DNA from: Chiloscyllium plagiosum
Lineage: Eukaryota
Reading direction: 5' to 3'
Length of the DNA stretch: 59,407 bases
Assembly: GCF_004010195.1 (NCBI RefSeq)
Contig: NC_057751.1
Location: 13,088,322-13,147,728 of the forward strand
The translations under genes and the position numbers were made by a program. Numbering within the stretch: the stretch's first letter is position 1; every line of letters begins with the position of its first letter. Below, piece after piece: positions 1 through 59,407 of this stretch. A model generated the notes under the pieces. It saw only the letters and a list, made by a program, of their open reading frames with translations. It did not search any database and was not told the origin of the DNA.

Positions 1-124
1 ACATGTGTTTTGGGAGACAAAAATAATTCAAGGACCATTTTTCACTCCTTTCTGTTTCTTTTGTCTCCTGCTTTCTCTTTTCTCGCCCTCTCTTAATTTT
101 GCTTTTGGCATCTGATTTGACTGT

Positions 125-285
125 CTGGATTAGCGGTGCTGGAAAAGCACAGCAGCTCAGGCAGCATCCAAGGAGCAGTAAAATCGACGTTTCGGACAAA
201 AGCCCTTCATCAGGAATACAGGCCTGTGTTTTTCCAGCACCACTAATCCAGAATCTGGTTTCCAGCATCTGCAGTCATTGTTTTT
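125..285. repeat. Penelope-derived inverted-repeat element with hammerhead-like core on the minus strand
   Basis: Arms CTGGATTAGCGGTGCTGGAAAAGCACAG / CTGTGTTTTTCCAGCACCACTAATCCAG; CTGATGA-stem-GAAACGTC at 186-213 (-). Confidence 0.7.
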
Positions 286-869
286 ACCTATGAAATTCAC
301 TGTTCCAACTGACAATTCCTGGCTCAGAGTCTGCATTGTTCATTAATGAATCTTTGGTCTGATCGATTAAATAGACATCCAATGGATTACTCTACCCATA
401 CAACCTGTCCACGGTGCCCTGTATTTCGGCTGATTGGCAAACTCATTCAGTCCAGGTTCACCCCTGCAAACGGATCACTGCTAAAGGAGGTACATGTCTA
501 TGACTTTGTGTTTATCAGGGATATTTTGGATTCTGCCTTCATTCAAATTCATTTTGTCCGTCTGTAAACATTTCATAGAAAATGGAGCAATGCAGACTAG
601 TTGATTTTGGTTGCCCTGAACTCTCATGTATGGCAATTTGAGAAAACTGTAAGGGTCTGCAAGCTAACATGCAGGCAAGTGACAGGTCAATTCCCCTCCC
701 TAACTGACAGTGGGAATCAACTGTGCCTCAATCCAATAAGGTTGCTTCAATGACATGTGCTCTGGTCCCGGTTTAATAATGGAAATGGATTTTTGGTTTC
801 CACCAATGTCACTACAAATAATTTATTTTTAATCCCTAAACAAAATTAAAGGACACATATCTCTTACAG

Positions 870-1141
870 AAGTAATGATTTGGACTACCTTGAATTCCGG
901 CTCTGGATTGGTCTCCATTCTGCCATTCAATGCCTTCTTCTAGTTGCCATGGATGCCAGTTTCATCATTAAGTACATCACACGTTTTACAGAGGAAGGCT
1001 TCTCCATGCTTATCAGCCTCATCTTTATCTATGACGCCATCAAAAAAATGATAGGGGCCTTCAAATACTACCCCATCAATTCTGGCTACAATCCAGACTA
1101 TGTGACCATGTACAAGTGTGAGTGTGTGGCTCCAGATTCAG
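870..1141 (+). CDS. SLC4A5: SLC4A5 exon ([14 protein letters not shown]...[10 protein letters not shown])
   Basis: ctcttacag acceptor, gtgagt donor at 1142; frame of ORF 880. Confidence 0.95.
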
Positions 1142-4100
1142 GTGAGTCAGGCATCAACTCAGTTGAGAGGGATGAGAAAGAAAACAAATGAGTAGCATTC
1201 GCTTCATATCAAAACTAGTTTACATCCTTCTTCTCAATTTCATACTTTTCTATGTTTCCCCTGTTTCTGTCGGCAATATTTCAAACTAGTCTACATCCAT
1301 TAAGGCTGGAGACGTCTATTGGCTCTCTTGACTGAACCAGCAAGTGTATAATTACTTTTTTAAACATCCACCTGCCCAAATCACAGTAGGTTCCTGAGCC
1401 TAAAGTGTTTTCACACTTGCAGAATTCCCACCAGTACCACTTGATGTCAGAGGTCCTTGAAAGCTGCTCAGGAAGAAATTGCACTGCTGTACAGCTGGAG
1501 TCTCTGCGTCTACAGCTTATGCACACGTTCAATTAATGCCACATTGTGTCCACAGCCAGAAGTGATGTTTGTGGCTCTCACACAATAACGGGCATACTAT
1601 TACCTTTGACAATCCTCTGAAATTCATCATGGCAAGTTAGAAGGTGGATGTGACCATAACGGTAGCCAAGCTGCTTAGGCCTGAAATTGATTTTTGTGTT
1701 GTAAAGGCAACTAATATTGGTTATAGGGAATATTCATCTTTAAATGTGTAATTCTTTGAATGGGTGCCTGTTGTCAACTACTGTTAATTTGGCTTCTGTA
1801 ACTGATTATTTATTATTTTTACATCTGCTGCAAACTCTGGTTGGCCACTTCTAATCTTGGGTAAGTTTCCGAAAGAAAACTCTCTAAAAATCCTTTCAGC
1901 TTTTTCTTTCCTCTTCCCCTTCTATAATCTGATGACTTTGACTGGACATGGAATTGAAACTAATCATATTTAGATTTAGTGTGATAATATTGCATAGTAG
2001 GTGCTGTTTGGTACAAGTATTGGAAGCACAGACTTGAGCATTAGAAATCCTCCATTCAAACATTGTTTGTAACTCTCTCATCCTGACCCTTATCATCATT
2101 TATTGTTTGCAGATTAGAAGTCTGGTTGTTCTGAACCACAAAAGCACCAGGCACAAATTAAGTGTCAACATTCCCTTGAGGGAAAACATTGGCTTCTCTA
2201 TATTAGGAGCACTGCCGTTTCGATTATCTGAGGAAAAGGAGGAGGTCATGAAACCCCCTCAAGCCTTTTCCATATTGCAGTGAGACCATGGCCAACATTT
2301 ATCCTAATTTCATTTGTCTATTTTGTCTGTATATCCTTTAATTTCCCTGCATAGCAAAATGCTATCCATTCCAGATTTTACTTTATCAATTGAGCTTTGA
2401 CCCATTAGGTTTTGTGCAAGATAGTTCCACACTTCTGCAACTCTTTGAGTGAAGAGGTTTTGTTTTCTTTTTTAAGCCTGCTACACATATTTCTATTAAA
2501 TAAAATGCTTAGAGAAAATCTTCAGGTTTTCCTATCCACAATGTGGAGAAAGTGAAAAAAAGGTTTGCATGCAGAGTATGTTCTGACTCTTCACTTTAAT
2601 AGTGTGAACAGTTTTCAGATGCTCATCTTAAACATAGGTTGAAACATTTGCAGAAGATAAAAAGATATTTTTTGTTCATCTTAATTTCCCCCCGGAATGG
2701 TCCAGCTTTGAATTTAAGGTGATGTCCTTTTGTCTAAGATTCTCCCACCAGTAGAAATAAAGTTTATTTCTGTCAACCCAATCAGTTTCTATGAAAATTC
2801 TGAAATCGTCTATCAGATCATCCCCAATACATTCAAGCTGAATTATTTCTCTTCATAATCTAACCCATGGACTCCAGATGACATCCTGATGGCTATGTAC
2901 TGGGATTCCTTCATTGTGACTTTCACACAGTGAGATGACCCAAATGGCTCACTTTATAATGAGAGATGAGTTGTCTCATTAAAAATTAAATCAGATGGAG
3001 TTTTATACTCCAGAAACTATTTTGAATGTGAAAAGAATTGAACAGTTGCCACAGCTTTCCTTTCCTGCAGGCATTCAGGATATTTAAATGTAATATCCTC
3101 AATTGATAATTCTGTTGAATTTAGAATAGATTCCCTACAGTGTGGAAATAGGCCCTTCAGCCCAAACATCCACACCGACCCTCCGAAGAGCAACCCACCT
3201 CCTTTTGATTAATGCATTTAACACTCTGGGCAATTTAGCATGACCAATCCACAAGACCTGCACATCTTTGGCCTGTGGAAGGAAACTGAAGCACCTGGAG
3301 GAAACCCACACAGACACGGGGAGAATGTGCAAACTCCACACAGACAGTCGCCTGAGGCTGGAATCAAACCTACGTCTCTGGCGCTGTGAGGCTGCAATGC
3401 GAACCACTGAGCCACCGTGCTGCCCCAAAAAGATCAGAATTTCAAAAGGATGGTACTATATTCGAAATTTGTCGACATAATTTGTCCTTCAAGTCCAAAC
3501 AAGCCCTTTGTTTTGCGTTCTTCTGGGAAAATATTTGTCTGTATAATGAATAGCAATTGTAAATGCATGATTTATTAATTGAACAGTGACACATTAGGAG
3601 AATGATCTGCACAGAAACCATTAGCGAATGAACAGTTTGTGCCGATCAATGGACAAACTTTTGTTTAGATTGCAAATAATATGAATCAAATTGACACATG
3701 CTGCCACTTGAAAAAAAGACATTGTGTACTTAAGCACCAGGGCGTTCAAATGTTTAACTGCTTATTGCAACCAATGGGGAATATGTTTCATTTATATGGA
3801 GAATGGTCCTTTTTATTAACATATAAAATAAAGAAAATCCAGTGCATTGTTTTAAATATGAGATTCTTATTTACTTAAGCTTTATAGGATGTTCAACTTC
3901 AGTTCCAAGTAATGTGTCTGTTCATCGCTGTTTCCAAATCAATTAGATGAAAGACTAAAACATTCAGAGGATTCAGCAAAATCAGAGTTTTGCTGAAGGC
4001 TGGTTGTTTGTTATTGGTTGGGATGATTTATTAAAATAGCATAGAAGGGAATAGGGATGGAAGTGCCAACAGCTAAAGAATGTCTACAAAGCCAAGATTT

Positions 4101-7100
4101 TGATAACAATACTAAACATGCTATTTTGTTGCCTTACAGTGAATTCAACTCTGTTCAATGCTTCAGATTCACTGGCTTTGAATAACACTAACATTTCTTT
4201 GGTAAGTTTCAATCTCCACAATTTGACTGGTATTGTTCAATGTTTCCTTCAATCTCCATCAGCAGATGGTAGGAAAATTGGGTCATGGTTTTGCACAACA
4301 CCAGAAAATATGGGAACCCCAGGAATGACATTAGTTCAAGGCAGCTCACCATTACCTATTGAGGGGAACTAGGGATGGGCAATAAATGCTGGCCCAATTA
4401 GCAAAGCACACATCCCATAAATTATATTTTTTTTTGAAAATTCCAAACTTGCACTTCCCACCAGAGACCATCTCAGCAATGATGAGGCAGTTTTAGTTGA
4501 GAGACGGCCTAATAGAAGTATATAAAATAATGATGGTATAGGCAGAATTAGTAGTAGTTGTCTTTTCCTTAGGATGGGGGATTTCAAGACTAGGCGACAC
4601 ATTTTTAAGGTGAGAGGAGAGAGATTCACATAGGGTTCTTCATGTGTGGAATGAACTCCCTGAGGAAGTGGTGGATGTGAGTACAATTACAATGTTTAAA
4701 AGACTTCTGGATAAGTACATGAATAGGAAAGGTTTGGATGGATTAGGGCCAGGAGCAAGTAGATGGGACTAGTTTTGTTTGGGATTATGTTCAGCATGAA
4801 CCAGTTATTTCTGTGCTGTATGACCCTGAAACTAAGAACACTAATGTTCTTGCTGTTTCTGGCAACTGGGTGAAAATTTCCAGCACCCTAACTACACAAT
4901 TTCTCAATTCAAAATCAGTTCCTAAACTCTAGCACTAGAAAGGTCAGAGCAACAGACATATGTGAACACTATCCCTTCCACCCACCATGCCAACTCTGAT
5001 GTGTATAATTAATCCGTATCATTGTCATGGCAATGGCAATAATTAGCATTGGTTTGGCATCCAAATCCCTAAATAATAGCAGTTCAAAAGCTCATTCAAG
5101 GCAGCTCACCATCACCTTTCAGGATGGAAATAAGATTGTGAAATAAATGTTGGCCTTGTTCATTACTTCTACACCTTGAGAATGAATTTATAAAAACTAT
5201 GACACCTGGTAAGAGATAACACTTATTTGGGAAAGGCGAGACATCAACCGTTTGTCTCAGTTCTCTAGTTGCCTAAGTGGATTACTTAGCCGATTTGATG
5301 CTGCCAGGTGCAAATGCCCTAAATCAACATTGAAATGTTATGACACCTTTTATGTCTCAACTGGTGTTGCAAATGAACCCTTGTCATCCATGAATTTATT
5401 GTAGATTATCATGTTGAGTTATGATGTTGATAGGAACATGGCTCATGGTGATGATATCTGACCCGCCAATGAAGCCTCCCCACTTGTCTACATTTACATG
5501 TTTTATCTGCTAGAAGCACCAAGATTGTGGTATAGCCTTTTTCTGTAGAGCGCACCTTTTGCATAATATACAAGTGTTTGTATCATCAGGGAAACTGTAG
5601 TGCTCGCAATAATTACAGCTTATAACATGTCTGTTTAAAGCAACAAGAGTTTGAGTCTTTGCACAACTAGATAATGCATTATTAGGTAAAGACTTTCTTA
5701 AAGTATCTTCATTTCCTTTTCTCTTTCCTAAGTATAATGTTGTCAATACAACAGCACTGGACTGGAGTCAACTCAGCAAGAAGGAATGCCTCACATATGG
5801 GGGGAGCCTGGTTGGAAAGTCCTGCAAGTATGTTCCAGATCTAGCCTTAATGTCTTTTATCCTCTTTTTTGGGACATACTCACTGACAGTGACCCTCAAG
5901 AAATTCAAGTTTAGTCGCTACTTTCCAACCAAGGTAAGTGCTCTCCTGAAACACTTATGGGTTGAAACTTTGCAGATAGTCTGCAAGCTCAGGCAGAGCA
6001 ATAGAATTATTCCACATGTCGCAAAGAATCTTGCCAACAGCTACTGAATCCAATTTGTTGAACATTATTGAATTTGCTTCAAACATGTTTGTTGTCCATG
6101 CTCGAATAGTGGTCATAACAATTTTATTCTCCCAAGGTTTTAGAGAAGGTGCATTTCTTCAAACAAATAATGTTGAAATTCACAGTCCAGCTTCCTTTAC
6201 CTCTTTTCCCAATGGCATTTACAAAAAGAAAACTTGCCATTCTCAAGCTAAATACTGACAAAGCAGTCAAAAAGGCGGCAATATTTTCCTCCAAAAAATA
6301 AATTAAACAGTAGAGTATAAATCACAATTGCTAAAGTAAGCTATGATCTCAAACATGATTCTGAACTGATCTATGAGTGTTGTGGAAATAGAATGCAGCA
6401 GAAAGTAAGTCATGTGAACAATTGTATATGAAATGGGGTGCAAAGAATTGCCCATGGACATTTCACTAGGCAGGAATAGAGTCATAGAGTCATAGAGCTG
6501 ACAGCACGGAAACAGACCCTTCGGTCCAACTCGTCCCTGCCGACCAGATATCCTAACCCAATCTAGTCCCACCTGCCAGCACTCAGCCCATATCCCTCCA
6601 AACGCTTCCTATTCATATACTCATCAAGATGCCTTTTAAATGTTGCAATTGTACTAGCCTCCACCACTTCATCTGGCAGCCCATTCCACACACGCACCAC
6701 CCTCTGCATTAAAAAGCTGCCCCTCGGGTCTCTTTTATATCTTTCCCCTCTCAACCTAAACCTATGCCCTCTAGTTCTGGACTCCCCCTCCCTGGGGAAA
6801 AGACTTTGACTATTTACCCTATTCATGCCCCTCATGGTTTTATAAACCTCTATAAGGTCTTCCCACAGCCTCCAATGCTCCAGGGAAAACAGCCCCAGCC
6901 TATTCAACCTCTCCCTATAGCTCAAATCCTCCAACCCTGGCAATATCCTTGTAGATCTATACTGAACCCTTTCAAGTTTCACAACATCATTCTGATAGGA
7001 AGGAGACCAGAATTGCATGCAATATTCCAAAAGTGGCCTCACCAATGTCCTGTACAGCCGCAACATGACTTACCAACTCCTGTACTCAATACTCTGACTA

Positions 7101-10100
7101 GTAAAGGAAAGCATACCAGACAAATAGATCAATGGAGTGTGGAAACCAAAGCTTTTCGCATTTTAAAAGCTTCTACAAAAATCCATAAATTTCACAATTT
7201 CCATGTAGAGTTTGGTTGTGTAGTTGCTTTGCTCCTCACTAATTCCCCTTGCAGTCTATGCTCAGGCTACAGATAAGACTGTCTCCTCTCAATGCTCTAC
7301 CTGTGCTTGTGACCTTGACCCTGAAAATGTATTTCTCCTTCCTTGCATGACCTTTCTCCCATGTCCACTTATCCCTTTATTTTCCATTAGATCCGAAGCC
7401 TGATCACAGACTTTTCTACAGTAATCTCCATTCTTGTTTTCTGTGGAATCGATGCTGCTGTCGGACTGGATACACCCAAACTGCATGTCCCCAATGAAAT
7501 CAAGGTTTGAGTAGAACTTGGCCATTTAATATCTCTCATGTTGATGTACATACTTTAGAAGGCAGCTTCCTACTGTTTTTGAACCTGAAGTGTTCCTAAG
7601 TGTTGTAACATAACATTGAAGTAAATATGTTTTCTAAATGGGTTTGCCGACTTACGTTAGTTTCAGAGTCATGGGAGCCAAACCAGGAAACTTTCAATTC
7701 TTTGTCAAGGAATTTTCTCTTCTTCCACAACTTGGCTTCCCGCACAACTTAAGCCTCCTTAGAAAACTAGTGACTTTTTCGTAATCAATGAATAGACTAA
7801 GGATCTCTTGTCAAAGAGGTAGTAGTTGGTCAAGTAGGATGGCCAATCTGGATGCTACATTTTCTAGCTTGCTTGATTTTCTCAAAATTATTATTATTAA
7901 CTTATTATTAACTAAGCAGATCATTGCAGGATACAGGGACCTGAAAATGCAGGTGTCTGACTACAGCATAAAAAACACCATGTTCTAGCCCATTTCAGTT
8001 CTGAAATAGGCTTATTAGACTTGAAACGTATACTCGCTTTCTCTCTTTCCATATGCTGCCAGAGCTGCTGAGTTCCTCCAGCACTTCCTGTTTTTACTTA
8101 TAGCAGGTCTTTTGTTCACTTGAAATGTGCCAAAATATAACATACTTCCCATGATCACAATTTAAACTGGGGGGAAAAATCCTTTCTTGTTCTGCCAACA
8201 GTGGCAAACTGGATTTTACTGAAGTCCCTGTACAAGACATCAAGTGCTTCACCTCAGCCTGATAATTTGTTAAACCAATGGGATGCACAGTCAGAGCTGC
8301 CCAGGGGAGGCCAACTGAATTAGGATCTATTTTCTCTGCACACTCAACATCATAGTTATCAGAACTTGGTGTACCTGGGGAACATCATAGTTATCAGAAC
8401 TTGGTGTACCTGGGGAAGGTCTGGTTGAGTAACATTATTTGGGATGAAGTGTAACTTCTTTCCTCGAATCAACATTAAAAATACTTATTTCAATATTTCC
8501 TCATTCCTTTACTCTTTGACTTTTATTCTTTTTGTATGTCACATTTCCGTCTGGATGTTTCTACCATCTGTTCTGTTGATCTATCTTAGCTCCGGAAACT
8601 TATCAGTGACTTTTCTATCTTCACGTCTATTCTGATTTTTGTTGGGATTGATGTTCTTTTTGGACTGAACACACCAAAACTTCAAGTGCCAACTGAGCTA
8701 AAGGTAAATCTCAAGGGCTTTTCATCAGTAGAATAAATTAAATAAATGGGAAATGGTTTTAGTTGTATGCTGGTTTATGGAACTGTCCTTTTGTACCCAG
8801 GTCCCTGCTTAAAGTATTCCATCAGTAGTGAGATTAATGACCATTCAATGTTAACATAAAGATTCCACATCAATTGAATTCATCTTGATCTACTTCTTGG
8901 CAGTGTAGCAGAATGTTGCTCATAATTCAACACAATTTTACTGGCTTTTAGAATGGTTGATACTAAGGATACAAACTGGAAACTGGCCACATCGGCCCTT
9001 TTATAGAGATTGTGCTTCATGCAGATAAGTTAACTTCATGTTGCACTTAACCCTAACGCATCTTGACAAAGTTCAAGCTAGATATTATTAAGTGCTTCCA
9101 TTCCATTTTTCCTCATATATTCAAAATCAATTTATTTTAAAAATTAATTGACCTCTTATTCTGCCACACAAAGTAATTTTTCTATCTTAAAAGGGGATGT
9201 ATTATGTTTTAACATTTTATCTGGAGAATTATTTTGATCTGAGCAGAAATCATTGTGCCTTCATCTGTCTTTATGGGAGGTATCGTGGTGAAGGTACAAA
9301 GTTTCAACAGAACTTTGATGAATTTAATAAAAGTGGAAGGTGAGATAAATCACACAGTAAGAATTAAGTAACATCAGTTGGACATTTTCTTTAGCCTGAC
9401 TATTACACAGCAAGTTTCAATGCCATCGTTTTTTTCTTAACTTTAAATGAGGACAGTTAACAAACTTAATAATGTGATTAACCAAGCATTAACAAGGTTT
9501 CGTGAAGAATTGGCTTGGAATATATATTTAAACACAAAGATGTGCAACAGAGTCCTCATTTTGAAAAATATCTCAGTGTTTCAATAATCTCAGTACATCA
9601 AGAAGAGTCTTTCATGAGTTCTGTTGTTTATACGATCACTCAAACTTTAGGCTGAAGTGAATAAATTATACAATTTGTGATCACATTAGAAAAACACACA
9701 AACTAACCAAATACCCACACTTTTAAATTTTTTCTTGTAGCCAACCCGTTCAGATCGAGGCTGGTTTGTTCTTCCCTTTGGTAAAAACCCCTGGTGGATC
9801 TACCTTGCCAGTGCCTTACCTGCTCTCCTAGTAACTATATTGATCTTCATGGACCAACAAATCACAGGGGTAATTGTGAACAGGAAGGAGCACAAATTGA
9901 AGGTAGGTAATCAATTACTGTGTGCCAAGCAGGCGAGACACAGATGCTTTGGTTACATGGCAATAGTTGCTTCAGTGCAAGAAGTGTTGGAACCTCCTCA
10001 ACATTCCTTCAGGAAACTGGAAGGTTTGCAGTGTTCCAACAAGGCTGAGTTTGATGGCAATTTAAAGTTTATAATTAATACTTGGATATGCTGTTTCTGT

Positions 10101-13100
10101 AGGTCAACTTGTCAGCATTTCACCTTTCATCAGCTCTTAAATTTTGATAACTGATACAGGTCTCTGATTGGCTGGTGCAAGTGCCTTGACATAGCTCTCT
10201 CAGTTCAGAATGCCTGTCAGCTATTTCTGTTCCTTGTCCAGCTTCCTGCTCACTCGCTGCACACCCCTATGCAACCCTCACACCTCCCACTTCCCAATGT
10301 TACAGTTAAAGCTGCCTCTGTAATTTCTAACCCATTCCAATTAGACTGCCAACAGTCACAAGCTACCTGCATCCAACTGAGATCCTACCAGTGGCCTCCA
10401 GCCTTGGGCCATCAGGCTCTCAATATCCTCCACTGGAACTTGACTACTTGCTTTGAGCATCTGTTGTTCATGAGTCCATCACTTCCAGCTCCTACTTTTA
10501 TCCATGACATCATAGGGAAGGATGGCTTCATTTTTGAAATAAAAACAGAAAATGCTGGAGAAACTCAACAGGTCATGCAGCATCAGTGGACAGAGAAATA
10601 GAGATAACATTTAAAGTCCAATATGATTCATGTCTAGATATATTTGGGACTGAAAATGTTCACTTTGTTTCTCTGCCCACTGATAGTGTCTGACCTGCTG
10701 AGTTTTTCCAGCATTTACTTTTTTTTTACTTCAGATTGCCAGCATCTGCAGTATTTTGCTTTTATTTTTAGTTTCTTAACCCAACAACAGCAATGTACAT
10801 GTGTTTTGGAGGGGCTGTAATTAAATCTAGGTCTAATTGATTTGATTTATTTATTATTATCATGTGTACCGAGATACAGTGAAAAGTATTATTTTGTGTG
10901 CTTTCCAGACAAATCATACTTTACCTAAGTGCATCTGGGTAAGACAACAGAATGCAGAATATATTGTTACAGCTACAGAAAAGGTGCAGAGAAAGATCAA
11001 CTTTAATATATGAGAGATCCGTTCATAAGTCTGATAACAGCAGGGGGGAAGCTGTTCTTGAATTTGTTGGTTTATTTTCTACTTTTTGTATCTTCTGCCC
11101 AATGGAAGAGAATATATCCGGGGTGGGAGGAGTCTTTGATTATGTTGGCTGCTTTCCTGAGGCAGCAGGACTTTTAGATGGAGTCAATGGAAGGAAGACT
11201 GGCTTTCATGATGGACTATTTCTTATGGTCTTTGCAGAGCAGTTGCCATAGCAAGTCGTGATGCATCTGAGTAGGATGCTTTCTATGGTGCATCTGTAAA
11301 AATTGGTGTGAGTCATTGTGGAGATCCTGAATTTCCTTCGACTTCTGATGAAATAGGGACATGGGTGTGTTTTCTTGATGACCAGGACACATTGTTGGTG
11401 ATATTAACCCCCAGGAGCGTGAAGCTCTCAGGCGCTTTGGAGAAGGACGGATGCATGTTAATAGTTCTCTTATTTAATAAGTTTTTAAAAATCCTGAATT
11501 GAATAATCACACATTCTGAAAGAACTATAACACCATCTCATCTTTATATGGCAATAATGAGGTAATATGACACCTAGTGGGAGAAGCTGTTTTGTTTTAA
11601 ATTGCCTCAAAATTCATTGAATGGAATGGAGTTAATAAAAGGCTATGTATAACTCTCTGCCTTCACATCATGACAAGTACAGAAGAATAATTCTCACATC
11701 AAATAGCTTCATGTGAAACATTTGAAGTCAAGCAGGTTCAAATCATATAATTCTCTAAATGATAGAGAGCATGAAATTGATAGGAATGAAAATGAAAAAT
11801 CTGAAGTCTTTTTTTACATAAAGTAATATTTGACAAGTAATTTATTTTAAAGCTTAAATGAAACTTGCAGAGAACTGGAGACAAATTTGACTTAATTAAA
11901 CTATTTCTCTATCTCTGCTGCAGAAAGGAGCTGGTTACCATTTGGATCTGTTTTGGGTTGGTCTTTTACTGGCGATTTGTTCTTTTATGGGTCTTCCATG
12001 GTATGTGGCAGCAACAGTTATATCTATCGCTCACATTGATGGTTTAAAAATGGAAACGGAAACCAGCGCACCAGGAGAACAACCACAGTTTCTTGGCGTC
12101 AGGTATTTAAGCACAGAACTGCTGACTTCATTGTTTTCTTTCAAGTGCAGTTAAACGTTTAGTGCCAAATTTAGACAGAACAGAGGTTGACTTTCTATTG
12201 AATTTTTACAGTCAAGTTTTATGACGACAAAATATTGATCTATCTAACTCACAAGTTTTACAAACATTCAGTCTCACCCAGGGTATTAAATACAAAACAC
12301 TGGTAAATTCCTTTTAAGTTTATGCTTTATATGCGGTAAGTATTTATCGGAATTCTTCCATGAAAATAGCAAGAGAAAGAATGAACTTGTAGCTCAATGC
12401 CTACTGCTGACAATTTGTACTGAAAACTGTCACAAATTACATGTTTCTTGCCATCTTCCAACAGGAACAGTTCTTGAGGTGTCTTGCTAAAAAGTTAAAA
12501 ATCACACAACACTAGGTTATAGTCCAACAGGTTTATTTGGAAGCACTAGCTTTCAGAGCGCTGCTCCTTCATCAGGTAGGATTTCCACAGCTACCTGATG
12601 AAGAAGCAGTGCTCCAAAAGCTAGTGCTTCCAAATAAACCTGCTGGACTATAACCTGGTGTTGGGTGATTTTTAACTTTGTCAACCCCATTCCAACACCG
12701 ACACCTCCACATCATTGCTAAAAAGTGATGATTCTCCTGCTTTGCATTCCTGGCTTTTCTGTTTGTGTTTCAGACATCTGACATCTGTGGTTTCTCCCCT
12801 TCCACATTTTTTGCAACTTCTGTCACTTCACCATGTTAATAATTTTCTGCGATAGAGATAGAAATTACTGGAAAAGTTCAGCAGAACTGGCAGCATCAGT
12901 GGACAGAAATCAGAGTTTCTGTGTCAAGTCGAGTGACCCTTCCTCAGAAGCGACCCAAAACGTTAACTGTGATTTCGCTCCACAGATACTGGCAGACTTG
13001 CTGAGCTTTTCCAACAACTTCTATTTTTGTCACAGAAAATTATTCCTCAGAAACGACCCGAAACGCTAACTGTGATTTCTTTCCACAGATGCTGTTAAAC

Positions 13101-16100
13101 CTGCTGAGCTTTTCCACCAGTTTCGATTTTTGTCTCTGACTTACAGCATCCACAGTTCTTTTGGTTTTTAATCATTTTCTGTGCCCTTGCTTCTGTATAT
13201 TCTTGAAGCAGATAATAAAGTCTAAACAATGCAGATTAATGTTGTTTGTATTTGTCTAGCAGATTGCTCATTTCAGCATTCTAAGGTGGTAGGTGATTAT
13301 GCTAAGTACTCAACATATTTTTTGGGGAATAATGCTTCATAATTAAGGGGTAATTTTAAACTTGGACAGACTGGCCACTGCATAATCATGAAAGAAAAAA
13401 ATCTGACTTAGTAAAAGACATGGACTGACTTTTGAGAGTCACCATCTAGCTGTGAATGGGAGGAGTAGGCAAAAGCCTGAAATCTAACTGTTCCGTTAAA
13501 TATACAGTTTAAGCCTGGAATGAATACAAGACAGAAGTACCAGAACCATGACTTTGTCAGTTTTAACAGTTCACATGAGCAGTCTTCATTGAGCAAAAAT
13601 CTGTGAAACACTTGGTCATTTAACCTCAAGGAAATTATTTTCCCTGATGGTAATATTCTCCTCAACCGCTTTTTGCCAGACCTGCTGAACTTTTCCAACA
13701 ATTTCTATTTTTCTTGTTTTATTGTTGCTTGTGGTTCTTTTCAAGGATGTCACAGGAAAGCTGTTCAGGCTGAAGGGCTTACGATAAGAAGATAGTACAT
13801 AGGGTAGAAACTAGCCAATATCTAAGTTGGTACTAGTGAAGGCAATCATGCAGGTTTGACAAGGGTTTATTGAAGGGACTTTACTTCTATATGTGGGACA
13901 TAACCTTCAGCTCTGACTACACCACTCATGCAAATTATTTCATTTGTCTCCATTCATTCCAGCAGGGTGTGATCAGGTAAAATCCAGAAAAGATTGTCCA
14001 GTGCACCAGCCAACCAAGAGTTTTCTGGCCTTTATTTTCTGGGAAACTGCAGGATGATATTCATGATTCACTGTTATTCTCTTGGACATTGAGGCCATCT
14101 GAAGTGCACTGTGTCCAGGGATAGGGACAAAATGGTTAGCTGTTCCAGAAAGCTGGGTTCAGGCGAAGGAATGTCTTCTCTTCTGTAACATTTTATGATT
14201 TTATAATTTTACACTTGATTCATTTACATGAACTGATTCCTGTGTTGAACTGTTGGGAGTTGAAAAGCCTGACTTTAATTGCAGAGGTGGCAAGTCCCAT
14301 CTCCAATGCAGAGTTGGCTGATGCGAGTCAAAGCAGCAGTAGGGCTTGACAGTTAAGTCTCACTGTTGTGAGGCAGTTTGGTTGGGGGAAGGGAGAGCTG
14401 TACATTCTGATATCTATGCAATGATCCCATTTGTGGACAAAATTGTACTCTGTTGTAACACCATTTCCCTCAATCAAACACTCAGTCCACAGTCTCAGAA
14501 ATAATGGTTATTTGTACAAAATTGAAGAAGACAATCTGCTACTGTGGAACTGTGCACACATAAGAAGTGAATGCCTTGAGAAAGCGAGATGGGGAGGAAA
14601 ACAGTTAAGTAGAAGATTGCCTTTTAATATAAAATACATATGCATGGCAATCTTTCCAGATTTATTGTGTATTTAACACTTAAACACTTATTTTCCTTTT
14701 CCAGGGAGCAAAGGCTTACTGGTGTTGTTGTGTTCGTCCTAACAGGAATATCTGTATTTTTGGCTCCAATTCTGAAGGTAAGCTTTACAGTCTGATAAGT
14801 AACAATGCTGAGATCTTCTATTGAAGCACACTTAATAAACTTTATTAATATAACATCAGTTATATCTCAGGAGGCCTCAACTAATTCCATGGCACTTATC
14901 AATGAAGAATTGAGAGTTCCCCGAGTTTCCTCTGGCCAATATTTAGCCCTACACCAACTTTACTGCTCTTATTCTGTTTGATGGGGAGAAAGTAAGGACT
15001 GCAGATGTTGGAGATCAGAGTCAAAAAGTGTGATGAAGAGCTTATGCTCGATACGTTGACTCTCCTGCTCCTTGGATGCTGTCTGACTGGCTGTACTTTT
15101 CCAGCACCACACTTTTTGATTTTATTTTCCGTAACGCATTGCTGTCTGCAAATTGGCTCCTACATTGACAGTGACTGCATTTCAAATATAGTTTCTTGGC
15201 TGGAAAACTGCTTTAGGTCATCTTGAATTTATGAAAGACGCCTTATTTATGCAAACTTAGCTTGTTACCAGACATGCAGAGTACTTGTTAGTGCAGTAGT
15301 ACGTTATACCAGCTGAGATTTGGAGCCACAAATTGGATTTTTGATGAAGAACTTATGCCTGAAACATCGATTCTCCTGCTCCTCGGATGCTGCCTGACCT
15401 CCTGTGCTTTTCCAGCACCACACTCTTGACCATTAGCCACAAATTGGGAATGGGAATGTGAAGGATTTAATTGCATGATCTCTTATTGTAACCACTTTAG
15501 ACAGCCTTAAACTATTTATGCAGAAACATGTACTTCTACCTGATATTAATAACCTATTTTGCTTATTCTCAGTACATTCCAATGGCAGTGCTATATGGAG
15601 TATTCCTTTATATGGGTGTCTCCTCTTTAAATGGCATTCAGGTAGGTCTGACTTTAGATGAGCATATATCTTCTCTTTCATTGCCTTTGAACAATCACCA
15701 AAAGCATTAAACCATCAACTGGAAAAATAGCTTAGGGTAAACAGGCTGAGAAGTTTTCAGTTATCAATTAATGTCCCCTGGTGCCACTTATGAACAGGTA
15801 ATTTTTCTGTTATGCTGTGCTTCTGTCAGTTCTGTCATTCTCTTTTGCAAAATGTGAGGGTTCTTTCACACGACACTTGCTCTGCAGTTGTTGTGGGTAT
15901 GTTCACCTAGCCGGGAATTTGGTTTGCAGACGTTTTATCTCCTTTCCAGGTGACATCCGCAGCACTGTGGAGCTTCCTGTGAAGGGCTGCTGTACTGTAT
16001 TGGTTGGCATTTATTTGGTTTCAATATCGCTGCTTCTGATTGCCAGTTCTGGTTGCTTGTTGCAGTGGTCAACAAATTTGACTGGGACAACAGAACAATA

Positions 16101-19100
16101 ATAGAACAAGCCAAACAGAGGACAGCCAGAGAATTCCCAGAAGCCTGACACTCATCCACAGACTCCATTAATAAACACATTGACCTAGACCCAATATATG
16201 GACCACTGCAGTGAACAACCAGAAAGCAGCGAAAACAAAAACAAGTAAATGCCAACGCTTCACGAGAGGCTCCACAGTACTGAGGATGTCACCTAGACAG
16301 GGGACGAAACGTTGGCAAACCAACTTCCCAGCTCAGCGGACATACCCAAAACTACAGCAACTGGCACCTGAGCTACAAATCTTTACACAAATCTTGAATT
16401 TCTCTGTCTCACTTTCTCTCATTTTTCAAGTCTCTTCTTCAGTTAGATTTTAGGTGACTCTGAATCCCAATGACAGTGTGTCTCCCCTCCCAAAAGCTCT
16501 CAAATTAAGGCTTTAACTTTCTGTCATATTTCTGCACAACAGCATTACATGTACCAGTTAATAGATCTTTCAAAATTGAAACAAGAACTAATCCAAAATT
16601 AGAATTCCATTTGGATAAGTCATCACGTTAGGTCAGATCTGTACACTGATGATCATGTCTTTAACCTGCTCAGGCCGAACATTAGACTTGTAGTTTGCTT
16701 GGAATGTAATTTGCACTGCTAATGCTGATACTGACTTACTCAGCAGTTACCTAACTTCTGGCTTCGCCTCTTTTCTTGCTGGCACCTTTCACTATAATGT
16801 GCACAGAGGGATGTTTGACATTATTGGTGATGAGACTAAATGTTCAGAAGAGGAAAGAATATGACTGAGCCAATCAAACAAAATACTCTTTAAATGAACA
16901 GTGTGAAGTGGATTACCCTTTATTGTGACTTCAATCTTTGTGTCTTCATCAAAACTTTTCTTCTCCAGTTTTGGGATCGATGCAAATTATTTCTGATGCC
17001 CTCCAAACACCAGCCAGATTACACCTATCTTCGCCACGTGCCCCTTCGCCGAGTCCACTTATTCACAATGGTGCAAGTTATCTGTTTGGCTGTTCTCTGG
17101 GTCTTGAAGTCCACTGTGGCAGCAATCATTTTTCCTGTCATGGTAAGAGATCATCATTATTGTACAACATTTTGCTGCAGTGTCACAGGCAAGTTTCAAA
17201 TAGACAAGAGCAACTTATATTTACAAAGCATCATTCATGAAGTATTATTCAAACTCCAATTAACACTCAGCTGAAGGTATTAAGCCCCTAACCAAAGGAT
17301 TGATCAACTAAGTAGGTTTTGAGATGTGCCTTAGAAGGAATGGGAGATAAAGAGATGGAGTGGTTTTGGATGGTAATTCCAATATCTGGGGTCTAGAGAA
17401 TTGAAAGCGCACAGTTTGGCAAAAGACCTTGGGAATATGCAAAAATCCAGAACTGGATGAACAGGGCTGGAGGAGCAAGGCCATGGAGGGATTTAAGCTT
17501 AAGGATGAGTCTTGAAATTAGAATCATATATGAAAAAGCCAACTTAATTCACGCAGATGTGCCTACAAACATCCAAATTGTATCTCCCCAGTGGGTTCTA
17601 AAAATAGTTAGGGCGTTGTCATCCATCAATTGTTGAAAAGCTCCAGTCACATCAAATTTAGTGTTTGATTCTGATCTTGATGTTACACCTTATTTGAAAT
17701 GCAATCAGCTACGATTGGACTGCAACTTTAAATTGTGAGGTCCTGAGACATTTATTTGAACCTAGCCAGTGTCATCAGAATTTGCAGCTTATCAGTGGCC
17801 ATCCAGCAAAGTGGCCACTATTATTACGTGGGCTATCGTCAACTTTTCTCTTGTTACCTTTTTATGTCTAACCTCACCATTGTGCGCTTGCTCTTAGAAA
17901 TTTAAACTTAACACTAAAATGGGAAAAATGACTGACTTTCTGCCTGGTAAAGATGATTCTTTGTAAATGATGGATGTGGGTTTGCTTGCTGAGTTGGAGG
18001 GTTCATTTCCAGACGTTTTGCCACCCTACTAGGTAACAACTTCAGTGGGCCTCAGGCGAAGTAGTATACATGATTCCTGCTTTCTATTTATATGGGGTCT
18101 AACTCAATGTGTTTGTTGATAGAATTCTGGTTGGAATGCCATGCTTCTGGGAATTCTCATGCATGTCTCTGTTTGGCTTGTCCTAAGATGGATGCGTTGT
18201 CCCAGTCGAAGTGGTGTCCTTCCTAATCTGTATGTAAGGATCTCTATTAACAAACATATCGAGTTCGACCCCATCTACCACCCCCTGAGAAAAAGAACAG
18301 GAAATGACATCACCACAGGAAATAACATCACTAACCCAAAGAAACCCAAACATATAAATAGAAAGCAGGAATCATGTACACTGCTTCACCTGAGGCTCAC
18401 TGAAGATGTTACCTAGTAGGGTGACAAAACATCTGGAAATGAACCTCTTAGCTCAGCGAGCAAACCTACATCCACAACCTGAACCTGAGCTATAAATCTT
18501 CTCAAAACTTGTAAATACTGTGATAGTGCAGAAATTGCATTCTGTGTCAATTTACTTCAGTGGTTTACAACAATTTTTCATAAATGCTGACCTACCATGT
18601 CATGTGCTTATTTTCATCAACATATAAGATCCTTGCACTCATCCTAGTGAGAAAGTTCCTGGACCTGGTTTTTTCCCAACATGACCTTGCTTGGTTAGAT
18701 GATATTTTACCTGAAAAAGACAAAAAGGAAGAAGACAAGAAGAAAAAAAAGTTGAAAACCAAAGACCAAGATAGGGACAGTATCAATGAGGTGAGTAATG
18801 TAGTTGTAATAAAATACACACCATTGTGCCATTTATGTTACCCTCTACTTTTCATGTCATTTTCAACCATTTAGATGAACTGATGAAGAATTAGAAACAA
18901 GCAACTAGAAACTTCATCAGGAAGTCACACAGTTCCCATACTACCAATAACATGATCATTCATTCATTGGAATGAGTAAGAGCATCAGAAATATCAGAAC
19001 AGAGTTTCAAATGTTGTGCAGGCTGGTCAGATTGCAGTTCTCTGCAGTCAATTAATGTTCACACTAAATTGAGCTCGACTAATGGGACCCATAAAGCCAC

Positions 19101-22100
19101 AAAATGTCCTGGGTTCAAATTCCCAACTCATGCAAGTAAGCTCTCACTGAAATACCTTATCCTGTGGCAAACCCCAGCATCATCAACCAGCACATGAACA
19201 CTGATTAAAGATTGATGCTAATCCGAGAAGGTGATTTATGGTCTTTCCCTTGGAAATAAGAGACCTGTCATATACACACACAACACACAAACATTTTTTT
19301 TTTATATTCAAGAGATGGGTGACTTCAAAATCTTGCCAAGAATCCAACCAACACATCCTGTACAATAAGGATGACCAAGTTTCAAAATAGACCAAGGATC
19401 CTAAATTGGAAGATTTTTACTATTCCCCCCACCATGTCAGTGCTCACTACCTGCACTGGAGCCTTAACCAACCCCTGGTGTTAAATATTGGCAGCACAAT
19501 CAATGCATAAAAACATTGGGATGGTTGAGTGAGCTGTTTATTTCCATTAGGGAGGGAAATTTTGAGGGAGCATTGTCTTGTGGATTCATTCTGTAGTGTC
19601 AAAACATACCATAAATTGGTTAAACCACCAAGGAACTCATTTACATTTCTTTAAAATTGAAGAAAAGCTCAGGTAATGAACATTGATTACACTGATAAAG
19701 TCAGAGGGAAAACAATTTAGCAGATTGTGGGGAACGTGGCTGAATTAACCCATGCTGCATAACTGACTGTGCCGTGCATAGGATATAGAAATCCGCAATT
19801 TGTTCATTCCAAACACTCATGCAACATTTGGTCCATTGGCCCCTGGCATTATCCAAAGTAACTGTTGTTTGTGTGGGAAGCTAGTCAAGTCAATTCCAGC
19901 CAAACCCAATGCCCTTCCTATCCAAAGCCCAGGGTTTTCAGCAAAACTGACTGAAGAATAACAAATGTTACTTAGCCAAAAGGAACCCAATTACTCCAGT
20001 AGTTACTTCATCACAGAACAGAATAAAGCTTGGGACCTTGTATATGATCAAAATGGTATATCCACATTTCCTTTACTTGCAATTTTGGAAACTCAACTTA
20101 GCTACTTTAATGGAATCACAGTAGTAGATTTTACTTCTAATGCGATCTAATATGAGCATTCATGCTCTAAGTGGGGTATGCCCTCTTGTTGAGTCAGCTG
20201 TCAATACCTGTTTCCATAACAATAGTTGTACATGTTACCAATGACTGGTCAACAGTGAGTGTTGGTAAAATAAGTAGTAGATCCAGTGACTTTGGATAGA
20301 GGAAACACCTTGGACAAGGGTCAGTGGAAACCTTGACAAAGGAAATGTCAAAAAGGTGGATTAGCCAATGACACCGTATACTTCAAAACTGTGAAGTTTG
20401 CTGTGAAAATGATCCAGACAATGACAAAGCAACTGAGGACGTAGCACCAAGTCTCAGATCCTGCCTATTAAAGAAATGGAGCATAGTAACATTGATATGA
20501 ATGATCCACTGTCAAGTTTAATGTCAGGATGTATCGTCATGCTGCACATTCAGGATACAATCAATTAAATTTCCATCTGCAATTATTCTGTGGAGTCCAT
20601 TAGTTTGTCAGTGAGCTACCATGAACGGATTCAGCCGCAAGAGGAGTATCTCGATATGAAGTTCAATCCAACATCACCTGTATTACAGTGGACTCTACTG
20701 GTCACAGATGCATACTACAGCAAAAGCAAATAGCAAGCAATAATTCATTCATAAAATTACTCTGTCCATTGATTCAAACTGAAGACCTTGAAAGAGGCTG
20801 TAAAGTATATCTTTTCTTGTCAGAGCAACAAGCAGCATTTTAATGGCACCTTCCAGAAAGTAAGTTGTCTCAAGACACTCAGAGGAACATTACTGGACAT
20901 ATATTGATACTGAGTTGAAGGAGATACGAGACCAGCTGATCAAAACTTTGTTCCAAGTGATAGATTTTAAGGGAGGTGGTTTGCACCGACATTGAAGGAG
21001 GTCTATACATAATGACTATATCCATGACCTGACCCAGTGATCAGTTTCGATCATTCAATCTTAGTGCTTGGGTTGAGCAGGTGTGCATTATGCCTAGTAT
21101 CATCTTGTCTTAATAAGATATGCACACATTTGAGTTCCTTATTACAATCACAGGAAACGATAAGCCAGACTTTGACAATTTTCACTGTTTGCTTATCAAA
21201 GACAAAGACTAATTCATGCAACCCTTTTACCACAAAGCTTGGGACCTAGCTAACCTGTGTGAGGAAAGCTCGCCGATTGCATTGAAATGTAAAACTTATT
21301 CTTGCAAAATATAGAAGGGGAAGTTGGATGAAAACTTGTATTTTCAAACATAAGATTCAGGATGAAGAAGGACCAAATGACAGTACAGAAAAGCAAAGCT
21401 GAAGGTTTGGTGATGAATCAAAGCTGAAATGAGATTCAATTTTGATCTTGCTTGGAGAACCATTCTGTACAGCTCATACCACAAGGTATCGGCTTGCCAT
21501 GTGAAAAGTAACAAGTACAAGACTGCCATTCAGTGGCACAGTAGCTTGGCTGAGAACAAACCATCTAATTGTTAGGACTTCCAACTATTTAAAAAACATA
21601 TTACTTTGTTGCCAGATTCAAGAATAACAATGCTGCATCTATTAAACTTCTGCCTAAAATTCTAGGTTTCCTTCCAGCCCAAGACTCGCAATCCCTCAAT
21701 GCCAGTAAAGATTCCCATGGATCAAATTGAACCACAGAAAAATGGCTCGCAGGGCCCTGCTAGTGAGTAACGTTGTCAACCGCAACCGCTTGTTATTAAC
21801 TTTCTGAACTGAGTACTCAACTAATCAACTAGTCTCTTTTCTGCTTGAAAGCTAATAACCAGTTCCATCTCATTCAAATCATTCAACAGCTTAATCATTG
21901 ATACTCCACTTTAGCTTTTGAATATTGCCGTGCACTCAATTTATTATTGATGATTTTACCTGATTTGAGCAATTTCTTTACCTTGTTAATTTATCCAACT
22001 TCCCTTTTGTTCACTGTTGTTCCAAGAACCGTTTGCCAAGGTGACCAGCTTTGCCTGTGGAGCTCTGAGCTACTAAAACTAATTGTGATAGCTAAGTGCC

Positions 22101-25100
22101 ACCAAGGCTTCATCATCCTGCTGGGATATTGCTTTTGTAAGCTTGGCAAACAGCATGGAAAATCTCATCTCTTTCCATTGGGTATTATTTTACAGTTACC
22201 TTTCAATGTCAAAAAGCATTCACTGCAAAGAATAGTTCAAGTGAACAAGAAGTTAATGGCTTCATTTGTGCATTTCTTAAATATAACAGTTTATCTCACG
22301 TGATGATGAAAAAACACTTTGTCAGAACACAATATGATGGTTTTATCTGGTTGAGAATAGTACTTTTTTTTAAGAAGTACTGAGTGAGCTGTGACTTGCA
22401 CAACATTAGTGAATAGCGAACAAGGAATGCAGATAGGAATATTAGTTTTTGTAGTCTCAGGTTTCTATCATGATTGGAAAATACTTGCAATCAAAAAGTT
22501 ACTTCAACAAATTTTCCAGACATGCTTTTGAAATCTATGACAAACACATGGATACGCATAAAGCTCATACCCCTTGTGTCAGCTTGTACACAGTTCTCCA
22601 TTTCGGGTCCTTCAGGGTTACTGTAGGATTCAAAAAGAATAACCTTATTATCTCAGTCTGAAACCAAGATACATTCACATTGCAATTTGTTCTTGTATTG
22701 ATGAATCCACTGCAACAAAAACTTGTATCTTTTAATATAATAAAACATCATTACATTACACTATCAAGCCACAAAAGGCAGAGGGCCAAAAGCTTAATCA
22801 AAGAAATGGATTTTAAGGTGTGTCTTAAAGGATGAAGGAGAGACTGAGAGATTTAGAAAGGGCATTACAGAGCGTCCTTTCCAGCTGAAAGCATGATTGC
22901 CATTATTCACTGATGACAACATTCAAGAAGAAACAAGTAGGGGAGCACAGACATCTCATTGCATTATGGGGTTGGAGGAAATGACAGCAAATGGAAAAGG
23001 CTGGACCATGGAGAGTTTTAATGAATTGAATGAGAAGTTTAAAAGTAAGGTATTAGCAGATGTTTGCGTAAGTCATCAAGTGCAGAGCTGATTGTGGAAG
23101 GGAGCTTTGTAGCAAGCCAGGAAACAGGTAGCAGAATAAGCTCAAATTCTATGGCTATTGGGAAGGGGTCTCTTTCATGAATTGCCTTTTGATCAACTCA
23201 CCTCCATCCAGACTTTGAACTGATATTTCTGCAGTCTCCTGCACTATTCTTAAATTCTGTTGAAAGAACCAAGACTTGCAGTTTACTTGCAATTTCTCTA
23301 GCAGCTTGAGCTGTCTGAATAGTCTTTCTGGTACTATCAACTAGTTTCTCCAATTGCAGCTCAACATTACTTGACAATTAACCTCATCTTTTTCTCTAAT
23401 ACTTTCAATTTGTATCAAACTTAGGTTTCTCAATTTGAAGAATAACGTGGGTGGATAAATTCATGATTTGTTCCAATGAGTTATCATTATTTACAATGAT
23501 GGGACATTGTGTCTTTGCAATAACACAGAGACTACTCAAGATGCTGAGTCAGCATCTCACAGTGAGGCTTGCAGTGTACAAGGACCCTTTACCAGCTCAG
23601 TTTTACCTAAATTATGACTCTTGCAGACACATTGCTGTGCATTTCCAACAGTTGTGGATTTTCTTTCTCTTTTTTAAAATTAGGATTCCAGCCAAAGAGA
23701 TAAGCCCAGTTATATGACACGCCTGGAGGTGAGCAGGAGAGATAATGAAATAAACAAAGCAGTTACGATAAGATTACACTCAGCATTTTTAAAATCTCAC
23801 CTATTTTATGTTTGTCTTCAGCTGAAAGAAAGAATGAAACAATATATTGGATACCTGCTAACCTAGCTCAAGAGTACTCTAACCCAATTTCTTCCACTTT
23901 ACAAAGGCAAAATACTGCACAAGTGGAAAAATCAAAATATAAATGTGGAATGCTGGAAATATTCAATAAGTCAGGCAGCATTTTTGGAGAGAAGAGCAGT
24001 AAACATTTCAGGTTGATGATCTTTCTTCAGAACTTGGATATGTTAGGAGATGTAACAGACTTTCAGAAGGTAGGAGGTGGAGAAAGTACAGAGGGGATTG
24101 AAGAACAAAATGTAGTGTCGCCGATAAGATGGAAGAAAGGAAAGGTTAAACAACTAAAGGGATAATGTTGAAAAACAAAAGAGGATGGTAATGCAATGAG
24201 TAAAGAAACATAAGATGCAAAGATCTAGAGGAGTTGTATTTGGAAATACAATTGTCTGTCCAAAATCCGGGAGCAATTGTTAGCATCTGAGATTGTTTAA
24301 CTCGATGTTGACTCTAGAAAGTTGGAAAGTGCCAAGTTAAACAATGAGGTTCTGTCCCCATGAATTTCATTGGAAAAGTCTAGACTGTTTGGGACAGCGA
24401 GAGCAAAATGCAAACAGAACAGAGTATTAAAATGGCAAACAACTGAAAGTGAGCACCCAAATGTAGCAGACACCACATTGTGAGCAATGAAGCTAAAACT
24501 GAAAGAGGTATGAGTAAATTTTGAAAACTCTGAGGCTTTTGTTCTTGAGCTTGTCTTTCCCCTGCTGTTTCCCCGACGCTGCACTCACTGAAATCCTGTT
24601 ACATTTCAAGCTTACTCCAATTCGGGTGAAAGGCCATAGGCCTGAAAATTAAACTCTTTCTTTATGCACGAATTCTGCTGGTTGTGCCGTGTGCAGGTTT
24701 TAATTTTTACATTACGGGCACGTGAGCACAGCTGACAAGGTTGGTTGCTCATCTTCAGGTCTCCATAAAAGATGGGGAGTGTTATTGGCAGGGTGCAGTT
24801 AAGGGACACCCAATCCTTAGCATCCTTGGTGCTAAAGTCTCGTATAGGCCCAAAGCAGGTAAAGCTAGCAGCTTTCCTTCCTCATTATCATTATACAAAT
24901 ACAGTTGGATGAAGCCATATCTTGACAGTGGAAATAACCAGAAATTATTTTTGTGTGCCAGCTTTCTGCCAGGTTTAATACCTGCTTTGAGGCCTGACTG
25001 AATGGCCTCTTTCTATGACGTTTTCTAAGTTCTGTTCTGACACATTAATCATTTCTTAAAATTAATTTTCAAATTCACCAGAGTCATTGCTAACATCTTA

Positions 25101-28100
25101 GGTTTTCACATCCAAGTAAGATGTTAACAGAGATGTCCCCGTAGGTCACAAACCTCCTCTCCCTCAAACCAACAAATTCACGTCTCCAGAACTTTAGTCA
25201 GTTTGCACAGCATGGAATATCCTGGTCAACTGGCTGTGTGTCAAGTGGCTACCATTTGGGACTGTAGTGAATGGAACATCATTAGTTTTCTGTAATGCAA
25301 GATAATCAGATGATTTAACCAGTTTGGGAATTTTACTTTCCTCCACAGTGTTGATTAATATTGGATACCTCAATGGAATCACATCAAAATGTGAAGTTCA
25401 ACATGGTATCATATCTTTACTTCACTTATGCTGTGAATGTGATTGATTTTCAGGAGAAAGGTCCTCTAGCTGGAGTTGTGCAAGCTGAAATGTCACCCTG
25501 TAACTCCGATTCACTCGACCGCAGGTACTCAGTCCTCTTTTTATTTAAAACAAAACATCACCAAAATGTCAGATCCGTGTGCACGGTTTTATGTAGACTA
25601 GATTTCTGTATTGATTGTATTCCTCTGTGTGACCCAACAACTGAACAGAAAAACAATAGAATTGCATGTGGATAAATGTAGGAGCCTCAATTATTTATTA
25701 TTTACATTGATGACTTGGTGAAAGGATAAATTTGCTAATAACACAAAGTGAGGTAGGAACAAGACATAAGTAACTTACAAGGGATATAAAGAGAAGTGAG
25801 TGGGCAAAGGATGGAGTATAACATGGGAAACTTTTCCAGTTTGGACAGAAAAACAGCAGTTTCTTGAAATGGAGCCAGATTGCAGAACTCTGGAGTTACG
25901 GAGGGATCTGGGTGTCCTGGTACATGAATCAATTGAAGTTAGTACGCTGGAAAGTGGAGTTGAAGCCACGATCAAAACAACCATGATATCATTGAATGAT
26001 AGAGCAGATTAGTGTGGATTTAGTGCCTAATCCTAACTTCTATATTCGGACAATATAATTGTTTATACTATATTATATATGTTGCAAATTAGCCAAATAA
26101 CAGTGATTGTATTCAAAAGTAATTCATTGTTTAGGAGTGCAATAATAAAACTCTGGGTTTATTCAGATGAGATATGAGAATAAAATATTTCTTACTTATA
26201 TAGCAAGGAAAATGAGGGCAACACAAGTTAATTGGGGTGGATTGACCACAATTTAATTGAATGGAGGATTGGGTTTGAGGGATTGAAGAAGTTCCCTCTC
26301 TTCCTATGTTGCTAAAAGCTGAGATAATGATAAGCCTCGATTAAACTTTAGTAAGACTTTACTGTGAGTACTGCATGCAGTCTTGGGCCCTAGGTTGATT
26401 TTAAGGCTTTGGAAAAAAAACCCACTGAGGCTGCCCAGTATGAAGACTAATAACACGACGAATAACAAGAAATGTTTGAACATTTTGAAGCACACACACA
26501 CGTTATCTCTAATTTCTCTCTACACATGCTGCCAGAACTGCTGAGCTTTTCCAGCAGTTTCTGTTTCTGTTTCTGATTTACAGCATCTGCAGTCCTTTTG
26601 GTTTGTATCAATTACTGCACAATCTTTTGGAAACATTTACAGTGATGAAAGAATGGGACAGGGTATATAGGAGCAGCTACATGCTAGAAATACTCAGTAG
26701 GTTCGGCAAGACAAGATGACCATCTCAGATTCTTGACCCTTCATCAAAACTGGATGATGTGCAACATTAGTAACGCTAAACAAATACGTGTGAACAAACA
26801 GCAAGTTACTTATTTGCATTTACATCATAGCACATTAGAATAACATCTGAAAGTTCTCTGTGCATAAGTTCATAAGACATAGGAGCAGAATTAGGCCATT
26901 CAGCCCATCAAATCTGCTCTGCCATTCAATCGTGGCTGATATGCTCCTCACCCCCATTTTCCTGCCTTCTCTCCATATCCCTTCAACCTATTACCAATTA
27001 AAAAACTAACTCCTTCTTAAATTTACTCACTGTTCCAACATCCACCACACTTTGGGTTAGCAAATTCCACAGATTCACAACCCTCTGGGAGAAATAGTCT
27101 TAGAATAAGGGGTAGCAAATTTAAACCTGAGTTGAGGAGAAACTATGATATCTTGTCCTGGAATGCCCCACAAGAAGAAGCATCTGCTCTATGTCTAATT
27201 TATCCACACCTTTTATCATCTTGAATACCTCAATTTGATCTCTCCTCATTTTTCTAAATTCCAAAGAGCATAGGCCGAAACTGTTCAATCTCTGACATGA
27301 CAAACCCCTCATCTCTGGGATCAATCCAGTGAACCTCCTCCGTCTCCAATGCCACTACATCTTTCCTCAAATAAGGTGAACAAAACTATGCACAATATTC
27401 CAGGTGCGATCTCACCAATACCTTACACATTTGCAACAATACTTACTTACCTTTATATTCTATTCCCTTGGCTGTAAAAGCCAACGTTCCATTCGCTTTC
27501 TTTAGTATCTGCTGTACCTCCATGCTAGCTTTCTGGGCCTCATGAACATGTACACCTCAATCCCTCTGCACTGGAGCAACCCAAGTCTCCCTCCATCAAT
27601 AGGTTGTCTTCCCATTTTGACCCAAATCCATGACCTCACACTTACCCACATTAAACTCCATCGGCTACTTTTTTGCCCACTCGCCCAACCTATCTATATC
27701 CATTTGTAAGGTTCTGATTTTCTCATTGCAATTTAGCATCATGCCTATTTTTGTGTCACCTGCAAATTTAGTTATAGAGCCTTCTATCCTGTGCCCAAGT
27801 TCATTAATGTAGATTGTAAATAGATAGGGTGCAAGGACCAAACTCTGTGGCACCCCACTAGTTACATCTTAGTATCCAGAAATAAAACATTTTCCCAACT
27901 TTCTGTCTTCTGTCCATCAGCCAGCCATCCATCCAGGCTGAGATTATCCTTAATCGAGTATGACCCAACCTTGTAAATTAGCCTTTTGTGTGGCATATTG
28001 TCAAAGTTCTTTGAAGAAGCATTATCAAACATGGTGGTCCATTGCAGTCAAACTTGGTCATATCGATACACATTTTATTTAGCAAAGTTTGCAAGATGAA

Positions 28101-28531
28101 GAATTAGAACTCAGACTGATTTCTGACCTTGCTGTCACTGAATAATGGATGACTCACAACTTCACTTTTGTTCCTCTGGCTGACATCAGTCACCCAACTC
28201 GAACCAGGGATTAATTTTGGAACTCTTCATTCTGCACAACACTGTACCATATTTGGAAAAGGCATCTACCAATAGAATTGTATAAGGTCTCGCATTGACA
28301 GCCATTATAAAAAATGTGTGTAAATGAAGAAAATAATGTTTTCTTCTTTCTAAATCTCTCTACAGTATAACTTTACACCTCAAGATTTCCTGTCCATCTT
28401 CCCCTGCTTTCAGCTGCTCTCGGAATGCCATATGTTCCGTCCCACAGGTTAAGATAGAAATGGAATCCGAGTACGATGATACAGACACTGAGAGAGCTCG
28501 GAGAGACACAAGCGGTGAAACTACTCTGTAA
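870..28531 (+). CDS. SLC4A5: SLC4A5 (NBCe2) sodium bicarbonate cotransporter, 3' part of a multi-exon gene (5' part lies outside the window)
   Basis: Spliced translation [14 protein letters not shown]...[10 protein letters not shown]...[25 protein letters not shown]...[13 protein letters not shown] is the SLC4 membrane domain. Paralog-specific residues ([33 protein letters not shown]) and adjacency to MTHFD2 favour SLC4A5 over SLC4A4. All introns are GT-AG with consistent phase. Confidence 0.95.
3122..3426 (-). mobile_element. HE1-like tRNA-derived V-SINE, full length
   Basis: 5' GGGCAGCACGGTGGCTCAGTGG (A box), V domain TGTGTGGAGTTTGCACATTCTCCCCGTG, LINE-derived tail with short repeat. Confidence 0.85.
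4140..4201 (+). CDS. SLC4A5: SLC4A5 62-nt exon, glycosylated extracellular loop 3 ([21 protein letters not shown])
   Basis: gccttacag / gtaagt; phase 1 to 0 joins the flanking exons; four N-x-S/T sequons. Confidence 0.9.
4498..4830 (+). mobile_element. CR1/HER1-like LINE 3' fragment
   Basis: LIEVYKI...F..RV...[13 protein letters not shown] sequence plus 3' tail. Confidence 0.75.
5733..5933 (+). CDS. SLC4A5: SLC4A5 exon ([11 protein letters not shown]...KFSRYFPTK)
   Basis: polypyrimidine tract + taag acceptor, gtaagt donor; 201 nt, phase 0-0. Confidence 0.95.
6477..7120 (-). mobile_element. CR1/HER1-like LINE 3' fragment (ORF2 C-terminus)
   Basis: ORF 6563-7066: [18 protein letters not shown]...LERVQ...RTRGH...WNGLP; (CTATGACT)n tail. 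Confidence 0.92.
7391..7504 (+). CDS. SLC4A5: SLC4A5 alternative TM7/EL4 exon, copy A ([38 protein letters not shown])
   Basis: tttccattag acceptor, AAG|gtttga donor; 114 nt, phase 0-0, open frame; conserved DF..TPKL.VP motif. Confidence 0.88.
8346..8415. repeat. Perfect 35-bp tandem duplication
   Basis: AACATCATAGTTATCAGAACTTGGTGTACCTGGGG x2. Confidence 0.95.
8590..8703 (+). CDS. SLC4A5: SLC4A5 alternative TM7/EL4 exon, copy B ([38 protein letters not shown])
   Basis: ctatcttag acceptor, AAG|gtaaat donor; 114 nt, phase 0-0, open frame; 23/38 aa identical to copy A. Confidence 0.88.
9741..9902 (+). CDS. SLC4A5: SLC4A5 exon (PTRSDRGW...[19 protein letters not shown])
   Basis: ttcttgtag / gtaggt; 162 nt; DQQIT motif. 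Confidence 0.95.
10840..11430 (-). mobile_element. Non-LTR retrotransposon 3' fragment (Rex1/Babar- or L2-like)
   Basis: Minus-strand [17 protein letters not shown] and [15 protein letters not shown] RT C-terminal motifs, with frameshifts. Confidence 0.65.
11924..12102 (+). CDS. SLC4A5: SLC4A5 exon (KGAGYHLDL...PQFLGVR)
   Basis: tgctgcag / gtattt; 179 nt, phase 0-2. Confidence 0.95.
12484..12726. mobile_element. Penelope-like inverted pseudo-LTR insertion with 12-bp target site duplication
   Basis: About 89-bp inverted arms (12491-12579 / 12591-12679), 11-bp spacer; TTGCTAAAAAGT at 12484-12495 and 12715-12726. Confidence 0.8.
12860..13170. repeat. Degraded palindromic Penelope-derived repeat family (related copies near 7990-8095, 10535-10770, 14985-15120, 15340-15430, 23935-24035, 26500-26610, 44800-44935)
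   Basis: Shared CCACAGATGCTG..AGACCTGCTGAG.TTTTCCAGCA / CAGCATCTGCAGT motifs, often as inverted pairs. Confidence 0.7.
14705..14777 (+). CDS. SLC4A5: SLC4A5 exon ([24 protein letters not shown])
   Basis: ttttccag / gtaagc; 73 nt, phase 2-0. Confidence 0.95.
15573..15641 (+). CDS. SLC4A5: SLC4A5 exon ([23 protein letters not shown])
   Basis: ttctcag / gtaggt; 69 nt. Confidence 0.95.
15905..16400 (+). mobile_element. Penelope-like element 3' end with inverted partial copy
   Basis: [27 protein letters not shown] resembles the end of a Penelope GIY-YIG ORF; pLTR with CTGAGGA..GAAACGTT; inverted copy at 15905-15990. Confidence 0.75.
16969..17142 (+). CDS. SLC4A5: SLC4A5 exon ([17 protein letters not shown]...AAIIFPVM)
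   Basis: ttctccag / gtaaga; 174 nt. Confidence 0.95.
17970..18510. mobile_element. Penelope-like element 3' end in head-to-head inverted arrangement
   Basis: [28 protein letters not shown] on -, [15 protein letters not shown] on +; inverted pLTR arms of about 120 bp. Confidence 0.78.
18629..18790 (+). CDS. SLC4A5: SLC4A5 exon (ILALILVRK...DKKKKK...DSINE)
   Basis: ataag acceptor, gtgagt donor; 162 nt; lysine-rich C-terminal stretch typical of NBCs. Confidence 0.93.
21666..21762 (+). CDS. SLC4A5: SLC4A5 frameshifting C-terminal cassette exon ([VSFQ][28 protein letters not shown]); 97 nt, or 85 nt if the acceptor at 21678 is used
   Basis: KIPM motif shared with NBCe1/NBCe2 C-termini; two in-frame acceptors (ttctag, ttccag) 12 nt apart; A|gtgagt donor; length = 3n+1. 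Confidence 0.8.
23684..23728 (+). CDS. SLC4A5: Candidate 45-nt SLC4A5 cassette microexon ([15 protein letters not shown] in phase 0)
   Basis: strong ttttctttctcttttttaaaattag acceptor and GAG|gtgagc donor; open in phase 0; no homology support known to me. Confidence 0.5.
25454..25524 (+). CDS. SLC4A5: SLC4A5 dual-frame exon: [11 protein letters not shown] (stop 25486-25488) or [23 protein letters not shown]
   Basis: ttttcag acceptor, CAG|gtactc donor; phase-1 reading matches the NBCe2 RSSSWS end; phase-0 reading is open and splices in frame to the ETTL exon. Confidence 0.85.
25660..26045 (+). mobile_element. Degraded CR1-like LINE fragment
   Basis: YIDDL..KFA.NTK and [10 protein letters not shown] motifs, interrupted. 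Confidence 0.6.
26868..28005 (-). mobile_element. CR1-like LINE RT fragment, possibly two nested pieces
   Basis: [20 protein letters not shown]...[26 protein letters not shown]. Confidence 0.88.
28366..28531 (+). CDS. SLC4A5: SLC4A5 terminal exon, long C-terminus ending ...PQVKIEMES...TSGETTL*
   Basis: ctctctacag acceptor; 54 open codons then TAA; resembles the NBCe1-C tail (PQIRIELE...ETTL), a class I PDZ ligand. Confidence 0.85.
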
Positions 28532-31500
28532 CTTGGTCTGCCAGGTCCTGCCAGTAACACTTTGTTGGCACATGGACCTCGTGAACTGTTGATGAGCTAA
28601 CAGATGAGGGCCATGATTTGTGCAAATTAACTTGGTGAGAACTGCACTTTGTCCATACCGGAGTATCTACCGCAGGTGAAGACTTCTATGCATCTACATT
28701 GTCTTTTGCCTAGAAGTGTTGTTTAAAATATGTTTTTCAAGGATATTGACATACTTAATAAAGATTAGGAACAGATAGCATCAGTCACACAAGACTGCAG
28801 TGTATACCAAGAAATTCCAGGAATTAGGAAATTGTTTTGAGGTAATTTAATTTTTCAAGCCAGTTCTCCTTTGAGATTTAACTCTGATGTTCTGTTGAGA
28901 TTGACCAATTGTTTACGTAAATGCATCATTTACCACCTTCCCACCTGTAAGTTTTTCTCCTTAGGTTCAATGCTGTTCAGAGCACGTATTGCTCCATTTT
29001 GAACAGGATTTCAATCCTGATGAGAATCCTGAAGCTTTTACAAACAAATTGTTTTAAATTATATTGCACAGTGTATGAAGCGGAGGGAGCTCAGCTGGTG
29101 TAGGTCAAGTAGCTCTTAACCACCTTGTAACTTTTCAAAAGTTCCCAGCTGTAGATTTTCCATTTGATGTTGCTATAGTTTATTTCTATTTAAGTGATAC
29201 AAAAGTGGGAATTCCTGATAAAACTTAATGATTTCTCATGGCAAGTTAAGATTGTTCTACAAATGTCAACCATGTATTTCCTTACTCCATTTTTAATTTA
29301 TTTTGTAATTGATGTATTTGAAATCATTGGTAGAAATTATGATGTATGACAAATTAATGCTGTGACTCTTTGTCTGGCAGTCCATCTTCATACTGATAAG
29401 AGCATTTCATGCAGCGAGATATCACATGAAAAAGACCAGAAAAATGATATTGTTTGTTTGATTAAGCCTGAAGATACTTCAGGTTTTACTGTTTTCTGAA
29501 TTTGTTACAAAGAAAAATCAGTTGAACTTAATAGTGTCAATGTTTGCTTCTTCAATGCAAACACAAAATCAGTTTGAAATCAGACAACATGGAGTTCATT
29601 CAGAAAAACAGCATTGAAAAGAACAAAGTATTTCATGTCAATAATAAACACTCAACACCATCCTTTCAAAGTGTATGGTTAAAAGGAGTTGAACTGCACC
29701 CTCATCACCTGTTGCTTAAATTTGTCGGAGGCCATTCAACCTGTCAATAGATGTTGCCAACATTTTCATTTGAGATTAGAATGTATGAATTTGGAGGCAG
29801 CCACGAATTAGGATTGCAAATTCAGAGGATTACCTGCAAATTAGGTTTGTGTGGAAGTATAAAAAAACAGTTCAGATCTACTTATCAATGATATAACTAG
29901 ATTCACCTTGGCGTGTACTCGTTCTGCCAAAAGGCGACATTGTGGAACTGAATACTCCGGAAACTTATTGCACATTATTACTTCCTGTGCAGACTAATTT
30001 TAAAAAGGAAAACCTGAGTAAACACACATAGCAAGTGGGAGTTCCAACTTCCATTCTGCTACATTCTGTAGTCATTTTTATTCATTCAGGGGAGGGGGGC
30101 TTTGCTAGCATAGCCAATGTTTATTGTCTAATCCATAGCTGTCCTTGAGGCAGTGGTGGGGCACTGCTTTCTTGAACCACTGCAGTCCATTGTGTGCAAA
30201 AACACTCACAGCACTGCTAGGGAACAGAGGTGTATGGTTTTGATCTCTCCACAGACAAAGAAGGGTGATTCATTTCCAAGTTAGAATGGTGAATGGCATG
30301 AAGAATGCAAGAGGAATTTGTTAGTGTAGTGTTCATACATATCTGCTGCCCTTAGTGGATAGCTTGGTTACGGGCCCAAAACTAGGAAAATCATTAATAG
30401 GTGGGCAATGAGTAAAAGTTTTAATTCAATAGCTGGGCTTGGCACCTGGAAGGGTGAGGATACCCCATGACTGAAGTGGTTCATCTTTGCATGAAATTAA
30501 CAATGCCAGTTGCATTAAGTACAGGAAATAATGGATACGATCAATAAACCCTCCAACACAAGTGTTCACCTTTAAATCTTGTTATTAAATTTCATATATC
30601 AACATTTTTAAGTTAGGTGTGAGTCTGTTGTTGCACAAATTAAACCAACTGCTTAAAACAGAAGTTTTACACACAAACAGTGATCTATGTATGACTGATT
30701 TGCCAGTGCTATCTTTATGAGACCAACATTAGTTCAGATACTTTTTAAAAAATGGTAATAACTAAATAGGCAATTTGTTTGAGATGACACTTTGTTTAAA
30801 AAAAAATTGTAAGGTTGTGAGTTTGAGTTCAAAAGCTGGTACGATTTCAATACAGAACTCATAGGAATGTTGTTTCGTTTTGAAGCACTGTCCATTTGAG
30901 ACAGATATTAAAAGGTGACACATCATTATTCTGAATTTGCTCGATAACTTAGCCAAATTCTAGCCATCATCAACATTATCAAATAAGCAAACAATATGAC
31001 ACACAATCTCATGATTATTTGCGACATTATCAACACCACATAGTGCAGCATGGACAGTCAAGACAGATTTCTTTCTTTGAGAAACAATAATGTGACCAGG
31101 TGCTAAGCTAATACAAGTATTATCATTTGCCAGCAAGTAAATAGCTCTCTGCTATCATGTCGCCTTGCCCTGTGTCCTGAACAACTTGGCCTGTGCAGTA
31201 GAATTGGTAGAATAAATTTAACCAGGGTGCCAGTAGAAATAAATGTGAGGTGAAACTGATAAATGACACACGCATGTTCCTTGGTCAGAAAGTACATCAG
31301 AGATCTATTCAGAATACAGCGTCTGCAAAGAGAAAAAAAAAGAGCTATTCCTGAACTCAGACGATGGACAGGTCTCAACTTTCCTTGCTTTTTAATATAT
31401 GATACACTATATGGTTCAATCATTTAACTAGGAGTAAACACAGTTAAAATCTTCCTGTAGGATAAAATTAACTGGTGAAAATTCTTCAGTAGAAATTGCA

Positions 31501-34500
31501 GATAGATTCATTCAGCAATGACCGTTACAGATTATTTGCCCTAAATGTTCAGAAAAGCAAATTTCCTCACAATGAAAACACATGCAAGTTATCCCAACTG
31601 ATTCTTTGCACCAGATGAAGACTTGGACAAGATAATATACTATGATCCTATCAACCTTTTGAAACAATGTACAAAACCTTACGACAATTTTAGCAAGAGC
31701 AGAGGAGCTACAGCGCAGTGCCTTAGCCAATATTCATCCCTGAACCTACATGAATGCAATCAACATTAAAATTATTTGTCTCATTGGGAATTGGTGGGAT
31801 CTGACTGTGTTCAAGTTGAAGCGGACAGTTCATGTCTCTGCTGCTGACAATAATAATTTTTTATTTCACTGGGTCTTTTATAACTAATACTACATCCCAC
31901 TGTAGCCTTCTAAAACACAATATAACACTGAGCTCCAGAAGACACTATTTGCACCAAAAGGTTGGTTTTTAGGCACATCTTTGAAAAGGCAAGGTAAATC
32001 AAAAGAAAGATGTTTTTGGAAAGAAATTCTAAAACTTACGACAGCTGCCAATGATGGAACAGTTAAAAATCAGGTATGGACAAAGCCAAATTACTAAATT
32101 AAAAAGCAGACAGTACTGCAGTGAAACAAGCATTCGGCCAATATTGAGTGCATGGAGAGAGGTGATGAAAATGAGAATATTTGGGTTCCTCAGCTTACAT
32201 TATTGGAAAGCACCTATTTTGGAATATCACCATGACGCAGCATGTAAATGAGGAAAAAGATCCAAGGAGCGATCATGAGAAAACAAACACACAAGTTAAA
32301 TGATGCAATAATGGAAGAAAGTGTATCGAAGATAATTCGCCGACTAGAATTTGATAAGAATGGAAACAGGAGTGGAGACAAACAGATAAAAATAAAATAA
32401 ATTTTGTAAGACTATTCTCAAACGATAACACAGTCTCTGATAACCCACACAGCAATAGATATAATTGCATAATATTATGCCTCAGCAATTTTAAACTGCA
32501 TAGGATATTTGCTTTCGCCGATAGTATTGAAATCGCTTAGTCCTGATCCTGCTCTATGGGCTTTACACTGATACTTGCCATGATATGCTGATTGCTGTTG
32601 CAATGCAATTCTTGGTTAATGGCCAATGTAGGAAACATGAAGCCTGGTTAATGCTTTTCTCTTCCAGCAGTGGCCTTAGGTTATTGTTTCAGTTGCAGAA
32701 ACAAGAACATTGCTACTTTTAAACTTACGTTTGGATATCGTGAAAATTTACTCTTCACTACTGATTAAATCAGAGCTCTACACATATTTATCACCTTTAC
32801 ACTTGCCTTGACAAGGGGCTAAGGACTACATGTTTTCAGTTTTCTTAATCTATTATTGAGCACGACTATTTCCATTCCCACCACTTCTGTACATTTGGGA
32901 GGATTGTAGCTCCTTGGTATGAGGAAGCAATCACTGCTTTATCTTTACTTTTCTACCTCACTCCTCCTTCATTGGGTTTTACCCATTCCTGAAGATTAGT
33001 TTGGGATTAGGGCTTGCAGGGATCAAAGGGTCTATTTCCATACTGTATGATTCTAAAAGAGGATTTTGTGTCAAAGTTAATATAAACATGTAAAATTTAC
33101 AACTGGTAAGAGCTCAGTTGACCTCTGTTCAATAACTATGTTCCGGTACACTTTTTATTGTTCATTTGACCATAGTACCAGGAAGGCAAAACTGAACACG
33201 TCCTGTAGATAACCAGCTTAAATATTGTTGTCTGCACATCCTGGTGTTTTAAAACACTGGTACTAGGGTGGCCAGTGATACTGGATTGAAAACTTGGAGA
33301 TGAAATAACTGCTTCTCCATACCTGTACATTTCACAGTGAATTTCACAATGACAGACTGAGATTTACGCTGGATGTTGTAACAAATTTTTATTTCACAGC
33401 CTGAACCACTCTTACCATAAAAAGAGACATGTCATAATACATATTATGCCTCAATGCTTTGATGCCTGGCATGAAAAGTTTTAAAAAGTTATGTCTTACT
33501 GGAAAATTATGGCAACTTATGGTCACTGCATTCTTAAAGTATGTTGACCCCACAGTTGTGATAAACTGTTGTAACAGCTCATTAGGAAAATTAGGCCATT
33601 TCTAGCAATTATTGCTTAATCACTATTTGCATCAATTTAGGAGGTTGACATTGCCCCATAAAACAGCTCCACCTACATATTTCTAAAATCTCTGAAGAAA
33701 GCAAAATCAACTAACCAAACAAATCCATAACAGGTAGGGAACACAAAAACTACATCAGCATCTCACACTAGGCTGTCTCAACTGTGTTTGATACTATTCT
33801 GCTCACCTCAATCGAAAAATTGTCTAGTCAATAACATGATAATAGTAGGTTTGCATGACTGACCGAGAGGATCTGACATAGACAGAACACGGGGTTGCTG
33901 TCCTGACTTGCAGTCAACTGTGGTGTTTCAGTGGAAGAGCTGATAGCACTCAATTTTACTATGACAGTTTGACATTAAGAAGTTATCCATATAATTTAGA
34001 AATTGTGGTTGCAATTCTGCAGCAAAAAAACAGCAAAGTGATAGAAATATTTTCATGAATCATGTTACATCTGTCTGCTTTTACAGCATGACAGAGTACT
34101 ACCAAATGACTGCAGTAGTACAATCTTCGCTGGACTTTCCACGTGACACCTTCAGAGTAGATAAGCTGGATAGTAGGGCCCTTTCTTGATATGTACAACT
34201 GCTTACCTGCTCATCCCAACTTCACTTCCAGGAATAAAACCATTTTTTTCCCCCAAACTAAATTTAAAAGGGAACAATCCCCAATTAACCTTGCTTTAGG
34301 AAGCATCTCAGTAACAAAATATAAAATTGCACATAAATGTAGATCCTTAACTAAGGAACTTTGAAATAAATTATATTCAATGCAAAGTGAAAAAAAAAAA
34401 CTTAACGCCCTTAAGCACAATGACAATAAATAAATTGCTCAACTATTAGCCTTTGGTATGTGTTGATGTAAAACAGTACATTGGAATGTTCATGAGGGTA

Positions 34501-34546
34501 CTCTGCCCCGTTTCTCTGTGGCACTACCGTGAGGGCAACCATTTGT

Positions 34547-34671
34547 TCAGTTCTCTCTCAGCTTCAAAAGCTTCTTGGCTGCAATGATGGTGTTCTTCAT
34601 CAGCATTGCGACTGTCATGGGTCCAACTCCTCCTGGCACTGGTGTTATGAAGCTGGCTTTTTTCTTTACCT
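34547..34671 (-). CDS. MTHFD2: MTHFD2 exon 8 coding part with TGA stop
   Basis: [41 protein letters not shown]; ttttcag acceptor. Confidence 0.95.
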
Positions 34672-37600
34672 CTGAAAATAGTACAAGAAGTATGGCAAGA
34701 TAATTTCCTTTTTGTATGTCCCCACCATAAAGTAAACCCTGCTGTTAACGTAAAAAGGACGTATTGCAAGCTTTCTAAATGCATTTATTTAGTTAAGAAC
34801 TTCACAGGTGCTCATGCACCATTGATTTAAATGCTACCTAATTTGAGTTGTGCAATAAGATTGAATAAAATGAAGCAACCTCCTCTCAAATGCAAAACAA
34901 TCTGCTTCTCTCCAACAACGTTGGAATTCCCACTAAATTTAAAATCCCATAAAGCAAAGCGGCAGACAGTCATTGTCATGTGGTCTCAATCAAATTACAT
35001 TTAAACCACATGCAAAGGAGAAGTATTGAGCAGGTCACAAGCTCATTAACAAGGCTTCATGAACTAATCTAATCAAAATCAACAATGTAGGCTTCTCCAG
35101 GCTAGGAAAAAAGGTTATAAATATCCCAAATGGTAGACACTTGGAAGAAAAAAAAGTTAACCCATTCTACAAATACAGACTGACATTTAATGTGGGACCG
35201 TATTTCTCCTGCAGCTCAAACTGTTTTCTGGCATAAAAATGTGAATTCAATGTCTGGAAATTTCATCCCAGTTATCTACGGTTCCAAATGAACCATTTGT
35301 ATCCACAGTGTCCTCGTGACCCAAGTGATGTGCAGTACTCAATTGTTTAACTCAAAACAATATATGCATTGATGGCCAATCCCGCAAATTGTAGTACCCC
35401 AGTTCACGTGTTCTATCATTAGCCATGAACACATGGCCTAAGAACTGTCATGTGCTACGATCCCAGACTATAGTGTTAAAGTTACGTATCATGTTAGGTG
35501 GGGACCCATGACTTTGTCCCTTTCAATAGACAGTACGAGATTGAAAGAACTTAGACACTTTTTTGTAAACGCATTTGTGGGATGTGGGCGTCACTGGCTG
35601 GCCAGCATTTATTACCCATCCCTAGTTACTCTTGAGAATGTGGTTGTGAGCTGCCTTTTAAACCGCTGCAGCCCACCTGCTGTGGATTGACCCACAATTC
35701 CATTCGAGCAGAAAGTCCAGGATTTTGCCTCAGGCGACAGTGAAGGAACAGTCAATATAGTTCAAGCCTTTGCATTGAGAATAACCTCCATTGTGTTGAT
35801 TAGATTAGATTACTTCGGCCCAACAAGTCCACACCGACCCGCCGAAGCGCAACCCACCCATTCCCCTACATTTACCCCTTTACCTAACACTACAGGCAAT
35901 TTAGCATGGCCAATTCACCTGACCTGCACATGTTTGGACTGTGGGAGGAAACCGGAGCACTCGGAGGAAAACCACGCAGACACGGGGAGAATGTGCAAAC
36001 TCCACACAGTCAGTCAGTCGCCCAAGTCGGGAATTGAACCCGGGTCTCTGGCGCTGTGAGTCAGCAGTGCTAACCACTGTGCCACCGTGCCGCCCGCAGT
36101 TGTTGGGACAGTTGTTGACACTATCACCATGCTAAATTGAACAGACTTCAAACTGATCTAGCAACTCAAGACTGGCATCTTTGAAGCACAGTGGGCCATC
36201 AACAGCAGAATTGTACTCCAGCACACAATCGCATGGCCTGCCATACCCCCTACTCAACTATTACCATTAAGCCAGGATTAACCCTGGTTCAATGGAGAGT
36301 GCAGGAGGGCATGCCAGGAGCAGCACCAAGCATACCTGAAGATGAAATGTTAGTCAAACAGCATAAGCAGCAAGTGATAGGCAGAGCTAAGCAATCCCAC
36401 AACCAAGACTTGTGCTCCAGAACTTGGCACTCCCCTAACCAAATTATTCCAGTACAGTTATAATACTGGCATCTACCCAATGTGAAAAATTGCCCATGTA
36501 TGTCATGTACATAAAACCAAAAGGACAAATCCAATCTGGCCAGTTACCACCAAATCAGTTTACTGTTGATTATCAGGAAAGCGATAGGAGGTACCAACAA
36601 CACTGCTATCAAGCAGCACCTGCTCAGCAACAACCTGTGCAGTGATGTTCAAATTGGGTTCTGCCAGGGGCAGTCAGCTCCTGAGAGCCTTGGTTCAAAA
36701 ATGGCCAGAAGAGCTGAATTGCAACGGTGAGGAGCGAGAGAGTTCTTGACATCAAGGCTGCATTCGACCAAGTGTGGCATCAAGGAGCTCCAGCACAACT
36801 GGTATCAATAGGTTATCAGGAGGCAAACTCTCTGGTGGTTAGAGTCATACCTGACACATAGGAAGATGGTGGTGGCTGTTAGAGTTCAATCACCTCACCT
36901 CCAGGTTATCTATGTAGGAGTTTATCAGGGTAGTATCCTAGGTCCAAACATCTTCAGCTGCTTCATCAATGACCTTGCCTCCATCAAAAGGTAAGATGTG
37001 GGAACACTCGATGATTGTGCAATGTTCATCACAGTTAGTGACTCCTCAGAGACTGAAGTTTGTGTCCAAATGTAACAAAATCTGGACAATAATCGAGGCT
37101 TGGGCTGACAAATAGCAAGTAACATATAGACCACACAAATGCCAGGCTTTGATCGTCACCAATAAGAGACAGTCTAACTGCCATCGCTTGACATTCAGTG
37201 GTGTTACAGTCACTGAATCCCCCACTAACACCCCACCCTGGGAACTATCATTGATCAGAAACTCAACTTAACCCACCACATAAACGCAGTGGCTACAAGA
37301 GCAGGTCAGAGACTCAATACTGTGACAAATAACTCACCTCCTGACTTCAAACAGTCTGTCCACCATCTACAAGGCCCAAATCAGGAGGTGAGTTACTTGT
37401 CACAGTATTGAGTACTCCCCACTCGTGGAATACTCCCCACTTGCCCGAATGAGTGCAACCCCAACAATACTGAAGAAGTTTGACATCATCCAGGACAAAG
37501 CAGCCCGCCTGATAGACACCATGTGAAGAGATATCCACTTCTGCAACCAATGATGCTCAGCACCTTCACTGCAGAAATTCACCAAAGATACTCAGACAGC

Positions 37601-40600
37601 ATCCTCCAAACCCACGACTACTTCCATCTAGAAGGATAAGGGCAGCAGATATATGGGAACACCACTACCTTCAAGTTCCCCTCTACGCCACTCACCATCC
37701 TGACTTGGAAATATATCACCATTCCTTCACTGTCGACGGGTCAAAATCCTGGAATTGCCTCCCTAATGTGGGTCAAACCACAACAGGTAGACGCCTCCCT
37801 AATGTGGGTCAAACCACAACAGGTAGACTCACCACCACCTTCAAGGGCAACTAGGGACAGGCAATAAATGCTGGCCAGCAAGCATCGCCCACAACACAGA
37901 AAAATAAATGAATTAAAAAAGAAGTCAAGATGGTGAATGGCTTGGAGGGGAATTTGTAGGGGGTGGTGTTACCATATATCTGCTGCCCCTTTTCCTTCTA
38001 GATGGAAGTGGTTGTGGGTTTGGAAGGTACTGGTCTCAGGATCTTTGAATTTCTGCAGTGCATCTTGTAGATGGTACACACTGCTACTGATTGTCAGTGG
38101 TGGAGGGAGTGGATGCAATGCCAATCAAGTGAGCAACTTTGCCCTAGATGGTATCAAGCTTTGAGTGTTGTTGGAGTTGCACTCATCCATGGCAAGTGGG
38201 AACTATTCCATCACATTTCTGACTCCTGCTTTGTAGGTGGACAGGTTTTGGGGAGTCATGAGGAGAGTTAGTCATGGCAGTATTCCAACCTCTGACCTGC
38301 TTTTATAGCCACTGTTTATGTGGGGAGTCCACTGAAGTTACGAAATTCCACAATTTTGAACAAACACGAGTAATCTTTACAATATCGTGTTAGAATAGTA
38401 ACGATCTTGTAAAGACCGCAGCGTTTTTTTTGTTTTTGATGGTGGACTGTAAAGGGAGAACAATGATTTGAAACAGCAAAAAAAAGGATTGTTGAAGGGA
38501 TTACAACAGTTTTTGCAAACTAAGCTACCTGACACCTACTTCAAGACTGTTTACAGAGGTGCTGGTTCACACAGTGGAGGACTGTTTACAGAAAACTTGG
38601 ACCACAGCAGAGATTCAGCCAGCAACAAGTGGCTAATTGATAATTGGTCCCTACTCCAAATATCACTGACAAAGGTCTGCCAACAATTCAGTGATTGTTT
38701 TCTGCTGCCTCCGAATCATTCGTAAAAAGACATCTGATCACTGCCTGTTTTCTGCACTAAAAACCACTTGAAGCCTGAAGGAAACCAATTTTACTTTTCC
38801 TTCAGCAGTTGCTGTAAGTAGTAACTTAAGAAGTCAGAAACATTTTTAAGCATGAACCAGTCACCATGTGCTGCTTGCAAACAACTGATAATATTCAGAA
38901 ATGGAAGACCAAGAAGCACAAGAATCATTTTAGCAAGCCACGTGAACAGGAACCATGAGCTGATTCCCAGAGCTACCCTCCACCCATATCTTTTTCTCTG
39001 ATTTGGAGTGCATCTACATTCAATAAACAAGAGTTAATAATGGGATTAGAGTTTTAACTTGGAGGATTATATGCTGACCATTCATAACTGGTCAAATGGA
39101 AAGACAGTCCATTTACTTGTAAAAGAGTAGCAATTCTTGTTAAGTATAGAAAGCTAATGTGTTGTCAACTTGAGTCAGAAAGTCAGGTTAATGGAGGATT
39201 TCTGCATATTTTTTGAAATGGTTGAGTTTGTGACAACTCAAAATAGCAGAGCCTGATTTCCAGCACATTGCCAGAGTAAGGCCTAAAATTTTAACATCCA
39301 ATTAGATGTAAGTGGAGGTCAATATGTTGAACAGAAACGGATCAGAAACCTCATGGAGCACACCAAGTCACAGGTACGATTGTAACGGACACCACAGATT
39401 TCCCAAAAGGTCCACAGACCTCAGTACCATTGCTGGTCATCAAACATGTCAAAAAAAAAACTTTACAGGGATTCAAATCCGGGAAGGGACTGTGATAAAG
39501 GGATTGATGATTTAGCACTATTCTCTCCTAAAAGTCTAGTTTCAGATCTCCCTCAGAAGGCAATCTGCCATAGGTTAACTCAATGACTCATGTTCAGGTA
39601 GTTAGACTTCTGCTCCTGAGTGTACACACCCAAACTCTGGGAACTCCACTCTGATCACAACTGCAGCTTTTCATAAACAGTTTGCTTCAACATGACACCA
39701 TTGTCACTGGGTTTTTTTTCCCCTCCTTCCTCTGGGTTTTTTTTGTCCCCATCTCTCTCACCTCTTGTTTAGCTGCACCACGTCTATGCTGCTAGTTGAC
39801 TTTCCAACCGTCAATTTTCAACTGCAGTGAAACAGGAATAACTCACTGGCTTGAGCTTCTTGTTTCTAGGACTTTGTCAAGCCCAACTCGAACACTTAGC
39901 TGTGTCTACTGACTCCTCAGATTTGAAAGTCCTAACTGTATGCAGCAATCCAACTACTGTTGGGACTTCTCCCTGAGCCGTAATGCCAAAGAACCCTGTA
40001 GTCTTCTCTGAAGTACAGCAGTGTCCCTACTTCCGGCCAGAATATCCAGGTTTAAGTCCCACCTACTCCAGAGGTGGGTCATAACACGTCTCCAGTTTGA
40101 TAAATCTAACTGCCCTTGCAACTTGTCAAATTCATTTCTTGTGCTTATTCCAAGTTCCTGGTCCCTTACAAAATATAATGCAAAATTACAAATAGAATAT
40201 ATTCTTGTGCAATTGATGAACCAGAACTGAATTCCTCATGCTCGGCATCATTGTGTACTGTCCAAATCGCATGTGCTATTTTTATATTTCAGTGTAAGCC
40301 ATTTACCTTCAAAATCAACGTCACCAACAAGTTTGGGCTTCCCGGTGACTGGGTCCTGGATACGATTGATACCAACATCGATGACTGCTGCTCCTTCTTT
40401 AATCATATCAGCTGTGATTAGCTTTGGAATACCTGCAATGCACAAGTAATGGTGATTAAGTCACAATTCTGTGCGTACGCAATTTTGTTTATCGGAGACA
40501 AAAACAGAAATTGCTTTACAGCATCCTTAGTTCTTTTGGTTTCTGTTATTCTCAGGACTGTATTTTTAATGAGCACATTGTCTTTGGCGTTTACGAAATT

Positions 40601-43600
40601 AGGATGGGACTGTGATGAAAACAAGTTTGTCTACATGGAAGGTTATGAATCTTTGTACATGTCTATACAAGAGGATTCTGGGTTCCAATATAATCATGAC
40701 TAAAAGTTTCATATTGTTGGACATTAGGGCCACAAAATACAGAGGTAGGTTAGGAAAATGAATTTGATGGGCAAGTTGAGTCATGATCTATTTAAAGTGG
40801 TACAAAAGGCAGCAGTGACTGTACAACCTGTTGCTGCTCCCATTTTTTTTGGATACATAACCTCTGACAAGTCAGGAATTCTGAATTAAACTCAAGTGAT
40901 ATTTTTTGAAACATATCTGTCAACGCAAATATTTTAAACATGTTATGACTTTGAATTCACACCCAAATTAAGAGATTTCAAGAATAAACAGCAAACTATT
41001 GCCTGATCAGTCACAGGATGTTGCACAACTTAATTTCCTCCCATTACTGCAAGACAAAGAACCATCAGATTTACAGAACATAGCATTTGTGGAAAATAAA
41101 CCCCAAAAAAGGATATAATTTGAGAATTTAGGGGAAATTTAAACCTTAAAATGCAGAGAACAGGAAAAGAAACATGTATTACAAGTTTGCCATTTCCAGA
41201 AACAATGAGAAATAACACAAATGGCTTCTCACCATCCTTGCACCAAGTTAAATTTGTTTTGTGATACTGTTATCAACATAATCACAACTGTCTCAATGCT
41301 GTGCAACCATTGGGACAGAATATCCTTCTGACAGTTCTGAGAAACTGCAAATATCATGGATCAACATTAAAAAAAAACACTTTGTCTCTGCCTCGTCTCT
41401 ATTCGTTCTCTTGTCTGGACAGATAAAGGAGCAAAGTAGATTAACTGCAGACTCATTTTGCAATTTAAAAAAAAGGTGTTTGGCTTAATTCGTGAAACAT
41501 AGTGCCACCGCAGTAAATTTCATGACATTTTAGTTAGGCATGTCAAGAACATTCTTCATTTATCTTACTTGACTTTTTGGGGTGGGGTGGGGGAAAGGGA
41601 GGAAGAGATGGAAGGGGCGACAGGAGTTGAGTTGATCAGATTCAGGAATGGATTAGGAAAAAAAAAACCCCAAAAAAAAGTAGAGAGCTGACAATAGTTC
41701 AATGAACATTTGGCAGATCAAATTTTGATTAAACATGGTTAAACATGGGGCAGCACGGTGGCTCAGGTGGTTAGCATGGGCATGGGTGGGTTACTCTTCA
41801 GCGGGTTGGTGTAGACTGCTGGGCTGAAGGGCCTGCCTCCATACTGTAGGGAATCTAATCTAAATCAAAAAAAGTTTAGACCTAAAAATCCATCACAGTC
41901 AGGGTGATGGAAAAATCCAGACACTCCCTTAGGGAGTCATTACTCCAGAACGACCTACCCCAATTTTCTGAAAACAAAAGAAAACCTTGAGGATAACAAA
42001 ACTTAGACTTTGCGTGCCAGTCAGTATGCACATGTGGCTGCATGCATGACATGTGTGGTTGGGAGGGGTGTAGTTCTACTTTCTACCAATTTGTGAAACC
42101 CAGGCTCAAACATGACTGAAGCATGAAAGCTCACCTGCTGCAGCCACAATAATATCAGCAAGCTTGGTGTGTTCCCTCAGCTGGTCTTTGGGTGTGTATC
42201 GATGAGAGATGGTCACTGTAGCATCCCCTGCAAGATAACAACTGCTTTATTGCAAGTAGTGATCAAAGCAACAAATTCCCTTTCTGCACAAAAGATTAGG
42301 ATGAGATACGAGAACACAAAGTCGAACAAAACAGGGCACCATCTCTTCCAGTGAGCCACCAGTAAAATATAACTTCAAACAAAAAAAAAACTATGATGAA
42401 GCTTTTCAAACAAAAGATGCACTGTGATGATCAATGCCATAAATTCTTTCCTAACTAGTGAAAACGTATGAGATAGTACCTTAATTCTCCATTCCAACTG
42501 TGACAAAACAGGACTATATAGTCAAAGGAACAAGAACAAGGAGGCACACTTTTAAAGATGGAAGGCAATGGTTCACAGAGGATTTAAGGAAAACCATTTC
42601 AATCAAAAGGGTTTTGGGAGTTTGAAATGCACAGCCTGGGAGGATAGTTGAAGCAGGAAATCTCAACCTTCCAAAAGTACTTTGATGAACATTTGAAGCA
42701 GTGCTAGGAGAAGTGCTATTCTATTGTATTTTTGTCAGTACAGACTTACAGGATCGAAAGGCCTCTTCTGTTCTGGTGTTTTTCTAGGAGTTGCTGTAGG
42801 AGTTTTATTGTTACAGCTTAGCAGCTGGAGGCTGCTCAAACACAGATAGATTGTAACTTGGTCAAACAGCAAAGGGTGCTAGGGACATTGGCCAAGTAAA
42901 AACACTGAAATCACAAAAACCCACACACCAGACAGAAACAGTGTGAACGCAGCAGTCCGGTACTAAATGATATTAGCATAAGAGTAAAAGGCAACAATTA
43001 ACCTGCATAGACATACCCCCAACAACTTATTCACTAAACACAGAAAGGCACCAGGTCCTTCTACACAAAAACCAGCTCTAGCAAGCAAACCAAATGATTG
43101 ACGATATTTCAAACTATGAAGAATGTCTCACTGATCTAGGCCAAAACTATAGAAAACTCATCTACAAGGTATAAGAGGAGACTTCACCTGCAGACCTCTT
43201 TCATGGAATCATCGGGAGGCCTTCAGAGGGAGACCAGAATGGCAGGAGACCAGCTGATCATCCAGACAAAGATGGACAGAAAGAAAGAAAGCAGCTTCAT
43301 ATACCCAGAGGGAGCTTAGATCTACAGGAGACTTGGAAAGTTTTGTATGCTTAAGGGACCAAAAAGGATTAGAGATTGTATGTTTAGTATTAAAAGGTTA
43401 TTGTAACTTGGTTCCTAATAAAGTTGGGTCCTTTTTGCATTGGTACTGTCTTGTGTTCGTATTGATTTGACCGCTTTGGTATTGTGGGACACCTGGGCAA
43501 ATTCATTCATAACATTCTGGTTGGAGTTGTCTAAATCATTTTGACAGACTAGACAAACAGTTTTGACAAGAGCCAAACAATTCATATCACACTGGTTCCT

Positions 43601-46600
43601 TTACATAAAAGTTTTCTTCCAAAAAGAAAAGCAAGCTTTAACAGATTCCACTGAATTCCTTACTGTCTAAGGCTGTCTGTCCATAGGAAATGTCCCCACA
43701 CTTCCCATGGGAAAATTCAATGATAAGATGCAGAAATGAACAGACACTGGAATGTGGATTGACTAAGATGCATTGTAAATGGCCCAAGGATAAAGATAGG
43801 GCTCGCTAGTAAACACTGCGATCGTGCCAATATCTAGAATTGTCCATAAGGGTGCCCATCACTAATCCTACAGTCACATGATTAACTTGATGGGATGTGT
43901 ATCTGATCAATTAGTAATGCAATTGATTTGTGTTTTCAGCCTGCCTTTGTCACATGTATAAAAGCTTAGGTCTTTCCTTCATTCAATGAAGCAGCTTCTG
44001 GACCCCCAGAGGTTCCTTCCCACTGGTGCGATGTCAAAATATTCTGAGGATAAAAGTAGACTCTGTGTGTTGAGGGATTTATTTAGTCATTCTGCACCAA
44101 CAGGAGAAACCATTTAGATTAGATTTAGATTACATTAGATTAGATTACATTACAGTGTGGAAACAGGCCCTTCGGCCCAACAAGTCCACACCGACCCGCC
44201 GAAGCGAAACCCACCCATACCCCTACATTTACCCCTTACCTAACACTACGGGCAATTTAGCATGGCCAATTCACCTGACCCTGCACATCTTTGTGACTGT
44301 GGGAGGAAACCGGAGCACCCGGAGGAAACCCACGCAGACACGGGGAGAACGTGCAAACTCCACACAGTCAGTCGCCTGAGGCGGGAAATTTGAAAAATGT
44401 ATCAAGAGTCTTGCTATGTGCATTTCATAAAACCATGTCAGCAAATGCTTCTACTGCTAATTGCACATGAAGTTTTGTATTTTTGTTGCTTTATCCTTCC
44501 ATTATCTTGCCTGGTAAAGTACCTTGGTTTAATTTTATCCAGATTGTAAGGAGCCTAACTGTAATAGACAGGTTCTTAGCAACAATGGATGGTATGGTGG
44601 GCATTTGTTAGCTTTCACTATCAAGTACAATTTATACAACAGGTCACAGGAGTCAGATTTACTGTGAAATTAGAATGGAATAGCAGCATGCTATAGCTTT
44701 TTTTTTCAGGAAAAAAATAGTTTTTTTTTCCTCAGAACATTTTTATAACAAAAGTATTACGGACTTTCCTTTTCCCTGACACAATATTACAAAACACTTT
44801 GATAATAAAAGCAAAATGCTCTGGATGCTGGAGATCTGAAAATATAAACAAACACTGGGACAACCTCAGGAGGTGTGGCAACGTCTGTGGAGAGAGAAAC
44901 AAAGTTGACATCGGGTCCAATATGACTCTTCTGCAAAGATCTTGGGCTTACAATGTCGTCATATAAGACTCCAGCAGCTCACGTTTTCAGTGCACAAACA
45001 TTTCGACCTTAACTATACCTGATAAATATCATGATGGCATTTGCAAAGTTTCACCATGGGCCATTCTGAACAACCACTGAAGGAGAATAAGTAGAATAGA
45101 CTGAACCTCAAAAATGGAAGTCCTGTTAAACATTTAATTCTTCATAGCACGATTCTCTCTTTCCTCACCTCCAGGTCGTTCGTGTGCCCCATCAGTATGG
45201 AGAAGCATAGCAATGGGCATTCCAACATTTTTTGACCGTCCAGCCACAACAACATTCTTTCCAAGAGTTGCAATTCCTGGATGGAAAACATTATCCTGTT
45301 AGAGAACTGCCACAACTTTTATGATGAAATATTGACCACACATCTCTCACACTACAATGCAGTTTTTGCCAAGGCTGCAATCTGATGAAACCTGATTAGG
45401 GGAGGTGATTGCCTGTTGGTATTATTGCTGAACTGTTAATCCAAAGACCAAAAAAGGTCACGTTCTGGGGACTCAGGTTCAAATCCCATCAGAGCAGAAT
45501 GGTGGAATGTGAATTCAACAAAGACCTGCAATTCCCTCCAGAGAACCAAGGGTCCTAACTGTGGTTTCTCTTCTAGGCTGACTGAAAAAAAAAAACTGTT
45601 GATTGTTTCCTGAAATATGAAAAATTATCCTCGTACCCTCCCGCCCTCGCCCATCGAAAACTCTTGTTTCCCTGTTCTATTACGTACAATACATTTGGCT
45701 GAAGTTCCCCTAATTGTACATTTTTGCACTGTGTGTCAACACCAAGATTATGTTTTTTGGTGATCTAAGTCAAGGGAATTTCTGTTCCTTCAGACAAGCA
45801 AAGGGAACACTGGCAGAGCCCTTGGTTTATCCCCATATTTGAAAATAGTAATCCACCTCAATTGCACTAAACTTGGTCTATTTTAAATAGATCAGGTTTT
45901 GAAACAAAAAAAAAAATTTGAATAGACATGAAACATTTCAGAAATCAAGCAATGTACAAGTAAGTGTGTTTATACATCTCTGCTCAAATAACCAATTGTT
46001 ATAAAGTACTTCAGCAACATTTTATTTAAGATTACCTGTTCTTTGGATTATTTCCCACACTCCCCAAGGTGTAGCAGGCAGCATCGACTTCTGATCCAGA
46101 CACATGCGACCTACATTGATCACGTGAAATCCATCCACATCCTTGGTAGGGGACACTGCATTACAGATCTTGCGTTCATCGAGGTGTTCTAGGAAAATGA
46201 AATGAATGAACATTTACAAGCGTAAATTAGCAGTACATAGAGCCTATGTGCATCACTTATTTTTTTTTTTAGAAAATATAAAAGAAAAGATTCCAACTGG
46301 TCTATAAAATGAAGAGTGTTCCAATTTAACAATTTAATAAGCATGAAACTGAGCTGTGTTATTCTAAACATTTCAACAGTTGCTTCCAGGAGGAAAAGAA
46401 CAAGGCAGAAAGGAAATAGAAGGACATGTTGATGGTTGAAATGAAAAAATTGAAAAAATTGTGAGCATGTACATGGCAGAGACCCTTTGGGCCAAAATGA
46501 TCTGTTACTGTGTCATAAATGCAAGATTTTTAATATTCGCACAGGTCCCACTCCTCTCACAACAGAATGAAACAGCGATTTCACCACAGGAGTTTTTCCA

Positions 46601-49600
46601 GGAGAAAAACTGAAGCATAATACTCAAAATACTAAAGATGGTTTTACTGTATTTTAAACTTCATTTTTACTACATACAATGGTAAAGAAAGCAGAATTCT
46701 GTTCCTAATAGCAGGTTGATATTCAATAGGATAGCAATGAATCAAAAGGCAGTGAAGTAGCAATCCCAAAGTGCCATGAGGTACAGTAAACAAGAAATAA
46801 AACTGGTAATACTAGTCAAGCAATTCTTCTGCTCCATGTCTTCTCATCTGCCAATGGCATTTAAAATTTCATCTCCAATGCATTCCCCTCACTTGCAAAA
46901 ATATCAACTGATGAATAGTAAATGGCAGTCAATGGAATAAGAGGGAAAATTCAATGACCACAGCAAGATAAAACATTTCCACCAATTTTGCAGTCAGCTC
47001 CCTGAGCATAATATACTACCATTAATTTTGGACATCGACCGGTATGGTAAATGCTCCTTGGTATTAATCGGAAAATAGAGGTTGGCTGTTCAGCTATTCA
47101 AGTGTTTTCAATCATTCTGTCATGGGAGATCATCTAGCTCAGCTTATCTGTATATCCCTGAAGAATCTCACATCTAGGATTTCCTTTTCTCTTCCTATCC
47201 GAAATGTGATGACTAAGATTTCAAAGTTCTCTTGAGGGGGAGGGAGGGAACTCAAAAGGGATTTGTCACCCATTGGACGAAGAAATTACTCATCTTAACC
47301 CTAAATTTTGAGATACATGATGCTGGTTGAATGTTCTTTTTAGTTAACTCCTGTTTTAGCGATCATGACATGCTACACTTGAAAAATCAATCACAAATGA
47401 CAGTTTCTGGGTTGGGACCCCTGAAGGAAGATTTTTTTCTTAAATAAAAAACAAACAAACAAACAGTTGTCAAATGTTCTTTCTTTTCCCCCTTTAAATT
47501 CATCCGAGCGCCTCTATTCACAGTTTGGTCACGCGGATCTCAATACAACTTTTAGGCATCTTTATATTCCCATACAAGGTGGTGCAAATAAGACAGTAAA
47601 GAGTCAGTCTGGGTGCTCCAATTCAACTGTTTACAGACTGTTAAAGATACGATCTGGTTTCATAACATTCTTGGGGAGAGGAGGAAAATACATTTGGTAA
47701 GTTTCTTTGGGAAATCTGGAGCATAAAAATCCTAATTATTGGAATGTCTATGTTGGTTCTTGACATGTGCCCAGATCTGTAACTGGACAGTGACAAAGAC
47801 TGCTGTTGATCTTTTAAGCAGTGACATAGCAAACAGCACCAATGGCCAAAAGCTTATAAACACATGCAATTTAATGTAATGTGATTTACATTAGAAAAAA
47901 AAGTGAGCATCCAGATAAATGGTGGGGATGAGGAAAAGACTCTTTCACCAAGTGACTGAATTAATTCCACGACATCAGAATTACTGGATGAAATAAGAAC
48001 TGAGGAAATGATGATTGCATCTTTGAACAAAGTTGCAACAGGGGCAAGAAGCACACCAGTTAGTACTGGACTGAGCTGGTAATGAGCCTGCACATTGACA
48101 ATTAATCAGATGGCTTCACGCTGTCTTGAAAACATCTTCAGATGTATTATTTCATGTGAGGCACAGTTAACAACCTTTTCACATGCAATATTCAAAAATG
48201 TAGAAAACAAACCGATAAAGAACAAACAAACATTTGAGCTGGGCGTGTCGTGGAATGAAAATTGCCTTGCACTCAAGTCAGAGTATCTCTCAGATATCAA
48301 AACTCCAGCTGCACACAACGTAAAAAAACAAAACTTAAAAAATGGGTTCACCAAGGCAAGTGGTTAAAATTGTTTCTGAATAATAATACAAAAAGGCCTA
48401 CTTTACATGGAATTCCAATTTTATTAAAAAAAAAGCTTTCAAACAAAGTCCTTGCAGTTTTTTGTCCAATAACTAACTTCAGTTGTGCTGCACTATAACA
48501 TCTTTGATGTGAAAAACTAAGTGATATAAATTCAAATCTAGTTTAAAACAATTAAGAACAGGATTGTTAAGAAAATGTGGAGAAATCCTTATTCATTTAA
48601 GCATTTCTTAGGCATGATTAAAATTTGGCAGCTATATGTTCCAGCTACTCAAATAATTGATTTGAATACAACTCAAAAACAACCCAAAAAGAAAAACAAA
48701 ACATGTTTATTTGATTAAATAGAACTACTAAGTATTCAGATCAAACACAAGAGCTCACTTGAGTACCACACTCTTACCAGGCAGAGGTAGCTGTACAAGC
48801 AAACCATCAACTTCGTCATCATTGTTGAGCTTATCAATCAGCTGGAGTACTTCTTCCTCAGTGATGCTGGCTGGTTTCAGAATGGTCTCACTCGTGATAC
48901 CTGTTTAATAAAGCAAAATAACTATTACTACAATGAAACATCCAAAATTCAAATCGGCACTGTCAGTCAATGATCATACCAGCCTGTTCTATCAACTTAT
49001 TGCCTATTGTTACCCTGAACTCAAGTCTGTCAAAATTTAGTCAGCAAATGGTATGGTAAAGTAAAGCAAAGCAAAGCATTGCCCAAGTTGGAAAACTGAA
49101 ATATGACAAGATCATAGACATGCTTTTAAAGGTCTGATAGCATGAGTGGAGATAGGGACAGAGTTAAATGTTTCAGTTTGACAAAGTTTCATCAAAACAA
49201 GGAAGTGATTGGAGATGTGGCACTTCTGAAAACTTGATGCAGAGAAAAAGGAGACGTTAATATGACAAAAAGAAAACTCCGCTGATACTGTGAAAACTAT
49301 GGAATGCATCGGGGTGGAAGGTAGCAAATGTGAGATAACTGGACAAGTGAAAGCCAAAGATAGCCCTAAGAATGTTAAAACAAGGAACCAAAGTAAATGA
49401 CTGTTATAGAAAATCATAAACAAGCACAAAACAGAACAAGGTTCTCAAAGGCTGTCAACAAAGGACCTTGAAGTCATCCTCAACACTTTAGAACTATGGT
49501 TAGTGGACTTCCAGTCACGTGAGCCTACTCCCAAGATACTCCTCTTCAGTTTTTGCTTCTGGATATAGTCAACGTATGTGCACCTTCAGAAAAAGAGCTA

Positions 49601-52600
49601 CGGCTACACACACTTTACACACCAGAGCCTGGCCGCACTCAAAAGCCACTGAGACACTCCTTTAGCACATCATTCACTATACAGACATCAAAAGCTGATT
49701 TTTCTCTTCTCACTTGGGGCCACCTCTCCAACTGTTAGCAGCAAGCTCAGATGTGGAACGAATCAGCAATCTTGTCCCTGTGTCTGATGCAGCTTCGCAC
49801 TGAGCAATCGGGAAAGCTAAGAATCATTTAAATAGAAACATGAACAAAACCAAATCAAGTGTTAGTGGAGAAGTTGGGAGCAAGGGAATAACAACAGCTA
49901 CATTTCTTTGAATAAGAAAACTTGGCAACACTTTTACACAGCATTTGTTTGGACAGCTGAAGTACTTTTATTTTTACAAAGTGTAGCTGCTGTCACAACG
50001 TCAGAAATACAGCAATCAATTTACACACAGCAATGTCCAGACAAAAAAACAAACAGTGATATTAAACAAATGAGTGATAACAATGGAATGATCAATAGTC
50101 ATAAAGTGGCACACCCACCACCAGTGGTGCAGCTCAAGTTGGGATTGCTCAGACACCCTGAATTAGAAGAATGCTGCAAGATCTTAAAATGGTTTAAAAA
50201 GAACAAATATTTTAAAGGTGAAAGCCAGTGTAGGTCATTAAGCACATGGCAGAGGAGAAAAACAGGGGTGCCAAGAGTTTGGATAGAGAGAGTTTCTAAA
50301 GATATCAAGTTTAAGAGGGCATTGGATGGATGCGAGAATTAGCGAGGCTAGTCACGATGCGTTGGAGGAGACAATTCAAGAGCTACTAAAAGCACCAATG
50401 AGATTTTTAAATTAAAGTTAGCACGAACAGGAGTGAATAACACAGACATGGAAGCAGGAGATCTGAGCACTCAAAGTTAGTCCACTGTGACATATGTCAC
50501 TGTGGACTAATTTTGGCACAAACCTGTGCCTAAATTGAAAGTCCTTTAGAATTGACATGATTGCCATTTGCCAAGTCACAAAGTACCTAACACTATGCCT
50601 TTAAGCAAGCCAGTTGTTTTATTTTTAAGATACTATTATTGCAAACCATATATTCTCATCTTTTCTCACCTAAACCCCCTGATCTTTTCTTCCCCTTGTG
50701 CTTTTTGATTGTGCATTAAAATTTATTTCATTTAAAAACTTACTTGGCTCACTTCAAAAGCAGCTTTTGGCCTACAGATGGAAGTTATCACATTTACTTG
50801 ATAATGTTCTGGCTGTGGTGAAACCCAGACGACAATTTTATACCACCATCATCTGATGCTACTAGTACCTGGAATCGTTCAGAGACTAAACTAGTTTTAA
50901 AAAGGCAAACATTGACTTAAGATAGTTGCAGTGGTCACCTGACCAACCTCAGGAAACATTGAATAAGAATCAATATTAACTGTTGTAATCTAATGATCCG
51001 AATCTAAGGCTTGAGTCACACTTATCGGAAAGTTACGCAGAATTTAAATTCTATATTATCATTAGCTTTCTGAAAACTTGATTAGTCTGTGAAAAACGTG
51101 TCCACAAAACCCCACACCTTAAGTACGTTTCAGGAACAACGGAATGGGGGTTGCTGGTTAAAATTCCTTCGTAACACCACCTTAAAAAGATGGCCAAATG
51201 ATATTGTCATTGTTCCCAAGTGACAAAATCTATTCTTCATAGTGGCAGGAAATGTCTTAAATTCCAACTGACATTAAAACTGAAGGATTTCTTTCATCAC
51301 TGGTGTTGTGTGAAACAGAATACTTGGATAAAAATGAACACAATACACTGAAATCCATACCTACATCAGCAGCAGCTTTTGTTTTGTTTTTCACATAGGA
51401 ATGACTGGCTGGATTGTCTCCAATTAGAACAACACTGAGATGTGGTCTCCGATTGCCGTCAGCAACCCAGTTCTCCACATCAACCTTGGCCTCTCTTTGG
51501 ATTTGCCTCGCAAGCCTTCTTCCAGAGATGACTACCGCCTCATTTCTGAAATTAAAATAGGCCAATAAAAATAAGCTCAAGGAAAATGTAGATTTTGAAA
51601 GTTTTCATTTGGAGGCCAAATTAGTCATAACATTTCTAACATGACATGAATATCTTAACAGGAAGAAAGGAATCGGAAGCAGGAATAGGTCTTTCAGCTG
51701 GTTTACCACACAGTAAAATCACTGCTGACCCAATTAGGGTCTCAACTCCAGCTTCATTTGTGTAATAAAAAGTTACCCAATTTAATGGCTCAGCCTCCAT
51801 CAATTTCTGGCTAGAAAAATTCCTCAGATCAAAGAGAAACAAATGCTCCGTCTTAAAAATTAGACAGCTTGGTTTTGAAAATGTTCCCAAGTTCTAGACA
51901 CCACCACGAGAAAGATTTGGCTTATATGCATTCTATTGATTCTATGGGTGAGTACTTGATACGGCTAACATAAAAGTGAAACTCGTGGTTGGGACAACAA
52001 TAGCAACTTTCATCTGTGCAGGCCTTGAATGCAGTAACAGTTACACACACGACATGTTTGGGGCTCATTGCAGTGTAGTGGCAGTGATCCTATCTGAGCA
52101 AGGACACGAAGATTCAAGTCACATTTATCCAAAGGGTTTTCATGAACATCTTGGAACAGGTGGATGAAACAATAGGTAGGTCATTGGATTGCTAGTCTGA
52201 CCATCACAGCTGATGCTAACCATAACTCCAGCTGATTGTCAACTTGTGCAGCAAGTGGAAGAAAGTCAATCACATAATATCACTCCCTTGAAGGTGTCAT
52301 GAAGGGATATGAAACATAGGATCTACTTTTAATCTGATTTAAATATTTACAAGCAAAACAGAATTAAAAACAGAAAGTGCAACGCACATGCAATTTTCAA
52401 TCTGTAGTTCAATAGCAAGATTGTGGTGCCACAGTTAATCTCAGTGAAGCAGCTGAAAAGACAAAGTTTGGCTTGGATCCCTGCTCCTTGTCTTTATCAA
52501 AAGACCTGATTTGGAACGGTGTCTAGGGACTTGGGATGAGAACCAGATCAAATCGGATTCTAATGTTTAAGTGTTCAATGATCTACAGGCACCAATGTCT

Positions 52601-54802
52601 GAGCTTCTGTTTAACTAGCCACTTTGGTAATAGGAGTAAGTGGCTGCTAGCACTTGCAATGCCTATTTCATAGCAAACCAGGGCTTTAGAAAAGGTGAAG
52701 AAAGGTAACCCGGTGACTGAAATGGGTAATACGAATAGAATACTGAACAAACTCCAAGATGGGGAAATAGAGTAACTTCCGAAAAAGCATAGCATCTACA
52801 TCTTAGTGCTTTTTAGCATGAGTTTTCAGGAAGCTAGAACAGGGAAACGAGCAGACACTGCAAAAATCAAAACACGTCAACCCTTCATAGAACATTCGAC
52901 AAACCTTGGGTGGTATTGTACTCTCACACAGATGAGGAAACTGATCTGTCCTGATACTTGAACAATGGCTTTGAAAATACAACCTTCAGTGTGCTGACCT
53001 CCAATTATAAACCTCTTGTTCTAGATGGATAGATAGACAGAGAGTGAATTGAAGATGAATCTTAGATCATCGGTTAGGTTTAGGGTGGACCAACAATGCT
53101 GGACTACGTAATTTCTTGATTCCGAATATGCCCCACGTAATTACCAGCACTCGTCACTCAAACAAAATAGTCTCCAAAAACAAAAAAAGGAACAGTTACT
53201 CCCAGTAGAATGTGCTGGAGGGACATTGCTGCAAACACAAAGCTGTGCATGCTTAAAATCACAATGAGGAAGCTTGCTATGAACTCAGCTAACTTTTCAG
53301 TATTCACAGTTAATCATGAATTTTAATTATGATGATATTAACTGTAATTGAAGATTGCAAATCAAATAGCAATGATTAAAACGATAGCCCTAAAAGAACT
53401 TTATGCATGGTAAAAGAAATGGTACAATATAGGTGTTTTGTGCAGGAAGAGCTGAAGTATCCATGGCAATAATTGTAACTATCCCTTACCATGTCACTTC
53501 ACTAACTAAAAATGACGTTTTATGCATTTCAACACTTAGATTTCTCCATGAACTGGAGCCACATAGATCTTTCTCAGCAGTATAACTCACGGTTCCTGGA
53601 AACCGATAGAACTGTCCAACCTCCAGATTTAGAATCGACAGCTGTTATTTGGAAGCTTACCTTTAAAGAAGCCCGAAGACTTAAAAAGGATGGCAATTAG
53701 AGATCGTCAAATAAGGACTGCATTACTACGTCTTGAACAGAATGAGTTTTCAACACAAGCTTTTATTAAAAGCCTTCTGAGAAATCAACAGCACTGGCTA
53801 ATGCAATTATTTGCTCTGCACTGAGTTTTCCATTGAGTACCATGGTTTCATCCAGAGCCACAAAATAATAGTCTGAAAATCTATATATTCATGCAAGTTC
53901 ACATGCAAACCAAAAACGATATAATCTTTGAGGTGTTCTTCTTACAATCCATTCGCTATCACTGTACAAAAGGAAGTGGATTAGAATCTTGATAAAAGTT
54001 GGGATCCAAATATCAAACTGGGGACTTAACTAAGCGACGGCAGACGAACAGCTGAGTGAGACCCAATTTAAAGTTTGGCACCAAACAAAACGGAAAACCG
54101 ATGGAGCTCGAAATTTATTTTTGTTGGGGGAAAAAAAATTGGCTCAACTGCAACATCGGAATTCCTTCGGGTAGAATATAAAGATGTCGTCGGGCAAATA
54201 CAAAATACACTTGAATATTCATGAGAGGAACTCGCCTAATTAACACAGAATGTTGGTCAGATTACTTTCTTTTTGTGCTGTTTGAAAGGGGTTGTTAACT
54301 TTTCACTCACCACCTCCCCAACCCGCCCCAAAACAAATTGCGGGCACAAACCGTCTACAATAACAACACTTCCAAGAACTACTGAATGAACGAACGCGTT
54401 AACTTCTTTTCTCTCGCCCTCATACCAAATGCGGAGTTGAAATAGGGGGAGCGGAAACGTGCAGATCGCAGAAATTTTAATCCCGTGTCGCCCTGGGAAG
54501 TTTAATGCTGGGACCCGCAGTCAATGCGGATCACGTTGACCGGCATTCAGATCACTCTAGCGTAAGTAGATGGAGATATTTCATCATGCATCAGCAGCCT
54601 CATGTCCGGCGCCTATCAAACAAGAAAGATGGGGTTTTCTCCTCCCACTGCACGCAAAAACCGGCAACCACATCCTCAACCTGCGACATGAAACGGGGGA
54701 GGGGGTGGGGGAAGATACCGACCTAAAGCCGCTCAGGTGAAGCTGGCGGTGAAAACAGAGCCTACCCAGGCTGCTGCGAAAAAGCCAGCTGCTATGTGCC
54801 AT
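34547..54802 (-). CDS. MTHFD2: MTHFD2 mitochondrial bifunctional methylenetetrahydrofolate dehydrogenase/cyclohydrolase, complete 8-exon gene (993 nt, 330 aa)
   Basis: Exons of 80/185/123/153/108/93/126/125 nt join in frame; motifs [50 protein letters not shown]; Arg/Ser-rich acid-free presequence; NEAVVISGR and [16 protein letters not shown] favour MTHFD2 over MTHFD2L. Confidence 0.95.
35798..36095 (-). mobile_element. HE1-like V-SINE, full length, young
   Basis: A/B boxes (GGTGGCACAGTGG, GGTTCAATTCC), V domain, (TCTAA)n tail. Confidence 0.88.
36100..37920 (+). mobile_element. CR1/L2-clade LINE fragment with degraded RT and complete 3' tail
   Basis: [43 protein letters not shown]; tail CTCACCACCACCTTCAAGGGCAACTAGGGACAGGCAATAAATGCTGGCC. 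Confidence 0.85.
37757..37828. repeat. Perfect 36-bp tandem duplication inside the LINE tail
   Basis: GCCTCCCTAATGTGGGTCAAACCACAACAGGTAGAC x2. Confidence 0.95.
40307..40432 (-). CDS. MTHFD2: MTHFD2 exon 7
   Basis: [24 protein letters not shown]...GDVDFE; attgcag / gtaaat. Confidence 0.95.
41748..41843 (+). mobile_element. Internally deleted HE1-like SINE (head fused to tail)
   Basis: GGGCAGCACGGTGGCTCAG..GGTTAGCA followed directly by tail sequence GAAGGGCCTG..CATACTGTAGGGAATCTAATCTAA. Confidence 0.7.
42135..42227 (-). CDS. MTHFD2: MTHFD2 exon 6
   Basis: [31 protein letters not shown]; cttgcag / gtgagc. Confidence 0.95.
44114..44386 (-). mobile_element. HE1-like V-SINE, 5'-truncated
   Basis: Nearly identical to the 35798-36095 copy over V domain and tail. 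Confidence 0.85.
45169..45276 (-). CDS. MTHFD2: MTHFD2 exon 5
   Basis: [36 protein letters not shown]; catccag / gtgagg. Confidence 0.95.
45399..45530 (+). mobile_element. tRNA-derived SINE head, different family, degraded
   Basis: B-box-like GGTTCAAATCCCA preceded by a degenerate tRNA-like head. Confidence 0.5.
46036..46188 (-). CDS. MTHFD2: MTHFD2 exon 4
   Basis: [12 protein letters not shown]...WEIIQRT; ttcctag / gtaatc. Confidence 0.95.
48778..48900 (-). CDS. MTHFD2: MTHFD2 exon 3
   Basis: [12 protein letters not shown]...[11 protein letters not shown]; aaacag / gtaaga. Confidence 0.95.
51361..51545 (-). CDS. MTHFD2: MTHFD2 exon 2
   Basis: [12 protein letters not shown]...KTKAAADV; tttcag / gtatgg. 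Confidence 0.95.
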
Positions 54803-55200
54803 GCTTCTACTTGCGTTGACCAGACACAGAAGGATATTCTCCACCGCCTTTTACATCTCCTTGACGTCCGCAAAAGGCGGGTTGGAGGTTGTTAACCCCC
54901 GCCCCTGGCGGAACCCAATTGGCTGCCCCGTGCCAACGTCACCCCCGGCGAGCCCCCTGCTGATGTGCCTGTCCGTCAACTGTTTCCATTTCGGTTACCG
55001 CGCAACAAACATTACGTCACCAGTTTTGACGTTCCCTGACCTCTTGCGGCGGGAGAGGGCGAGTCAGGCATGTTCATAGCGCTTCTGCAAGAGAATTACA
55101 GCCACGGTGGCTCTGATTTGGGAAAACAAGATGGTTTGTGCTGCGTGGAAGTCCGTGTTACACCGTGAATAAACGATGGAACCGACATGAGGCTGCCACA
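54380..55200 (-). promoter_or_regulatory. CpG-rich MTHFD2 promoter / first-exon region with CRE half-sites, CCAAT and GC-box-like motifs
   Basis: Sharp rise in CpG density around exon 1; TGACG/CGTCA near 54862, 54937, 54974, 55015, 55027; CCAATTGG at about 54915; CCCCGCCCC at about 54897. Confidence 0.75.
54723..54802 (-). CDS. MTHFD2: MTHFD2 exon 1 coding part ([27 protein letters not shown]), mitochondrial targeting peptide
   Basis: AGCATGG Kozak context; AG|gtcggt donor; phase 2 matches exon 2. Confidence 0.88.
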
Positions 55201-56014
55201 GGCTTCTTTCACGACCCCTCAGATCTACCATCCACTCCAAGACAACCAACATGATCTCACTTATATTGCAACTAGCAATCATTTAGCTATGTTTAATATT
55301 TCAATGAGTCCTCTTTACTCCGCCGAACTGCAAAATAGCATACGTCATGTCAAGAACAAAACCTCCACCGTTCACCGTGATCAAACAACGTCCAATACCT
55401 AAACATTAGTCACTGATTATTAGGCAAAAGTGTAGTTCTAAATACCGTAGTCGCCACCGCCGGGAGAGTCTTCGAAGACTCATCGGCACAGATGACGACC
55501 TTCTTCCATTCCAGTTTTGAGTAAACTAGCCAATGCTGGATCGAGACAGCGTAAAAGTGGAGATGGGATGCCTGAGGTTTTGTGTTTGGCCTGCACCAGC
55601 ACGTTTGGAAATGGTCAATAGGCACAGATAATTCTCTGGCGTGATAGTGCAGGAGATCTATTTCAGGTCATGGACAGGTTGTATTTCTTCGGGAAGACTG
55701 CGCGTTCCGGAAATGTTTCTTTTGCTGCTGCTTGCCGCTTGTACGTGAAAAGGCAGAGGGAAAGGGTTTGATTAACTCGTACCTCTATTCTGGATTGATA
55801 AGCGTCAGATAGTGCAACGCCTATTCTGCTATTTTGATCCACCACACAGCCATGATGCTTCCTATTGATGTGGACCTCGTGCATAGGAAAAGCTATGCAC
55901 AGGAAACTATTCAGGCTATATCCGTTTAAAGACTTCCTAGTTATGTTCCCACGCGGAGGTTTTTTTTAAACGCTGTCTCATTGTTCGAGCCGCTGGAACT
56001 TCCATTGGCATAAC

Positions 56015-56620
56015 TGATCAAGATTTTGTTATTCTGAGGTAACCTTCATTGCTGTCCACTACACCATCAATTTTGTTGTCATCTGCGAACTTACTAACCC
56101 TACCTCGTACATTCACACCCAAATCACTTATATAAATAAGGAAAAGCCGTAGAGCCAGCATTGATCCTTGTTGCACACCACTGGTCACAGGCCTCCAGTC
56201 TGACAACTCTCCATCAGCCGGTCTTCTACCTTCAAGCTAGTTATGTATCCAAAAGACGAGCTCTCTCTGGATTCCATATGATCTAATCTTGCTAACCAGT
56301 CTACCACTGAAGTTGATCCAGACATTCACTGTGCTACCTTCAATTGTGTCATTTCTAAAAATTAAACTCCCCGTGCACAATGGCATGTTGACTATCCCCA
56401 ATCATTCCTTGCTTTTCCAAATGCAAATTAATCTTGTGCCTCAATCTTCTCCAATAACTTATCCAGTGACATCAGGTTAACTAGTTTGTAGTCCCCTGGC
56501 TTTTCCTTACCACCTTCCTTAAATAACATATTAGCCACCCTCATTTTCCAGTACCTCATCCATAGATATCAACAATACAAATATCGCAGCAGGACTCAAT
56601 CACCTACCTAGTTTCCTACG
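56015..56620 (-). mobile_element. CR1-like LINE RT fragment
   Basis: SDWRPVTSGVQQGSML...FLIYISDL...KFADDNKI. Confidence 0.85.
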
Positions 56621-56989
56621 AAGATTGGCAAAAACCAGTAGACAATGAATCATTTCACATTATTTGAAACGCATTCAAATCCCCTTATGTTCCAACAGTG
56701 GTAGTATCTGTACTTCTGAATGAGGACAGGTTCAAGCACCACCTTGCCCACAGATATTAAATATCATCTCTGATGATTACAATGAGCAAGTCTGACTTAG
56801 GGAAATCTGTTTTTCTGACCCTGATATCCAATAGTTATATGCAGCAAGGCTCTTACAGTCATATCCTGATGTCAGAGGCATGAGAACCAAGTTCAGGTCA
56901 CACCTCGGAAGAGGGTTAACAACTTGACCTTGTCTAAACGTTTTCCAGCCAACAGCCAGACATTTCATGGCAGCAAATATGTCAAGGTC

Positions 56990-58132
56990 ACAGATGTACA
57001 TCACAGAAACAGACTCTTCAGTGCAACTCACCCGTACTGACCAGATATCCCAACCCAATCTAGTCCCACCTGCCACCACCCGGCCCCTCTCTCCAAACTC
57101 TTCCTATTCACATACCCATCCAGATGCCTTATAAATTTTGCAATTGTACTTGCCTCCACCACTTCCTCTGGCAGCCCAGTCGACCCTCACACACACCACC
57201 TTTGAGTGAAAAAGTTGCCCTTAGGCCCCTTTTATATCTTACCCCTCTCACCCTAAACCATGCCCTCGCGTTCTGGACTCCCTCACCCCAGGGAAAAGAC
57301 CTTGTCTATTTATTGTATTCGTGCCTCTCAAATTTTATAAACCTCTATAAAAGGTAATCTCTCCGCCTCCGACACTCCAGGGAAAACAGCCTTCGGTTAC
57401 TCAACCTCTCCCTATAGCTCAAACCCTCGAACCCTGGCAACATCCTTGAAAGTCTTTTCAGAACCCTTTCGAGTTTCACAGCATCTTTCCAGTAGGAAGA
57501 CCAGAATTGCAGACATTCCAAAAAAAATGGCCTAACCAATATCCTGTACAGTTGCAACATTACAGCCCAACTCCTGTCTTCAATACTTTGACCAAAGGAA
57601 AGCATATCAAACACCTTCTTCACTATCCTATCCATCGGAGACTCCACTTTCAAAGAACTATAAACCTGCACTCCAAGGACTTAGTACTCCATAGGAACTT
57701 ACCATTCAGTGTATATTGTGCTAAGATTTGCTTTCCCAAAATGCAGCACCTTGCACTTATCTAAGACTCCATCTGCCACTCCTCAGCCCATTAGCTAATC
57801 TGATCAAGATCCCATTGTAATCAGAGGTAACCTTCTTCGCTGTGCACTACATCTCCAATTTTGGTGTAATCTGCAAACTTACAAAACGATGTCGTAAGTT
57901 CACATCCAATATCATTTTTAGAAATGACAAAAAGTAGTGGACCCAGCATCGATCCACTGGTCACAGGCCTCCAAGCTGAAAAACCCTCCACCACAACCTT
58001 GTCTTCTACCTGTGAGCCAGGTCTGTACGCAAATGGAGAGTTCTCCCTGTATACCATGAGCTCTAGCCTTGCTAACTACTCTCCCATGGGGAACCTTGTC
58101 GAACACCTTACTGAAGTCCACATAAAGTCTAT
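56990..58132 (-). mobile_element. CR1/HER1-like LINE 3' fragment
   Basis: YVDFSKVFDKVPHGR, WRPVTSGSMLGPLLF, KFADYTKIG, LYRILVRP. Confidence 0.9.
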
Positions 58133-58860
58133 GTCCTGACATGAACTGTCATACTGCTGAAAAATTCTATTTTGGAACCAAATACTGGTACAGGCAATAC
58201 CACCTAAAAGGAACACCTTGACATCAGCTGGTAAGGCATGGCAAAGGATTGGGAGACAAACTGACAATGCAAAACAAAACAAAAAGAAAAAAAAGGAACA
58301 CAAGCCCTTTTTTTCCCCCCTCAAAAAGGAGCACTTGTGGTTCTTGAATCCTGCAAAATTTTTCACCAACTACCCAATTTAGCTACTCTGAATTTTGACT
58401 AACTACATCATAAAACCTTCATGTTTTCATCCTGGCATGGAAATAAAGATTGCAGTCCAACCATGGCTGTCCCTTCAAATCACCCATAAAACGTTTTTGC
58501 AATCTGTGATAATGTTATGCCAAAACAGGACAAAACCCCCAAAATCTATACATTCATTGTAACTAGTTAGCTTTTTTTCTAGGATACAAAATTGCAACAA
58601 GTGTATAGTAACGTGGATTGCCATAAAGTCTGCACCATCTGTTGACTTGATCATTTTATTTTGCCATGTCCTTCCAAACCCATTTAGTCATTTTAAAATG
58701 TCTTGTGAAATTTAATCTACCACTGAACCACCAATTTCCACTGATACAACTGGTGTCTTCTGAAGGTCAGCATTTGTCACATAACAATATCTTCAAGCCC
58801 GATCAGCAGGTTTGGAAAGGTGTCCTGCACAACCAAGTCTAGAATAAATCAAGAAAACCA

Positions 58861-59407
58861 GAGGGGGGGATCCAAGATGGCGGCGACCCAGTAAGACTGA
58901 GTCTATAGTGCTCCTCCCAAGACTTGGGCACCAAATCATTTATAAATCATTTATAATAGTTTAGTAACTCAATTAGTTGTGTAATATTATATTTAAACAA
59001 CTTAATCCTAAGTTAAAATGACTAAAGGGAAGGGAGCCCGCAGCTCTCAGCAAGCAGGAACCCCTCCCCCACACTCTCCAGCTGCAGCAGAGGCGTCCAC
59101 AGCCGCCCCGGGGGACTTCCTACAGTAGCAAGTCTTGCAGAAATGCTTTCCAAGCTTGACTCGAAGATCGATGCTTTTATCGTCGAATCCAGAAACCGTT
59201 GGGAGTCGCTCTCGGCCGCGCTGAAGAAGCACGACCGTGAAATTGATGAAATTCAACGCCGAGTCGGAGGGGCGGAGCTAAAGGCCGCAACCTCGGAGAC
59301 AACTGCTCAATCGGCCGTGGATCAGGTCCGGACTCTCGAGCAGCGAGTCCGGACCTTGGAAAATCATATTGACGACCTCGATAATCAAGGTCGCCGAAAA
59401 AATATTC
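58861..59407 (+). mobile_element. L1 (LINE-1) retrotransposon 5' end: 5'UTR with YY1 site and frameshifted ORF1
   Basis: Begins GAGGGGGGGATCCAAGATGGCGGCG; ATG at 59018; downstream frame encodes a coiled coil ending LENHIDDLDNQGRRKNI (L1 ORF1p motif); CpG-rich, so young. Confidence 0.85.

What the first reader, a model, noticed from the sequence alone, without database searches (positions are those of the whole stretch)
7391..8703. Tandem duplicated TM7/EL4 exons in SLC4A5: candidate mutually exclusive exon pair
Seen: between the ...RYFPTK exon and the PTRSDRGW exon, where SLC4 genes normally have one 114-nt exon, there are two. Copy A (7391-7504) encodes [38 protein letters not shown] and copy B (8590-8703) encodes [38 protein letters not shown]. 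Both are phase 0-0, stop-free, with intact AG/GT, 23/38 aa identical, mostly conservative changes, many synonymous differences and no obvious flanking similarity, so the duplication is old and both copies appear constrained. Established: this segment is TM7 plus the start of extracellular loop 4, and EL4 has been implicated in electrogenicity/stoichiometry of NBCe1 versus NBCn1. Inference: including both would add an extra TM and break topology, so they should be spliced mutually exclusively, giving two NBCe2 isoforms that differ in the transport domain. From memory, human SLC4A5 resembles A (FCGIDA..LHVP..IK) while B resembles NBCe1 and fish sequences (RKLISDF), suggesting an ancestral pair differentially lost. 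I do not know of this being described for SLC4A5. The ORF track misses both exons.
Basis: partly seen in the sequence, partly recalled or inferred. Interest (0 to 1): 0.9.

Follow-up and report, generated by a model that had tools for sequence, protein, structure and literature searches.

The report
Ancient alternative TM7 exons in SLC4A5
This shark's sodium-bicarbonate transporter gene SLC4A5 carries two old, interchangeable copies of the exon for its seventh membrane helix, RNA shows either one or the other being used, and the same pair exists across jawed vertebrates although no paper I could find describes it.

Summary
Exons A (7391-7504) and B (8590-8703) are both 114 nt, phase 0-0, open and AG/GT-bounded. 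They share 23/38 residues (E 6e-17) and 77/114 nt, and their flanks are unrelated.

The mutually exclusive reading is supported.
- RNA contigs of two runs join upstream exon > A > downstream exon.
- A third run holds A and B as two 171-nt contigs, exactly the size of a k=31 assembly bubble between shared flanks. Their depths (15.6 + 34.9) sum to the flank depth (51.6).
- Of 275 fetched SLC4A5 protein models, 96 carry A only, 97 B only and 79 both in tandem. They span sharks, rays, teleosts, gar, frogs, reptiles, birds and platypus.
- Ten species have separate A-only and B-only models.
- On an exon tree A and B each form one group, and A+B separate from the paralogue exons (99/93). The duplication arose within SLC4A5 before jawed vertebrates diverged.
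- B evolves more slowly than A.

The exon encodes TM7 of the gate (scaffold) domain plus the start of the gate-core linker, not the transport core. No paper found describes the pair, but database isoforms already contain it. The functional difference is untested. The scan has noted other exon pairs of this kind, but none in SLC4A5.

The parts
5733..5933 (+). Upstream constitutive exon (end of EL3, TM6, cytoplasmic loop ...[12 protein letters not shown]); donor AAG|gtaagt
   Evidence: RNA contigs laid on 5732-5931/5933 in X1, X2, X3
5934..7390 (+). Intron U-A (1457 nt); holds an interspersed repeat at about 6480-7216 with very high depth from many unrelated contigs
7391..7504 (+). Exon A, 114 nt, phase 0-0: A-type TM7 plus start of EL4 (invariant Cys18, His32 in 78 of 79 unique A sequences); weak donor AAG|gtttga
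7505..8589 (+). Intron A-B (1085 nt); repeat fragment at about 7952-8098; perfect 35-nt tandem duplication 8346-8415; long pyrimidine-rich tract before exon B
8590..8703 (+). Exon B, 114 nt, phase 0-0: B-type TM7 plus start of EL4 (Arg-Lys start, invariant Phe11 and Val18, Gln/Ile32); donor AAG|gtaaat
8704..9740 (+). Intron B-D (1037 nt); unexplained RNA-contig depth at about 9128-9274 in X2 and X3
9741..9902 (+). Downstream constitutive exon (rest of EL4, TM8 with FMDQQIT), 162 nt, phase 0-0

Best explanation
Exons A and B are a tandem-duplicated, mutually exclusively spliced exon pair of the shark SLC4A5 (NBCe2, 'electrogenic sodium bicarbonate cotransporter 4') gene. One 114-nt exon encoding TM7 and the first residues of extracellular loop 4 was duplicated within the SLC4A5 lineage. 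This happened after that gene separated from its NBCe1/AE4-like paralogues and before cartilaginous and bony vertebrates diverged. Both copies have been kept under purifying selection since then, B more tightly than A. Each mRNA takes one copy, giving two full-length 14-TM transporters. They differ only in the last helix of the gate (dimerisation) domain and in the start of the extracellular arm that ties gate to core. Exon choice differs between samples. Shown: homology, age, conservation, single inclusion of A, and presence of both forms in RNA. Inferred: strict exclusivity, and the functional effect. My best guess for the effect is tuning of regulation or kinetics. Candidates are lipid (PIP2) binding at the cytoplasmic end of TM7, where B and NBCe1 have Arg-Lys and A has Arg-Ser/Ala/Thr. 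Another is charge or pH behaviour at the extracellular end, where A has an acidic residue plus a near-invariant His and B has Asn/Asp plus Gln/Ile. A change of substrate is unlikely, because the ion-site helices TM1, 3, 8 and 10 are untouched.
For: Homology and intact splice signals.

RNA:
- X2 record 9 (1261 nt) and X3 record 15 (2149 nt) lie contiguously on 5732-5931, 7389-7502 and 9739-9902, which is U-A-D with B skipped.
- In X1 a 1400-nt contig stops at 5933 and a 2548-nt contig starts at 9739.
- In X1, A and B each sit in a 171-nt contig, with only record positions 30-143 on the exon. The 28-29 letters on each side are therefore not the adjacent intron.
- computes 171 nt as the exact length of a k=31 bubble branch for U-(A|B)-D.
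- Depths are 15.6 (A) + 34.9 (B) = 50.5, against 51.6 and 41.7 for the flanks.

Conservation:
- Of 275 SLC4A5-like models, 96 are A-only, 97 B-only, 79 AB tandem, 1 ABAB and 2 have neither (sources).
- Ten species have separate A-only and B-only models.
- A Logan-derived 1121-aa B-only protein from a 4186-nt contig (P0066) is an intron-free transcript in another species.

Tree (58 rows, 38 columns): A is one side of a branch at 95/90*, B at 90/81, and A+B against 13 outgroup exons at 99/93*.

Same genome: five other SLC4 loci have a single copy within +/-5 kb.

Type-specific residues and the slower rate of B (mean pairwise identity 0.81 against 0.68).

Domain assignment. TM7 and PIP2 in AE2. 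EL4 and electrogenicity.
Against: No read or contig that I could inspect letter by letter shows the U-B and B-D junctions in this species. The runs are only guessed to be RNA by the tool, though cover limited to exons argues that they are. Their organism labels differ (A, B, C), so some may be close relatives.

Contigs drop rare variants, so minor A-B co-inclusion or double skipping cannot be excluded. The joint table was truncated (141 rows not shown).

Double inclusion and double skipping both keep the frame, so nothing in the sequence enforces exclusivity.

Seventy-nine of the 275 public models include A and B in tandem, and two bat models and one grenadier model skip both. I read these as annotation artefacts but did not test that.

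The tree rests on 38 columns.

No functional data exist for either isoform. The equivalence with the AE2 PIP2 site rests on the shared (Y/F)FP motif, not on a structural alignment made here.
Confidence: 0.85

Rival explanations
1. Both exons are normally included together (A then B), as in many RefSeq models, giving a protein with an extra helix. The single-exon forms would be minor.
For: Seventy-nine of 275 public models carry A and B in tandem, including every listed isoform of some teleosts. Tandem inclusion keeps the reading frame.
Against: Contigs in X2 and X3 join A directly to the downstream exon. In X1 the flanking contigs break exactly at 5933 and 9739, and A and B form equal-length branches whose depths add up to the flank depth. 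A constitutive U-A-B-D transcript would assemble as one unbranched contig. The only transcript-derived homologue seen (P0066) is B-only. An extra TM helix would invert the topology of TM8-14 (inference from the 7+7 fold). Gene predictors commonly chain in-frame twin exons where RNA support is thin (my own knowledge).
Confidence: 0.05
2. Only one copy is functional in this shark. The other is a decaying pseudo-exon that is spliced in as noise.
For: Exon A has a weak donor (gtttga). In X2 and X3 only A was assembled.
Against: Both are open and both are conserved from sharks to birds, with type-specific invariant residues. Each type forms its own group on the tree. pN is far below pS between the copies. 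In X1 both are present, B at about twice the depth of A.
Confidence: 0.03
3. The pair is a real either/or switch, but the two isoforms are functionally equivalent. The pair would then be kept for regulatory reasons, such as tissue-specific splicing control, and not for a difference in the protein.
For: No functional data exist. Most differences are conservative hydrophobic swaps within a scaffold helix. Therian mammals seem to manage with one type each.
Against: Fixed type-specific residues have been kept for over 400 million years: Cys18 in 79 of 79 unique A sequences against Val18 in 56 of 56 B, His32 in 78 of 79 A, Lys3 in 55 of 56 B, Phe11 in 56 of 56 B. The two types also evolve at different rates. 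Both points argue for distinct constraints on the two proteins.
Confidence: 0.07

Closest known systems
Tandem duplicated exon substitutions (homologous mutually exclusive exons) of vertebrate membrane proteins, as catalogued for human genes by Martinez-Gomez and colleagues (PMC8373072, PMC9741552; I saw search listings and abstracts, and word searches of one held supplement each)
   Same: Adjacent homologous exons of equal length and phase, ancient origin, both copies conserved, and isoforms identical apart from one homologous segment.
   Different: SLC4A5 and other SLC4A genes do not occur in the supplements held for these two papers. One likely reason is that these catalogues are of human genes, and the one hominoid SLC4A5 model seen (gibbon) has only A. 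Double inclusion here would not shift the frame.
Known SLC4 splice variation (review PMC4664831, passages read): alternative N- and C-termini, optional cassettes, and the 16-aa cassette of NBCe2 in the transmembrane domain
   Same: Same gene family and same gene. This is one more splice event that changes the transmembrane domain.
   Different: The review describes cassettes that are present or absent, and the phrase 'mutually exclusive' does not occur in it. Here a whole helix (TM7) plus the start of EL4 is exchanged for a homologous version.
RefSeq/Ensembl isoform models of SLC4A5, for example Chiloscyllium punctatum X2 (B) against X5/X6 (A), Scyliorhinus canicula X5 (B) against X6 (A), Xenopus laevis X2 (B) against X1/X3/X5 (A)
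   Same: These are the same two exons. The window's A and B are 100% identical to those of both Chiloscyllium species.
   Different: They are automatic predictions without comment, mixed with many tandem (AB) and some double-skip models. They are not a description of the switch.
EL4 swap experiments between NBCe1 and NBCn1 (Chen et al. 2011, as summarised in PMC4664831)
   Same: The exchanged exon includes the first 10-12 residues of EL4, the loop reported to decide electrogenic or electroneutral behaviour.
   Different: Those were artificial chimeras between paralogues. Here nature exchanges only the N-terminal part of EL4, together with TM7, within one gene. Whether stoichiometry changes is unknown.

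Membership tests
Tandem-duplicated mutually exclusive exon pair | Neighbouring exons are homologous to each other | tested here: met
   23/38 aa, E 6e-17; 77/114 nt
Tandem-duplicated mutually exclusive exon pair | Same length and phase, with intact splice sites compatible with the same flanking exons | tested here: met
   Both 114 nt, phase 0-0, AG...GT
Tandem-duplicated mutually exclusive exon pair | Each exon is found spliced alone between the same flanking exons | tested here: met
   A: contiguous U-A-D contigs in X2 and X3. B: 171-nt bubble contig with non-intronic flanks in X1, and B-only transcript-derived and RefSeq models in other species. The B junction letters in this species were not seen directly.
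Tandem-duplicated mutually exclusive exon pair | The two exons are not included together | tested here: inconclusive
   The graph shape and the depth sum in X1 fit exclusivity. However, contigs hide rare forms, the joint table was truncated, and 79 of 275 public models chain A and B.
Tandem-duplicated mutually exclusive exon pair | Both copies conserved across species | tested here: met
   A and B both occur in sharks, rays, teleosts, gar, frogs, reptiles, birds and platypus. The tree groups them by type.
SLC4A5 / NBCe2 | Band 3 cytoplasmic domain plus HCO3- transporter domain, with closest named relatives being SLC4A5 | tested here: met
   The hits carry PF07565 and PF00955 and are named electrogenic sodium bicarbonate cotransporter 4. 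The window's exons from 868 to 28528 map to residues 567-1134 of the Chiloscyllium model.
SLC4A5 / NBCe2 | Electrogenic Na+-coupled HCO3-/CO3(2-) transport | not testable with these tools
   Needs electrophysiology
Exclusivity by steric hindrance (intron between the twins too short) | Intron between A and B below the minimal spliceable length | tested here: not met
   The A-B intron is 1085 nt
Exclusivity by frame shift and NMD | Joint inclusion or joint skipping shifts the reading frame | tested here: not met
   114 nt = 38 codons and all boundaries are phase 0
Exclusivity by incompatible spliceosomes (U2/U12) | One of the introns carries U12-type signals | tested here: not met
   All four donors begin GT and all acceptors end AG, with U2-like pyrimidine tracts. 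U12 consensus sequences were judged by eye only.
Exclusivity by competing RNA structures | Conserved intronic docking and selector pairings | tested here: inconclusive
   Only short, imperfect inverted repeats were found. In a duplex test of five region pairs, one (U-intron against the region upstream of B) reached 3 of 200 shuffles, uncorrected. No DNA from other species was available to test conservation.

The most novel reading that the evidence does not exclude
NBCe2 of jawed vertebrates would be a two-state transporter by design. An either/or TM7/EL4 exon switch over 400 million years old would set a biophysical property, such as Na+:base stoichiometry or electrogenicity, extracellular pH sensitivity (through the near-invariant His of A), or PIP2 dependence (through the Arg-Lys of B, shared with NBCe1), in a tissue-specific way. 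Therian mammals would then have frozen opposite states, marsupials B and placentals A. If so, all functional work on mammalian NBCe2 has sampled only one half of the ancestral repertoire.
Probability: 0.2. Interest if true: 0.8.

Novelty: new member of a known kind. Interest (0 to 1): 0.55.

Why it matters
NBCe2 controls cerebrospinal-fluid pH and renal base handling, and its stoichiometry has been reported to vary with cell type (my own recollection, not checked here). A natural pair of isoforms that differ only in TM7 and the first residues of EL4 is a ready-made experiment. It bears on what the gate-domain helix and the gate-core arm contribute to an elevator-type SLC4 transporter, and on the proposed role of EL4 in electrogenicity. 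It also matters for annotation: 79 of 275 public SLC4A5 models chain both exons and so predict a 15-helix protein that is probably wrong. The apparent reciprocal retention in marsupials and placentals would be a neat case of lineage-specific resolution of an ancient splice switch.

Tried and rejected
I then used the 48-aa open frame of B and a 44-residue region of stored protein P0003 for A.

2. The look-up of sequencing runs listed no holder on record as RNA. The small-share runs X1-X3 turned out to cover exons only when laid. X5 gave nothing on the exons.

3. Looked for a third copy in the window: none.

4. Looked for RNA structures that could enforce exclusivity.
- Inverted repeats I2 (6211-6230 / 8526-8545, would loop out A) and I4 (7535-7549 / 9593-9607, would loop out B) are short and imperfect.
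- The duplex-energy test gave z -2.33 (3 of 200 shuffles) for one of five region pairs and nothing for the others.
- I do not count this as evidence.

5. Rfam scan of 5600-10000: 0 matches.

6. Literature.
- Four searches for SLC4A5 or NBCe2 with mutually exclusive exons, splice variants or tandem exon duplication found no description.
- The supplements held for PMC9741552 and PMC8373072 contain no SLC4A gene.
- The supplement of PMC9013439 could not be read, so a prediction there cannot be excluded.

7. Whether placental genomes still hold a B remnant, marsupials an A remnant, or cyclostomes one or two copies could not be tested, because no vertebrate genome other than the window's own is searchable here.

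8. Earlier scan notes contain nothing on SLC4A5 or on this place.
Full report
**The observation**

The window's + strand carries the 3' half of an SLC4A5 gene. tblastn of a Chiloscyllium punctatum model named 'electrogenic sodium bicarbonate cotransporter 4-like isoform X2' (P0025) maps its residues 567-1134 onto exons from 868 to 28528.

Between the exon ending ...[12 protein letters not shown] at 5933 and the exon beginning PTRSDRGW at 9741 lie two 114-nt open segments.
- Both are bounded by AG and GT and both are phase 0-0.
- They share 23/38 residues without gaps (BLASTP E 6e-17) and 77/114 nucleotides.
- The synonymous difference is 0.60 per site and the non-synonymous 0.23.
- The 100 nt on either side match at chance level, 36/100 and 24/100.
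- There is no third copy in the 59 kb.

**Are both exons used, and as alternatives?**

One search for sequencing runs listed no run on record as RNA. It did list several small-share holders, and I laid X1, X2, X3 and X5 on 5600-10000.

In X1-X3 cover falls on the four exons and on intronic repeats, not on unique intron. These are therefore transcript assemblies, although the tool only guesses 'RNA?'. X5 gave nothing on the exons.
- X2 record 9 (1261 nt) and X3 record 15 (2149 nt) lie contiguously on 5732-5931, 7389-7502 and 9739-9902. That is upstream exon > A > downstream exon, with B skipped.
- In X1 the assembly is broken exactly at the exon borders. A 1400-nt contig ends at 5933 and a 2548-nt contig begins at 9739.
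- In X1, A and B each sit in a contig of exactly 171 nt. Only positions 30-143 lie on the exon, so each has 28-29 further letters per side that are not the neighbouring intron.

A script shows that 171 nt is the exact length of a branch of a k=31 de Bruijn bubble, if transcripts are U-A-D and U-B-D. The variable span is 111 nt, because A and B share their last three bases, plus 2 x 30.

The contig depths are 15.6 (A) and 34.9 (B). Their sum, 50.5, compares with 51.6 and 41.7 for the flanking contigs.

A constitutive U-A-B-D transcript would give one unbranched contig. A substantial mixture with A-B junctions would cut the A and B branches short. So both exons are expressed, the pattern is that of alternatives, and the A:B ratio differs between samples.

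Limits of this evidence:
- I could not read the flank letters of the two 171-nt contigs.
- Contigs drop rare forms, and the joint table was truncated.
- The runs carry different coded organism labels.

**Other species**

Three word-indexed protein searches gave SLC4A5 models.
- B's 48-aa open frame was the query.
- The A region of a catshark model was the query.
- The B region of an opossum model was the query.

Two cluster look-ups added members.

Classified by a motif script, the 275 models are 96 A-only, 97 B-only, 79 with A followed directly by B, 1 ABAB (a mis-assembled icefish-relative model) and 2 without a match.

The tandem models show that both exons exist, in the same order and open, in many genomes:
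- sharks (Scyliorhinus, Heptranchias, Chiloscyllium, Stegostoma, Rhincodon);
- rays and skates (Mobula, Leucoraja, Rhinoraja);
- gar and many teleosts (eel, herring, shad, salmonids, catfish, Danionella, tuna, perches, pipefishes);
- a frog, turtles, lizards, a cobra, several birds and the platypus.

Ten species have separate A-only and B-only models: Scyliorhinus canicula, Chiloscyllium punctatum, Hemitrygon akajei, Xenopus laevis, Aquarana catesbeiana, Hyperolius riggenbachi, Pyxicephalus adspersus, Cyanistes caeruleus, Phasianus colchicus and Pygoscelis adeliae.

A Logan-derived protein of 1121 aa from a 4186-nt contig (P0066) is a B-only, intron-free transcript of a frog-like species.

All models seen from 10 marsupial species are B-only. 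The one hominoid model seen (gibbon, P0166) is A-only. Two bat models and one grenadier model join RYFPTK directly to PTR..., skipping both exons.

I read the tandem and double-skip models as prediction artefacts, but I did not test this.

**Age and origin**

I built a maximum-likelihood tree of 58 exon peptides: 21 A, 24 B and 13 outgroup exons from NBCe1-like, AE4-like, NBCn1/NDCBE-like and invertebrate proteins (38 columns).
- All A exons lie on one side of a branch (95/90, starred).
- All B exons lie on one side of a branch (90/81).
- A+B are set apart from all outgroups (99/93, starred).

So each type is orthologous from sharks to mammals. The duplication happened within the SLC4A5 lineage, after it split from its paralogues and before the split of cartilaginous and bony vertebrates. 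The short alignment is a caveat.

In the window's own genome, a six-frame search finds the homologous exon at five other SLC4 loci plus one duplicate contig. Each locus has a single copy within +/-5 kb. Of the 149 family representatives P0252-P0400 from the profile-free search, 50 carry the motif once, 98 do not match it, and one artefactual model repeats it.

The two NBCe1-like exons of this genome, and human NBCe1 (6CAA residues 680-716), are mosaics. They combine the RKLISDF start of B with the FCG core of A. After duplication each copy therefore kept a different part of the ancestral pattern.

**What differs**

Among 79 unique A and 56 unique B sequences, the type-specific positions are:

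| Exon position | A type | B type |
|---|---|---|
| 3 | Ala/Ser/Thr | Lys (55/56) |
| 11 | Val/Ile | Phe (56/56) |
| 18 | Cys (79/79) | Val (56/56) |
| 25 | Gly/Glu/Ser/Asp | Gly (56/56) |
| 27 | acidic (79/79) | mostly Asn |
| 32 | His (78/79) | Gln or Ile |
| 37 | Ile (74/79) | Phe or Leu |

B is the slower copy. Mean pairwise identity is 0.81 for B against 0.68 for A, and B is identical in a turtle, a lizard and a finch.

**Where it sits in the protein**

A and B align to NBCe1 residues 680-716.

The NBCe1 cryo-EM paper (PMC5834491, passages) gives these landmarks:
- Tyr674-Phe675, the YF of RYFPTK, lies in the short loop between TM6 and TM7.
- The gate domain is TMs 5-7 and 12-14.
- Helix H3 links gate and core on the extracellular side.
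- The ion pathway is lined by TMs 1, 3, 5, 8, 10 and 12.

A 2026 review (PMC13263692, passages) says the same. It adds that the flexible H2 and H3 arms permit the elevator movement of the core.

For AE2, a structure paper (PMC10810954, passages) reports three things:
- Arginines at the cytoplasmic start of TM7, just after an FFP motif, bind PIP2 at the dimer interface.
- TM7 swings toward TM1 when PIP2 is lost.
- PIP2 activates transport.

By the shared (Y/F)FP motif, exon position 2 (Arg in both types) and position 3 (Lys only in B and in NBCe1) fall at that site. This is an inference, not an alignment that I computed.

The 2015 review PMC4664831 (passages) states that swapping EL4 between NBCe1 and NBCn1 switches electrogenicity.

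**How exclusivity is achieved**

This is unresolved.
- The A-B intron is 1085 nt, so there is no steric block.
- All sites are GT-AG.
- Joint inclusion or joint skipping keeps the frame, so there is no NMD filter.
- A has a weak donor (gtttga). B has a better donor and a long pyrimidine-rich upstream tract.
- Inverted repeats and duplex tests gave nothing convincing.

Regulated choice by trans-acting factors, with protein-level selection against the 15-helix product, is my inference.

**Comparison with what is known**

This is the well-known kind 'tandem duplicated, mutually exclusive homologous exons'.
- Four full-text searches found no paper describing it for SLC4A5.
- The SLC4 review lists only alternative termini and cassettes.
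- The held supplements of two human catalogues of such events contain no SLC4A gene. One other supplement was unreadable.
- On the other hand, RefSeq and Ensembl isoform models already contain the alternatives.
- Earlier notes of this scan hold other exon pairs of this kind on other DNA but nothing on SLC4A5.

**Verdict**

The finding is real and ancient, and the mutually exclusive reading is well supported. The kind is ordinary, but the case appears undescribed and concerns a mechanistically interesting part of a medically relevant transporter. The function of the switch is open.

Noticed in passing
window 9128-9274: RNA contigs of X2 and X3 (depth 6.1 and 27.6, about half the gene's depth in X3) lie on this intronic stretch between exon B and the downstream exon. 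X1 has none. The sequence has possible AG/GT borders but no similarity to SLC4. It could be a cryptic or poison exon, or a repeat.
   Followed up: partly
window 6480-7216 and 7952-8098: Interspersed repeats in the introns draw enormous summed depth (up to about 10^6) from thousands of unrelated contigs at 90-95% likeness in all four runs. An ORF on the minus strand at 6563-7069 (168 aa) looks like a retroelement remnant by eye.
   Followed up: no
window 8346-8415: A perfect 35-nt tandem duplication (2 x AACATCATAGTTATCAGAACTTGGTGTACCTGGGG) lies in the A-B intron, about 175 nt upstream of exon B.
   Followed up: no
public SLC4A5 protein models (P0003-P0251, P0402-P0427): Seventy-nine of 275 models chain exons A and B in tandem, and three models (two bats, one grenadier) skip both. 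These are probably systematic mis-annotations of this gene.
   Followed up: partly
G000:C5:2518542-2518646 and G000:C73556:2732-2836: The same paralogous SLC4 exon (identical score and extent) appears on a large contig and on a very small one in the window's genome, probably an uncollapsed haplotig.
   Followed up: no
window 7483-7488 (inside exon A): The codons for Leu-His-Val (ctg cat gtc) that carry the near-invariant His of the A type spell TGCATG, the Rbfox-type splicing motif (recalled from memory). This is possibly coincidence.
   Followed up: no
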